Shown here piece by piece: positions 1-51,384 of a stretch of DNA of 51,384 nt. The notes below the pieces were generated by a model. The model was not told where the DNA came from, did no database searches, and saw nothing but the letters and a program-made list of their open reading frames with translations. The stretch comes from a virus. Lineage: Duplodnaviria; Caudoviricetes. A program made the position numbers and the translations under genes. Where the stretch lies: positions 1 to 51,384 of the IMG/VR virus record IMGVR_UViG_3300036792_000159; one strand, written 5' to 3'. Every line of letters begins with the position of its first letter. Position 1 is the first letter of the stretch.

Positions 1-127
1 TCACAACTATGGACAGAGATACACAAGGCGGCGGCAAGCCTACCCGCAAAGTCCACCCAAGCCAAAGGAAAGGCTACCAAGGGAAAGGCGCGAAAATCAT
101 CTCGCAAAAACACGTCGGGATCGGCCT
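1..127. repeat. Exact 127-bp terminal overlap (copy 1), indicating a circular assembly
   Basis: 1-127 is identical to 51258-51384, and an ORF reads through the junction. Confidence 0.97.
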
Positions 128-1305
128 CGTCGCAGACGACTTCCAAAACATCAGGAACCTCGCAAACATCCTCTCTCAAGAGATCACCAAAAGGGAGCAA
201 CTCGAAGAGCAACTCAAAAACCTCCGGGAAACGATCGAAGAAGTCTGCGAGATCGACCTCACGTAAAAAGCATGCTTTATCACCTAAAGAGTTATACCAA
301 GGGGTCACGTACAATGACTTCATCAAGCAACGGCTCAAGAAGCCCGAATGGCTCGTGGAATCCATTTGGAGCGAGACTGCGCACGGTGTACTCGCAGGTG
401 AACCCAAGACCTACAAGTCCGTCATATCTACCGACCTTGCTGTATCAATCGCATCCGGTACCCCCTTCCTCGGACAGTTCAAGATCCCGGCAACTGGTCC
501 TGTTCTGATCATCCAGGAGGAGAACGACCCCGGGGAGTTCCAAGACCGTCTCAACCGCATAGCATTCTCACGTGGCCTACTCGGCTCCGGCTCGATGGAT
601 GGAGACTACATCACGCTCAACCCCGACGTAGAGCTACCAATCACCATCTACAACAACCAGGGCTTCGACCTCACCGACAAACGTTCATTCGCCTTCTTAC
701 GTCGCAAGTGTCGAGAACTCAAGCCTGCCCTGATAATCCTCGATCCATTCTACCTGATGACTCCAGGCGTGGACGAGAACTCTGCCGCGCAGGTTGGCCC
801 GATCCTCTCACGCCTGCTCAAGCTCAAGCAGAACTACGGCGTCGGCATCCAACTCATACATCACTATCGCAAGCAGAACCTGGCCTCACCGATATATGGA
901 GCCGCGCGTATGTCAGGTACCGGCGTGTTCCATCGTTGGTTCGAGTCTGCCGTGTACGTGGAACGTGATCCTAAGGTGGAAAACACCGTACGTCTCGTAC
1001 CAGACCACCGAGGCCACGCACCGCAAGGCGCCGTCCGTTGTGCCTTCGACCTGGGTACCGACAGCGACTGGTACTACCACGTGGACATATCACGTGCCAA
1101 GTCCGACAAAGCCGAACAGCACACCAGATTGAAGAAACTCTTGGCCGAAGATCGCAAATGGACGATCAACGAGTTGAGGATGGAGATGGGGATGCAGTCC
1201 AGCAAGCCATTGCGTGAAATGCTACCAGACCACGGCTACACCGTCAAGAAGCTCACGTCAGGCAAGCGCGGACGGCCTGCTGAATATGTGGTATTTGGGG
1301 GCTGA
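1..1305 (+). CDS. 3' part of primase-helicase (Ser/Lys-rich linker plus AAA_25/RepA-type helicase); gene begins at 50448 across the junction
   Basis: Frame 1 is open from base 1; Walker A GEPKTYKS, Walker B LIILDP, LIHH motif; in frame with the ORF starting at 50448. Confidence 0.88.
   Translation, partial: SQLWTEIHKAAASLPAKSTQAKGKATKGKARKSSRKNTSGSASSQTTSKTSGTSQTSSLKRSPKGSNSKSNSKTSGKRSKKSARSTSRKKHALSPKELYQGVTYNDFIKQRLKKPEWLVESIWSETAHGVLAGEPKTYKSVISTDLAVSIASGTPFLGQFKIPATGPVLIIQEENDPGEFQDRLNRIAFSRGLLGSGSMDGDYITLNPDVELPITIYNNQGFDLTDKRSFAFLRRKCRELKPALIILDPFYLMTPGVDENSAAQVGPILSRLLKLKQNYGVGIQLIHHYRKQNLASPIYGAARMSGTGVFHRWFESAVYVERDPKVENTVRLVPDHRGHAPQGAVRCAFDLGTDSDWYYHVDISRAKSDKAEQHTRLKKLLAEDRKWTINELRMEMGMQSSKPLREMLPDHGYTVKKLTSGKRGRPAEYVVFGG
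9..266 (+). CDS. Nested -1-frame ORF with coiled-coil C-terminus (overprinted gene or frameshift extension)
   Basis: Protein-like heptads EITKREQLEEQLKNLRETIEEV; GAGGT upstream across the junction; in-phase GGGAAAG at 81-87. Confidence 0.4.
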   Translation: MDRDTQGGGKPTRKVHPSQRKGYQGKGAKIISQKHVGIGLVADDFQNIRNLANILSQEITKREQLEEQLKNLRETIEEVCEIDLT

Positions 1306-1424
1306 CTAATGGCAGTGAATCGCAAGCAAATCACCTTATGATTGCTCATTTGTTAAATAAAAACTCTAAGTATGTAAGAGACTTTATTTGTTAAATGAGG
1401 CTTCGCAAAGGATATCGCAGTCAG
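1302..1424. other. Candidate replication origin (AT-rich, with repeats)
   Basis: AT-rich gap after the primase-helicase; ATTTGTTAAAT at 1348 and 1386 within an imperfect palindrome. Confidence 0.5.
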
Positions 1425-1437
1425 ACGATAGTGCCCA

Positions 1438-2001
1438 ATGCCACGTAAAAATGAACCCCATAAGCCAGAGACCGTGGAGTTGATCCGCACTAAGGTGACG
1501 GCGGCACATCAACGTGCGCGGGAAGCGGCTGTTGACGTGGTGCGTGAGAAGCGGTGTACGGCGTGTGGAGAGTGGAAACCCTGCCTGCCAGGAGAGGCGT
1601 TCAGCATGCGGAAACGACGTCTGGCAGACGGTACTGTCAACGTGTACCCGGCGGGCGAATGCAAGCGGTGTGCCAGCAAACGTGCAGCCAAGCACAGGGA
1701 GGGTCTTGGCCGGGAGGAGATGAGAAAGCGCGAAGTGCAGTACCAGCGCACGTACAGGACGAAGCTCAAACAGCGCGAACGACTGCCTCTCGAGCCCATC
1801 GCAGTGTTCCTGGAGGAGCGGGTTCACAGGCATGGTATGTCTGCCATCGAGACGGCCACGGGGATAGATCACAAGATCCTCGGGGACGTGATCGATCGAA
1901 CGTACAAGTCCATAAGCCTACGCAAAGTAGATCGCATCCTAGTTGGGCTAAACTGTGTAGACCAGTTACACATACTATATCCGCAGGAGGGAGGGACATG
2001 A
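1438..2001 (+). CDS. Zn-finger plus C-terminal HTH-like DNA-binding protein
   Basis: CTACG...ECKRC; C-terminal helical segment MSAIETATGIDHKILGDVI. Confidence 0.6.
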   Translation: MPRKNEPHKPETVELIRTKVTAAHQRAREAAVDVVREKRCTACGEWKPCLPGEAFSMRKRRLADGTVNVYPAGECKRCASKRAAKHREGLGREEMRKREVQYQRTYRTKLKQRERLPLEPIAVFLEERVHRHGMSAIETATGIDHKILGDVIDRTYKSISLRKVDRILVGLNCVDQLHILYPQEGGT

Positions 2002-2246
2002 CCATACACCGCACACCGCAAGAACGGCGACTACAGAAACTAGCCGAGGAGCTCGCGCCCTTGGTAAATGCACGTGAAAGAGTCAAGAACCTCTACGACG
2101 CAATCACTGCCGTGCAGGCAGACGACCTCGCAGCCAGCTACTTCACCATGAACGGTCGAATCTCACTGAACTCCGTAGGACGTGGGGCCGACAGGGTGGC
2201 AACCAAACTCGAAGAGGACATAGACGCCTATGGCAAAGAGGAGTAA
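1998..2246 (+). CDS. Hypothetical protein
   Basis: GGAGG SD; ATGA overlap with the upstream stop. Confidence 0.65.
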   Translation: MTIHRTPQERRLQKLAEELAPLVNARERVKNLYDAITAVQADDLAASYFTMNGRISLNSVGRGADRVATKLEEDIDAYGKEE

Positions 2247-2499
2247 AACGGTCGAAGGCATGACGCCCGAGGTTCTCCTTGAGCACGAGGAAGCCTGGTA
2301 CAAACATCACGGCAACTGCACGATGATCGGTAGCTGGAGCGCCCGACTCAAAGGAAAGCGGCTCACGATCATCGTGTACAGGGTGAAACCCGAACCGAGG
2401 AAAGATCCTAAATATCACCTGCTCTCCCGCAAGGTGCGTACGCGTCTGGCAGTGGCCTACGGAGAACGGATGATCACCTCAGTGGATCTGGAGGACTGA
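2230..2499 (+). CDS. Hypothetical protein
   Basis: SD and tight packing. Confidence 0.6.
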   Translation: MAKRSKTVEGMTPEVLLEHEEAWYKHHGNCTMIGSWSARLKGKRLTIIVYRVKPEPRKDPKYHLLSRKVRTRLAVAYGERMITSVDLED

Positions 2500-2675
2500 T
2501 GCCTACCCTGCTGATAGAAGGGAAGAAGGTCGGACTCTGTGATATCACCTGGAACAGGTCTTCGGGAGAGTTCGACATCCACAACATCCACCCACCTGTG
2601 TTGAGAGATCTCTTGTTGAAATCTGCCGAGATCCACATCGAACAGCAGAACAAACCAAAGAAACGTCGCAAATAA
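2499..2675 (+). CDS. Small hypothetical protein (58 aa, MPTLLIEGKKVG...)
   Basis: GGAGG SD; TGATG overlap; fills the gap before the tRNA. Confidence 0.6.
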   Translation: MPTLLIEGKKVGLCDITWNRSSGEFDIHNIHPPVLRDLLLKSAEIHIEQQNKPKKRRK

Positions 2676-2681
2676 CTACAC

Positions 2682-2754
2682 GCCGCCTTAGCTCAGATGG
2701 TAGAGCACCGCACTTGTAAGGCGGGGGTCGTCGGTTCGATCCCGACAGGCGGCT
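2682..2754 (+). tRNA. tRNA-Thr(UGU)
   Basis: GCCGCCT/AGGCGGC acceptor stem, TAGCTCAGATGGTAGAGC D arm, CTTGTAA anticodon loop, GGTTCGATCCC T arm; no encoded CCA. Confidence 0.93.
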
Positions 2755-2870
2755 CTTACAAAGGAGGTGAATCATGCGAGGCCGCTAAGAACGGCGCAGG
2801 GGACAGACGGAATTACTTTCAGCGACTACCCCCGTCTGTCCCCACTTCAACCCAACCACAGGAGAGAACG

Positions 2871-3053
2871 ATGCCAAATTTGATGGAAGCAAAGGCAAAA
2901 CTCATAGCTGCGGCTCTTAATATCGCAGCCGACCACGAGAGAGAAACGTACGAGAACCCGAGCATGGGATCCGACGCACAGGCAGAGTTGGACGCCGAGA
3001 TATTCGACCGAGCCGTCGACGAGTACGTGGCTATAAAGGCGGTGGAAAAATGA
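2871..3053 (+). CDS. Hypothetical protein
   Basis: AGGAG SD before ATG 2871. Confidence 0.65.
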   Translation: MPNLMEAKAKLIAAALNIAADHERETYENPSMGSDAQAELDAEIFDRAVDEYVAIKAVEK

Positions 3054-3337
3054 AGCGACTGTACAACATCAGAAACTCCGAAGGTGGAGTGCTCGGACAG
3101 CTGGAGATAGAGCCCGATGGACTCGATCCTCTGAACCTCGTCCTGACTCCGATCGTGCAGATCGACAAGGACGTGGCTCCTGACATTGAAGCATTCCTCC
3201 TGTCGCCGCGTACCGAGCTGGATCCCAGGCCGAGGGAGACGGAGTGGCCCTACCGGCACCTGGGGTTCTGCGTGATAGATACCGGAGGACCCGACGTCAG
3301 GGAGACCCTCGAATTCGAGGAAAGAGGAATACTGTGA
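3050..3337 (+). CDS. Hypothetical protein
   Basis: ATGA overlap. Confidence 0.6.
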   Translation: MKRLYNIRNSEGGVLGQLEIEPDGLDPLNLVLTPIVQIDKDVAPDIEAFLLSPRTELDPRPRETEWPYRHLGFCVIDTGGPDVRETLEFEERGIL

Positions 3338-3489
3338 CAGGCTGCGAAAAGAGACGGTATCGCAAGAGGATCCAGGAGAAGGATACCGTCATGCGGTTCA
3401 TGCAGAGCAAGCGCGGTTATCTGCGGCCCTACTACCCGTTCGAGCATGCGGCAATGATGAAATGGTGGTTCAATGGCAGAGCCAGCTAA
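3334..3489 (+). CDS. Small hypothetical protein
   Basis: GTGA overlap; GAGG SD. Confidence 0.45.
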   Translation: MTGCEKRRYRKRIQEKDTVMRFMQSKRGYLRPYYPFEHAAMMKWWFNGRAS

Positions 3490-3724
3490 AGCCCAGCAGA
3501 TCCGTACGCTGCGCGTCCGTCTAACGCTCTACACGGGGATGGTACTAAGCAAGGAGTGGGGTCCAGGAGAGGTACTGCCAGAGGGCCTACGGGGGCTTAC
3601 AGTGCCTCCTACGTGGCTACAGAACCCGCACCGTAGAGAGCTACCCGACAACGTGACTGTACTGGAAGGTAATGTTGACTCGGGACACAGTTCAGACGCT
3701 GCTCACTGGATGGGGTTGGAGTGA
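3473..3724 (+). CDS. Hypothetical protein
   Basis: Operon packing. Confidence 0.55.
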   Translation: MAEPAKAQQIRTLRVRLTLYTGMVLSKEWGPGEVLPEGLRGLTVPPTWLQNPHRRELPDNVTVLEGNVDSGHSSDAAHWMGLE

Positions 3725-3906
3725 ACACGCGGCTGGTGGTTGTCAAGGACGGCGAAGAACTACCGGGGTTCTGTATCCGTGCCGGTGACCACGTAGTGCA
3801 GACTCACTACGATCACGGAGAGAAACTGATGACTGTCTACGTAGGACCCGAGGCCAAGTGGTGGAGGGTGATCTGGGAGAGGATGACTAGACGTGCCCAC
3901 GTTTGA
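3721..3906 (+). CDS. Hypothetical protein
   Basis: GTGA overlap. Confidence 0.55.
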   Translation: MNTRLVVVKDGEELPGFCIRAGDHVVQTHYDHGEKLMTVYVGPEAKWWRVIWERMTRRAHV

Positions 3907-4240
3907 GAAGACCGTAGACGAGGTTTTCGTCGGTACCTTCAGCGGTAGGGAACTCGATCCTACCTGGAGATATACCGACGAAGCAGGCCACCGACACTAC
4001 GCTGAAGGGAAGAACTACCCGACGCTCGAATGGTATGTAGATAGCATCGAATACTGCGATGAGTGCCAAGAAGATCACGAGAGCGGACACTGGGTCTGCC
4101 CCCTGTGCTTGGAGTCAATCAAGCCGGGAGAGCGGGCTGCGAAGCAGTACATACCCGGGATGGTTCACTACAAGATCGACGGCGTAGAGGTCGACGAGGA
4201 CAAATGGCATGAGGAGTACGAGAAGGCCTATGGAGGCTAG
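3893..4240 (+). CDS. Hypothetical Zn-binding protein
   Basis: CDEC...CPLC; GAGG SD. Confidence 0.6.
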   Translation: MPTFEKTVDEVFVGTFSGRELDPTWRYTDEAGHRHYAEGKNYPTLEWYVDSIEYCDECQEDHESGHWVCPLCLESIKPGERAAKQYIPGMVHYKIDGVEVDEDKWHEEYEKAYGG

Positions 4241-4466
4241 ACGACCGAAGCATGGGAAGCCGTCACAGATCTGGCAGCAGGATCACTCCGAATCGCGCAC
4301 AGGGATACAGGTGATCGACAGGGGAGACCCGAAGGACGACATCAAAGGCGTCCCGTTCGGGTTCTCACGCGCTCTCTACCCAAGCACAGGTAGGACAGAC
4401 GAGCTCGTGTCCGTCATCCCTCACGGATTCCCCGCATTCGGTGCAACGGTCTGGCCTGCCCTGTAG
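4230..4466 (+). CDS. Hypothetical protein
   Basis: Last gene of the + operon; overlaps a convergent gene. Confidence 0.4.
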   Translation: MEARRPKHGKPSQIWQQDHSESRTGIQVIDRGDPKDDIKGVPFGFSRALYPSTGRTDELVSVIPHGFPAFGATVWPAL

Positions 4467-4718
4467 CTCTGTCTGCACCGCCCGTAGGACGCGCTGCGCG
4501 GCTTCTGCGCGCCTGCCGGAGAGGTACTGGTACTCCCGCCCTACAACGGAGGCCAGCGCCCGTAGGTGCCTGCTACGCATCTGTCGAGGATGGCCCCCGC
4601 TGCGGAGGTAGGCAGACTGCGCCGGGGAGAGAGTGCCGGACAAACCAACCACGAGGTCGACCTGTTCCTGTAGAGCGGTCTTCCCTGAGCGGCGTCCCCC
4701 GATGATTACCTTACTCAC
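4365..4718 (-). CDS. Hypothetical protein with P-loop-like GRRSGKT and C-terminal Zn ribbon
   Basis: AAGGAG SD and GTG; CTEC...CPTC. Confidence 0.55.
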   Translation of the reverse strand: MSKVIIGGRRSGKTALQEQVDLVVGLSGTLSPAQSAYLRSGGHPRQMRSRHLRALASVVGREYQYLSGRRAEAAQRVLRAVQTELQGRPDRCTECGESVRDDGHELVCPTCAWVESA

Positions 4719-4828
4719 TTGTTGATCTCCTTCAAGGCTCTCTGAATAGCCAGCAGTAACCGGACAGTGCAGATCACTCCCCACAATGCCCAGGGAAGAC
4801 TTATGAAGAAAGCTAGCTCCCAAGTCAC
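4715..4828 (-). CDS. Small membrane peptide (37 aa)
   Basis: MTWELAFFISLPWALWGVICTVRLLLAIQRALKEINK; GTGA couplings at both ends. Confidence 0.55.
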   Translation of the reverse strand: MTWELAFFISLPWALWGVICTVRLLLAIQRALKEINK

Positions 4829-5079
4829 TTGTTGATCCTCCGAATGCGAGCGTTGTGTTCATTCTTGTATTCGAGCCAGCAACGCGACTTGCTGTCGACG
4901 AACAGACGATGGCAGGCATCCCATTCGGTCTGCTTCGTGGATATCGGGGCAGCTGGGTTATGCCCTTCCACGACGTGCGTGTGGGGGTGGATGCCGGTGA
5001 TAACCATGAACAGCGCTATCACGGCAACCAGTCCGAGGATGTTCCTCCAGAAGGCATATGCGAGTTTTACCAGCTTCAT
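4825..5079 (-). CDS. Membrane protein
   Basis: N-terminal TM helix; AGGAG SD. Confidence 0.65.
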   Translation of the reverse strand: MKLVKLAYAFWRNILGLVAVIALFMVITGIHPHTHVVEGHNPAAPISTKQTEWDACHRLFVDSKSRCWLEYKNEHNARIRRINK

Positions 5080-5270
5080 GGTTTTTCTCCTGACGTTGCT
5101 GCGCCAATCTCCTTGTCGGTGAGTCCGCTACCGAGAGGCTTCACGTTCAAAGCCGTGTGGTTCCACACCCTGCGTTGGCTGTAGGTCAGCCCCCACCACG
5201 TAGGAGGCGTCGTGTACTCTTCGCGCAGAGCGGCGGCCCGATACAGCGCGTATAGCTCGGATCCCTTCAT
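5076..5270 (-). CDS. Hypothetical protein, paralog of 5270-5488
   Basis: Shared WxxLTxxxRRxW motif. Confidence 0.6.
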   Translation of the reverse strand: MKGSELYALYRAAALREEYTTPPTWWGLTYSQRRVWNHTALNVKPLGSGLTDKEIGAATSGEKP

Positions 5271-5488
5271 CAGACTTGGCTGTCGTTGATGTCGTCTGCG
5301 CCGGGATGCTCTTCGGCTTCACGGAGCGCCTCGGAGTCCTTGAGCGGGATCGGATGTACCCCTCTCGCCATCTGATCCCATGCTCTACGATCTCCATCGG
5401 TGAGGTTCTCCCAACGGCGAATGCCGGACCAGCTGCCTTGATCAGCCTTGGCTTTCAAATAATGGGCGAATAGCTCGAATCCCTCCAT
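5270..5488 (-). CDS. Hypothetical protein
   Basis: AGGAGG SD; promoter upstream. Confidence 0.65.
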   Translation of the reverse strand: MEGFELFAHYLKAKADQGSWSGIRRWENLTDGDRRAWDQMARGVHPIPLKDSEALREAEEHPGADDINDSQV

Positions 5489-5523
5489 GATGCCTCCTGT
5501 GTTGGCGTTACGTAGACGGTTAC

Positions 5524-5552
5524 AGCTTACCACTCTGTGCGGTTTATTGCAA
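5524..5552 (-). promoter_or_regulatory. Sigma70-type promoter
   Basis: TTGCAA-N17-TAAGCT. Confidence 0.55.
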
Positions 5553-6254
5553 GCCTGGGGTAGGAGGGGGCGTTAGGTCTGCCCGTACCCCTGCACGGCC
5601 TCCCAGGGCGCTCCCTACGGCGCTGCTGTACTCCCTGCTACGTGCCTCCTTGGTCTGCACTCCCTTGTCCTTCATGAATTGCTCGTTGGCTGCTCTCTCG
5701 TTGCGAACAAGTTCCATCCCGTTGCCGGTGATCTGTTCTTCGCGCTCTGCCTGCAACCTTCTCACAATCACAGCAGTAGCACTATCGTAGAAGGCACGAC
5801 GGAAGGAGCGGGGTTTAGGCTCGGGGAGTCCTTCGAGCTCAGATTCCTCCTTGGCGTGATCAAACCCCGAAGACGCCTCTCCTTCGAGCCACGGGATGAG
5901 CGCGTCGGACAGCTTGCGTACGAACGTGATGTTCTCGGGCCTGCCCACTAGGACTACTCTCCATTTGAAACGGCCTAGCTGTTGGAAGTACCCGTCCACG
6001 AAACACTGATGACCCATGAGGATTGGCAGTTTCGCCTTCCACTCTGCCGTGCTGCCCTGGATGATAAAGTCCTCGTCGATGATGTCACCCTTGGCAGAAC
6101 GTCCCGAGACTTCACCCTCTTCGATGTTGTATTTCAACATCATCTCATGAGCACGGTGGGTGGCCAGCTCCCTCTCTGCCTCGGTGCCACCTCTGTCCTC
6201 GTCTGCCAGTTCCAGCAGCTTGGCGATACGCTCGATGATCTTTGCATCTGCCAT
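5544..6254 (-). CDS. DUF2786-like protein
   Basis: N-terminal IIERIAKLLELA...EAERELATHRAHEMMLKYNI signature. Confidence 0.75.
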   Translation of the reverse strand: MADAKIIERIAKLLELADEDRGGTEAERELATHRAHEMMLKYNIEEGEVSGRSAKGDIIDEDFIIQGSTAEWKAKLPILMGHQCFVDGYFQQLGRFKWRVVLVGRPENITFVRKLSDALIPWLEGEASSGFDHAKEESELEGLPEPKPRSFRRAFYDSATAVIVRRLQAEREEQITGNGMELVRNERAANEQFMKDKGVQTKEARSREYSSAVGSALGGRAGVRADLTPPPTPGLQ

Positions 6255-6766
6255 CAGTTTTTCCTCCTGCGATTAACAAAGTATTTTGCCAGCTCGTCCA
6301 TCGCGCTTTTGAAATCTACTTCGTCGAACAAGTCTTCCGAGACTTTGTGAATGTATTGCCCCCGGTCTTCTGGAGACCCCCCGGACTTGAATCGCGGGCT
6401 CGAATTCCAAAAAGCACTTTGAACATCATCAAAGACGATCTTGGCGTATTTCTCTCTCCACTCACCAGGATCCTCCCCGGTAAGAGTGAAGATCATTTCC
6501 CTACAGAGTTCACCGAACTCCCGAATCTTCGTCTCCTTGAAGTCCGCTTCCGCACACTCGAGGATCAGCTTCCATCCATGCACCGTAGGGGGATCACCGT
6601 CGGCAGCAGCGTCTGCGATGTAACGAAGCTCCAGGTTCCTCTCGGTCCACGGCTCGTGCTCTTCATCCTCCCAGAGCAACCCGTCGATCCAATCCCGTAC
6701 CTCCATCGTGAATGCGAGGATTTTGCCGTCGGGCAGTTTTGAAAGAGGAGGGCCATCGGGGGTCAT
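6254..6766 (-). CDS. Hypothetical protein
   Basis: Long ORF coupled to the downstream gene. Confidence 0.65.
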   Translation of the reverse strand: MTPDGPPLSKLPDGKILAFTMEVRDWIDGLLWEDEEHEPWTERNLELRYIADAAADGDPPTVHGWKLILECAEADFKETKIREFGELCREMIFTLTGEDPGEWREKYAKIVFDDVQSAFWNSSPRFKSGGSPEDRGQYIHKVSEDLFDEVDFKSAMDELAKYFVNRRRKN

Positions 6767-6771
6767 CGATT

Positions 6772-7062
6772 TTACCTTCCGGAGTATTCGCGGTTCTTTC
6801 GCAGGGCACCTTCGAGGTTGGCAACTTGCTCACCGAATTCCCCCACGGCGCGCTCGAACGTCTGCGCTGCCTCCAGCTGAACGTTCGCTATCTGTTCCCA
6901 CCGCTCTGCTTCTTTTTCCCACTCAGTAAGACGTTTGCTAGCGTCATGCGTGAACGTGTCGGCCCCTACCCTCTCGTCGAGTGGCTTGCGAGCCTGCTCT
7001 GCTGCGATGTCTTTAGTGGTGTGGCCTTGTTCAGCGGGGGTGCGGGGGTCGGTGCCTTCCAT
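6772..7062 (-). CDS. Coiled-coil hypothetical protein
   Basis: AGGAGG SD; TATACT -10 upstream. Confidence 0.65.
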   Translation of the reverse strand: MEGTDPRTPAEQGHTTKDIAAEQARKPLDERVGADTFTHDASKRLTEWEKEAERWEQIANVQLEAAQTFERAVGEFGEQVANLEGALRKNREYSGR

Positions 7063-7148
7063 GTCCTGCCTCCTGTGGTTAGGTTGTGCATAGGAGGCAA
7101 CAGTATAGCGCCTCTACAGCAAATACCGCAGGCACGTAGAGGCCAGAG

Positions 7149-7171
7149 AAAAGGCGCCCCGAAGGACGCCC
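7149..7171 (-). terminator. Intrinsic terminator
   Basis: GGCGTCC-TTCG-GGGCGCC-TTTT on the - strand. Confidence 0.8.
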
Positions 7172-7196
7172 TTTCCCGCCGACGTGTAGGGGGAGG

Positions 7197-7703
7197 CTAC
7201 TCGTCGTCCTCGTCCTCGTCGTCGTCCTTGGCGCTGGCCTTCATCGCCTTGACGATCGCTTTGGCTTCGGTTTTGTTGAAGGCGTACCGCCCGAGCTCCT
7301 CGTCTTTGGGGAACTTCTTCTTGTTCGCCTTTTTGCGGAGGAACAGACGGACGCTGCGAGCGTCGGTGTCTGCCATCTCTGCGACGTCCTGCGCGGACAG
7401 CTTGCCCTTGGGCATCTCCCGCGGGCCGGTCGGACCCCGTTTTTTCGATTTGGACTTGGTTTTGGATTTGGACTTTTTGCCTTTCCGCTTTTTCGCGGGC
7501 GGCTCGTCCTCCTCCTCGTCCTCGTCCTCCTCCTCTTCGTCGTCGTCCTCCTCGACGTCGTCCTCGTCCTCGTCCTCAGGCTCTTCGTCCTCCTCCTCGT
7601 CGTCCAGGTCGTCGAGGCCCTCAAGCTCCTCCAGCTCCTCCTCTTCGCGCTTCTGCTTCGCGCTCTTTTTGGATTTGCCGCGTTTTTTGGTTTTGGTAGC
7701 CAT
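7197..7703 (-). CDS. Basic/acidic charge-block protein with C-terminal HTH-like domain (alternative in-frame start at 7904)
   Basis: K-rich, long D/E tract, K-rich, then SAQDVAEMADTDARSVRLFLR...GRYAF; SD AAGGAAGG. Confidence 0.75.
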   Translation of the reverse strand: MATKTKKRGKSKKSAKQKREEEELEELEGLDDLDDEEEDEEPEDEDEDDVEEDDDEEEEDEDEEEDEPPAKKRKGKKSKSKTKSKSKKRGPTGPREMPKGKLSAQDVAEMADTDARSVRLFLRKKANKKKFPKDEELGRYAFNKTEAKAIVKAMKASAKDDDEDEDDE

Positions 7704-7900
7704 CTTGAATCCTTCCTTTGGTTCATTTAGTGGCGTGACACTTACTGCGGTGAAGACTGCAAGCCCTTTGCTGGTGACGAAGAACTCCCTCTTGGCGTCG
7801 GGGCGCTCTACCGAGTTTAACACGACCTGCTTGGTGGGGTGTTTCTTGCTCCGGTAGATTGCGGTCCACTGTGGACAGAGTAGCACGTCCAGCGCCGTGG

Positions 7901-8620
7901 TCATGCCGCCCTCCTGGAGTAATACTTCCTCGCTACCCGTGCGATCTTCTCGGCCTCGGCTTGCGTGAAGGCATAGCGACCCCCGCGTTTGCCTATCTTC
8001 TTGATTCGCAGGAACTTACGAATTTCGGTAGGCTGAAGGTCTGCCAATTTCGCTACGTCTTTCGCGCCTAGGCCTTGGAATCTTGCGGGCTTACCGTTTT
8101 CCGGTGCTACGTAATCGGAGCGACTGCGACGCTCTTCACGTTTCTGCCTCTTCACCTCGCTTTCTTTGCGGGTCCATTCCGCGAAGAGGAGGGCCGACTG
8201 AGCTCGAGCCTTGTCTCTGCGTTCGTCCCCGGTCAACCCTTCTTCGATGAATTCTGCGAGGAACTTTCCCTTTTCACCTAAGCCTGCCATCTTCGTCCGT
8301 TGCTTTTCCGACAGGCGCCTCGGGTGAACTCGGAAGATGCGCGTTGCGGTCTTGGGCAGTTTCCTGGTGACGTGTTTACCGCGTACCTCTTTGGAGTAAC
8401 CTCCTCTCACCAAAGGGTAGGTTGCCCCACCGACCAGAGCCACGCCGGTGTCCATAGGTATCTCTGCTGCGGTGACGATCTTGTAGAGATCCGGTCGTCG
8501 TTTCCTCAGCACAGGGGGCGTTACCAGCGTGCGTTTGCCCTCCCGCAGGATCAGGTATATCGCAGTGCTGCCGCTCACCTGCCCCGGAATTACGTGGAGT
8601 TTTATCTTCGTAAGGTCCAT
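7901..8620 (-). CDS. Basic protein with the same C-terminal HTH-like domain
   Basis: GAKDVAKLADLQPTEIRKFLR...GGRYAF; TGATG coupling. Confidence 0.7.
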   Translation of the reverse strand: MDLTKIKLHVIPGQVSGSTAIYLILREGKRTLVTPPVLRKRRPDLYKIVTAAEIPMDTGVALVGGATYPLVRGGYSKEVRGKHVTRKLPKTATRIFRVHPRRLSEKQRTKMAGLGEKGKFLAEFIEEGLTGDERRDKARAQSALLFAEWTRKESEVKRQKREERRSRSDYVAPENGKPARFQGLGAKDVAKLADLQPTEIRKFLRIKKIGKRGGRYAFTQAEAEKIARVARKYYSRRAA

Positions 8621-9006
8621 CAGTCGCAGATCCTTCCGTTCCACTCCTGGGTCCCTACTTCACGCTTACCGATCCAGAAGCGCCACTTATCCACAACCCT
8701 GCCGGTGACTACTATCGTCCAGGTTCCTGGCTGACAGTTGATTACGGCGTGGCGCCACTCCTTCCCCCGGTAGCGGACGGCGGGGGCACGAACGTAGTCG
8801 GTAGGCCTGCCCTCCCCTACATCGTCGTACCCCCCTCTCAATACCAACGTGAGGAAGCTCCACGGATGTTTGTGCTGGTACTCCTCGGGATCACCTTTGA
8901 CCCAGTGGTGTAGACGAACGCTGAAGAGGCTGCCTACTTCGATCTTCCACCTGCGAAGATCGTTGCACTTGAAGTGCTCTGCATTGTGAAACTGCACAAT
9001 TGCCAT
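8620..9006 (-). CDS. Cupin-fold (cysteine-dioxygenase-like) phage protein
   Basis: RLHHW...HKHPWSFLTLVLRGGY...WRH; AAGGAGG SD. Confidence 0.7.
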   Translation of the reverse strand: MAIVQFHNAEHFKCNDLRRWKIEVGSLFSVRLHHWVKGDPEEYQHKHPWSFLTLVLRGGYDDVGEGRPTDYVRAPAVRYRGKEWRHAVINCQPGTWTIVVTGRVVDKWRFWIGKREVGTQEWNGRICD

Positions 9007-9157
9007 CTGTCCTCCTTTGTAAGACTGCGGTGCATAGGGTGCGGGCATACTAACAGCTTTTACAGATACCCGCGCTTGCAGGACTTTTGCAGCTACAGCA
9101 CGGGTTAGATGCCTAGTAGGTATAATTACCGCAGCAACTACAACCAGGAGGACACAC

Positions 9158-9340
9158 ATGGCAGAGAAAGCCACAAAACAGATAGTCATCAAGCTCGAAC
9201 ACGAGAAAGACACGAAAAACAAGGGGCGTTATAAAGAGGTCGGGGGCGCCAAGACGATGGGATACGCCTACGTCGACCTCAAGGAGCTGGAGAAGATCGG
9301 CAACCCGGAAAAGATCACCCTCACGATAACCCCCGCGTGA
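9158..9340 (+). CDS. Small hypothetical protein, first gene of the replication operon
   Basis: TATAAT at 9121; AGGAGG SD. Confidence 0.7.
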   Translation: MAEKATKQIVIKLEHEKDTKNKGRYKEVGGAKTMGYAYVDLKELEKIGNPEKITLTITPA

Positions 9341-9603
9341 TGGAATCCCAGTCACAGATAGAAACCAGCTGCGCAGGCTCACGTTACTGGGCTCAGGCCC
9401 GACACCACGAAGTGGTGGAGCGTGAGAGACGTCGACGCTATCTCCAGTACGTGTCGATCCCTGGGGTGATAGTAGGTGTAGCAGGGATGGTCCGTTACGT
9501 GACGCTACCCTACCCCGCTGCCCACTGGTACATCGGCCTTGCGTCGGTCATCGTGGTGGCCTTCTTCCTGTGCTTGCCCTCGGGTATGGCACACCGTTCA
9601 TGA
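9337..9603 (+). CDS. Two-TM membrane protein
   Basis: Two hydrophobic segments; coupled overlaps. Confidence 0.55.
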   Translation: MMESQSQIETSCAGSRYWAQARHHEVVERERRRRYLQYVSIPGVIVGVAGMVRYVTLPYPAAHWYIGLASVIVVAFFLCLPSGMAHRS

Positions 9604-9866
9604 TGGCTCTCTACCCGGTAGGAGAACGGGTCATGGCCGTGGAGGCTCCCAGCGAGAAGAAGCTGACCAGCGGGCTTATCCTGCCTGCCTCCTTGGAAGG
9701 GATCAAAGTAGCAATCATCGAAAAAGTAGGTATAGGTCTGGCGCTTGAGGCACTGGATCTCTCTGCGGGTGACGTCGTCTACTACATGGAGGCAAGCGAG
9801 CACAAGATCAAGGACAAATTGATCATCGAGGCTGCATACATCATCGCAATAGAGAGGCTTGACTAG
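9600..9866 (+). CDS. groES: GroES-like co-chaperonin
   Basis: LYPVGERVM...EKKLTSGLILP...VG...AGDVVYY...IIAI pattern. Confidence 0.75.
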   Translation: MMALYPVGERVMAVEAPSEKKLTSGLILPASLEGIKVAIIEKVGIGLALEALDLSAGDVVYYMEASEHKIKDKLIIEAAYIIAIERLD

Positions 9867-10253
9867 ATGGATATTTATGTCGCGGGCAAGACGGACGATT
9901 GGGAACGCGTCCGTCGGGTCCAGGAATCATTGGTCGAGGTTGGTCACATGATTACCTACGACTGGACTGTCAACGTCGAAGATGACGTAGACATGGGGTT
10001 AGAGGCAGACGAGAGAACGCGCCGTGAATGGGCAGACGATGATCAGCTTGGGGTGAAAAGGGCAGATACCGTCATCTTCATGGTTGAATCAGAGGGTCTA
10101 TCAGGAACCCTGATCGAGCTGGGGATGGCTCTGGCCTACGAAAAGAACGTTATCGTCGTAGGGATACCAGAGCGTAACTCCGTCTTCTTCTCCCATGCTC
10201 TGATTACGGAAGTTCCCCACGAGGATGACATCCTCTCGGTTCTCCCCGAGTAG
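9867..10253 (+). CDS. Nucleoside 2-deoxyribosyltransferase / (d)NMP N-glycosidase fold
   Basis: IYVAG, D...ADTVI, SGTLIELGMALA motifs. Confidence 0.75.
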   Translation: MDIYVAGKTDDWERVRRVQESLVEVGHMITYDWTVNVEDDVDMGLEADERTRREWADDDQLGVKRADTVIFMVESEGLSGTLIELGMALAYEKNVIVVGIPERNSVFFSHALITEVPHEDDILSVLPE

Positions 10254-11722
10254 TGGCAAAGTACAAATTTAAGACCAAGCCCTATACCCACCAGATAGAA
10301 GCCCTCAAAGTGCTCCTCCGCAACCGCGGGGGGGCGCTATTTATGGAGATGGGAACGGGTAAGAGCAAGGTCTGTATAGACTGGGTAGCCGCGGAAGCCG
10401 TACGCCTCGACGAGCGCGCTCCTGGCGTACGCTGCCTAATTACGTGCCCCCTGTCTGTAGTGGGGGTCTGGCCAAAAGAGATCGCTAAACATGATCCCTT
10501 TGCCGACAACGACTACATGGGCGCTGAATACCGGATAGTCAATTACGACAAAGTCTGGCGTCCACACGTCTACGACGAACTGGTTGAATGGCTCTGCGAG
10601 GTTCCACCCGAGAAACGTCTGATTATCGCAGACGAGAGCCACAAAATCAAAACCCACTCCAGTCGTAGATCCAAGGCCATGCACAGGCTGGGGCACTACA
10701 CCGAAAAGAAGGTCATCGCGTCGGGTACTCCAGTGACCAACAAGAACACGTTGGATCTGTTCTCGCAGTTCAAGTTCCTCCGTGAATCGATCTTCGGTAC
10801 CCACTTCGACCACTTCAAGCAAAAAGTCGCAGTCTTCAAGTGGAACAGCCCGGTCATACACAGGTTCAAGAACAAACGGTGGGTGCGTAAGAAGACGAAG
10901 CATCTTGTCTACCGCATCAAGAAGGACGAATGCCTCGACCTTCCTCCACGTACCCACGAGATCATCCCTGTGTTCCTGGAGCCACAGGCGCGCAGAGTGT
11001 ACGATCAGCTGGCCGAGCAGGCTATCACCGAATGGGCCGGGATGGAGGTAGAGGCGCCCCACGTTCTTACGCGCATGATGCGCCTGTCTCAGATAACCGG
11101 TGGGTGGCTGAAGGGAGACGAAGGGTACCGGAAGATCAGCAACGTCAAGATCGAGAAGCTCAAGGAGTTGCTCGACGACTTCCAAGACAATGAACGCCAA
11201 AAGCTTGTCATCTATGCCCGGTTCAAAAAAGAGTTGATAGACATCCGAAAGGCGGTGAAAGAGACAAACCACTACTACGTCTTGACCATCCGAGGCAAGA
11301 ACCGTAAGCGCCGAGAGCGCATCTACGAGGCGTTTGAGGCTATCGATCTACCTACTGTGCTGGTTGTGCAGCTTGCTACCGGCTCGGAAGGTCGTAACGA
11401 GCTCGTGGTAGCTCGGGAGGCAGTCTTTTTCTCCCACGATCAAAGCATGGTGCATTTCCACCAAGCACTAGATCGACTCCACAGGCCGGGCCAGTTACAT
11501 AAGGTCACGTATTACCATCTACTAGCAGATCTGACGCAGGATCCTCTAATCCTCCTAGGGTTACGCGAAAACTTCAGGGCAGCTGAGATGGCCTTAAAGT
11601 ACCCCAAGATGCTACATTCTTCAGCAGACACAGCACAAGTACAGGAGAGGCGACATGGCAAGAAAAAAAGGGAAAAAGCAGGGCGGCGGAAAGAAAAAGC
11701 CGAAGTTCGTAGGGGACGGTGA
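10253..11722 (+). CDS. SNF2-family DNA helicase
   Basis: MGTGKS, DESH, SGTP, QALDRLHRPGQ. Confidence 0.9.
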   Translation: MAKYKFKTKPYTHQIEALKVLLRNRGGALFMEMGTGKSKVCIDWVAAEAVRLDERAPGVRCLITCPLSVVGVWPKEIAKHDPFADNDYMGAEYRIVNYDKVWRPHVYDELVEWLCEVPPEKRLIIADESHKIKTHSSRRSKAMHRLGHYTEKKVIASGTPVTNKNTLDLFSQFKFLRESIFGTHFDHFKQKVAVFKWNSPVIHRFKNKRWVRKKTKHLVYRIKKDECLDLPPRTHEIIPVFLEPQARRVYDQLAEQAITEWAGMEVEAPHVLTRMMRLSQITGGWLKGDEGYRKISNVKIEKLKELLDDFQDNERQKLVIYARFKKELIDIRKAVKETNHYYVLTIRGKNRKRRERIYEAFEAIDLPTVLVVQLATGSEGRNELVVAREAVFFSHDQSMVHFHQALDRLHRPGQLHKVTYYHLLADLTQDPLILLGLRENFRAAEMALKYPKMLHSSADTAQVQERRHGKKKREKAGRRKEKAEVRRGR

Positions 11723-11873
11723 GGTTGCACAACTGCGACCACGCCGACGCATGCCGCATGTATCACAGGAGTACGCAGAGCTTGGCCACCCGGACGTCGC
11801 GTTCGAGCTGGTGAAGGGGCTGCGCCCAAGACATCGATTTGCAACCATAGGCACGGAGGTACGCCCAGCATGA
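11655..11873 (+). CDS. Small basic protein
   Basis: GAGG SD; ATGA coupling to the kinase gene. Confidence 0.5.
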   Translation: MARKKGKKQGGGKKKPKFVGDGEVAQLRPRRRMPHVSQEYAELGHPDVAFELVKGLRPRHRFATIGTEVRPA

Positions 11874-12421
11874 TTATCGTAGAGGGTCCCGATGGGGCCG
11901 GCAAGACCACGCTAGTAGACAGTCTCGTAGGGGACTTGATGCTTGACAAGGGGAAGCGAGCTACCAAGGATCGCAACAAGCTGTACGAGGTCACGCGCCA
12001 GGACACCTACACCGCGCTGGCCAAGGGGGTAAAAGGCCACAAGAAACCGCTGATCTGGGACCGTCTGTTCTTCAGCGAGATGGTCTACTCCCCGCTGGTA
12101 GGTAGAGCCTGCGAGTTCTCTGCGGAGGAGCAGGTCTTCGTCAAGAAAATTCTGTCAACCCTAGCGTGTCCGATCATCATGTGCCGTCCCACGTTGGACG
12201 TCGTCGAAAAGAACGTCCTAGAGGCCGACCAGATGGAGGGCGTGAAGGAAAACGTCCGAGGCATCTACAACGCCTACGGTAGTGTGGCAGAAGATATGCC
12301 GTGGCTTATCTGGTATGACTACACCGAAGAGCTGACCGGCAAGGGATCCTTCAAAACCTACGAGGAGATCGTCTTCGCAATCGAGCACTACATGACCCAT
12401 CGGTCAGTCAGGAGCTGGTAA
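11870..12421 (+). CDS. Thymidylate-kinase-like dNMP kinase
   Basis: IIVEGPDGAGKTT; WDRLFFSEMVY. Confidence 0.85.
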   Translation: MIIVEGPDGAGKTTLVDSLVGDLMLDKGKRATKDRNKLYEVTRQDTYTALAKGVKGHKKPLIWDRLFFSEMVYSPLVGRACEFSAEEQVFVKKILSTLACPIIMCRPTLDVVEKNVLEADQMEGVKENVRGIYNAYGSVAEDMPWLIWYDYTEELTGKGSFKTYEEIVFAIEHYMTHRSVRSW

Positions 12422-12425
12422 CACT

Positions 12426-12950
12426 ATGGACTGGCCTACTTTGGTCGAAGAGCGGAATGAGTGGGTGAAGCACAACTTTCCGGTGCCCACCGTCCCCAAT
12501 CCTGGAGAGTCGATCCTCGGTGTCATGGAGGAGGTAGGGGAGCTATCCCACGCCTACCTCAAGTCCGCGCAGAACATCCGCGGTGACAAGGATAAACACG
12601 AAGCCGACGCCAAGGATGCGGTGGCAGATATCACCATCTACCTCCTCGGTGTGATGAATATCTACGGCACTCCTCCCCCCAAGCACTACCTCAGAATCGA
12701 CACGCGGGACACGTTCGAGGCCATGATGATCCTCGGTAGGGCCGTGGGAGAACTCTGCTCCTCCAGTGCAGCGATTCCTGACCTCTACGCAGTAGAGAAA
12801 GTCGTCTGTGCTTGTGAAGAGATCTGCAAGCACTCCGACTGGGACTACGAAGAACTCGTCATCAGAACGTGGGAAGAGGTCAAGAAGCGAGATTGGGCCG
12901 CCTACCCGGAGACCGGACTGCCACCGGAGACGAAGACGGTCAACCTCTAA
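12426..12950 (+). CDS. MazG-like NTP pyrophosphohydrolase
   Basis: EEVGEL...DAVADITIYL; second degenerate AVGEL repeat; WEEVKKRDW. Confidence 0.8.
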   Translation: MDWPTLVEERNEWVKHNFPVPTVPNPGESILGVMEEVGELSHAYLKSAQNIRGDKDKHEADAKDAVADITIYLLGVMNIYGTPPPKHYLRIDTRDTFEAMMILGRAVGELCSSSAAIPDLYAVEKVVCACEEICKHSDWDYEELVIRTWEEVKKRDWAAYPETGLPPETKTVNL

Positions 12951-13759
12951 TGCCAGAGGCAAATCTCCAAGACCTCTGGCACGTTGCCTGTGAGGATATG
13001 CTGTACGCGGAGAGGGGTGACGCCCACATGAACGGCGTCACCTCTTTCCAGTTCGGCAAGCAATTCAAATCAGACTCGATGGATTTCGAGTTCGACCTCG
13101 GCAAGGAGCTATGGCTCACCAAGTCGCGCTTTACGTCTCTCAAGCGCGACTACATCGATCCCACTCGCCTGGCCTACTTCTTCAAGCAGGTGGAGGAACT
13201 TCCACACAGGAGGGTGGCTACTGCACAGATGATCTGTAGGATCAAGGGAGAGCGCAGCCACGGAGACAATTGGGTCAGCTACAAGTGGGGAAACTGCATC
13301 CTCGGGTTCTCGTTCCGTTCTGAACCAGAGCCCGAAATGTGCATGTACGCACGAACGACGCTTATCACTCGAATGGGGGGGATGGATCTTGCACTTGCCT
13401 ACGTCCTGGCGAAGTACGTTGCAGACATTCGCGAGGAAGACGTTACGGACTACAAATTCACATGGTACGTCGGCACCCTCTACCACTCGTCCCTCCATGC
13501 CATGCCCTACTTCTACTCGCATGGACATCACCTCAACATGTACGACTGGGACGCACATGACTACCCTGTGCTGGGAGCAATGCACAGGCAGCTGGAGTAC
13601 AACGATCGGCTAGACAAGGAACAACGTATCATCAAACATGGTACCAGGGAGCGACTACGCAAGCAGCGCCGCAAATTTCAGGCAGACGAAGATGCCCAGA
13701 TCGCGGTGCCCTGCCCTGTCGACTCCCTGGACCTCGAGAATCTGGAGGGCAAGCGATGA
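12950..13759 (+). CDS. Divergent thymidylate-synthase-fold protein
   Basis: GNCILGFSF...MYARTT...GGMD aligns with the TS elements PC...RSxD...N/D; coupled to the TS gene. Confidence 0.55.
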   Translation: MPEANLQDLWHVACEDMLYAERGDAHMNGVTSFQFGKQFKSDSMDFEFDLGKELWLTKSRFTSLKRDYIDPTRLAYFFKQVEELPHRRVATAQMICRIKGERSHGDNWVSYKWGNCILGFSFRSEPEPEMCMYARTTLITRMGGMDLALAYVLAKYVADIREEDVTDYKFTWYVGTLYHSSLHAMPYFYSHGHHLNMYDWDAHDYPVLGAMHRQLEYNDRLDKEQRIIKHGTRERLRKQRRKFQADEDAQIAVPCPVDSLDLENLEGKR

Positions 13760-14562
13760 TGAACTATGGAAATCACCCAATGCCAGGAATCCTGCGTTGG
13801 TTACGAGAGGATCTACTAGCCGCCCCGGAGGCAGACGTCAAAGAAGTCCACTCCCAAGACATCGCAGGAAAACCCGAGTACGTCACGAAGGAGCTGGAGA
13901 ATGTCACCTTCCAGACGTTGCTGCCCAGTGAAGCAGGAGATCTCGCAGCCATCACCGGGGCGAACTTGCCGTGGGCAGAGGATCACTTCTTGGAGCGCGT
14001 CAGTGGCAAACCTTGGAACCCCCCGCCCTCGGCGTCCTGGTGGCCCTACGCACAGAAGGGACACGAAAACCACGTAGACGAGAACGAACAGTTCTCTCAC
14101 ACCTACCCCGAGAGGTTCTGGCCCAAACACGCTGACCTTCCCCGGGGGAGAGAACACCACGGAATCCGTTATCGGTACGGGGACCTGGCAGACGTGGTTT
14201 CCCAGCTGCACAGGAACCCTGCAACGCGCCAGGCATACCTGCCCGTCTGGTTCCCAGAGGACACCGGGGCGCTCCAGGGACAACGCGTACCCTGCACCCT
14301 CGGGTACCACTTTCTCATCCGAGGCAACAGGCTCAACGTCACCTACTTCATCCGGTCGTGCGATTTCATGCGTCACTTCCGTGATGACGTCTATATGGCA
14401 GGGCGTCTCGCGCAGTGGGTATGCAACGAGCTCGTCCAGCGTGAGGGACCCGATGACCTCCCTGTACCACAGGGGTTGGTTGTAGGCCATCTGATCATGC
14501 ACATCGTCTCCATGCATATCTTCAAGGGCGATGTCCCGCTACTCGAAAGGCAGCACTCATGA
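13756..14562 (+). CDS. Thymidylate-synthase family / dCMP hydroxymethylase-like
   Basis: TRQA, VPCTLGYHF, RSCDFMRHFRDD, SMHIF. Confidence 0.85.
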   Translation: MMNYGNHPMPGILRWLREDLLAAPEADVKEVHSQDIAGKPEYVTKELENVTFQTLLPSEAGDLAAITGANLPWAEDHFLERVSGKPWNPPPSASWWPYAQKGHENHVDENEQFSHTYPERFWPKHADLPRGREHHGIRYRYGDLADVVSQLHRNPATRQAYLPVWFPEDTGALQGQRVPCTLGYHFLIRGNRLNVTYFIRSCDFMRHFRDDVYMAGRLAQWVCNELVQREGPDDLPVPQGLVVGHLIMHIVSMHIFKGDVPLLERQHS

Positions 14563-14996
14563 GACCTACCCGCGGAGAAATATTCATGCGCGCTGCGCAT
14601 CTGTTCGCAGAACGCTCTACCTGCGAACGTGCGCACGTAGGAGCAGTCCTCGTGGCAAACAAACGCATCATCGCGCACGGCTACAACGGGGCGCCTCCCG
14701 GTATGCCCCACTGTACCGACGTAGGCTGCGAGGTACTGGACCAGGGCTGCCAGCGCACGGTACACGCAGAGGCAAACGTCATAGCCTACGCGGCCAGGGC
14801 AGGCATCCCTACCGAGGGGTCGTTCATGTTCTGCACCCACTCCCCATGTCGCAAATGCATGGAGCTGGCCTCCTGTGCTGGGGTCGTGGAAATAATCTAC
14901 GACAAGAAATACCGGGCTACCCCATTCGAGCTCGCACCGGCAATGGGAATCATCCTCGTAGGGGCGGAGGGCGTCGATGCCAGAGATGAATTCTAA
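14559..14996 (+). CDS. dCMP deaminase
   Basis: RSTC, GYNG, HAEAN, PCRKC. Confidence 0.92.
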   Translation: MRPTRGEIFMRAAHLFAERSTCERAHVGAVLVANKRIIAHGYNGAPPGMPHCTDVGCEVLDQGCQRTVHAEANVIAYAARAGIPTEGSFMFCTHSPCRKCMELASCAGVVEIIYDKKYRATPFELAPAMGIILVGAEGVDARDEF

Positions 14997-15423
14997 CGCC
15001 GAGGATTCGATGGAGGGCTACGTCGGCCCTGGACGGAAACAGATGCCTACCGACAGAGAGGGGCTCACTCACCGGGTAACCATCGGGGGGATGCAGGGTT
15101 ACATCACGGCAAACCCGCAGGAAGACGGGACGCTCGGGGAGATCTTCATCCACGGGTTCGGCCAGCTCGGTAGCACCAATGCAGGGTGGACCAACGCGTT
15201 TGCGATCATGGTGTCGATCGGCTTGCAGTACGGAGTAGAACTACCGATGCTGGCCCGCAAGTTTGCCCACATGAAATTCGATCCGATGGGTGAAACCGAC
15301 AACCCCGATATCCCACACTGTCAGTCGATACCCGACTACATCTTCAAGTGGATCGCTCTGCACTACGGGGATGAGAAACTCCAGGAAGAACTCCGCAAGA
15401 TCGACGAGGAGTTGGGTAGGTGA
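14977..15423 (+). CDS. Stand-alone class II RNR C-terminal (TSCPD/NrdJb-like) domain
   Basis: GEIFI...GST...SIGLQYGV...KF.P.G.T.NPDIP...SIPDYIF. Confidence 0.75.
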   Translation: MPEMNSNAEDSMEGYVGPGRKQMPTDREGLTHRVTIGGMQGYITANPQEDGTLGEIFIHGFGQLGSTNAGWTNAFAIMVSIGLQYGVELPMLARKFAHMKFDPMGETDNPDIPHCQSIPDYIFKWIALHYGDEKLQEELRKIDEELGR

Positions 15424-17798
15424 GCTTCCAGGACAAGATCAGGAACCCGAGGTGTGAGCTATGCCCGATGTACGAGGAGGCTGGGCACGTCTGCCTGATG
15501 GGGGAGGGGACGCGCAAGGCGGAAATAGTAATCGTCGGGGAGGCGCCAGGAGCACAGGAGGATGAAGAAGGGCGTCCGTTCGTCGGATCCTCGGGGCAAC
15601 TGCTCACCAAGATGTTGAAAGAACACGCAGGCATCGACCGCAAAGACTGCTATATCACAAACGTTGTCAAGTGTCGGCCACCTGACAACGCTACTCCCGG
15701 CAAAAAGGACATCAAGGTTTGTGTGGAAGAGTACCTCGTAAAGGAGCTGGAAAGTGTCAAGCCAAAGTGGGTCCTCACGCTCGGGAACTCAGCTCTACAG
15801 GGAGTTCTTGGAAAATCAGGCATTACTAAGTACCGGGGGAGTCGGGTTAGAGTGGGAGACTTCACTGTTTTCCCCTCGTTCCACCCGGCGGCGGTTCTTA
15901 GGAATCCGCGTTACGAGCACGAGCTTATTGCTGACTTGCGGAAGTTCGGAGAAATGGTTCGGGGTGAAGATAACTCTCCGACTACGAAGATTAAGATCAT
16001 CCGCACTAGATCTCAGCTCAAGTGGTTGGGAAAAACTCTCAGCGCAGCCCCCGGATTCACGTACGACATAGAGACAAATTTCCTTCCTTACTTCGACCCT
16101 GACTTTCGGATAGTCTCTATCGCATTCTCTCTCAAAGCAGGGGAGGCTATCGTCGTCCCTGTCTTCCACGATGAATCTCCGTGGAAGGACCCAGCACAGG
16201 TAGTCAACTGGCTAGGGAAGTATATGAAGATGCCCAAGGCAAAGCACGTCGCACACAACGGCAAGTTCGACGCACAAGGCCTCAAGAATTATGGTGTGGA
16301 GACTACGCAGACGTTCGACACCATGCTCGCTGCGCATATGCTCGACGAGAACAGGTCGAAGGGATTGAAGAATCTCTCACAGATCTACTTGCAGGCGGAC
16401 GCGTATGGTCTAGGGGACGAGCTCAAAGACGCACACGAAATTCCGCTCAAGAAACTGGCTCTCTACAACGGACGTGATACCGACTACACGCTCCGGCTCT
16501 ACGAGAAAATGAAGAAAGAACTCACCGAAGAGCCGAGGGTTGCTCGGGTATTTTCACGTCTGATGATGCCAGCATCCAACCACATCGTCAACGTAGAGAG
16601 ACGCGGTGTGCAGATCGACAAAAATCGTTGGGTAGAGCGCAGCCAGATAGTCGTAAATAATGTGAAGAAGATCGAAGCGGCCATGATGCCCTACGTTCCC
16701 AAGCACATGCGCGCTGACATGAACTTCAACTCCCACCCTAAAGTGGCCAAGTGGCTCTTCGAGGAATGTGGGTACGAGGTACTCGAAGAGACCGAGAAAG
16801 GCGCTCCGTCGTCGAAAGAGTCCGTCCTACTACAGATGCAGGACTACAGCCGAGAGGCAGCGATACTTCTCAAACATCGTAAATGGTACAAGTACATGAG
16901 CACGTACTTCAAGCCGTGGATAGAGCGCTCCGACAGCAACCTCAAGATCCATCCCCAATACAAACTGTATGGCACTGTTACTGGGCGCCTCTCCTGTGTT
17001 GAACCCAACTTGCAACAGGTACCTAGAGAGCCCTTCGTCCGTAGCGTCCTCGGCGCCTCCCCAGGCCATGTGTGGGTAGAGGCAGACTACTCACAGGCAG
17101 AGCTCAGGATCGCGGCAATGCTGGCAAACGAGAAGCGCATGCTACGGATGTTCCAAGCCGGCGAAGACATCCATCTCAACACTGCGGCAGAAGTAACCGG
17201 CAAATCGAAAGGCTCGATCGAGAAGGAGGAGCGGAAGAAAGCCAAGGCGGTGAACTTCGGGTTCCTTTACGGCATGATGCCTAAAAAATTCGTCACGTAT
17301 GCGCGTGACAACTACGGAGTAGTGGTAACTCTTGCAGAGGCTACGAGGGTCCGTGAAAGGTTCTTTGCTGCCTACCCTGCCTTGCACCCCTGGCACGAGC
17401 GCCAGAAGCGTCTAGCGCACCGCTACAAGCGCGTAAGCAGCCCCATAGGCAGGGTAAGGCACCTGCCCGATATCGATAGCCACGTAGATGGCATTCGGAT
17501 GGACGCAGAGCGCCAGGCGATCAACAGTCCTGTACAATCCCTGGCATCGGACTTCACGCTCCTGGCGATGATCCTGCTGGAGGAACAAGGCATCCCTGTG
17601 GTGGGTCTTATCCACGATGCTCTGGCCTTCGATATCCCAGAAGACAAACTTGAGTGGGCACTGCCTATCATCAAACACACGATGGAAAACCTGCCGCTCA
17701 AGACGCTGTTCTACTTTGAAGTAACGGTACCTATCGTGGTAGATGTAAAGATCGGCTCTCATTGGAGCGACCCAGAGTCTAAGGAGTGGAGCGGATGA
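15420..17798 (+). CDS. polA: Family-4 uracil-DNA glycosylase fused to 3'-5' exonuclease and family A DNA polymerase
   Basis: CxxC, GEAPG, KCRPP, HPAA; DIET, HNGKFD; TGRLS, DYSQAELR, KAVNFGFLYG, HDA. Confidence 0.93.
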   Translation: MSFQDKIRNPRCELCPMYEEAGHVCLMGEGTRKAEIVIVGEAPGAQEDEEGRPFVGSSGQLLTKMLKEHAGIDRKDCYITNVVKCRPPDNATPGKKDIKVCVEEYLVKELESVKPKWVLTLGNSALQGVLGKSGITKYRGSRVRVGDFTVFPSFHPAAVLRNPRYEHELIADLRKFGEMVRGEDNSPTTKIKIIRTRSQLKWLGKTLSAAPGFTYDIETNFLPYFDPDFRIVSIAFSLKAGEAIVVPVFHDESPWKDPAQVVNWLGKYMKMPKAKHVAHNGKFDAQGLKNYGVETTQTFDTMLAAHMLDENRSKGLKNLSQIYLQADAYGLGDELKDAHEIPLKKLALYNGRDTDYTLRLYEKMKKELTEEPRVARVFSRLMMPASNHIVNVERRGVQIDKNRWVERSQIVVNNVKKIEAAMMPYVPKHMRADMNFNSHPKVAKWLFEECGYEVLEETEKGAPSSKESVLLQMQDYSREAAILLKHRKWYKYMSTYFKPWIERSDSNLKIHPQYKLYGTVTGRLSCVEPNLQQVPREPFVRSVLGASPGHVWVEADYSQAELRIAAMLANEKRMLRMFQAGEDIHLNTAAEVTGKSKGSIEKEERKKAKAVNFGFLYGMMPKKFVTYARDNYGVVVTLAEATRVRERFFAAYPALHPWHERQKRLAHRYKRVSSPIGRVRHLPDIDSHVDGIRMDAERQAINSPVQSLASDFTLLAMILLEEQGIPVVGLIHDALAFDIPEDKLEWALPIIKHTMENLPLKTLFYFEVTVPIVVDVKIGSHWSDPESKEWSG

Positions 17799-18043
17799 CA
17801 CCAAGAGAGAAGCGAAGGCTACGCAAGATGCGGGAGCTTATCGGAATCGATCTGGTTGCAGGTGCCCGGTCGCTAGAATCTACCGTCGGCTTTACCTCCG
17901 ATAAGGGTTTGATTAACCGTAAATTTCTGACTAAAAAAGAGAAGCGCGTACTCGACAAAGCACAGGATCAGCTATCCGAAGGAGCTCACCTACTCCGCGT
18001 TCTAGGAAATCACCTGGAGAATCCAAAACATGAGAGTCAGTAA
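17795..18043 (+). CDS. Hypothetical protein
   Basis: ATGA overlap; GGAG SD. Confidence 0.6.
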   Translation: MTPREKRRLRKMRELIGIDLVAGARSLESTVGFTSDKGLINRKFLTKKEKRVLDKAQDQLSEGAHLLRVLGNHLENPKHESQ

Positions 18044-18980
18044 TTCAAAAATCAAGACGTGGAATCGCTGCCACAAACAGTTCGAGTTCAAGTACATCAT
18101 GGGCTTGCGCCCCAAACAGCGGAAGTTCCACCTAGAGCTGGGTAGCTGGGTCCACGATCTGCTGATGACTCGTGCAGACGGAGAGAACTGGAAGGCCAGG
18201 CACCGGATTCTCAAAACCAAATTCGACAACCTCTTCGAGGAGGAGAAAGAGGATCTCGGGGATCTGCCAGCAGAAGCGAAACGCCTGTTCACCTCTTACC
18301 TGCGGACCTACAAAAAGATCGATGTAGATCACAGGGTCATCGATACCGAGATGGACGAAATCATCACCCTGCCGAGCGGTCATGAATTCAACTTCATCAT
18401 CGACGAAATCTACGAAGATGCCGAAGGTCTGTGGCTGAGGGACCACAAAACCGTCTCGAAGTTCATGCCCAAAGACTTCATGCTATTGGACGCTCAGCTG
18501 ACGCGGTACTTCTACTGCGCCGAAAAGATGGGCTACACTCCGCTGATGGGGGTAGAGTTCAACGAGATCAGGACGAAGGCTCCTACCGTCCCCCACCGGA
18601 ACAAAAACGGTCGGCTGTCAGAGGCGAAGAACATAGACACCGACTACTGGACGTACCTGGCTGCCATCAAGGGACTCGAACAGGACCCGAAGACCTACAA
18701 GGAAACCCTACGTCGTCTGTGGGAACAGGATGAAAAGTTCTTCCGCCGCTCTCGTCTCCCGAAGGATCAGCCTGTCACGGAGACGATGATGGCAGAACTC
18801 GATGAGTGCATCGTCGAGATAGAAGACGCCAAAGCTTACCCGCGCAGCCCGGACAAGTCCTGTGAATGGATGTGCGACTACAAGGATCTTTGCATCATCG
18901 ACTTGCATGGAGGCGACATAAGCAAGACCATCAAACACAGATACGAGACGCGGAAGCGCAGTAGAAAGGATGACGAGTAA
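18030..18980 (+). CDS. PD-(D/E)XK Cas4/RecB-like exonuclease
   Basis: SNS...RC, LGSWVH, IDE...RDHKT, QL, CxxxCDYKDLC. Confidence 0.85.
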   Translation: MRVSNSKIKTWNRCHKQFEFKYIMGLRPKQRKFHLELGSWVHDLLMTRADGENWKARHRILKTKFDNLFEEEKEDLGDLPAEAKRLFTSYLRTYKKIDVDHRVIDTEMDEIITLPSGHEFNFIIDEIYEDAEGLWLRDHKTVSKFMPKDFMLLDAQLTRYFYCAEKMGYTPLMGVEFNEIRTKAPTVPHRNKNGRLSEAKNIDTDYWTYLAAIKGLEQDPKTYKETLRRLWEQDEKFFRRSRLPKDQPVTETMMAELDECIVEIEDAKAYPRSPDKSCEWMCDYKDLCIIDLHGGDISKTIKHRYETRKRSRKDDE

Positions 18981-19222
18981 TGGACTACGCAGCGGAACAC
19001 AAACGCGCCGAGGAGAACGCCCGCCAGATGGGCAACGCTACTGAAGACATCGAAGTCGGTGAGGGAGAGACGGTATCGGAGGTCTCGATAACTCGCAAGG
19101 AAAAAGAACGCGAAGAGCAACTGATCGAGGCAGGCATCGACACCCTAGGCCAGTTCATGGGTCTGATGGTAGACATAGCCCAGAGCCTCGACGAAATAAG
19201 GATGTCATCAGAAAATGCCTGA
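18980..19222 (+). CDS. Hypothetical protein
   Basis: Coupled ORF. Confidence 0.6.
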   Translation: MDYAAEHKRAEENARQMGNATEDIEVGEGETVSEVSITRKEKEREEQLIEAGIDTLGQFMGLMVDIAQSLDEIRMSSENA

Positions 19223-19460
19223 CCGTGCAGAACAGATCAGTAAAAAACTACGAACCGCACTCCGAGAGGAGGCGCGTGAAAAGAACAACCTCAATTCATC
19301 CGTGTCTCTTGGCGTCCAGAAAACTCACGCCAGGAAGTACGTCGAGGCTCATCTCAAGGTCAAAGCTCTACGGACGGGACTCATCACCGAGCTAGGTATC
19401 GAGGAGCCGAAACTCGAAGACCTGTTGGGAGACGGCGATGGCCAAGAGACGCAAGCGTAG
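19215..19460 (+). CDS. Hypothetical protein
   Basis: Coupled ORF. Confidence 0.6.
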   Translation: MPDRAEQISKKLRTALREEAREKNNLNSSVSLGVQKTHARKYVEAHLKVKALRTGLITELGIEEPKLEDLLGDGDGQETQA

Positions 19461-20196
19461 ATTAAAGTCATCACAGGTTGCCAGCCAGATCAAAGATGTC
19501 GGAGAAGCCAACCCCTACGTCAAGATTCTGGTCTATGGCCGGAATGGAAAAGGTAAGACTAGGTTCGCAGCCTCAGCTCCGAAACCTCTTATCATCGACA
19601 TCAACGAGAAGGGCACCCGATCGGCGCGCAGCTTCAAAGGCGCGAAAGTCATCGAGGTAAGTAACTGGTTCGATCTAGGAGCCATCTACTGGTACCTCAA
19701 GAAGGGTGACCACGACTTCCAGTCGGTAGCCATCGACACGCTCACGGCCTTGCAAGCCCTGTGTATGGAACAGGTGCTTTACGAAGGATTCGAGCGGGAC
19801 TCTACGCGCGATCCTAAAACCCCTACGCAGCGGGACTGGGGGAAGACGGCAAACCTGATGAAGGAGGAAATTCTCAAATTCAGGAACCTTCCCATGAACG
19901 TAATCTTCACCGCACAGGAGAGAGTCACCGGTGACCCCGAAGAGGGAGAGCCGATCCTTGTGACGGTAGACCTACCCAACGGCGCGCGTGTCCCTGCCCT
20001 AGGAGCAGTGGAGGTAGTAGGCCGCGTCTACAAGAAACAGGTGAGGAACAAAAAAACCAAAAAATCGAAGTGGGAGTTCCGCATGCTTGTCGGTGACCAT
20101 GAGGAATATGACACCAAGGACCGAACGTTCTCCTTGGGGCATATCCTGCGGGAACCGTCTGTACCCAAGATCATCAAAGCATCAATCGAGGAGTAG
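19438..20196 (+). CDS. AAA_24 / Sak4-like ATPase (single-strand annealing)
   Basis: YGRNGKGKT, AIDTLT, DWG, IFTAQE. Confidence 0.85.
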   Translation: MAKRRKRRLKSSQVASQIKDVGEANPYVKILVYGRNGKGKTRFAASAPKPLIIDINEKGTRSARSFKGAKVIEVSNWFDLGAIYWYLKKGDHDFQSVAIDTLTALQALCMEQVLYEGFERDSTRDPKTPTQRDWGKTANLMKEEILKFRNLPMNVIFTAQERVTGDPEEGEPILVTVDLPNGARVPALGAVEVVGRVYKKQVRNKKTKKSKWEFRMLVGDHEEYDTKDRTFSLGHILREPSVPKIIKASIEE

Positions 20197-20202
20197 ATAC
20201 AG

Positions 20203-20961
20203 TTGGCTAAAAAACGCCGCAGCAGTAAATCGTCCGGTAGTGCTGATGTCTTCAACATCGACTTTTCCAAGGAAGTCGAGGGTGGTGGAGGCGGAGTACG
20301 CGTCCCCGAGAACGACTACAAACTGAAGATCCTCAAACTCAAGAAGATCAGGGCGTCTGAGAAGGACACGCCCGGTATCGCAGTAACGGTGAAAATCGTC
20401 GAGGGCAAGTTCGCCGGTAAAAAACTCACCGACCGGCTCTGGATCACGCCGAAATCTCTCTGGCGCCTGCGCTCCTTGCTCGAAGCTCTGGGCATGGAGG
20501 TCCCGAAAAAAGCCCTCAAACTCCCGGCGAAAAAAATCGTCGGAAAAGAAGTCGGTGCCACGATCATCGACGACGATCCATACAACGGACGCATCAAGTC
20601 GAAGATCGGAGACTGGATCGACCTCGAGACTCTCGCAGACCTCGATGACGAGGACGAAGATGAGGATGAGGACGACCTCGACGAGGACGGGGTAGACGAG
20701 GACGACGAAGAGGAAGAAGACGAAGACGAGGAAGACGACGAGGATGAGGATGAGGATGAGGACGACGAGGACGAAGATGACCTCGACGAGATGGACCGGA
20801 AGGAACTGAAGGCCTACATCAAGGAGAACGAACTTGATGTAAAGATCACCAAGAAGATGGACGAGGACGACATCCGGGAGGCAATCTCCTCTGCGGGTGA
20901 CGAGGATGAGGATGACGACGAGGACGAGGACGAGGACGACCTAGACCTCGACGAGCTCTAA
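20203..20961 (+). CDS. DUF669-like single-strand DNA-binding protein with very long acidic tail
   Basis: VPENDY...LWRLRSLLEALG; position after Sak4; D/E tracts. Confidence 0.7.
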   Translation: MAKKRRSSKSSGSADVFNIDFSKEVEGGGGGVRVPENDYKLKILKLKKIRASEKDTPGIAVTVKIVEGKFAGKKLTDRLWITPKSLWRLRSLLEALGMEVPKKALKLPAKKIVGKEVGATIIDDDPYNGRIKSKIGDWIDLETLADLDDEDEDEDEDDLDEDGVDEDDEEEEDEDEEDDEDEDEDEDDEDEDDLDEMDRKELKAYIKENELDVKITKKMDEDDIREAISSAGDEDEDDDEDEDEDDLDLDEL

Positions 20962-20971
20962 GGAGTAGGCG

Positions 20972-21271
20972 ATGAATGAGTCGGACATAACCAAAAAAAT
21001 GGTAGCTCGGCTCAAGAGTCGGGGAGCCTGGGCACGGAAGATCCATGGAAACATGTACACCGCCGGGCTTCCCGACATCATCGCCTGCTATCGCGGGTGG
21101 TGCCTAGGGCTAGAGGTGAAGAAACCAGGACGCGAGAAGACGCTGACCGAAATGCAGGCGAAAACGCTCGGACGAATCGAGGAAGCCGGAGGCTACGGGC
21201 AGATGGTAACCACAGTAGAGCAGGTAGATGACATCCTAGATGCCATCGACGACATGGAGGACAACCCCTGA
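20972..21271 (+). CDS. VRR-NUC nuclease / Holliday junction resolvase
   Basis: ESDI...GLPDII...LEVKKP...Q. Confidence 0.88.
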   Translation: MNESDITKKMVARLKSRGAWARKIHGNMYTAGLPDIIACYRGWCLGLEVKKPGREKTLTEMQAKTLGRIEEAGGYGQMVTTVEQVDDILDAIDDMEDNP

Positions 21272-21564
21272 TGCCTAGACCTACCGATACCCGCAAGGCA
21301 CGCGGGACGCGCCGAGAACGGGCCGATATCCTGCAAGGGCTAGAGAGGGGGACGGTGCAGATCGTGGATCTCATAAAGGACCCTGACCCCTGTGTGCAGA
21401 CCGCAGACCTGTGGGATGTCCTGATGCGTACTCCAGGCCTCGGACGCAGCGGTATCAAACGCGTCTGCCAGCAGTCGATGGTCTGGCCGCACGAAAAGAT
21501 CGGTGATCTCTCGGTCTTCGAGAAGCGTCGCATCATCGACTGCCTACCAGAGAGGATGAAATGA
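21271..21564 (+). CDS. Actinobacterial integration host factor (mIHF)-like H2TH protein
   Basis: R.RERADI...L..G...DVLMRTPGLGRSGIKRV...IGDLS..EK. Confidence 0.7.
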   Translation: MPRPTDTRKARGTRRERADILQGLERGTVQIVDLIKDPDPCVQTADLWDVLMRTPGLGRSGIKRVCQQSMVWPHEKIGDLSVFEKRRIIDCLPERMK

Positions 21565-21770
21565 ATAAGACACTGCACGGAAAATTTCTGGTTATAACCA
21601 AAGACGGTAAGACTCACATCTGTCGAAGTATAGAGTTATACCCAGTAAACGGGGGCTGGCTATGTCTTCAAGCTTTCGAGTACCCGGAGTCTCATAACGA
21701 CCCCCAAGACCCGACTAGAAGTCTCTCCATCCCCTTTACCAACATCGAGGGAGTCTGGGAAGTAAAATGA
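21561..21770 (+). CDS. Hypothetical protein
   Basis: ATGA overlap. Confidence 0.55.
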   Translation: MNKTLHGKFLVITKDGKTHICRSIELYPVNGGWLCLQAFEYPESHNDPQDPTRSLSIPFTNIEGVWEVK

Positions 21771-21964
21771 GACTTGACGAGGACGACATCGCGTTCCTCA
21801 AGATGCTCGAGAAACTGGACGAGTTCGAAGAGATAATCGCTGCCATCACAGGGAGGCCTTGGAGGCATCCGTTCAAGTGGTGGCAGGCGCGCAAGATGCT
21901 CGCAGGCATCAAAGAGTTCCGCCAAGAACTCCAAAACAAAACCCCCCCACCGCCGAAGCAGTGA
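21767..21964 (+). CDS. Hypothetical protein
   Basis: Coupled ORF. Confidence 0.55.
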   Translation: MRLDEDDIAFLKMLEKLDEFEEIIAAITGRPWRHPFKWWQARKMLAGIKEFRQELQNKTPPPPKQ

Positions 21965-21970
21965 GGGGGC
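21933..21970 (-). terminator. Intrinsic terminator ending the late operon
   Basis: CCCCCTCACTGC-TTCG-GCGGTGGGGGGG-TTTTGTTTT on the - strand. Confidence 0.8.
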
Positions 21971-22002
21971 AGGAGGACGAGGGATGACTACCTCGTCTTC
22001 GA

Positions 22003-22248
22003 CTACAACTTCCGCAGGGGAAGCGCAGCCGAAGCTTTTTTCGCGTTTTCCAGCGCCTTGACTTTAGCCACGGGCGTGACTTTCATGCGCTGTACTACCG
22101 CGCCGCCGATGATTATCAAGTCGACGACCAGGGTTTCGACGGTGCCGGTTTCCAGGACGATGCCAGCCTTGGCAAGTCCGGACACAATCACGACTGCAAG
22201 CAGCGCGATGAGTGATACCGGCTCTTCTTTGATCAGACCTTGTTTCAT
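22003..22248 (-). CDS. Holin
   Basis: Two TM helices, EPV N-terminus, VTPV C-terminus; follows the lysin. Confidence 0.75.
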   Translation of the reverse strand: MKQGLIKEEPVSLIALLAVVIVSGLAKAGIVLETGTVETLVVDLIIIGGAVVQRMKVTPVAKVKALENAKKASAALPLRKL

Positions 22249-22260
22249 CTACTTCCTCCT

Positions 22261-22932
22261 TTAGTGAACGAAAAAGTGCGGCTTCAGCCTGCTCTCGTCG
22301 AGGCTACGTCCCATCGACAAGTCGGTCCACTGCGTGGCGTCACACTCTGTGGCGTAGCCGCAGGACTTCGGGCCACAGATATGCGGGTGGAAGGTGTAGT
22401 GCGCGCTCCACAGCAGGAATTCATTCCGCTTGAATCCCGAGTCCAGCATTACCGTCAGGATCTCGGGCATCAGGCTGATGCTGCCGTAGAGCACCGGGTA
22501 GAGGTCAGGGTGGCGCTCTAGCATCCCGCGGACCCAGTCGGGTGCCTGTGCCGGGACAGCGTCTCCCGTCTCTATATCGAGGCACCGTGCGTGCCCCCCG
22601 GCGTTGACGGCAATCGACAGCTTGTGGGCATCGGGGAACTGGTCTACTACCTCAGGCCACGTTTCGTAATTGCCGTTGACGTAGCCTGCCACCGCAGGTG
22701 CCTTGCCGGGAATCAGTTCGAGAGAGACGTCGTCGAACATGACTTTCGGAGCCTTGCGCAGACGCTCTCTCTCCCTATGAGAGATGGCGGCTTTCAGCTG
22801 GCGAGCTCGTTTGCCGGCGTGCTTCGCCTCTTTGGCGTGGCCCCGTAGGTGATCCTCTTTCCACAGCTTGTGTTGACGCCGGGCCGCGCGCCTCTCTCGT
22901 GAGTATTCTTTCTCCAACTCTTTCAGTGTCAT
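22261..22932 (-). CDS. Endolysin, GH25-like TIM-barrel muramidase
   Basis: AVAGYVNG, LDIETGD, LWSAHY, ATQW. Confidence 0.7.
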   Translation of the reverse strand: MTLKELEKEYSRERRAARRQHKLWKEDHLRGHAKEAKHAGKRARQLKAAISHRERERLRKAPKVMFDDVSLELIPGKAPAVAGYVNGNYETWPEVVDQFPDAHKLSIAVNAGGHARCLDIETGDAVPAQAPDWVRGMLERHPDLYPVLYGSISLMPEILTVMLDSGFKRNEFLLWSAHYTFHPHICGPKSCGYATECDATQWTDLSMGRSLDESRLKPHFFVH

Positions 22933-22941
22933 CCTGTCCTC

Positions 22942-23271
22942 CTAGTCTCCGTAGATAGACTTACAATTGATTAGATGAAGTTCTCTGATCCTTCGCCTGT
23001 GTTTGACGTTGTTTTCACGGATGATCTTTTCTGCCAAGGCGATGGGTGCTTCGGGGAACAGTTTGTGAATCCGAGGATCATGGGGACTCTCTAGATCTTC
23101 GACTTGTTCGGCTCGGAGGATCTGGCGCAGGGGATTACCGCTCTTTTCGCAATTTTCCCTCTGAGCTTGCTGTTGTCGAGCATGAAGGTACAACAATGCG
23201 ACCACGGCAGACGTAGCCACAAAGAGTACCGCTACCATAACTATCACTACCCACTTGAAACGTCTTCTCAT
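22942..23271 (-). CDS. Membrane-anchored protein (lysis cassette)
   Basis: N-terminal TM helix. Confidence 0.6.
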   Translation of the reverse strand: MRRRFKWVVIVMVAVLFVATSAVVALLYLHARQQQAQRENCEKSGNPLRQILRAEQVEDLESPHDPRIHKLFPEAPIALAEKIIRENNVKHRRRIRELHLINCKSIYGD

Positions 23272-23558
23272 TAGTGCGCCACCTGTACGACTAGATTTGC
23301 CACGGCTATGGTAAACATCAGCCCCACTGCAATCGCCCCAAAAATTCCCCTCTTAATCCACTTGAGATCATTCTTCATCTCTTCGATATCATGACCTTGA
23401 TCGTCCAGCTGCTCTTCGATCCTGATCAAGGACTCACCTTGGGTCCCCTGCTTTTTCCTCAGCTCAACAACTGAATCGTGATTACTCTTGATTCTTGTGT
23501 TGTAATCGTCAAATCTCTGTTCGATCCATTGCCGAAGAGGAATTCCGCCAGCCTCCAT
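23271..23558 (-). CDS. Coiled-coil plus C-terminal TM protein (XhlA-like)
   Basis: Heptads, then KWIKR and a TM helix. Confidence 0.65.
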   Translation of the reverse strand: MEAGGIPLRQWIEQRFDDYNTRIKSNHDSVVELRKKQGTQGESLIRIEEQLDDQGHDIEEMKNDLKWIKRGIFGAIAVGLMFTIAVANLVVQVAH

Positions 23559-25898
23559 TTACCCTCCTACCCCCGCTGCCGCAGCAGCCTCCTCCAGACG
23601 TTCAAGCAGTGCAGCCATACCCGATGCCGGTGCAGCCAGATCTAGCTGGTTCTGCCGCTGCTGATGCGTGTAGGATGTGTTTACGATCTTCCTGGGTCGC
23701 CTATCATGTGCGTCGGTTGGTTCAAGATAGTCACCGCTGCGTACCTCCGAGACCGGGTGGAAGTAGCCATGTTCATCCATGATGTACCCGGTCACGGTTG
23801 CAGATCCACTGGTGTCGTTAAGAGCCGCTTCCTCGAGAAACCGTTCGGCAATTTCAAATCCGATCTGTTCCGAGAGGGGGGAGGGGATAATCAGAAGTTT
23901 GGTACGGGTCCTGGACGGGAGCGAGGTTTCACAGCGGGTGCTTTCATAGGTACAACCCGAACCGATCGGCCCTACGTTGGTAAGTTCTCCATTACCGTTG
24001 GTCCACTGCACGACGCATTTGTCGTAGGCACGCGTTGATTCCCTACCGTCTTCGTTGAGAGCACAGGAGGCGACCGTCGTTTTCCACGTACGACCGTAGG
24101 TCCCCGGTTTTTTGTAGGAGAATCGCTTGCCGTTGTAGAAGAACCAATCGTACCACCCATACTTGATTAGTTCCTTTACGATGGCGGCTATGTTGGTACG
24201 TTCGGAGTACCACGCCTCCTGGATGATAAAACCGTCATCGTCAATATCTTCGGCTCGAGCTTCCAGGCCGTTGGTGGCCTTCCGTGCGAAGAGATCAACG
24301 AGCATATCCTTGGCATGAAATCCCCACGTGGCCCCAGTGCCTTCGTTGTAGGCGGGAAGGGACAAGGCGTTAGGGGTGCGGACCCACACGTTCGTAAGCC
24401 TGATGGTAAACTGGAATCCGGAGGCACCAGCAGGACTAGTGGAGTATGTCCAAACCACACCCGCTAGGCGAGCTCCCGTAGAGCTGATTACGAAGAATTC
24501 TCCGGTTTTCGACGTGTAGAAGTCACCCGATTCTACAAGCCCATTGATGAAAGCCTGTAGGATGAAACTAAGATTTTCACCGCCCGTTAGGATCCCTTCG
24601 AAGTTTCCAGTGATTGCCCCGATCAATAGTCCCGGTCCGGCATCAATCCACGCCTCTACTCGAGGGATTACGGGAGACTGCCAAGCGCCTTCTATCACGA
24701 GATTCAATCCCTGCCCATTGACTTCCCAATTGATCTGGGGAGCATTCTGGTTAGGGGAGTTGACTTCTATTAGGGCTTTCTTGCGGCTAGTAGGGGGTTC
24801 GGTAAATTTGGTCAGGTTCTTGGTGGTCCACCCGATGGAGATAGCCTGGTTGTCTTCCATCATCGATTGATAGCCCAGCACAGTAGGGGTGATAGATGCC
24901 TGTGGTCCAGACACGTTAGGCGCCTTGTCGACGTAACCCTCGAAGACGTTTTTGCCGCTGGCCAGGTAGGCCTCTACGTCAGAGTTCGTCTGGAGTTCTG
25001 GCCACACTCTCTGGGGCAGACGGTTAAGGACGTTGGCAAGTTCCTTGAAGCCGCCGTTCATCTCCGTCGTGATACGTAGATTCGACAGGATGTTGTTGGG
25101 GTTATGCTCGTCTTCTGCGAGACGTAGAGGTTGACCCGAAGGGGTGGTAAGCCTGAGACCGATCTTGTCAGGAGGATAAGACCGTCCCGCTTTGAGCGTT
25201 GGAAGAAATTCTTCTTCGAGTTTCGGTTTTTCGGTGAGGGCGCCTACGATGAAGTTGGTCAGGGTAGGGTTGCTGCCGTTGCCGTCTACCCCACCATAGA
25301 ATTCCGTAGCTTTCGCGTTGAACCAGAGGTCTTCAGCTTCGAAGAGGAGTTCCCAGGGAGAGTTTTCGGTCGGTTTGATCATGACGTACAGGAATTTCCC
25401 CCAGCGAGCCAAGCCGAAGGCGCCATTTTTAGTCAGGGAGATCGTACGTTCTTCGATGGGATGGACAGCAGCCCCGACGAAGGCGCGGAACTTCAACCCG
25501 TAGGAGGTACCGGAGCCGTCTTCGAGGCATAACTGGAAGCCGAAGACTTCAGTCCCTTCTTCGAACGCATCTACCAACCATACCGAGCGTTGTCTTTTTG
25601 CCCCACCTTGTTTTTCTCCAAACGTGGGACACTGCAAACCTGCGAAGATCCCCTGACCTTTTGATTCACCTTTTGAGAGGAACGGCAGATAGTACATACC
25701 GCTGTTCGACCCCGTAGGTTCATGTTCGATGAAGCTTTCCGGGTGCCATCCAGCAACGTTCCAACTTCCCCTGTTCAGCGCCCAGGCTAGTTTTTTCCAG
25801 GTCGTTTCCGGAGGAGCTACCGCATGCTGCATGGAGTCGATGATCGTCGCAGTTTCAAATATCTTGACAAGCGACTGCGTTTTCTTGACAGTCATCAT
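23559..25898 (-). CDS. Minor tail / baseplate hub protein
   Basis: 779 aa, position after the distal tail gene. Confidence 0.7.
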   Translation of the reverse strand: MMTVKKTQSLVKIFETATIIDSMQHAVAPPETTWKKLAWALNRGSWNVAGWHPESFIEHEPTGSNSGMYYLPFLSKGESKGQGIFAGLQCPTFGEKQGGAKRQRSVWLVDAFEEGTEVFGFQLCLEDGSGTSYGLKFRAFVGAAVHPIEERTISLTKNGAFGLARWGKFLYVMIKPTENSPWELLFEAEDLWFNAKATEFYGGVDGNGSNPTLTNFIVGALTEKPKLEEEFLPTLKAGRSYPPDKIGLRLTTPSGQPLRLAEDEHNPNNILSNLRITTEMNGGFKELANVLNRLPQRVWPELQTNSDVEAYLASGKNVFEGYVDKAPNVSGPQASITPTVLGYQSMMEDNQAISIGWTTKNLTKFTEPPTSRKKALIEVNSPNQNAPQINWEVNGQGLNLVIEGAWQSPVIPRVEAWIDAGPGLLIGAITGNFEGILTGGENLSFILQAFINGLVESGDFYTSKTGEFFVISSTGARLAGVVWTYSTSPAGASGFQFTIRLTNVWVRTPNALSLPAYNEGTGATWGFHAKDMLVDLFARKATNGLEARAEDIDDDGFIIQEAWYSERTNIAAIVKELIKYGWYDWFFYNGKRFSYKKPGTYGRTWKTTVASCALNEDGRESTRAYDKCVVQWTNGNGELTNVGPIGSGCTYESTRCETSLPSRTRTKLLIIPSPLSEQIGFEIAERFLEEAALNDTSGSATVTGYIMDEHGYFHPVSEVRSGDYLEPTDAHDRRPRKIVNTSYTHQQRQNQLDLAAPASGMAALLERLEEAAAAAGVGG

Positions 25899-27922
25899 GC
25901 AGCCTCTGACATGAAGTGGTACGCAGGTCGATAGAACGGCGTGAGTTCGAAGGTGTTCACACCTATGTCAGCCAGAGATTCTAGATCCCCCTGTGATGGG
26001 ATCACTATACCCTTCAGTGGTCTACCCTCCATGTAGCTCGGGGCGGAGTAGGGCAGGAACCCGTCGTGCAAGGGGAGTTCACCCCAACGTTCTTTGGTTT
26101 CGTGCTGCGCCAGTACGCCATTGGATCCTAGGTTCATGGAGCGGTTGGTGTGCAGCAACGTGTCGACTTCTGGTTCATACACCCGAAACTCGTTACATTG
26201 GATTTTGTCTCCGGCCACCTTGTTCCAATCACAGATGCCTACCTTACCGACTGCGGTAGAAGTAAGATTGGCAGACAGCTGAGACGTTCCCACAAGAGGG
26301 TCCTTATACGTTGCCACCAACCTAGTACCAAGGAGCGTGATATTGAGTTCCCCTACGGCCGTACCTCCTGATCGTTGACCCAGTAGAACCCTGACGTTCT
26401 GTTCTACCTGGCTTCCGAAGATTTCCAGGTAGAATCTGAAGATGCCTTCTGATTCGATGTACTGGGGAATGACGACAATCTTCACTGCTTCCCCGTGGAG
26501 CATGATTCCATATTCTCTATGAACTCCGTTGGTGGAAACGGTATTCGTGAATGCCCACAGGGTGTTGATAGCCACGTTGCCGAAGGTAGGGGTGCTGACG
26601 TGGGCTTGGCGGTATTCCGTATCTGCTTTGGCTACGGCACGTTCTCCTACGTGGCCGGATTCCAGGATGCCGACTTTTAGCCAATCTCCGACAGTGGACC
26701 CAGCAGTTTCCCATAATCCAGCACCCGTGACAAGAGTAGCGCCGTTGATGGCTTCCCCTGCCAGTTTGCTTTTTGGTTCTCCTTGGATGAGAAATGCCGA
26801 GGGGATCCTGACGGCGTACTGTTTACGAAGTGAGAAGTATTGCTCTTGGGCCAGGGGATAGATTTTGTCGAGGTAGACCGCAGCCGTGGTTTCTCCTGCG
26901 GCATTGCGTCCCTGGAGTCGCCATTCCCAGGCCTGTTCACCAAGCGTGGCACGTTCAAGGATGGCTTCTCCGAGATCTACTATCAGCCAGTTGCCCAGAA
27001 CCTCAACTTCTACTTCTTCATTAATCGACCAAGACCCGGCAAGGGATCTCCATTCAAGACGTAGGCGGTTTCCCGTAGGCAGCGCAGCTTCGTTGTACAG
27101 CCTGAGTAGCATCCGCCGGCCTCCGACGTGCCCCATATTCAGTCCTGAGGCAGTGATTTTGTCGGAGAGGATAGTCTGCCATTCAGAGGTGAGGACTCTT
27201 TTGACCACCTTGTTCAATGCGGGGGGCTGTTTTTCTACTTCGGTACCGCCGGCAAACGTGAGTTCGGTAGCCTTGTAGCCAAGCAACGAGTTGGCACCCG
27301 TGATATGGTCTTTGGACTCGATGGACCCTATGAGAGCATTCCAGTCGGTGCCCGTGTTTTTGAGACGCAGACGGAGTAGCCCGGGAGCCGTACCTTTGAC
27401 AGAGGCGATTTCCCATTCTCTATCGCGGCTGTTAGCAGAGACTACAGTGACACCTTCAAGCTCTTTGGTTCCGTAGCAGTAAGGCGAGCACGTAAGCACG
27501 AGCTCGATCGTGTTGGCTACGGCCCTATGCGCCATGAACCATCCTTGAATCCCCGACAGCACGGCGCTGTAGACTTCAAAGCCAACATCCACCGAGGCGC
27601 CTGCGTTATTACTGAAGATCCTCTTGATCCACCCACTCTCTTTCTGGAGGATGCCGACCTTCTGCTGTAGCTTCTGAGCAGCTTCGGCCAAGCTGACGGT
27701 GCCTTCCTTCTTGGCCTGTAGCTTGAGCGTAACCGTCCGGTTAGGTGGATGACGTTCGGCTGGAATTTCTCCGAGTTCCTGGCGAATATAGAAGACTTCC
27801 TGCTGAGCGTCTCCCCATTCGGAGTCGACGATTTTGATCCCTAGTTCGTCCAGGGGCAACTGGGATCGTTCACCGATGAACTCCACCGCATCCAGTACCG
27901 CAGTCTCTACGGGTTTGCTCAT
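25895..27922 (-). CDS. Distal-tail-like minor tail protein
   Basis: Immediately after the TMP; L.LTCSPY.YG motif. Confidence 0.7.
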   Translation of the reverse strand: MSKPVETAVLDAVEFIGERSQLPLDELGIKIVDSEWGDAQQEVFYIRQELGEIPAERHPPNRTVTLKLQAKKEGTVSLAEAAQKLQQKVGILQKESGWIKRIFSNNAGASVDVGFEVYSAVLSGIQGWFMAHRAVANTIELVLTCSPYCYGTKELEGVTVVSANSRDREWEIASVKGTAPGLLRLRLKNTGTDWNALIGSIESKDHITGANSLLGYKATELTFAGGTEVEKQPPALNKVVKRVLTSEWQTILSDKITASGLNMGHVGGRRMLLRLYNEAALPTGNRLRLEWRSLAGSWSINEEVEVEVLGNWLIVDLGEAILERATLGEQAWEWRLQGRNAAGETTAAVYLDKIYPLAQEQYFSLRKQYAVRIPSAFLIQGEPKSKLAGEAINGATLVTGAGLWETAGSTVGDWLKVGILESGHVGERAVAKADTEYRQAHVSTPTFGNVAINTLWAFTNTVSTNGVHREYGIMLHGEAVKIVVIPQYIESEGIFRFYLEIFGSQVEQNVRVLLGQRSGGTAVGELNITLLGTRLVATYKDPLVGTSQLSANLTSTAVGKVGICDWNKVAGDKIQCNEFRVYEPEVDTLLHTNRSMNLGSNGVLAQHETKERWGELPLHDGFLPYSAPSYMEGRPLKGIVIPSQGDLESLADIGVNTFELTPFYRPAYHFMSEAA

Positions 27923-30900
27923 GTACGATCCCTGCTCCCTCCTGGAGTGCGACCCCAGCTGGCTTGGCGGACAGTGTCTCGGTTGATCGAATCCACCTGT
28001 TGGTCGAAGGGTTCACCGTTAGCCTTCCCGGAAACTCTACCCTCGGCCTCGTGGAAGTGGACCTCTTCAAAGTTGATGTTGGCTCTCTGGCTACGAGCAT
28101 CTGCCACGACGCTACGTCGTTCTGCGTTGCTGACAACGTTGGATCCGTTAGGTACTAGCAGCGTCTCTACACCGTTCTCACCGACCGTAGCAGCTACCAT
28201 ACCGCCTTTAGCAAAGCCACCTGCATTAGCTATAGCCGAGACGGATGCGAATTTGGCCATCACAGGGGTCTCTGCTTTCAACGCGGTGTTTTCCTTCTCG
28301 AGCGTCACGTTGAGTTCTTCCTGGATCCGCAGAAGTTCTTCGGCTTTCTGGCTGGTACCCGACCCACCGGTTATCGCTTCTTCGGTACCCTTCAGCGCAT
28401 CAGCCCACTGGATGATTTCTTCGAGGTTCCCAGACGCCTGTGCTTCACCCAGTCTCCGTGACTCGAAGGCTTTCTCCTGTTCGAGGATCTTCATGTTGTC
28501 TTCGCTGCCAGGCGTGAGTTCTGCCAGAGCCATGGCAGCTTCCATTTCACGCATCGGTTTTTCTCGGGCTTCCGATTCCGTTTCGGTGATCGCTTCGATG
28601 TGTGGATGCAGGGCTTCATCGATGGACTGTAGCTGCTGCTCGGTGGCAAAAACTTCTCCCCCGACTTCATTCATGGCAGGCGCATGACCCCAATGCCCTA
28701 GCGACCCTCCTAGGCCCTGTACCGTCTGGAGACCGACGAAGTTCTGGTTGCCTACGGATCCACCGCTGCTGTAGATCCCGTACTCGGTCTGTTCGAGCCC
28801 TTCCCTCTGTGATTCAAGCGTGGGGATAACTTCGTCCAGCGTGGTTTCCTGTCGCTGGAATCGGGTGACATTCCGTTCTATCTCTTTGACGGCTTTCTGA
28901 TCTCCGTGAATCTTCTTGTTGGTGTCGTTGATCTGTTCATTCAACGCTTTCACGGATTCGTGACTTACGGCTCCAGTGTTGTTTATCGCGTGCTGCTTGT
29001 CACGGATTTGTTCACGGAGGCTCTGCTCCTGGGCGTGTACCGCTGCCGTCTGCTTCTGGTTTTCTGCCTTGGTCAGATCGTGTTCAAGCTGTTTCTGTTC
29101 TTTTTCCAGTTGCTTGGTGTTCTGGTTTTTGGCAAGTTCGATGGTTTTGATTTCTTGTTCAAGCTTCGTCACTTCTTTTTCGAATTCGTGGATTTTCTTT
29201 TCCACGTCTCGTTTGTGTGATTCGGCTTGACGGATATTCTTCATAACCTCATCGAGTTGCTTCTTGGAACTCTTGAAGATCTTGACCACGTAGGCTTTCT
29301 TGCCTGCCACAACTTCGTGCGCCTTTACAAGCTGGTTGTGCAACGTGACAAGGCTACCCAACTTCATGTTCAGCCACTGGCCGTCGTTTTTACCGTTGGA
29401 CTTACCCTGTACAAGCCATTCAGTGGGCTTGCCTTCTTTTTCCAGCTTTTCGATTTCTTTCGCAGGAGCCTGGACGGTTTTGTCCAGGGCTTCGGCGTTG
29501 GTTGCGTATTCGCCGTATTTTTCCTCGTCGGTGGTAAGAGCGGCAAGACGGTTGAGCTGGGGGCCTTTGATGCCGATTCCTTCGATGGTGTGGAGAAGCG
29601 GTTTGACCTTTGCCTGCGCTTTAACCACAGGGGCTGGTTTCTTGGCTCCGGCTCCCTGGACGATTTCTTCGATCACTTTGATCGGGTGTTCTACGGTGCC
29701 GCCTTTTTGCAGGCCCATCGAGAAGGCCTTTTCAGCACCGGCTTCGCGGTTGGCCAGGTTCTCGGTAGCTACCGCAGGATGCTCCCATTCTTCCATGAAG
29801 AACCTGGCAGCGTCCCCAGGTGACTTAGACGCGTTCAGGCCTGAGATGATGCTACCCGAGATATGTTCGAGCGCGAATGCCATCTGGAACGACGGATCCT
29901 TCCAGGCCTTACCTTTCACTTCGGCCGCATGCTCCAAGGCTGCCAGCGAGATTTCTCCTGCCGTGAACCCTAGGAAGCCACCTCCACCCGACCCTACCGC
30001 CCCAGGATCCCAACCCGACTCTTGCCACGCATTACCGAGGATTCCTGAGGCGCCTATCCGGTTCAAGCCGTTGGCAAGCAGGGTTTTACCGGCTGCCTCT
30101 ACCGCGTTGTTCCCCGCGATTTCGGTGAACTTGCCGCCGGACATGGACCCGACCTGTTCCTTCAGGAACTGGTTTACTGCCATGGTCGCTTTGTGAGTTA
30201 CGCCCTGGTCAAGTTCTTTGAGCATCCCGGCCGGGCCTTCGACTTTAGGTTCCCCGATTTTTTTGACCGTGGCGCCAAGCGCTCCCATGTTTCCGCCTGC
30301 GCCACTGAAGATCGCTTTGCCTCCACCGGATGCGAGAGCCTCGAGGAATGCATGCATTTCTTTACCGTACTTGGTTTCGGTACCGTCTTCCTTGCCGACG
30401 TATTCCGGGTTGGCAAGAGGCGTGCCCGACGGGTCAGAGAAGCCCATCTCCAAGTGAGGGTAGGCCGGAAGCAGATCTGCGATCGTCTGACCGGCAGACA
30501 CTTTTGACCCGATCCCTACCGTACGCTTCACATTCTCATAGACGTAGATGTCCTGGCCAGAGCGCGGACCGTTGAGGAGCTGGTACACGAGACCGTCTCC
30601 GGTTCCCGGCCAGCCCCCCTGTGATCCTGCTATCACTTGCGCGTCTCCGATTGCAGCAATAGGACCGGAGCCTGCCATGTCCTGTCCTTGATCGATCCGT
30701 CCCCACGAGATACCGGGGCTGAACGGGTAGACGTAGCCTCCCATGGCCCCACCTTCTTGGAAACGAGGTACGGACTTGTTCAAGGCTTCCAGCTGTCCGA
30801 GCTTCTTCGACGCGCTACGGTTGAGGACGTGTACGATCTCCCCAGGCTCTACCATGGCTGTGAGAGGCACAGAGTCCCCAGACCCGCCTCCCGGTACAAC

Positions 30901-33900
30901 CATGCCACCCGTCTGTTTGCCACGGCCGGTGTGCCCCTGATGCTGGGCTATGCGATTCTTCTTGCCGTGGAACTTGATCGGGGAGATACCCAGTTCCTGG
31001 AGCGATGAGCTTAGCGTATCCATCAGCACACCGATGTTGCTGACACCGTTTCCACTCATGCTTTCGATGGACTTTTCGCTAGCTTCCATCGCCTCTTGCA
31101 CTTCGACACTGAAGTTTCCCGTTTGATGACCGGCCCGCAACAATGCAAGCTCGTGCTTCTGCGCCATCGTCGTGGTGGCGGCAGACATCTGAGGGAGAAG
31201 CGCGATGTAGTCTTTACCCCATTTGTGCTGGCCATCAGTCATGTTGTGATACTGAGCTGCCAGTTCTGGCTGAAGCTGCTTCAACACTTTAAAAGCTTCA
31301 TGGAGTTTTTTCTGGGTGTTTACAAGCTCTTCCTCGGCTTCTGCGACCTTCTTCGTAGTTTCAGTCGTCTTGCCGTTTTCACGCTCGTATTCCTTGGCAT
31401 TTTCGATCTTTTCACGTAGGCCCGGAATCAGCGTCTTATCGTTGTTGATTACTTCCTTGGAGACGGCGATTGCTTCTTCCTGCTTGACCTTGGAAAGTTC
31501 CTGAACACTGGCCCAAGCTTCGGTGTGTTCCTGGTTTTCCTTGCGAATTTCAGACAGTTCTTTTTCGGCTTCGTGTGCTTGTTCGCTGATGGGACCGTAC
31601 TTCTTGACCACTTCGTTAAGGTTTTTCTCAGCTTCGTGCATCGCAACAGTCGTCTTTCGGTTGCCGCTACGATCCTGAGCAAGTTTCTTTTCGGCACTTT
31701 CCATGCCCGAGAGTGCGTTCTTGAACAGAGAGTCAGCGCTCTTGGCCGACCTTACTTCAGCTTCCAACCGTTCTGCGAATGGATGCTTCGGTGAGGACTC
31801 GAACAGCTTGCTCAGAAGTTCTCCCCCGAGCGACCCTAGCCCGACGCCTAGCATCGCCCCTACCGGGCCTCCGACGAAGAAGCCTGCAAGGCCACCTACG
31901 ATTGACCCTCCTGCCTCGAAGCCTGCCTCCTTGAGATGGTTTTTGCCTCCGCTAACCACAGAGGTCAGCAGGTTGACGACCCCGTAGGCTGCGGCTGCCG
32001 CGGGGATCGCTGCTGCAAAGCTGCTCATCAACCCCGTAGCCATCGACCTACCGCTTCCTGCTACCTGCTCAGCATCCTTGGTGATGGCGTTTTTAGGAGC
32101 CGTGCCGAACAGAGACATTTGGCCATTGGGTGGGATGGCCTCGGGGAATAGTTGCTCCATGCTCTGAGCTGACCTTACCGACCGAGCCGGGGCACCAACT
32201 GACCCGATCTCTGATGCTACAGATGAATCTGTCGCTGCTGCCGTCACGGCCTCGAAGGACGCTGCCAGGTCTGCATTGCTCGTGGCAAGCGCCTCGTTGC
32301 TGGCGACAAGTTTGTCGTTGGATACTTCCTGTGCAGTGAGCTTTGCAGGGAGCAACCCCATCTGTGCCCACAGCCAAGCCAGGACCGGTTTAAGCAGACC
32401 CATTTTTGTCGTGATTACAGCGATGCCCAGTGCCCACTTGGCTATCGGTCCCGTTTCGGTGAAGGCTACGAGGATCCTTGCGATAATCCCCAACACAGCA
32501 GTAGCAGCCGCTACGAGCGGAGGCGCCACCTGCATGTAGACCTGGCGGAAGAGAGTGACCATCGGGGGGATGATCTTCAGCAGTGCGATGATCTCTTCCT
32601 TGTGGATCTGGAAGATGTTGTGTAGTTGGCCGCTGCCTTCGGTGGAGTTAACCCACGCATCTGCCTTGTTGATCATTTCGTCCAGGGCGATGACGATGGC
32701 GCTACCGGTGTGCGCGTCGTTGCTGAAGATGTCCATCAGCAGTTTGCCGACGTCCTTGAGGAAGCCCATCCACAGGTGGAAATCTTCGATCAGGTTTTCG
32801 ATGTGTTCTTCCCAGATGGAGAAGTTCTGGGGTTCATTCCATTTGGTGAAGAATTTGTCCAGGGATTCGGTGAAGCCTCCCGTGAACTTAGACGCATCTG
32901 CCACCGTTTTGAGGATGAACTCGATAGCCTGAGTGAACGCATGGATCGACGTAGGAAGATCTTCTTTGAACTTATTCTCCAACGTGTCGAAGATTCCCAT
33001 ACCCTGGGGACCTTCGAGCCATTTGAACAGTGGTTTAATATCTTTGTTGATGATTTTGAAGTTTTCGTCCGCAGCATTGCTGATCTTCGGGACGAATGCT
33101 TCAGCCACGTCCAGCCCTTGACCCAGCAGCATGGCCGACTGTTTCCTGGCGGGGGCGCTTTCATTCTTGAAGAGTTTTTCCAGGTGTTTCGCATGTTCAC
33201 CCAGTTGGAGCTCAGCCTTACCGGCCGGTCCCGCTTCTCTCATCGCTTCGTTGAAGTTCTTCTGTGCGGTGCGCGCTTGGGTGGAATAGTAGCCATACTG
33301 TTTGATGGCTTCGTTCCATTTGGTCTGCGCTTCCGTGATCTCTTTGGTACCTGCTATCGTCGCAGCAGAAACCAGTGCGTCAGAGCCCGCTCCTACCGCG
33401 ATCTTTCCTGCGGTCCCTGCTGCAAGCAACCCGCCTCCGGCAGTAGCTGCCAAGCCTGATCCCAAGACTCCACCGAGGGATAGTGCGAAGTGCTCTGCTC
33501 CGAATCCTGCGAACGACCCGAGAGACCCGGCGCCCGGGAGCCTGCCTCCACCGGTTGCAAGGCGCCCCCACCACGGAAGCACAGATCGTCCCCCCCCTCC
33601 CCCAGAGTGTCCCGTGAACAACTGAGCCGCATCTATCCCAAACCCGCTAGCATCAGAGTTAGGCCGAGAGCCTCCTCGGCCAGCAGTCATCACCTGCATC
33701 ATCTGGATGAGTTTCTGGATGTCGTTGGACCCGGCAGAGCTACCGGTCGACGAGAAGAAGTTAGGGTGGCCTCGATCCCACTGGCGGATCTGAGTCATGT
33801 TCTTGGTGAGAGAAGCTGCCGAGAACGCCCCGGCCTCGCTGGTGCCCCCTACGCCCCCTGCCCCGCCTCCTGAGCCTCCCATGGCCACAGTGATCACTGG

Positions 33901-34335
33901 AGCGATCGTAGGACGACCCAGAGAAGCTACCCTGGCTTCGGCCGCTGCAAAGCTGGCCTCATCTATCTCGGCGAAGAGAGTGGTCGTTACCGGCTCCGAG
34001 AAGATGTGCTTTTTGATGCCACCCTCTTCAAACCCCAGATCCTCGACCTTGGCCTTCAGAGTTGTTATAGCCGGATCCTCGGCAATGTGCTTTTTGATTG
34101 CGAACTCTTCGAAGGCCAGATCATCGAAGTGGACGTTGATGTCGACGTCTATCGGTGCAGACGTCGCGGCCCGGAGCTGGTCGATTTTTTTGTGGGTATT
34201 GTCGATAGACACCCCCGCAGCCTCAACGGTTCCAGCCACTTTCTCCCACTGCTTGTTATAGGCAGACAGTTCGGAGTTGGCCTTATTCAGACCATCTATG
34301 GTGACCTTCGCGCTGAGGACTACGGCGGGGAGCAT
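27919..34335 (-). CDS. Tape measure protein with M23-like and phage-tail-lysozyme domains
   Basis: 2138 aa, A/G-rich with coiled coils; GRIDQGQD...HLEMG; GILGNAWQESG...WEHPA. Confidence 0.9.
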   Translation of the reverse strand: MLPAVVLSAKVTIDGLNKANSELSAYNKQWEKVAGTVEAAGVSIDNTHKKIDQLRAATSAPIDVDINVHFDDLAFEEFAIKKHIAEDPAITTLKAKVEDLGFEEGGIKKHIFSEPVTTTLFAEIDEASFAAAEARVASLGRPTIAPVITVAMGGSGGGAGGVGGTSEAGAFSAASLTKNMTQIRQWDRGHPNFFSSTGSSAGSNDIQKLIQMMQVMTAGRGGSRPNSDASGFGIDAAQLFTGHSGGGGGRSVLPWWGRLATGGGRLPGAGSLGSFAGFGAEHFALSLGGVLGSGLAATAGGGLLAAGTAGKIAVGAGSDALVSAATIAGTKEITEAQTKWNEAIKQYGYYSTQARTAQKNFNEAMREAGPAGKAELQLGEHAKHLEKLFKNESAPARKQSAMLLGQGLDVAEAFVPKISNAADENFKIINKDIKPLFKWLEGPQGMGIFDTLENKFKEDLPTSIHAFTQAIEFILKTVADASKFTGGFTESLDKFFTKWNEPQNFSIWEEHIENLIEDFHLWMGFLKDVGKLLMDIFSNDAHTGSAIVIALDEMINKADAWVNSTEGSGQLHNIFQIHKEEIIALLKIIPPMVTLFRQVYMQVAPPLVAAATAVLGIIARILVAFTETGPIAKWALGIAVITTKMGLLKPVLAWLWAQMGLLPAKLTAQEVSNDKLVASNEALATSNADLAASFEAVTAAATDSSVASEIGSVGAPARSVRSAQSMEQLFPEAIPPNGQMSLFGTAPKNAITKDAEQVAGSGRSMATGLMSSFAAAIPAAAAAYGVVNLLTSVVSGGKNHLKEAGFEAGGSIVGGLAGFFVGGPVGAMLGVGLGSLGGELLSKLFESSPKHPFAERLEAEVRSAKSADSLFKNALSGMESAEKKLAQDRSGNRKTTVAMHEAEKNLNEVVKKYGPISEQAHEAEKELSEIRKENQEHTEAWASVQELSKVKQEEAIAVSKEVINNDKTLIPGLREKIENAKEYERENGKTTETTKKVAEAEEELVNTQKKLHEAFKVLKQLQPELAAQYHNMTDGQHKWGKDYIALLPQMSAATTTMAQKHELALLRAGHQTGNFSVEVQEAMEASEKSIESMSGNGVSNIGVLMDTLSSSLQELGISPIKFHGKKNRIAQHQGHTGRGKQTGGMVVPGGGSGDSVPLTAMVEPGEIVHVLNRSASKKLGQLEALNKSVPRFQEGGAMGGYVYPFSPGISWGRIDQGQDMAGSGPIAAIGDAQVIAGSQGGWPGTGDGLVYQLLNGPRSGQDIYVYENVKRTVGIGSKVSAGQTIADLLPAYPHLEMGFSDPSGTPLANPEYVGKEDGTETKYGKEMHAFLEALASGGGKAIFSGAGGNMGALGATVKKIGEPKVEGPAGMLKELDQGVTHKATMAVNQFLKEQVGSMSGGKFTEIAGNNAVEAAGKTLLANGLNRIGASGILGNAWQESGWDPGAVGSGGGGFLGFTAGEISLAALEHAAEVKGKAWKDPSFQMAFALEHISGSIISGLNASKSPGDAARFFMEEWEHPAVATENLANREAGAEKAFSMGLQKGGTVEHPIKVIEEIVQGAGAKKPAPVVKAQAKVKPLLHTIEGIGIKGPQLNRLAALTTDEEKYGEYATNAEALDKTVQAPAKEIEKLEKEGKPTEWLVQGKSNGKNDGQWLNMKLGSLVTLHNQLVKAHEVVAGKKAYVVKIFKSSKKQLDEVMKNIRQAESHKRDVEKKIHEFEKEVTKLEQEIKTIELAKNQNTKQLEKEQKQLEHDLTKAENQKQTAAVHAQEQSLREQIRDKQHAINNTGAVSHESVKALNEQINDTNKKIHGDQKAVKEIERNVTRFQRQETTLDEVIPTLESQREGLEQTEYGIYSSGGSVGNQNFVGLQTVQGLGGSLGHWGHAPAMNEVGGEVFATEQQLQSIDEALHPHIEAITETESEAREKPMREMEAAMALAELTPGSEDNMKILEQEKAFESRRLGEAQASGNLEEIIQWADALKGTEEAITGGSGTSQKAEELLRIQEELNVTLEKENTALKAETPVMAKFASVSAIANAGGFAKGGMVAATVGENGVETLLVPNGSNVVSNAERRSVVADARSQRANINFEEVHFHEAEGRVSGKANGEPFDQQVDSINRDTVRQASWGRTPGGSRDRT

Positions 34336-34338
34336 CTA

Positions 34339-34510
34339 TTACCCTTCGTCAGCTTGTTCTCGGGACTCTTTGGCGAGTTGCACGTAGTACAGCCTCCAGA
34401 GTTCCTCCCTCTCTTGGCTGATACTATCGAGCATCGCTTCTATGTCGATCCAGCCAAAGTCACGTGCTAGCTGGTGGTGAAACCTCAGTTGACTCGTTGG
34501 ATCCGCGAAG
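34339..34510 (-). CDS. gpT-like frameshift extension of the tail assembly chaperone (+1 frame)
   Basis: Open frame LRFHHQLARDFGWIDIEAMLDSIS...WRLYY filling the gap between chaperone and TMP. Confidence 0.7.
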
Positions 34511-34924
34511 ATCCTCCTGTGCTTTTTTCAACTGATCCTTCTGGATGCCGGAGTTTTCGTCGAGCCATTTGATGACCCGAGCAAACCCTGGCCCCGAGGT
34601 GAGGTGCAACTGCCGGACCTGTTCGTTGGTCCACTGGGGATCCTGAACTCCCAGCTCGAACTGCATGATCTCCATCTCAGCCCAGGCTACGGCCGTTTCA
34701 CCTTCTCGGATTGCAAAGCCACGCTGTTTGATGCGCGCGCTCTCCGAGGCGGTGAAAGACCGCAGCTGGACTGAGTAACCCCACTCAGGGATGTCGACCC
34801 ATTCGGTCTTCAGGTCTTTCGGTGCGGCAGAGAGAATCTGCTCGACCGATCCTTTGGGGAGTTTGCCCTGTTGGACGTTTTTTACAGCCTCGCCCACGGA
34901 CGGAGTGTTCGGTGTTTCTGTCAT
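34460..34924 (-). CDS. Tail assembly chaperone (gpG-like)
   Basis: Position; ILSA..D...VDIPEWG motif. Confidence 0.8.
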   Translation of the reverse strand: MTETPNTPSVGEAVKNVQQGKLPKGSVEQILSAAPKDLKTEWVDIPEWGYSVQLRSFTASESARIKQRGFAIREGETAVAWAEMEIMQFELGVQDPQWTNEQVRQLHLTSGPGFARVIKWLDENSGIQKDQLKKAQEDLRGSNESTEVSPPAST

Positions 34925-34950
34925 CTAACTCGTTCTCCTTGGTTGTACTG

Positions 34951-35370
34951 CTATTCGGTGAGACGTTCGATGCCCTGTTCGCCTACGTTTTTGAGGTTGA
35001 CCTGCGTGGTAGACGCCTGGCCGACCTGACCCGACAGAGGGTCGTAGGAGAACAGCTGACTTTCCATCTTGTACATCGGGTTCGTCGGAGATTTCGCTGC
35101 TTTCACAGGGAGAATTTCGACGAAGAACGGGTTTTCACCCTGCGACAGAGGCCACAGAGTTGCGTCTACCTGCGCAACTTCGTAGTCCATGATGAACGTG
35201 ATCTGCATGGAACCGTCGCCGAGTCCCTTGCCGGTCTGTTTGTTCACGGCACCGAAAGTGGTCAGATCGACTTCCTCTGACGTAGTCGTGATCGCGACCT
35301 GGTTTGCCCTGTTGGACAAGTCCACGCCGTTGATGACGATTTTCGGTTTCCGTAGAATGAACTTTGCCAT
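34951..35370 (-). CDS. Major tail (tube) protein
   Basis: INGVDLS...DLTTFG...GLGDG...TNP.Y. Confidence 0.8.
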   Translation of the reverse strand: MAKFILRKPKIVINGVDLSNRANQVAITTTSEEVDLTTFGAVNKQTGKGLGDGSMQITFIMDYEVAQVDATLWPLSQGENPFFVEILPVKAAKSPTNPMYKMESQLFSYDPLSGQVGQASTTQVNLKNVGEQGIERLTE

Positions 35371-35661
35371 CTACTTCCCTCTTTTCTCTGTGCCACTCGG
35401 CGTGGACGCCTCGGGCTTGATGTCCGGATCCTCGGCGGTCGTCCCCGGGGCAACCCCGGCTTCGTCCCCTGTGGCCGGCTGCTCCTCTGCCACCTCTGTG
35501 GGTGCAGGCTCGTCGTCCTCAATTTTGTCATTGAGGATCTTCAGACCCCCGCCTTCGATGAGAGTCTTCTCCTGGTAGGCGGGTAGATCTGCGATGAATT
35601 TCTTGTGGGGAGAGTGGCCCAGAATCTCGGTCGGACCGATGTTCTCGTATTCTTTCTTCAT
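35371..35661 (-). CDS. Hypothetical tail-region protein
   Basis: Coupled ORF. Confidence 0.6.
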   Translation of the reverse strand: MKKEYENIGPTEILGHSPHKKFIADLPAYQEKTLIEGGGLKILNDKIEDDEPAPTEVAEEQPATGDEAGVAPGTTAEDPDIKPEASTPSGTEKRGK

Positions 35662-36077
35662 TCTTTCTTCTCCACTATGAGGTCGTAGTTGTGTCCTGTG
35701 TGCTGGAACCTCTCTCCATCACTTGGCTCCAAGTAGTTGATAATTGATGCGGACCTTACGAACAGCACGTCGTAACCATCGATGGAAAGTTCTTCACTGT
35801 TGAGTAGTTCCTTGCAGCGTCTGTCGATGGACTCAGCCTGCTTGGGGGTTCCTACTCCTTTGACTGCTACCTGACCTTCTTCCATAGGTTCACCCCCGAA
35901 GCACCACGATTCATTGCCTGTGGGGTTTTCGAAGATCACGTACGGCAACTCTGCTTCGGGGTTCTGCGGAGCCAGCTGGTAGTACACGCCGGTGGCCAGT
36001 TCCTTGAGCACAGGGTCTTCTTTCAGGAACGACTCCAACGCAGCGCGTACCGGATCGACTTCAGCTTCTGTGGTCAT
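35658..36077 (-). CDS. Tail terminator (DUF3168-like)
   Basis: VYYQLAP...LPYVIF; position. Confidence 0.7.
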   Translation of the reverse strand: MTTEAEVDPVRAALESFLKEDPVLKELATGVYYQLAPQNPEAELPYVIFENPTGNESWCFGGEPMEEGQVAVKGVGTPKQAESIDRRCKELLNSEELSIDGYDVLFVRSASIINYLEPSDGERFQHTGHNYDLIVEKKE

Positions 36078-36400
36078 AGTGCGTATATCTCCGCAACGAA
36101 CGCCTCGAATTCATCTCTGGCTTCTGCTATCGCAGGACGCAACATCGGGTGGGCCGACATATACCGCGTCCCGTACTCGTTGTAGACGGCGTATCTCACA
36201 AGGTTGAAGACGGTCCCTTCGGCCTTGGTATCATCCATGTCGAATTTCCATTCGGAGCGCATCAACCCTGTGTCTACTCGTGAATGACCCATGGCCTTCT
36301 GCACGACGACTGCGCAGGTTTTCTCCACGGCGAGCCGAGCCTTGACAGGAGACTCGTCTATCAGACGAGGAAGCTGTGTGATGAGGGCTACCTCTGACAC
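36074..36400 (-). CDS. HK97 gp10-like tail completion protein
   Basis: VDTGLMR...YAVYNEYGT.YM.AHPMLRPA. Confidence 0.85.
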   Translation of the reverse strand: MSEVALITQLPRLIDESPVKARLAVEKTCAVVVQKAMGHSRVDTGLMRSEWKFDMDDTKAEGTVFNLVRYAVYNEYGTRYMSAHPMLRPAIAEARDEFEAFVAEIYAL

Positions 36401-36619
36401 TTAGTCCTCTCCGAAAGTCCTAAGATCGGGTCCGGGAGGAGTTATGCCCAGACGTTGTGCAGCGTGGTCGTACGCGCTTCCCAGGGCCTCCACAAGGCTA
36501 TCCGCCAGCACAGGGAGGACATCTGTGGGATCCTCGTCGGGTTCGGTCTTCCCCGATAGCTCGATCCAGACCTTGCGATTCTGGTCGATGTCTATGGATG
36601 CCTCGGCCTTGAGAATCAT
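36401..36619 (-). CDS. Hypothetical protein
   Basis: GAGG SD; ATGA overlap. Confidence 0.55.
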   Translation of the reverse strand: MILKAEASIDIDQNRKVWIELSGKTEPDEDPTDVLPVLADSLVEALGSAYDHAAQRLGITPPGPDLRTFGED

Positions 36620-37014
36620 GCGTCTACCTCTTTGGCTAGTAGTTGGATGGTGGCTTGATCGGTACGGTCGTTGATTGCAAGGATTTCCCATTTGGACCCG
36701 TCCGGCCGTTCGATCCTGTCGGTCTGCTTGACTTCGACCGATTCGTCCAGGGTGAAGATGTGATCCGTGAACTCGTTGATCTGAGACGCGATGACACCGC
36801 GAGGTTTGCCGCGTTTGTAGGAGTCGATGCGCGCTCGAACAGACGGAGCCTGTCTGCGATACTCAAGTTCGTAGCTTCCTCCACCGTCGTCGGTCTTGAC
36901 GGCTTTGAGGATGTAGACCTGTTCGGTCAACCCAACGCGGCGCCCCAGCTCTTTTGCCGTCTCCGGAAAGAGTTCCGTGCCGGGGCGGCCAGCCTTGTTG
37001 AGACCTCGAGTCAC
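36616..37014 (-). CDS. Head-tail adaptor / stopper
   Basis: DDGGGS motif; position. Confidence 0.7.
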   Translation of the reverse strand: MTRGLNKAGRPGTELFPETAKELGRRVGLTEQVYILKAVKTDDGGGSYELEYRRQAPSVRARIDSYKRGKPRGVIASQINEFTDHIFTLDESVEVKQTDRIERPDGSKWEILAINDRTDQATIQLLAKEVDA

Positions 37015-37406
37015 CAGACTTCTCCGAACTGCTCCTTGCGGATTTCACGACGAGAGAACAGGTCGACGCCCATCTCGATGAGCTCGAAGTCCACCGCCTC
37101 ATCCGACATCGTTTCAAATTTGTCTGCGGTTTTTTCCATGGCAGCAGCCGTGGCAGGGCCGTCGGTCTCGAGTTCGAGGAACGTGATCTTCTTTGCTACC
37201 ATCGCCTCGTTGCCTGCCATGACGCGCAGGGCAGTGGCAGCTGACATCATCAGGTTCTGTTCCCACAGGTTGAGGAACGTTTCGATCTCGAGATCAGTAA
37301 AGACCCATTCGTCGCTCTCACCTTTGCCACCGATGTCAGAGATCAGCAGCCGGACCCGGCCGACCGCTTCTTCGAGGTTGTAGGTGTGAGTCGGGTCTTC
37401 AGGCAT
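37011..37406 (-). CDS. Head-tail connector
   Basis: GRVRLLISD...FTD.EI..FL. Confidence 0.75.
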   Translation of the reverse strand: MPEDPTHTYNLEEAVGRVRLLISDIGGKGESDEWVFTDLEIETFLNLWEQNLMMSAATALRVMAGNEAMVAKKITFLELETDGPATAAAMEKTADKFETMSDEAVDFELIEMGVDLFSRREIRKEQFGEVW

Positions 37407-37563
37407 GGCCCGTACGTTCCTTGTGGTACTGCATCACGGATTTCGACGTGAATTTCTGTCCGCAAGAACACTCGTTAGCCACCCCTGTGAGTTGCTTAGG
37501 AGGCTGGGAGGCCGGCTCTCGCCGACCCCCCTTGTCCTTGCCCATGTCAGGCATACCGGGCAT
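37399..37563 (-). CDS. 54-aa C2H2-type zinc-finger protein
   Basis: CSCGQKFTSKSVMQYHKERTGH; fills the gap between MCP and connector. Confidence 0.55.
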   Translation of the reverse strand: MPGMPDMGKDKGGRREPASQPPKQLTGVANECSCGQKFTSKSVMQYHKERTGHA

Positions 37564-37567
37564 GGTG

Positions 37568-38740
37568 CTAGGCGCCCGAGCCGTTCGAGGCGACCGTGGC
37601 TTTGAAGCCACCGGTTTCCACCAGGCGCGTCCCACCAAGGACGTGCCGGATGCGCCATGCGTAGGAGTCATCGTCGAACGACTCCAGAGCGTCTCCACCT
37701 CCACCGATGCGGCGCGAAGTCGGAGCACGTTCGTACAGGCTCGGATCTTCGTAACCGCGCAGGAAGCCCATCTCGATGGCAGGGCGTCCCTCGTTGGGGC
37801 TGGCGAAAATGAACCAGCTGGTGGAACCATGTTCTTCCGAGGCGACGACTGGAATGTAACTCTCGATAGCGAGAGTCACGTTGTTCCTCATCCAGTTCTC
37901 AGCGATCAGCCGCTGTTTTTCGGTGCCGCCTTCGTTGTTGACCCAGATCTGCTGGGCGTTCAGGATGTTCTTTGCGGTCACCATGAGTGCCGGGGGCACG
38001 ACAAGGGTGACAGCGTCGATGTTGATCGGTTCCCCGTCGAAGTCCTTCATTTCCGCCAGCGTGAGCATGGCAGCCTGAAGCGCTTCGATGGACAGAGGCG
38101 GGTTTTTTTCCGCTCCCTTTTCGATCACATTCTTGAACGACGTTTTGTAGAGTTTTTCGTGCGGCCCTTTCTTGCCGACGAAAAGTTCCGTCGCGAACTT
38201 CATCTCTGAACGACGTGCCGCGCGGGCAAGCCTTTCCGGAGTACGCGTGAACGCATCCAGGTCGTCGTCGATCAGAGTCTCCCAGGACAGGTCGATACGA
38301 CGGCCGAACTTGGTGACCGCGTATTCGTCCTTCTTGTCCTGGAGCGGAGCCTCTCGGTATTCCCCTCGCTCCTTGATCGGGGGCAGTACGGACTCTGCAC
38401 CGTCGACGGCGAACCGTTTGACGTTGCGGAAATCCGGTACCGTGCTGCGGTGGCAGTATGCCTGCCACGTTGGCGTGGTCTCTCGGTAGTACCCGAGCAG
38501 GGTCCTGTCGAGAATGTCGGCGAACAGGAGAGGGAAGTCTGACGTCGTCAGAGCCTCTTCCATCAACCTCAGCCCTCGACGGGTTTTCCGTGCGCCCTCG
38601 ATCAGGCGCTGCGCCTCCATCATCTGTTTCGGGGAGGCCTTGTAGGTACCCATTTTGGTACCGATCCCCCCGAAGAGAGTCTGGATAGACGCCTCCTCGG
38701 CACGGAGGCTCTCTACAGCCTCCAGAATCTTCTCAGTCAT
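37568..38740 (-). CDS. Major capsid protein (Mu gpT-like, HK97 fold)
   Basis: TSDFP.L, VPDF, KFGR.I.LSWE.LIDDDL, IE.GFL.G. Confidence 0.9.
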   Translation of the reverse strand: MTEKILEAVESLRAEEASIQTLFGGIGTKMGTYKASPKQMMEAQRLIEGARKTRRGLRLMEEALTTSDFPLLFADILDRTLLGYYRETTPTWQAYCHRSTVPDFRNVKRFAVDGAESVLPPIKERGEYREAPLQDKKDEYAVTKFGRRIDLSWETLIDDDLDAFTRTPERLARAARRSEMKFATELFVGKKGPHEKLYKTSFKNVIEKGAEKNPPLSIEALQAAMLTLAEMKDFDGEPINIDAVTLVVPPALMVTAKNILNAQQIWVNNEGGTEKQRLIAENWMRNNVTLAIESYIPVVASEEHGSTSWFIFASPNEGRPAIEMGFLRGYEDPSLYERAPTSRRIGGGGDALESFDDDSYAWRIRHVLGGTRLVETGGFKATVASNGSGA

Positions 38741-38753
38741 TCAGTGACCCCTC

Positions 38754-39095
38754 TCAGGTCCCCAGTCGAACCAGGATCGTAGCTTCCGCTCCTGATACGA
38801 CTTCTTCCAGGGCGTATCCGACGAACACGCCTTCTTCGTTGTTCTTTCCCAGCACTCCGGATTTGGAGTACAGCTTGTCGCCGATTTCGATTTTCACGTT
38901 ACCGGCTTTGTTGACACCTTTGGCTTTGAGTTCGTAGACGCCACGAGTGGCGACCTCTGCTGTCCCATCGGCCAGCCTGTTGATCAGGGCTACGCCGGCG
39001 ATCTGTCCTATGATCACCAGGTTGCCCGAGACCGTTCCTTCCGGAACCGGCAGAGACAGGTTGATGCCTGCCGCAAATGCGCGATTCTTGGCCAT
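38754..39095 (-). CDS. Capsid cement / decoration protein (DUF2190-like)
   Basis: MAKN...SG..V.IG...GVA...GVYEL; upstream of the MCP. Confidence 0.8.
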   Translation of the reverse strand: MAKNRAFAAGINLSLPVPEGTVSGNLVIIGQIAGVALINRLADGTAEVATRGVYELKAKGVNKAGNVKIEIGDKLYSKSGVLGKNNEEGVFVGYALEEVVSGAEATILVRLGT

Positions 39096-39098
39096 CTT

Positions 39099-40655
39099 TT
39101 ACCGCCCCTCTGCGGCCTTCTCCGCCGCCTCTTTGGTCATACCCGACCGTTCGAAGGACTCGGTCAGGGCTTTCTTGTCGGACTCGGACAGCGGCTCATC
39201 CTCGTCGTCCAGGCCACCACCTCCGCCGCCACCGTTCAGGCTCTCGAAGATCCCGACGCTGGCGCCGACTCCCTCGACTTTGCCGTTCTCGTCGATCTTC
39301 TTGCCCGTGAGAGAGGCGATGTACTGAGCCTCTTTCTTGATCTCTTTGTTCGCCTTCTCTTCGAGGGCGCGCTCGTCGAGCGATCCATCGGCCAGCACAG
39401 GGAGGTCTCCGTAGAGGCTCGCCTCGATGACCCGCGTCTGCACGTCGACCGGGATCTTGTCTTTGCTCTCCCGGACGATCTTGGCAACGACGTTGCCTGC
39501 CTTCTCCTTGCGAAGAGACTCTTCGGCCTTGGTCGCCCGGTCCTCGGCTTCCTTGACCTTGGTCTTGCTTTCTTCGTCTTCCTTTTCCTTGTCCTTTTTG
39601 CTCATCGCCTCTGCTACTGCTGAAGCGACCGTGGCGTTGAGAGTTTTCTCATCGATCTCCACGTTTTTCTCCTTTGGTTGTGTACGGCCAGGGCCGCTTT
39701 CTTTGAACGGTACAGGGCAGCTGAGTTTGGAAGCCACCTTCTTGATGAAACCCTTTACGTCATCGCCTTTACCCCGACCGACCGACATGGCTGCGGCTTT
39801 GACATCTTCGCAGTTTGCCATGGGGAAGCGACCTCCGATGATGTTCCCCTTGTCGTCTTTGATCGGGATGGCCTGCCCTTTCTTGGCAAGCGCGATACGT
39901 TCGTCTTTACTGACGTCTCTCTCCAGGAAGAGGTCGTAGTACGTTTCCGCCTCCACGAGCTCCCCTGTGTTCCAGATCTCCATCTCCCCGATGCGCATGG
40001 CCTCGAAGATGATGTCGTCCTCAGGGATGCCGTTTTTCATCATCTCCTTGAGCAGATTTGCGGGAATCGGAGTCTTCCCCGCTGACTCAAGGATCGCGTT
40101 GAATGCGGTTACTGCCTGATCTTCGTAAGACGGCGTGTGCTCTCGCGCCGACTCGATCAGTGCTCCTACCTCACCCCCGGCACCTGCCTTGGTGACGTAG
40201 TCGATGGACAGGCCCTCTGTGAGGCTCTGGACGATCGGTCCCTCTTTGCCTCCGGCGGCGCCGTTCTCGGTGACACCGAAGGCACGGATGGACAACCCGA
40301 TGTCCTGGGCCAGTGCATCTATCGTCGGGATCCAGTGGTCGTAGACCTGTGCGACCGACACTGAGTCGACACCTGCCATCCGGGGAGTCTCGATGACTTT
40401 TCCCACCAGATCCCGAAGATCCCTCTCCGGTCGTTCCCGTTCCTCTTTCACCGTCGGGTGATTGAGATACATCTGGGTACCGGGAGGAAAGATCCTCGGG
40501 ATATCACGCTCGATTACCTCGGGAGCGTAGTACCCCGAAGATCCCCAACCGGACTTGATGACCGTTATATTCCGCCGAGCGCCAGACGGTGAGCCCTCCC
40601 TGAATGCTTGACCTATGGCTATGGACTCAGCTAGTTTTTTACGCTCGGTGGACAT
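39099..40655 (-). CDS. Prohead protease-scaffold fusion with inserted helical domain
   Basis: NHP, IGLSI, SIDYVT.AGAGG; C-terminal coiled coil. Confidence 0.8.
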   Translation of the reverse strand: MSTERKKLAESIAIGQAFREGSPSGARRNITVIKSGWGSSGYYAPEVIERDIPRIFPPGTQMYLNHPTVKEERERPERDLRDLVGKVIETPRMAGVDSVSVAQVYDHWIPTIDALAQDIGLSIRAFGVTENGAAGGKEGPIVQSLTEGLSIDYVTKAGAGGEVGALIESAREHTPSYEDQAVTAFNAILESAGKTPIPANLLKEMMKNGIPEDDIIFEAMRIGEMEIWNTGELVEAETYYDLFLERDVSKDERIALAKKGQAIPIKDDKGNIIGGRFPMANCEDVKAAAMSVGRGKGDDVKGFIKKVASKLSCPVPFKESGPGRTQPKEKNVEIDEKTLNATVASAVAEAMSKKDKEKEDEESKTKVKEAEDRATKAEESLRKEKAGNVVAKIVRESKDKIPVDVQTRVIEASLYGDLPVLADGSLDERALEEKANKEIKKEAQYIASLTGKKIDENGKVEGVGASVGIFESLNGGGGGGGLDDEDEPLSESDKKALTESFERSGMTKEAAEKAAEGR

Positions 40656-40676
40656 GACGGCTTCTCCTCTAGTTGA

Positions 40677-41009
40677 TCAGGACGACTTGACGATGAATGC
40701 TTCGATTTCGGTTGCGACGGTGAACGAGACTTCGACCTGGCCTTCTTCATTGTTGTACTTCGAGGGTTCGAAGCGGCCGAGGCAGAACATGCCTTCTTTG
40801 CAAGCCACTTCACGAGCGACGACGGCGATGCCATCGACTTTCTGCGTGACGGTGACTTTGACTTTCGATTCTGCCGCCCCTGCTTTGACGAAGAGGAGAG
40901 TGTCCCCATCGTTGGCGAACAGGATCGGGTTTCCCACCACAGGGGTGATTTTGGTTAGTTTTTTACCGGTGGTTGCCGGGTTGTCCGGAACCTTGACTTC
41001 TGCGGCCAT
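40677..41009 (-). CDS. Hypothetical virion protein
   Basis: AAGGAG SD; head module. Confidence 0.65.
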   Translation of the reverse strand: MAAEVKVPDNPATTGKKLTKITPVVGNPILFANDGDTLLFVKAGAAESKVKVTVTQKVDGIAVVAREVACKEGMFCLGRFEPSKYNNEEGQVEVSFTVATEIEAFIVKSS

Positions 41010-41031
41010 GGATCAGCTCCTTGTTGGTTGG

Positions 41032-41826
41032 TTACATCGGTCCCCAGGCCAAGACGCAACTTGGATGCGTTTTTCCGTTCTCTGCCTCTGCCTCGGGTAG
41101 GGTGAAGATTTCTCCGTTGCGCTCCTGGCATTCGGCGTCGTGTTCTACACCGTCGAAGGCCATGACCCTTTCAACCACAGGGGACTCTCCGTAGACGGCC
41201 AGGGAGCTATGACGACTCGCTTCCAGAGTCTCGGTGGTTGCTATCAGCCGTGAGCGATATCCGGAGCCTGCGTGGACGAAACGCCCTGCGGGAACGTAGT
41301 GTTCGATAAGCTTGCCCAGATCACGGGTACTGAGGCCGAGTTCCCGCCCGACTTCCAGCACCTTGAACAGAGCGGCTTCGGTACCGGAGTCCATGTCTAC
41401 GAGCGTGGTACGCGTGGCGCCTGCGTCTCTCATCTTGTCGGAGACACGTCGACGAACTGCGGAGTAGATCCCGTGTTTTTCCAACGCCTGTTCTGTCAAC
41501 AGGGCAGACCGGCTCCAGGCCTTTTCGAAAATCGGTCGCAGGCGCTGGGCCTTCCAAGAGTCCATGCCTGCCTGTGCAAGGATCGTCTTGATCCTCTCGT
41601 CTTCCATGGGGTCGGTATCTGCCTCTGACAGGTACAGGCCTCCCATGGATGCAGATGCAGCAGCTACCCTCTGCCCTGCCTCTACAAAGGCCCCACGTAG
41701 TTCCGAGCGCGTCAGGCGGAGGGCCGCCGGGTGCGTTGCACGTAGGCTATGCACCACTGCCGCCCCAGGCCGTGCGGACTCTTCTAGACTCCGTAGGGTG
41801 CGGGTGTAGTGGCGAACAGCAGGCAT
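41032..41826 (-). CDS. MuF / SPP1 gp7-like minor head protein
   Basis: RSRLIATTE...C..RNG...HPSC. Confidence 0.8.
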   Translation of the reverse strand: MPAVRHYTRTLRSLEESARPGAAVVHSLRATHPAALRLTRSELRGAFVEAGQRVAAASASMGGLYLSEADTDPMEDERIKTILAQAGMDSWKAQRLRPIFEKAWSRSALLTEQALEKHGIYSAVRRRVSDKMRDAGATRTTLVDMDSGTEAALFKVLEVGRELGLSTRDLGKLIEHYVPAGRFVHAGSGYRSRLIATTETLEASRHSSLAVYGESPVVERVMAFDGVEHDAECQERNGEIFTLPEAEAENGKTHPSCVLAWGPM

Positions 41827-43379
41827 CAGGCGTTCTTCAGTTCGTGGACGAGTTTGGTGAAGCTCTCTACCGTTTCTTCAAGCTCTTGGTTTTCGGTATC
41901 CGACAACTTACCCAGTGCTTCTTCGACATCCTCGACACCGACCGCTTCAAGCAGGAGTTGACTAAGGAGTTCCGGTGGAACCGTTCCCGCTTCCGGACGA
42001 CCTTCGAGGGTGGCGGCGGCGACAAGTGCTTTGACGTTGTCGATCGGATCTTCTTCGAGGATCGGTGGGAATGCGACCTTGACCTCTGGGTCGATGGCGG
42101 GGATACATACAGCGAGACCGTCCACCCATTCGACTTTTCCGTAGGTGGAATTACCGGCGAAGATCTGTGCGTCAAGGCTATACCTCCACATATCCTTCTC
42201 GAAGTCCGACCACAAGAACTGCTCGCTACGCATCTTCAACCACGTAGGCCGATCCAGCGTCTTGGACGTGGCGAAGTTACCTACGTCGACGTCCCCTGAC
42301 ACGATGGTGTCGGGCAGGTCCATCGACGTACCGGCCATCATGCGTGATGCTCTCGCATCTTCTGCACCAGGCGTGGCTCCAGTCTTGGGGATGGGCGTGA
42401 TTTCATCACCCTCTTTGCCGAGGAATACCCCGCCAGCCGCGCGGTTGTGTTCTTCTCTCCATTCATCCCCGTCCGGGATGGTGCTGCGGAGTTTTTCTTT
42501 GGCATTTTTGATTTTGCTCCCTTTAGTCGTCATTTTCCACGCGAATTTCGCGAGGGATGAGACTATGGTGTGCCAGTCCTCCAGGTACTTCTTGTAAGCT
42601 CGCGCCCAGTCGAGGGCAGCGTAAGTCTCGGGAATCCCGAAGAGCATGGACTTGGTACCGCCGGTGCGCTGATGCATGATGGGAGAGTGCCATTTGACCT
42701 CGACGCCACCGATCTGGCTTGGCTCGCTCCTCGGTTTGTAGCGCCAGTCGGGGTAGAGTGCTTCACGGCTCTTTTGTTCGACATTACCGTTCGTTTCGTT
42801 GAAGAACGCTTCGGTCCAGACCCTGCGGTAGAAGGTCGGACGCCTGATGTCTCCTTGGCGCGTGTGGATTTCCTTGATCGTTTCGGTGGGCACGCTCCTG
42901 ACGAGCACTTTGCCGTCTTCGTCGGTGAACAGCACCATGAAGATGTTTCCCTCGACGATCTGATCTACGTGCGTGAGCAACCGTGCCTGATGGCTGTATA
43001 GCTCTGCTCGGTTGGTGTCCTCGTCCATCTGAGGCGCGACGACCTCCTCCTGGAACTTGTCCTCTTTGGCCTTGATGGTGACGCCCTGGCCCCAGGTGTA
43101 GTAGGTCCGCACGTTGACCGACCGTTTGATGATCGGGTTGCTCAGGTACATGGCCCGGGAGAGGCGGAGGAGATTTTCTATCCCCCGCCTCGTGAATTCC
43201 CGTTCCACGTTGGCTGACAGCCGGCGCCAGCCTTCATCCTCCATGGCCAATTCCAAGAGGGTGAGATTCTCCTGAAGGAGCTCGTTCTGGTTGATGACCT
43301 GCTCAACCCGCTCGTCCAGTCGAACGCTTCCCGGCTCTGGCGCCTCCGCGCCGAATATCGCCTCTCGGATTCGGCCCAT
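41826..43379 (-). CDS. Portal protein
   Basis: 517 aa; position; NPIIKR, GN.ATSKTLD motifs. Confidence 0.85.
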   Translation of the reverse strand: MGRIREAIFGAEAPEPGSVRLDERVEQVINQNELLQENLTLLELAMEDEGWRRLSANVEREFTRRGIENLLRLSRAMYLSNPIIKRSVNVRTYYTWGQGVTIKAKEDKFQEEVVAPQMDEDTNRAELYSHQARLLTHVDQIVEGNIFMVLFTDEDGKVLVRSVPTETIKEIHTRQGDIRRPTFYRRVWTEAFFNETNGNVEQKSREALYPDWRYKPRSEPSQIGGVEVKWHSPIMHQRTGGTKSMLFGIPETYAALDWARAYKKYLEDWHTIVSSLAKFAWKMTTKGSKIKNAKEKLRSTIPDGDEWREEHNRAAGGVFLGKEGDEITPIPKTGATPGAEDARASRMMAGTSMDLPDTIVSGDVDVGNFATSKTLDRPTWLKMRSEQFLWSDFEKDMWRYSLDAQIFAGNSTYGKVEWVDGLAVCIPAIDPEVKVAFPPILEEDPIDNVKALVAAATLEGRPEAGTVPPELLSQLLLEAVGVEDVEEALGKLSDTENQELEETVESFTKLVHELKNA

Positions 43380-43381
43380 GA

Positions 43382-43927
43382 TCAGACCGTCTGCTGAACG
43401 GTGGCGCCGGTGTAGACGGCGTACGCGGCGTTGGCCCCGTTTGCGTCGCCTTCCGCGGTGTCACCGGAGAAGTAGTACAGCGTCTCCGCCGTACCGCCTT
43501 CTGCCGGGACGGTGACGAAGCCCGACGTGCTGTACTGCGTGGTGTCGATGCCTTCGAGGCTCGCTTCGGGGTTGACCGTGTAGACGGTCTTCTCCGGCTT
43601 CGCTTCGGTCGGCGCCGCTTCTTCGGGGGCCGGGTGTTCCTCTGCGACCTTGTTGACCTCGGTCTTCAGCGTTTCGACTGCCGACGCGGCCTTGTCCTTC
43701 AGGGCGTCGACCTGGTCCTGGGTGATCTGGCCGACCTCCAGGGCGCCGATCTGCGTGGCCAGCTCCTCGAGCTCACCGACTGCGATGCCCGTCTCGGTCG
43801 AGAGTTCCTCGATGACGGTTTCCAGCTGGGTGATGTCCGTAGCCATCTTGTCCACCTTCCTGTGTAATGAACGGAGGAGATCGATGATCTCGTCTTCATT
43901 GTTGTCGATTGTCAGGGTGATCTCCAT
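43382..43927 (-). CDS. Acidic coiled-coil protein
   Basis: GGAG SD; TGATG coupling to the protease gene. Confidence 0.65.
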   Translation of the reverse strand: MEITLTIDNNEDEIIDLLRSLHRKVDKMATDITQLETVIEELSTETGIAVGELEELATQIGALEVGQITQDQVDALKDKAASAVETLKTEVNKVAEEHPAPEEAAPTEAKPEKTVYTVNPEASLEGIDTTQYSTSGFVTVPAEGGTAETLYYFSGDTAEGDANGANAAYAVYTGATVQQTV

Positions 43928-44712
43928 CAGGAGTTCTCCCTTGCGATCGCGCGGAGGTCCCCACACAGGGGGCTCAGCACGTACTCCCATGGCAGCCAGA
44001 AGTATCCTTCGTCCTGCACTTCGGGCGTCCAAGAATTTCGGCACTCCACGTGAGTGGGGTTCCAGCCGATGAAGTCGAACTCGTGGCCTCCGATGACGGT
44101 GTCGCCCTTCTGCGGCATCGGGATGATCCCTGTGCGCATGGCTTCGTCGCTCTCGAAGGTGTTATACAGCGTCGCGCCACAAGCGACAGGCTGTTTGTTG
44201 AGGATCATCGCCATGATCTCTCGACCGTTCTTGCGAGGATGCACGTACGTGGCGATCTTGTACTGTCCCGCGTGGGCGTAGGCTTCTTCGTCTGGCTTCT
44301 CGGTCACCGGCATGTCGTAGGTCCAGAATGTCTCCGGCGGGCAGCCATTGTGTCTCAAGACCTTGAAGCCGTCGGAGCCGACTGCGCCTTCGTCTTTCAG
44401 GACGTCGTGCTCGCGTAGCCGCTCCATGTAGTAGAGGAAGCGACGCGACGGGATTCCCATCTCGATGCCGTCGAGCGCCTTGTCGAACTGGAGCAAGAAT
44501 GCGAGCGCATTTGCCGTGCAGTCGTTGGTGTTCTGACCGTACGGAAGCGCGACTTCGTTGCACTGTTCTCGCAGGCTGAACGTGCCAGGCAAGTCCTGCG
44601 CGATCATCGTCGAGACGCGGTCGGGGAATGCCTCGTAGTCGTTGATGTCGTAGAGCGACGGGATGTAGCCGGTGAAGTGGCCTCCCGGCGTGGTTTGAGC
44701 TACGGTAGTCAT
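43927..44712 (-). CDS. Papain-like (C1) cysteine peptidase
   Basis: QNTNDCTANA, SRRFLYY, GGH, RNSW, GYFWLPW.Y. Confidence 0.88.
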   Translation of the reverse strand: MTTVAQTTPGGHFTGYIPSLYDINDYEAFPDRVSTMIAQDLPGTFSLREQCNEVALPYGQNTNDCTANALAFLLQFDKALDGIEMGIPSRRFLYYMERLREHDVLKDEGAVGSDGFKVLRHNGCPPETFWTYDMPVTEKPDEEAYAHAGQYKIATYVHPRKNGREIMAMILNKQPVACGATLYNTFESDEAMRTGIIPMPQKGDTVIGGHEFDFIGWNPTHVECRNSWTPEVQDEGYFWLPWEYVLSPLCGDLRAIARENS

Positions 44713-44720
44713 CTGTCCTC

Positions 44721-46268
44721 CTATGATATCCCGGTTTCATCGATCTGGGCGAAGGCCGTAGGTGATACTCCGGCTCCCAGATTGTCGATGCCTAGTTGGT
44801 AGACGCCCGGCGTGATCACGGTGAATTCGAGCGCCTTTGCTTCAAACACCAAGTTGCTGAAGGCCAAGCTGGCAAGCACCGCGCCACCCTGTAACCTTGC
44901 GATCATCCTACACACAGGGCCACTGGACAGGACTTTCGCGCTGAACACGTGGACCCCTGCTTCGAGGAACACTCCCTCTGTTATCGCCGCGTAGCCGAGG
45001 TTGAAGTGATCTATCTGCCCGACGTGATTGGCTACGATCAGTTCGGAGTGGGCGGATCCTTCGAGCGTCCAGAATGAAGTACCGAGCTCGTGGCTGAAGG
45101 CGTTTTTCCCCTCGAAGTTCGAGTTGTAGATCCCGGTCGTCTTGGTGGAGATCGCGAATTTGTAGACGGTCGCATCATCATGGGTCAGGTTTGCCGTCGC
45201 CATTTTTTCGAGTTCCTTCGATTTTGGTTCTGCCCCTGTGGGCGTCCACGTGTTGCGAAGGAAAGTGAGATCTTTGCTCGGCGTTCTCTGGCTGACGACG
45301 TGATACGGGTCGAGGTAGGAGACGCTGAGCGGGACCGGCGCTTTGAAGATGTTGTCGTGGACGTTGATCCTCGAGATCTCGCAGAGTGACTGGTCGGCGG
45401 CCGCGAGCGTCCAGTTGATGAAGAAGAAGCCGTGAGAGGTGCCGGTGTCGATGTTGTTCACTTCGTTGCCGTAGATCTCGATGTCCGTGGACGGCCTTAC
45501 CGTGTCCGAGTTCCACCAGGCAGATCTGCGAGGATCTTCGAAGCTGGCCCAGACGTAGATCCCATCGTCTTTTGTGGTGAGTTTGCAGCCGTGGACCTTG
45601 CCGTGACGACAGTTCATCAAGCTGACGCCGTCGGAGTTGATCGTAGCCGGTTCGAGTGTCTTGAAGTTTTCCACAGTAAAGTTTTCGCAGTCTCGGATGG
45701 TGACGTTGTAGCCGGAGGCGCCTTTGACTGTGATATTCTTCACGGTAAATCCAGGCGCCCTGAACGTCCCGATCCCATGGACGAGTACGCTTTCGGTGTC
45801 GAGGGTTTTTCTCGTCAGCTGGATGACCCCTGACCCTGCAACCTTCGCGTTGGCCACGCCTTCCCCTGCATAGACCAGTGGATAGTTCTGGTCGAGGTAT
45901 GTGATGAACGGTACTTCCGAGCCTGGGATAGCTCGGCCTTTCGTCGGTTCGGGGGAGTAGTGCGACGGTTCCTGGCTCTGAGTCAAGGTCCCTTCCACCA
46001 GGAGGGTGACGTTAGACGCCAGTTTCAGGTTTCCCGAGAGGAATGTGTGACCTGCCGGAAGCAGGACGGTCCCCCCACCCTTTTCGCCCACTTCTTTGAT
46101 CGATTCCTGGATCGCCACCCTGTCGTTGGTGACACCGTTACCTGCGGCGTTGTGCGGGGCATTCATCACGTTTACCACCAGTTCGGTCTGGGGTTCTGTG
46201 ATGAAATGCCGGGACATCACGGTTTTTGGCTCCAGGAACCAACCCAATCTCGCGTCCTTGAGGGTCAC
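44721..46268 (-). CDS. Pectin-lyase beta-helix / GH28-like glycoside hydrolase with C-terminal CBM-like domain
   Basis: AAGNGVTND..AIQ...GGGTVLLPAG; NSDG, KDD, SHG motifs. Confidence 0.75.
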   Translation of the reverse strand: MTLKDARLGWFLEPKTVMSRHFITEPQTELVVNVMNAPHNAAGNGVTNDRVAIQESIKEVGEKGGGTVLLPAGHTFLSGNLKLASNVTLLVEGTLTQSQEPSHYSPEPTKGRAIPGSEVPFITYLDQNYPLVYAGEGVANAKVAGSGVIQLTRKTLDTESVLVHGIGTFRAPGFTVKNITVKGASGYNVTIRDCENFTVENFKTLEPATINSDGVSLMNCRHGKVHGCKLTTKDDGIYVWASFEDPRRSAWWNSDTVRPSTDIEIYGNEVNNIDTGTSHGFFFINWTLAAADQSLCEISRINVHDNIFKAPVPLSVSYLDPYHVVSQRTPSKDLTFLRNTWTPTGAEPKSKELEKMATANLTHDDATVYKFAISTKTTGIYNSNFEGKNAFSHELGTSFWTLEGSAHSELIVANHVGQIDHFNLGYAAITEGVFLEAGVHVFSAKVLSSGPVCRMIARLQGGAVLASLAFSNLVFEAKALEFTVITPGVYQLGIDNLGAGVSPTAFAQIDETGIS

Positions 46269-46339
46269 AGAACTCTCCGTGCCAGCGCGATGACAAGCAG
46301 TACCAAGATGATGACGATCAAGATCCACACGATGCTCAT
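46265..46339 (-). CDS. 24-aa single-TM peptide
   Basis: MSIVWILIVIILVLLVIALARRVL; ATGA and GTGA couplings; AGGAG SD. Confidence 0.6.
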   Translation of the reverse strand: MSIVWILIVIILVLLVIALARRVL

Positions 46340-47763
46340 ATGTCTGCTCCTATCCTGACGGGTTCCCATTCCTCGACGTACGTGTCTTCTTCGTACTCTG
46401 CGAAGAACAACTCGCTGAACAACCACACCAGAGCGTCCATCCGGTCTGGCGATTTGTCTCCTTCACCCGGCACCCACGTACAGAGCTGATCTTCTAGCTC
46501 GGGGAATGCGCCTACGTGCCTGATGCGCGGGGGACGCGTGCTCCCGTTGCCGTAGAGGGTCGAGACAGGCTCCGCGCGGATCTGCTTGCCGCGCGAGGCG
46601 TGTACTTCATGGTACGGCACCATCGGGTCGATCGTTGCGATGACATGCTCAATCATGTTCCCGCCGTTGTTGACCTCGCCGATGATGTAGTCGGCGTTGT
46701 AGTGCTTGAATGCCCTCACCGCCCTTTTGCCCCAGCCGTCCGGCCCGAGATGGCAGGTGAGGTCTGCCAGCAGATATCCCAGGCCGTCTGTCCCTATACC
46801 ACCGACCATGATGCCGGTATCTGCGGACTCCTCACCCGTGGAGACAGCAGGGTCGATGGCAACTGCAACCAGCACCATTTCGGGGATCTGGTCAAGTTCT
46901 GGTCGCAGGCGGCAGGCGTCGAGCACGAGTCGCGTCCAGAGCGCGCCCTCGATGTCATCGAGCAATTCACCGCGTAGCTCCTGCCGTCCTAGCCTGGTTC
47001 CTTCGTATTTCTTCCGCATCTTCTCGACCCACTCGGGTGGGTTGTGCGGGTTATCGAATAGCGAGGCATGGGTGACCACGGTATTCTCGATCTTGAGAAT
47101 AGCGCGGAAATCAGTCGTGTTACGCGGTGTGGTCGACGCAATACTATGTGGGCGTGTGTGTTCTGCGAGTCGAAGACCGAATGCCGCCTGGTCCCACGCT
47201 TCCTTGAGTTGCGCATTAGCCGCCATCTCCTCCCACCAGTCAAGTTCGCGGTTACCTCCCGCCCTGAGCCTGTCGACGTCTTTGGGGAATGGCGTCCCGA
47301 CGACCATCGCCTCCGAGCCGTTGGGCCAGGCGACCTTTGCACCACCCACGGCGTTGGGATGCCAGGTCACATCTGGGTCGATGCGCTTTAGGCCACTAGG
47401 GCCGTCGATGCAGGCTTCCACCGCGTCTCCGAGCGTCGGGGCGATGATGCGTCCACGAGCGCCTGGGTTCTGGTGCATGTAAGTCGCAAAGTAGTGAGAG
47501 CAGGCCTCGGTCTTGCCTGCACCTCGCCCTGCCTGAAGGACCCAGAGGTCGAAGAGTGAGGTCGGAGGCTGCTGGTGCGGCTCGAGGGTCCGGTTGATCG
47601 GACTTACCCACGGTTTTGGGAAGATGATGTCCATCGCCGCCTCGGTCGTACCCTGAGGTACCCCCTGTGATACAGCCGGCTCTCCCTTGGCTTTTTTGGC
47701 CTTGGGAGGCTTTGGCAGCTTGGGAGGCTGCTGAGGAGTGGCTTTCTGCCCCGGACGGCTCAC
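46336..47763 (-). CDS. terL: Terminase large subunit
   Basis: AGRGAGKT, WWEE, STTP, IDPA, SPDRMDA. Confidence 0.95.
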   Translation of the reverse strand: MSRPGQKATPQQPPKLPKPPKAKKAKGEPAVSQGVPQGTTEAAMDIIFPKPWVSPINRTLEPHQQPPTSLFDLWVLQAGRGAGKTEACSHYFATYMHQNPGARGRIIAPTLGDAVEACIDGPSGLKRIDPDVTWHPNAVGGAKVAWPNGSEAMVVGTPFPKDVDRLRAGGNRELDWWEEMAANAQLKEAWDQAAFGLRLAEHTRPHSIASTTPRNTTDFRAILKIENTVVTHASLFDNPHNPPEWVEKMRKKYEGTRLGRQELRGELLDDIEGALWTRLVLDACRLRPELDQIPEMVLVAVAIDPAVSTGEESADTGIMVGGIGTDGLGYLLADLTCHLGPDGWGKRAVRAFKHYNADYIIGEVNNGGNMIEHVIATIDPMVPYHEVHASRGKQIRAEPVSTLYGNGSTRPPRIRHVGAFPELEDQLCTWVPGEGDKSPDRMDALVWLFSELFFAEYEEDTYVEEWEPVRIGADI

Positions 47764-48320
47764 GCTGCATTCTCCTGCGGTGTGGCCTCTCCTTTGGCAA
47801 GCTGGCGCAGACGGCGAATCTGGGATCCATCCCCACCCTCAAGCACCTTGAGATTAGCCTCCACCACTTCTGGCGCTTTCTCCAGCTGCTCGTCGGTCAA
47901 GTTCAGGCTGTCGAGGATCGATTTGATGACCGGCGCCATCACAGAGGCCATGACTTCCGCTGCCCGTGCCTTGCGGTCGTCGATGTTCAGGGTGATCATT
48001 TTCCCTGCGATCATCCAGACTTCCTTGCGGAGGTCCTCTTCCAGGCGGATCCACTCGTTGGGGATTTTTCCTACCATCGTCTCGCGCCAGATTTCGTCGG
48101 CCTCGAGATTTTCGACCCCTGAGATCGCATTTGCCAACATATGCGTGGCACGATCGAGGATGAACTGCATGGCGTTGCTGGGATCGATGTTCTCCTCGGG
48201 GGTGCCGGTCGTCAGTGCCATATTTCGCGCTTCACGCAACGCTTGGCGTTGAGAGCGGCGTTTGGTCTGACGACGTGCTGCGACGGACTCCTTGGATTTG
48301 GAGTTCTTCTTACCGGCCAT
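47760..48320 (-). CDS. Terminase small subunit (putative)
   Basis: Directly upstream of terL; AGGAG SD. Confidence 0.65.
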   Translation of the reverse strand: MAGKKNSKSKESVAARRQTKRRSQRQALREARNMALTTGTPEENIDPSNAMQFILDRATHMLANAISGVENLEADEIWRETMVGKIPNEWIRLEEDLRKEVWMIAGKMITLNIDDRKARAAEVMASVMAPVIKSILDSLNLTDEQLEKAPEVVEANLKVLEGGDGSQIRRLRQLAKGEATPQENAA

Positions 48321-48607
48321 CGTGATCTCCTGTAGTGGTTTTTGAGCCAAAAAAATAAAAGGGCCATCGTGATGCTGAGGTTCAGTGGTTCACCGTGCCG
48401 TAGTCACCCCCCACTCGCACTAGACATCGCCACACTATTTCAATCGCACTTCACATCACTGTGCACCGCTACTGTGACGTATAGTGCAATGCGAGTGAAT
48501 GCGGGCGGGCGACGCTCTTCTGAGTGAACGATGGTGCGATCTTGCGTCTTGTGCATGACGGACAGCACGATGACGTATGGACGTTTAGGCCATCTTGCGA
48601 TTTGCAC

Positions 48608-48636
48608 TTGCATTGTGGACCGCAGGCTGGTACATT
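48608..48636 (+). promoter_or_regulatory. Sigma70-type promoter
   Basis: TTGCAT-N17-TACATT. Confidence 0.6.
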
Positions 48637-48672
48637 GTTCCTATGCACGTAACGCACAAAGGAGACAGTCAC

Positions 48673-48870
48673 ATGCCAGAGAACATCGACATCGAGGTCC
48701 GCGTAGAACAGCTAGCACAACAGATCAACCAGGACCCAGAGGCATTCGCTGCCGCCCTACAGGGCATCGCAGACAGCATGTACGCAGACAAGCCAGAGTA
48801 CAAGCCGCTTGCTCTAGCCCTCAAGCAGGTAGCTGTAAGCGCAGGGGTCGTAGCCAGCTACGCAGAGTAG
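48673..48870 (+). CDS. Small hypothetical protein
   Basis: AAGGAG SD and promoter. Confidence 0.65.
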   Translation: MPENIDIEVRVEQLAQQINQDPEAFAAALQGIADSMYADKPEYKPLALALKQVAVSAGVVASYAE

Positions 48871-48929
48871 GGCCTATAGCAGCTACGCAGGACACACATA
48901 CGTCGCCGCTGCTACAGACAGCCAGGAGA

Positions 48930-49394
48930 CTACATCACATCGCCCTCCACACGCCTGTACTGCATGCGCAGCTTGCGTACGTACACCGCGCTGCAACCGA
49001 AGTCCCTAGCTACCAGCCTGCTGCTACGCGTATCGTTAGCTACGGCCTCCTTCCACGCCCTGCTACGGCGCTTACGGCCATCCCTGTACGTACGTGCCCT
49101 GTTACCTGTGGCTAGCTCCAGCGCATGCTGTGCATCGCCTAGCACCTGTAGGCGTTCCCAGTTGCACGTAGCCTCCGCATACCGCGTACGCAAGTCATCC
49201 AGATACGCGTTCGTCTCACCCGTAGGAGCGTTCCCCACGCTCTTACCCCTTGCCGTTTCGCTCCCTACACGCGCAGCGCCTACCGTAGACAGTAGCTCCA
49301 GCTCTGCGCACACCCTACGCATAAGGGACGTCAGCACAGCAGGGGCTTCGCTACGTGTCTTCAATCGCTCTACGTCCACCCACACAGCGTACAT
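48930..49394 (-). CDS. Protein with C-terminal HTH (possible late regulator)
   Basis: SSRLVARDFGCSAVYVRKLR. Confidence 0.6.
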   Translation of the reverse strand: MYAVWVDVERLKTRSEAPAVLTSLMRRVCAELELLSTVGAARVGSETARGKSVGNAPTGETNAYLDDLRTRYAEATCNWERLQVLGDAQHALELATGNRARTYRDGRKRRSRAWKEAVANDTRSSRLVARDFGCSAVYVRKLRMQYRRVEGDVM

Positions 49395-49464
49395 CGCAAA
49401 CCCCTACATTCACCACCCCCTGTACACTGCCCTATACCACATTCGTCCGTTTTCAAATTTCCAC

Positions 49465-49492
49465 TTGCATTTCGACTGCGGAGCTGTATAGT
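49465..49492 (+). promoter_or_regulatory. Sigma70-type promoter
   Basis: TTGCAT-N16-TATAGT; shares CACTTGCATT with the 48.6 kb promoter. Confidence 0.55.
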
Positions 49493-49552
49493 CGTCTTAT
49501 CAAGTCAAACAGGGCACTGCACAAACCGCCCTACACGTCCTAGGAGGACAAG

Positions 49553-49813
49553 ATGCCTACCACCAAAAAAACCACCGCTCGCAAGTCCACCAAGACCAGC
49601 ACCGCTTCCAAGAGCACCAAGGTCAGCAAACCGAACAACAGCGCGTCGGAGACCGTCAAGTCGCTTGCAGAGGCGCACAACGTCAACTACCGCAAGGCGC
49701 GTCGGATCGCTCGTGCCGAGGGCCTCGGGGTAGGCAAAGGCGCCAAGTACGATCAGCTCACCAAACCGCAGGTCAAGAAGCTCAGCAAAGCGCTTGCCGC
49801 CGCAAGCAAGTAG
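49553..49813 (+). CDS. Histone-like basic protein with HTH-like domain
   Basis: K/T/S-rich tail, then TVKSLAEAHNVNYRKARRIAR...GKGAKY; AGGAGG SD. Confidence 0.75.
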   Translation: MPTTKKTTARKSTKTSTASKSTKVSKPNNSASETVKSLAEAHNVNYRKARRIARAEGLGVGKGAKYDQLTKPQVKKLSKALAAASK

Positions 49814-49910
49814 CTCCCAGGCGCAGGGGTAGCCAAGCCCCGTCTACAGCAGCAACTCTGTAGGCGCCTCTCCCAGTCACACACAACCCCCCACGCAAAG
49901 GAGTCACCCT

Positions 49911-50009
49911 ATGCAGACCCTCGAGAACATCGCAGCCATCTTGTGCATCTGCATCTTCGCACTTGCACCCGTCCTCACCTACTGCATCTGCACCAAGGAG
50001 CGTGTCTAG
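49911..50009 (+). CDS. Small Cys-rich membrane peptide
   Basis: AAGGAG SD; MQTLENIAAILCICIFALAPVLTYCICTKERV. Confidence 0.45.
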   Translation: MQTLENIAAILCICIFALAPVLTYCICTKERV

Positions 50010-50254
50010 CTCATGTTGCCCACCTACTCACACTACCTGCTCCACCTGCTCACCTACATCACGCCTCTGCACTTCTTTCACCCCTCCGGCCTCTGTCGCG
50101 CGTACTTCGAACAGAGCGGCCACTGCATAGGCATAGCGCCAGAACACCTGCCTTAGCCCTCCTACGCCTCTCCCACCCCCTACAGGCCTTGCACCTTGCA
50201 GGGCCTTTTCCTTGGCTCCGTACGCGCTCCCACGTCGGTCAAACAGGCCACAGA

Positions 50255-50293
50255 AAAGGCGCCTAGTGCCGGGGAAGCCCTAGACGCCTGTTT
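50255..50293. terminator. Hairpin, probable terminator (better formed on the - strand)
   Basis: GGCGTCTAG...CTAGGCGCC-TTTT on the - strand. Confidence 0.45.
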
Positions 50294-50447
50294 CTGCACG
50301 ATCCCTATGCACAACTCCCAGTCACAGGAGAACACTGCACCTACACAGTCTACACCACTGCCCTGCTCGTCTCCCACCTCCCTGCACTCACCCTCCCAGC
50401 AGACGTACAATACTCCTCCCTAGCATCCAGTCTACAGGAAGGTCACA

Positions 50448-51384
50448 TTGTCTCTATCTATCTCCGCAGGATTTCTCACGCGCATCTGGGATTCACAACC
50501 ACAGACAGGGGTGAAGTTCCTCTCCTACTTCGACGCTGAGCGGGAGTGGCAGGACAAAGCTTATCGCAAGCCACCGAAGGAACTACCTCACGATTCACTG
50601 GACGTCTACTTCGCACCGAATGTCTTCGACGACACAGTACGCCGAAAGCCCAACGCATTACCGGGAGTGTGGCTCTATGCAGACCTTGACGAGGTTGATC
50701 CTCTATCTCTTACTGATCTTAGACCTACTGTCGCCTGGACCACCTCTAAACTTCGCTATCAATGCTTGTGGCATCTTAGTCGCGCTCTACCTCCTGCGAA
50801 ACTGGCACGTCTCAATCAGCTCACCACATATTACACGAAGGCGGATAAAGGTGGATGGGGACTGACCAAGGTACTGCGCGTACCAGGCTCCATCTCAACC
50901 AAGCACGGATACAACTTCGCAGTCAAACTTCTATGGGACGACGGCCCCACCTATTCACCGAAGGAGGTACTGGATGTCGTCAAAGTCGCTCGATCAGGAA
51001 CTCCGAGAGTTGACACCAAGGCAACGGAAAGCCTACCTAAGCTACCTAAGATCACTGCATCGCGCATTATACGGCGACGTAAACCGAACGCGAAAGCGAG
51101 GAAGCTCTACAAAGCCAAAGTCGCAAGAGGAGATCGAAGCGCACGGCTCTGGGAACTAGAGTGCCTGCTACTGAAGGCAGGCTGTACGCCAGAGGAGACG
51201 CTGATAGTCGTACGCAAGACGATCTGGAACAAGTACGCAGGACAAGACAGAGAGGTCTCACAACTATGGACAGAGATACACAAGGCGGCGGCAAGCCTAC
51301 CCGCAAAGTCCACCCAAGCCAAAGGAAAGGCTACCAAGGGAAAGGCGCGAAAATCATCTCGCAAAAACACGTCGGGATCGGCCT
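50448..51384 (+). CDS. 5' part of RepB-like primase-helicase (about 704 aa in total, continuing to 1305)
   Basis: TTG with AGGAAGG SD; DVYFAP, LYADLD, TS..RYQCLW, VLRVPGS motifs; open to the window end. Confidence 0.85.
   Translation, partial: MSLSISAGFLTRIWDSQPQTGVKFLSYFDAEREWQDKAYRKPPKELPHDSLDVYFAPNVFDDTVRRKPNALPGVWLYADLDEVDPLSLTDLRPTVAWTTSKLRYQCLWHLSRALPPAKLARLNQLTTYYTKADKGGWGLTKVLRVPGSISTKHGYNFAVKLLWDDGPTYSPKEVLDVVKVARSGTPRVDTKATESLPKLPKITASRIIRRRKPNAKARKLYKAKVARGDRSARLWELECLLLKAGCTPEETLIVVRKTIWNKYAGQDREVSQLWTEIHKAAASLPAKSTQAKGKATKGKARKSSRKNTSGSA
51258..51384. repeat. Terminal overlap copy 2
   Basis: Identical to 1-127. Confidence 0.97.

Follow-up and report, generated by a model that had tools for sequence, protein, structure and literature searches.

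In phages of the Xp12 type, cytosine is fully replaced by 5-methylcytosine (5mC) through a dCMP C5-methyltransferase, itself a thymidylate synthase (TS) homologue, and a 5mC-selective deaminase. T4 has a TS homologue (gp42), a dNMP kinase (gp1), an all-alpha NTP pyrophosphatase (the dCTPase gp56) and a dCMP deaminase (Cd). The flavin-dependent 5-hydroxy-dCMP synthases (RB69 gp48, DLP3 gp80 and HY126 AfhB; PDB 9iqu and 9iqc) likewise combine the TS fold with a dCMP substrate. MilA, a cytosine-specific CMP hydroxymethylase of TS fold, serves together with MilB an antibiotic pathway on ribonucleotides. MilB, BlsM and DNPH1 are NDT-fold nucleotide N-glycosidases, with MilB and DNPH1 preferring hydroxymethyl-pyrimidine nucleotides.

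The window analysed here is the whole 51,384-nucleotide stretch of IMG/VR record IMGVR_UViG_3300036792_000159, a siphophage genome of roughly 51 kb, nearly complete, that comes from a soil metagenome. We infer that its genes at 11870-14996 form a conserved pre-replicative pyrimidine-nucleotide module adjoining the phage's own DNA polymerase. The module has counterparts of all four T4 functions, but the genes are clustered where those of T4 are scattered, and they include a second TS-like gene, TSL-A, that has no T4 equivalent. With the Xp12 type it shares a pre-replicative logic of kinase and dNTP clearance, and a dCMP-family deaminase gene directly 3′ of the TS homologue, as in Xoo-sp2. The surroundings differ: DHFR and HAD hydrolase genes adjoin the Xoo-sp2 enzyme and neither adjoins our TS homologue, TS-B, while the annotation of the 3.3 kb around the Xoo-sp2 enzyme lists no extra TS-like gene to correspond to TSL-A.

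Gene content and synteny

All genes described lie on the plus strand, and the module order is kinase, NTP pyrophosphatase, TSL-A, TS-B, deaminase and DNA polymerase I (PolA). The thymidylate-kinase-like P-loop dNMP kinase (11870-12421) matches phrog_761 ('thymidylate kinase', E 2.3e-11), scores 22.2 bits against Pfam Thymidylate_kin, under the cut-off of 27, and has PDB matches limited to the P-loop; it would phosphorylate modified dCMP and/or dTMP. The MazG-like all-alpha NTP pyrophosphatase (12426-12950) matches phrog_715 (E 2e-5), had no match in a Pfam search, and aligns weakly with the MazG-like PDB entry 2q73 over the EEVGEL motif; it would clear dCTP and/or dUTP. Downstream of the two TS-like genes, the dCMP-type zinc deaminase (145 aa, 14559-14996; PF00383, E 1.4e-20) matches PDB 2hvv (E 1e-29) and 4p9c (E 6e-25) with the HAE and PCxxC motifs aligned, and its candidate substrates are dCMP, or 5-modified dCMP or dCTP. 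The interval between deaminase and PolA holds an accessory TSCPD-domain protein (148 aa, 14977-15423; PF12637, E 7.7e-12). PolA (15420-17798; PF00476, E 3e-81), which presumably incorporates the modified dNTP, carries an N-terminal UDG-superfamily domain (PF03167, E 8e-35) and a 3′-5′ exonuclease (PF01612, E 3e-22).

Synteny was assessed in 80 related IMG/VR metagenomic loci with TS-B. The deaminase was found in 70 (each time directly 3′ of TS-B), the kinase in 68, TSL-A in 68-69, PolA in 67 (after the module), an SNF2-family helicase, the left neighbour in the window (10253-11722; PF00176, E 1e-21; phrog_62, E 3e-94), in 65, and the TSCPD-domain gene in two. Related loci also have an NTP pyrophosphatase between kinase and TSL-A; the 74 ORFs scanned for this slot, from 63 loci plus the window's own MazG, gave 33 dUTPase_2 and five PRA-PH matches, both of these being all-alpha NTP pyrophosphatase families. 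The same gene order occurs in phages Zuko, Muddy (whose gp45 is the deaminase) and Huwbert, and Tlacuache and Polewnik have TS-B, the pyrophosphatase and a weakly TSL-A-like gene with the deaminase absent.

The genes named by the initial annotation are all there (NDT-like, PF05014; kinase, phrog_761; MazG, phrog_715; TS-like, PF00303; deaminase, PF00383), but its pathway misses a second TS-fold gene, at 12950-13759 between the MazG and TS-like genes, and its inclusion of an NDT-fold glycosidase does not hold up. The NDT-like protein (128 aa, 9867-10253) does match PF05014 (E 5.4e-8, 33.4 bits, cut-off 28.8) and aligns weakly with blasticidin M (BlsM; 5vto, E 0.43) across the Glu-bearing G-T-x-x-E-x-G stretch (query Glu84). 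However, its gene is separated from the module by the SNF2 helicase, it was found in two of the 80 related loci, and it is absent from that place in Zuko, Huwbert and Muddy. It is a lineage-specific accessory and performs no core step.

Among the window ORFs scanned (small ORFs in part) we found neither a glycosyltransferase, as the initial annotation had also reported, nor a DNA methyltransferase; T4, by contrast, has a glucosyltransferase. No DHFR or other tailoring enzyme was recognised among the ORFs scanned.

TS-B and the base-specifying position

TS-B (268 aa, 13756-14562) is a divergent TS-family enzyme. Its PF00303 match (E 5.8e-7, 29.4 bits, cut-off 24.3) spans residues 139-223 only, and it matches phrog_160 at E 2e-31; the database copy begins at Met9, position 13780. 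A structure search with its AlphaFold2 model (pLDDT 88.8) predicts a full TS fold over residues 6-268 (Z 17-18), with the flavin-dependent 5-hydroxy-dCMP synthases tied for top (Z 17.8) and MilA a strong neighbour.

Bases 14341-14400 read T-Y-F-I-R-S-C-D-F-M-R-H-F-R-D-D-V-Y-M-A in the TS-B frame. The codon at 14386-14388, singled out by the initial annotation as Asp, is GAC and encodes Asp211, which falls in the column of E. coli ThyA Asn177 in a MAFFT alignment with ThyA, T4 gp42, the Xoo-sp2 enzyme and others; the ThyA and gp42 motifs given there also agree with the fetched sequences. In the same alignment this column holds Asp in T4 gp42 (RSNDVVFGFRND) and the Xp12-like Xoo-sp2 enzyme, and Asn in the ThyA of E. 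coli and in gp68, the canonical ThyA encoded by phage Huwbert. MilA too has Asp at this position, and the closest PDB sequence match to TS-B is the N229D mutant of L. casei TS (1njc), Asp opposite Asp. Asp211 is no chance feature, since it is invariant in 120/120 aligned homologues and in all 85 copies from the fetched loci. ThyA Cys146, Arg166, Ser167, Asp169 and His207 are kept in the TS-B alignment, and the 120 homologues are likewise invariant at Cys180 (codon 14293-14295), Arg177, Arg200, Ser201, Asp203 and His254. The ThyA H147 position is Thr181 in TS-B (PCT) and also Thr in gp42 (MCT).

Among the characterised types, the Xp12 type gave the highest tblastn identity to TS-B (34% over residues 132-231), and a similar loop, EDxxGxxxGQR(x)VPC in both, leads up to the catalytic Cys of TS-B and of the Xoo-sp2 enzyme. 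Over the whole MAFFT alignment, identity to E. coli ThyA is only about 19% for TS-B against 32% for the Xoo-sp2 enzyme, and some 50 residues of TS-B form an insert peculiar to its family, in which E80, R81, H115, Y117, E119, R120 and W122 are invariant. Opposite the ThyA catalytic residues E58 and Y94, TS-B has Asn70 and a variable residue, though with 19% identity the alignment of this region is unreliable. Where ThyA has L143, TS-B carries an invariant Arg (Asp in gp42), neither hydrophobic as the methyl rule has it nor acidic as the hydroxymethyl rule has it. This places TS-B outside every characterised product class; going by sequence, its product may be hydroxymethyl, methyl or other. That position outside the classes, and the tailoring enzymes not found, count against a cytosine reading of the locus.

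TSL-A, a second TS-like protein

TSL-A (269 aa, 12950-13759) is the most unusual part of the locus, a previously unrecognised, cryptic protein with a second predicted TS fold. The gene overlaps its neighbours at both ends, its ATG with the MazG stop codon and its stop codon with the TS-B start at 13756-13759. A Pfam search gave no match, and the protein belongs to phrog_13667, where no function is assigned. When its AlphaFold2 model (mean pLDDT 89.4) was compared with 48,161 chains by VIA, seven reached Z of at least 5, every one of the TS family, and the next best had 3.7. Scores within the family ranged from 9 to 13.7, led by the flavin-dependent synthase 9iqc (Z 13.7, rmsd 3.3 A, 182 residues aligned), followed by MilA (12.2), ThyA (10.1) and T4 dCH (9.8). 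All 15 Foldseek matches at E<=1e-3 were also of the TS family.

TSL-A appears to retain the Cys nucleophile, the Arg residues that bind phosphate, and an acidic side chain where the base is specified. The candidate catalytic codons are those of Cys116 (13295-13297), Arg135 (13352-13354) and Asp146 (13385-13387), corresponding to ThyA positions 146, 166 and 177; Cys is conserved in 149 of 150 relatives, Arg135 in all 150, and Asp146 in 144 with Glu in the other six. Arg60 is conserved in 144. The protein most likely also acts at C5 of a cytosine mononucleotide, taking the TS-B product as its substrate or working in parallel with TS-B.

TSL-A is the obligate companion of TS-B in this module: TS-B is present in 20/20 TSL-A loci and TSL-A in 69/80 TS-B loci. 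Such strict pairing, with the translational coupling of the overlapping codons, would also suit a degenerate, non-catalytic TS paralogue acting as scaffold, regulator or heterodimer partner, with TS-B alone doing the chemistry. TS enzymes are obligate dimers, and the ThyA D169 equivalent has been lost in TSL-A (Tyr, Phe, Met or Leu in the 150 relatives). We consider a non-catalytic TSL-A doubtful, since the putative catalytic residues are retained while identity within the family falls to about 30%, which is what an active site, rather than a scaffold, would be expected to show.

According to PMC13326640, Asn at ThyA position 169 is diagnostic of the flavin-dependent 5-hydroxy-dCMP synthases. 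TS-B has Asp203 there and TSL-A the residues just given, and neither carries this signature.

Proposed pathway and alternatives

We think it probable, on the sequence evidence, that this phage replaces cytosine before replication with a C5-modified cytosine, 5mC being the likeliest. TS-B Cys180 would attack C6 of dCMP and a one-carbon group would be added at C5. The sequence itself shows this Cys and an Asp211 of the cytosine type, and the product is what we infer. The product would most likely be 5-methyl-dCMP, because the deaminase is tightly linked and the loop motif is common to the Xp12-type enzyme, with a 5-hydroxymethyl or other group possible. The Tmk-like kinase would carry the modified dNMP towards the triphosphate, the pyrophosphatase would remove competing dCTP and/or dUTP, and the deaminase would turn some of the cytosine nucleotides, whether canonical or 5-modified, into the thymine/uracil series, perhaps supplying dTTP as in Xp12-type phages. 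PolA would then incorporate the modified dCTP, giving virion DNA with C5-modified cytosine.

The cytosine pathway of the initial annotation is partly supported, in this form, through the residues at the 177 and 147 positions of TS-B, the kinase, pyrophosphatase and deaminase neighbours, and a match to published Pfam domains. In the MetaGPA metavirome study (PMC8670742), ThyA positions 177 and 147 are those most associated with modified-cytosine DNA contigs. A second study (bioRxiv 10.1101/2024.12.05.627091) links neighbourhoods of TS with Asp177, deaminase, PRA-PH and PolA to C5-modified cytosine DNA, and the Pfam domains of our module match, at the domain level, those enriched in its restriction-resistant, C5-modified contigs. 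There, 104/149 deaminase genes of modified-cytosine contigs lay within 3 kb of a TS gene, versus 17/277 deaminase genes of unmodified contigs, and PRA-PH and PolA were the top co-localised domains. Five of the seven TS homologues tested made 5mdCMP, and a linked deaminase converted 5mdCTP to dTTP (same source). Against the cytosine reading, only 7 of 90 deaminases in that screen were active on 5hmdC.

The main alternative, which we hold to be unlikely, is that the DNA is canonical and that deaminase, TS-B, Tmk-like kinase and dUTPase-type pyrophosphatase raise the dTTP pool, by the classical route dCMP to dUMP to dTMP or by a bypass from dCMP through 5mdCMP to dTMP. A dCMP deaminase, a TS, a thymidylate kinase and a dUTPase-type pyrophosphatase are the textbook dTTP-supply set, which counts against the cytosine reading, and a full thymidylate pathway is what both the family matches and the public annotations of Zuko, Muddy and Huwbert suggest. 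The deaminase in 70/80 loci and the window GC of 53-60% are consistent with dTTP supply, from which a phage averaging about 56% GC might benefit in a host presumably richer in GC; the named relatives infect actinobacteria. Our literature search turned up no paper describing modified DNA in Muddy, GTE2-type phages, Zuko or others with the module, although they are much studied. No canonical ThyA was found within 7 kb in any of the 80 metagenomic loci, which may make TS-B the sole TS of the phage. Huwbert, however, encodes a canonical ThyA (65% identity to E. coli ThyA) beside TS-B, so there, at least, TS-B is not the sole route to dTMP; given the 80 loci, this argument rests on one phage lineage. 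The bypass would be unworkable in Tlacuache and Polewnik, which keep TS-B, the pyrophosphatase and the TSL-A-like gene without the deaminase. The Asp at the N177 position is invariant, whereas the characterised dUMP-specific enzymes in our alignment all have Asn; Asp177 with a non-His 147 is the pair most tied to modified-cytosine contigs in MetaGPA, and dTTP supply leaves a conserved, apparently catalytic TSL-A without a task.

A thymidine-hypermodification or 5-hydroxymethyl-dUMP pathway of the SPO1, ViI or M6 type, in which TS-B would hydroxymethylate dUMP delivered by the directly downstream deaminase, is very improbable: phrog_160 matches TS-B, tblastn with TS-B weakly finds ViI-type TS homologues and the ViI enzyme is likewise neighboured by a kinase and a pyrophosphatase, but Asp211 never varies, TS-B and the ViI enzyme share only about 20% identity in the full MAFFT alignment (36% in tblastn, over 67 residues), and among the ORFs scanned we recognised neither a 5-hmdU DNA kinase nor any other gene for post-replicative tailoring. 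The Asn of the ViI enzyme sits one column off in MAFFT, a sign that the alignment is imperfect, yet this places no Asn in TS-B.

The TS homologue and its gene neighbourhood

The window is an entire 51,384-bp contig, probably from a soil metagenome. Its minus strand encodes terminase, portal, protease and major head protein, with a 2,138-aa ORF at the tape-measure position, and the plus strand carries a replication block; this gene set indicates a siphophage-type genome. On the plus strand a 98-aa Cpn10/GroES-like protein (9570-9866; PF00166, E 1.7e-5) immediately precedes an NDT-like gene (9867-10253), which is followed by an SNF2 helicase (10253-11722), a P-loop kinase (11870-12421) and a MazG-like pyrophosphatase (12426-12950). 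Next come two genes central to this analysis: TSL-A (12950-13759), an unannotated 269-aa protein matching phrog_13667 (unknown function), and TS-B (13756-14562), a divergent 268-aa thymidylate synthase (TS) homologue. They are followed by a dCMP-type deaminase (14559-14996), a TSCPD-domain protein (14977-15423; PF12637, E 8e-12, with a weak match to the C-terminal part of phrog_84, the RNR large subunit) and a UDG-exonuclease-PolA fusion identified by Pfam (15420-17798). Neighbouring genes from the kinase to PolA overlap or sit a few bases apart, which suggests one operon. The PolA protein starts with a uracil-DNA-glycosylase-superfamily domain (PF03167, E 8e-35, residues 28-172), followed by the 3'-5' exonuclease and polymerase domains.

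The deaminase matches PF00383 (E 1.4e-20) and PDB 2hvv (E 1e-29), with the HAE and PCxxC motifs conserved. The MazG-like protein matches phrog_715 (E 2e-5) and has no Pfam match; PDB 2q73 gives a weak hit (E 0.71) over EEVGEL, and the positional counterparts in relatives match dUTPase_2 or PRA-PH. The NDT-like protein scores 33.4 bits against PF05014 (cut-off 28.8), and its Glu84 falls opposite the BlsM Glu of G-T-x-x-E-x-G in a weak alignment (E 0.43); that Glu would be the nucleophile of the nucleoside 2-deoxyribosyltransferase/DNPH1/MilB fold.

TS homologues with Asp in place of ThyA Asn177 (E. coli numbering) are the established gateway to cytosine modification in phages. The initial annotation had read such an Asp codon at 14386-14388, and the bases there are indeed GAC, encoding TS-B Asp211 inside RSCDFMRHFRDDV. 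Asp211 falls in the Asn177 column of an alignment that includes T4 gp42, the Xoo-sp2 enzyme (an Xp12-like TS homologue), ThyA and the Microbacterium phage protein Huwbert gp68. The column holds Asp in T4 gp42 and the Xoo-sp2 enzyme and Asn in ThyA and Huwbert gp68; the Asn of the ViI enzyme sits one column away in the same alignment, which therefore has limits. The top PDB sequence match of TS-B is the L. casei N229D mutant, Asp opposite Asp. The Asn that marks canonical dUMP-specific ThyA is absent from TS-B, Asp being kept in 120/120 homologues and 85/85 locus copies.

TS-B matches PF00303 at 29.4 bits (cut-off 24.3) over residues 139-223 only, i.e. the central sheet. A VIA structure search with its AlphaFold2 model (pLDDT 88.8) gave TS, MilA and AfhB chains all tied at Z 17-18, with rmsd 2.7-3.4 A over 201-221 aligned residues in the range 6-268. 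Judged by this model, TS-B is a true TS-fold protein along its entire length. The columns of ThyA Cys146, Arg166, Ser167, Asp169 and His207 are invariant in a 13-sequence alignment that includes TS-B, and the TS-B residues Cys180, Arg200, Ser201, Asp203 and His254 are invariant in 120/120 homologues. At the columns of ThyA E58 and Y94, TS-B has Asn70 and a variable residue, the N-terminal half of the alignment being unreliable at about 19% identity to ThyA. A family-specific insert contains invariant E80, R81, H115, Y117, E119, R120 and W122, of which E80, Y117 and E119 could act as stand-ins for Glu58/Tyr94. Since the E58/Y94 columns are unconserved and the insert is family-specific, the cofactor site of TS-B may differ. 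A database search returned 4,633 relatives of TS-B at E<=1e-5; the figure is an upper limit and may take in more remote TS homologues.

A 2026 NAR paper (PMC13326640) connects N177D with dCMP as substrate, a hydrophobic residue at L143 with a methyl product and an acidic one with a hydroxymethyl product, and D169N with flavin-dependent 5-hydroxy-dCMP synthases; the MetaGPA study (PMC8670742) names 177 and 147 as the two positions with the strongest association to contigs of modified-cytosine DNA. In TS-B, position 147 is Thr, 143 is Arg (its residue Arg177, kept in 120/120 homologues) and 169 is Asp (Asp203; of 72 copies 70 have Asp and two have Glu, and Asp is present in 13/13 others). As aligned, this signature (Asp177, Arg143, Asp169) appears to fit none of the characterised methyl, hydroxymethyl and hydroxyl classes. 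TS-B shares Asp177 with the T4-type dCMP hydroxymethylase but lacks its acidic residue at L143. It shares Asp177 and an adjacent deaminase with the Xp12-type dCMP methyltransferase; its position 143 is Arg. In the alignment made here the Xoo-sp2 enzyme has Asn at 143, so the L143 rule is not absolute. The Asn169 signature of the flavin-dependent 5-hydroxy-dCMP synthases is absent from both TS-B and TSL-A.

A second TS-fold protein

The ATG of TSL-A overlaps the stop codon of the MazG-like gene. TSL-A has no match in Pfam, and a PDB profile search gave chance-level matches, none of them significant. An AlphaFold2 model (mean pLDDT 89.4, from an alignment of 22 relatives) was used for an unbiased VIA search of 48,161 PDB representative chains. 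Only seven chains reached Z>=5. All belong to the TS family, at Z 9.0-13.7; the chain ranked after them scored 3.7. The closest was the flavin dCMP monooxygenase 9iqc (Z 13.7), then MilA (12.2), ThyA (10.1 and 9.8), T4 dCMP hydroxymethylase (9.8), and bifunctional DHFR-TS and bacterial TS (9.1 and 9.0). Foldseek concurs on the TS fold.

We do not claim homology between TSL-A and TS-B at the sequence level. An hhalign probability of 99.2% on the untrimmed TS-B alignment was an artefact, with unrelated controls (kinase, PD-(D/E)XK nuclease, AAA_24) scoring 99.2-99.4%; after trimming to reference columns the probability fell below 1%, level with six unrelated controls.

A full-library profile search with TSL-A found 284 cluster representatives, and residue conservation was counted among 150 full-length relatives. 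Arg135 is kept in all 150, Cys116 in 149, Tyr68 and Trp172 in 148 each and Arg60 in 144; at position 146, 144 relatives have Asp and six have Glu. The Cys-to-Arg spacing is 19 residues (20 in ThyA) and the Arg-to-Asp spacing 11 (11 in ThyA), and in both models the candidate catalytic residues of TSL-A and their TS-B counterparts fall on matching strand-strand-helix elements. Judging by the spacing and the secondary structure, we infer that Cys116, Arg135 and Asp146 are the structural equivalents of the ThyA residues. The equivalent of ThyA D169 varies among the 150 relatives (Tyr 94, Phe 11, Met 10, Leu 8, others). Overall it looks as if TSL-A has kept a TS-type active site. That it is instead a non-catalytic partner seems unlikely; the conserved Cys, Arg and Asp point to catalysis. 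The predicted complex of TS-B with TSL-A scored ipSAE 0.00 in both runs and is evidence for neither side.

In the closest relative (TSL-A about 95% identical; positions 97-929 of an IMG/VR contig, locus L010), the reading frame of TSL-A changes just past the catalytic-Cys motif WGNCILGFS, and the remainder runs on as a second ORF in a different frame. Either the assembly is wrong here or the copy is broken.

Conservation of the module

Neighbourhoods were counted in the best 80 of 312 confirmed IMG/VR loci with TS-B. TSL-A lies upstream of TS-B in 69/80, one of these being a weak match at a contig edge; conversely, TS-B is directly downstream of TSL-A in 20/20 IMG/VR loci found with TSL-A. One of the 11 loci without a TSL-A match has no upstream sequence. 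TSL-A is undetected in 10 of the 80 loci; two of these 10 (L081 and L083), as well as Serratia phage Tlacuache (gp42) and Brevundimonas phage Polewnik (770), have an upstream 269-292-aa ORF with weak TSL-A similarity (hhalign 21-83%); going by this similarity these are possibly divergent forms, and they are not counted as members. The deaminase follows TS-B in 70/80 best loci, and the kinase is found in 68/80, PolA in 67/80 and SNF2 in 65/80. As the loci are related by descent, the counts describe a stable module rather than independent events.

The ORFs between kinase and TSL-A were scanned separately (74 locus ORFs from 63 loci, with the MazG-like gene of the window as an extra first row). 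dUTPase_2 was matched by 33/74 and PRA-PH by 5/74. Six of the 74 match DPBB_1, a 'lytic transglycolase' double-psi beta-barrel (best E 1.2e-12), which is unexpected in a nucleotide-metabolism module; the region scanned for these matches covers, for example, L039, L061, L063, L067, L102 and L107.

The same gene order is found in Streptomyces phage Zuko, Mycobacterium phage Muddy (gp49-gp44, with gp45 as the deaminase) and Microbacterium phage Huwbert. Tlacuache and Polewnik have the pyrophosphatase and TS-B upstream of the polymerase gene, which carries that annotation in Polewnik alone; they also have the weak TSL-A-like gene, and no deaminase. One more gene further upstream is labelled a P-loop NTPase in Polewnik and is Pfam-negative in both phages. 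Huwbert carries a second TS gene directly after its TS-B homologue gp67. Its product, gp68 (6786-7589 of locus L003), is a canonical ThyA with Asn177 and 65% identity to the E. coli enzyme; both gp67 and gp68 are annotated 'thymidylate synthase'.

Proposed cytosine replacement and alternatives

The initial annotation proposed a cytosine-modification pathway across 9867-14996. That proposal is partly supported: the cytosine-type Asp of the TS homologue is confirmed, and kinase, MazG-like and deaminase genes accompany it. It had overlooked the TSL-A gene, and the NDT-like gene that it included turns out to be an accessory, present in 2/80 best loci, as is the TSCPD gene (2/80).

An Asp177 TS homologue grouped with dNMP kinase, all-alpha pyrophosphatase and deaminase genes beside a phage polymerase would follow the known logic of pre-replicative cytosine replacement. 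A preprint (bioRxiv 10.1101/2024.12.05.627091) reports that in restriction-resistant (C5-modified) contigs 104/149 deaminase genes have a TS gene no more than 3 kb away, compared with 17/277 in unmodified contigs, and that PRA-PH and PolA with its exonuclease are other top neighbouring domains. The same Pfam domains surround the deaminase in our module. The preprint also describes 5mdCMP production by 5/7 TS homologues assayed and the conversion of 5mdCTP into dTTP by one linked deaminase. From pathway logic and these published neighbourhood and assay data, we consider it rather probable that the virion DNA of module phages contains a modified cytosine, each enzymatic step being a predicted one. 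The predicted base is likeliest 5mC, with 5hmC or something new also possible.

The same four functions could also make up a textbook module for dTTP supply. Canonical ThyA was found within 7 kb of TS-B in 0/80 best loci, as would suit that reading, and no DHFR was seen. Our literature searches turned up no report of DNA modification in phages of the Muddy, GTE2, Zuko or Huwbert type, which are well studied, or of paired TS homologues; a Microbacterium phage paper and a mycobacteriophage structural-annotation paper are silent on both, and the Brevundimonas phage paper, in the portion consulted, gives EcoRI patterns for all isolates and reports no modification. Against dTTP supply, the Asp at position 177 is invariant, relatives exist without the deaminase, Huwbert carries its additional canonical ThyA, and TSL-A would be left unexplained; we hold it to be unlikely. 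A 5hmdU-type pathway seems to us very improbable.

Within the preferred reading of cytosine replacement, TS-B and TSL-A might form a two-enzyme TS-fold cascade on free nucleotides, a tentative idea that would place an undescribed cytosine derivative in the DNA of a large group of soil and sewage siphophages, Muddy included. One TS-fold enzyme would put a one-carbon group on dCMP, and the other would re-activate C5 through its own Cys or work in parallel on the same carbon.

What is added here is a large uncharacterised TS clade (312 IMG/VR loci) with a cytosine-type signature apparently outside the known classes, and its hidden TS-fold companion with catalytic-looking Cys, Arg and Asp, missed by sequence methods. 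Some phages with the module are in culture and simple to work with (Muddy, Zuko, Huwbert and GTE2-type Gordonia phages), which makes a direct test of the idea feasible. If their DNA is modified, this would bear on restriction evasion, host range and the engineering and sequencing of therapeutic actinophages, among which we count the mycobacteriophage Muddy, and the module might yield new enzymes that modify nucleotides.

Compared with phage genomes by megablast, 24 kb of the window gave a single match, a 55-bp stretch of PolA in Gordonia phages. ORFs run off both ends of the contig, an AAA_25/DnaB-like ATPase at the start (1-1305, +) and at the end (50448-51383, +) an ORF that weakly resembles a RepB primase (E 8e-4, under the Pfam cut-off). 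This would fit an assembly that is circular, or circularly permuted, and was opened within a primase-helicase gene.
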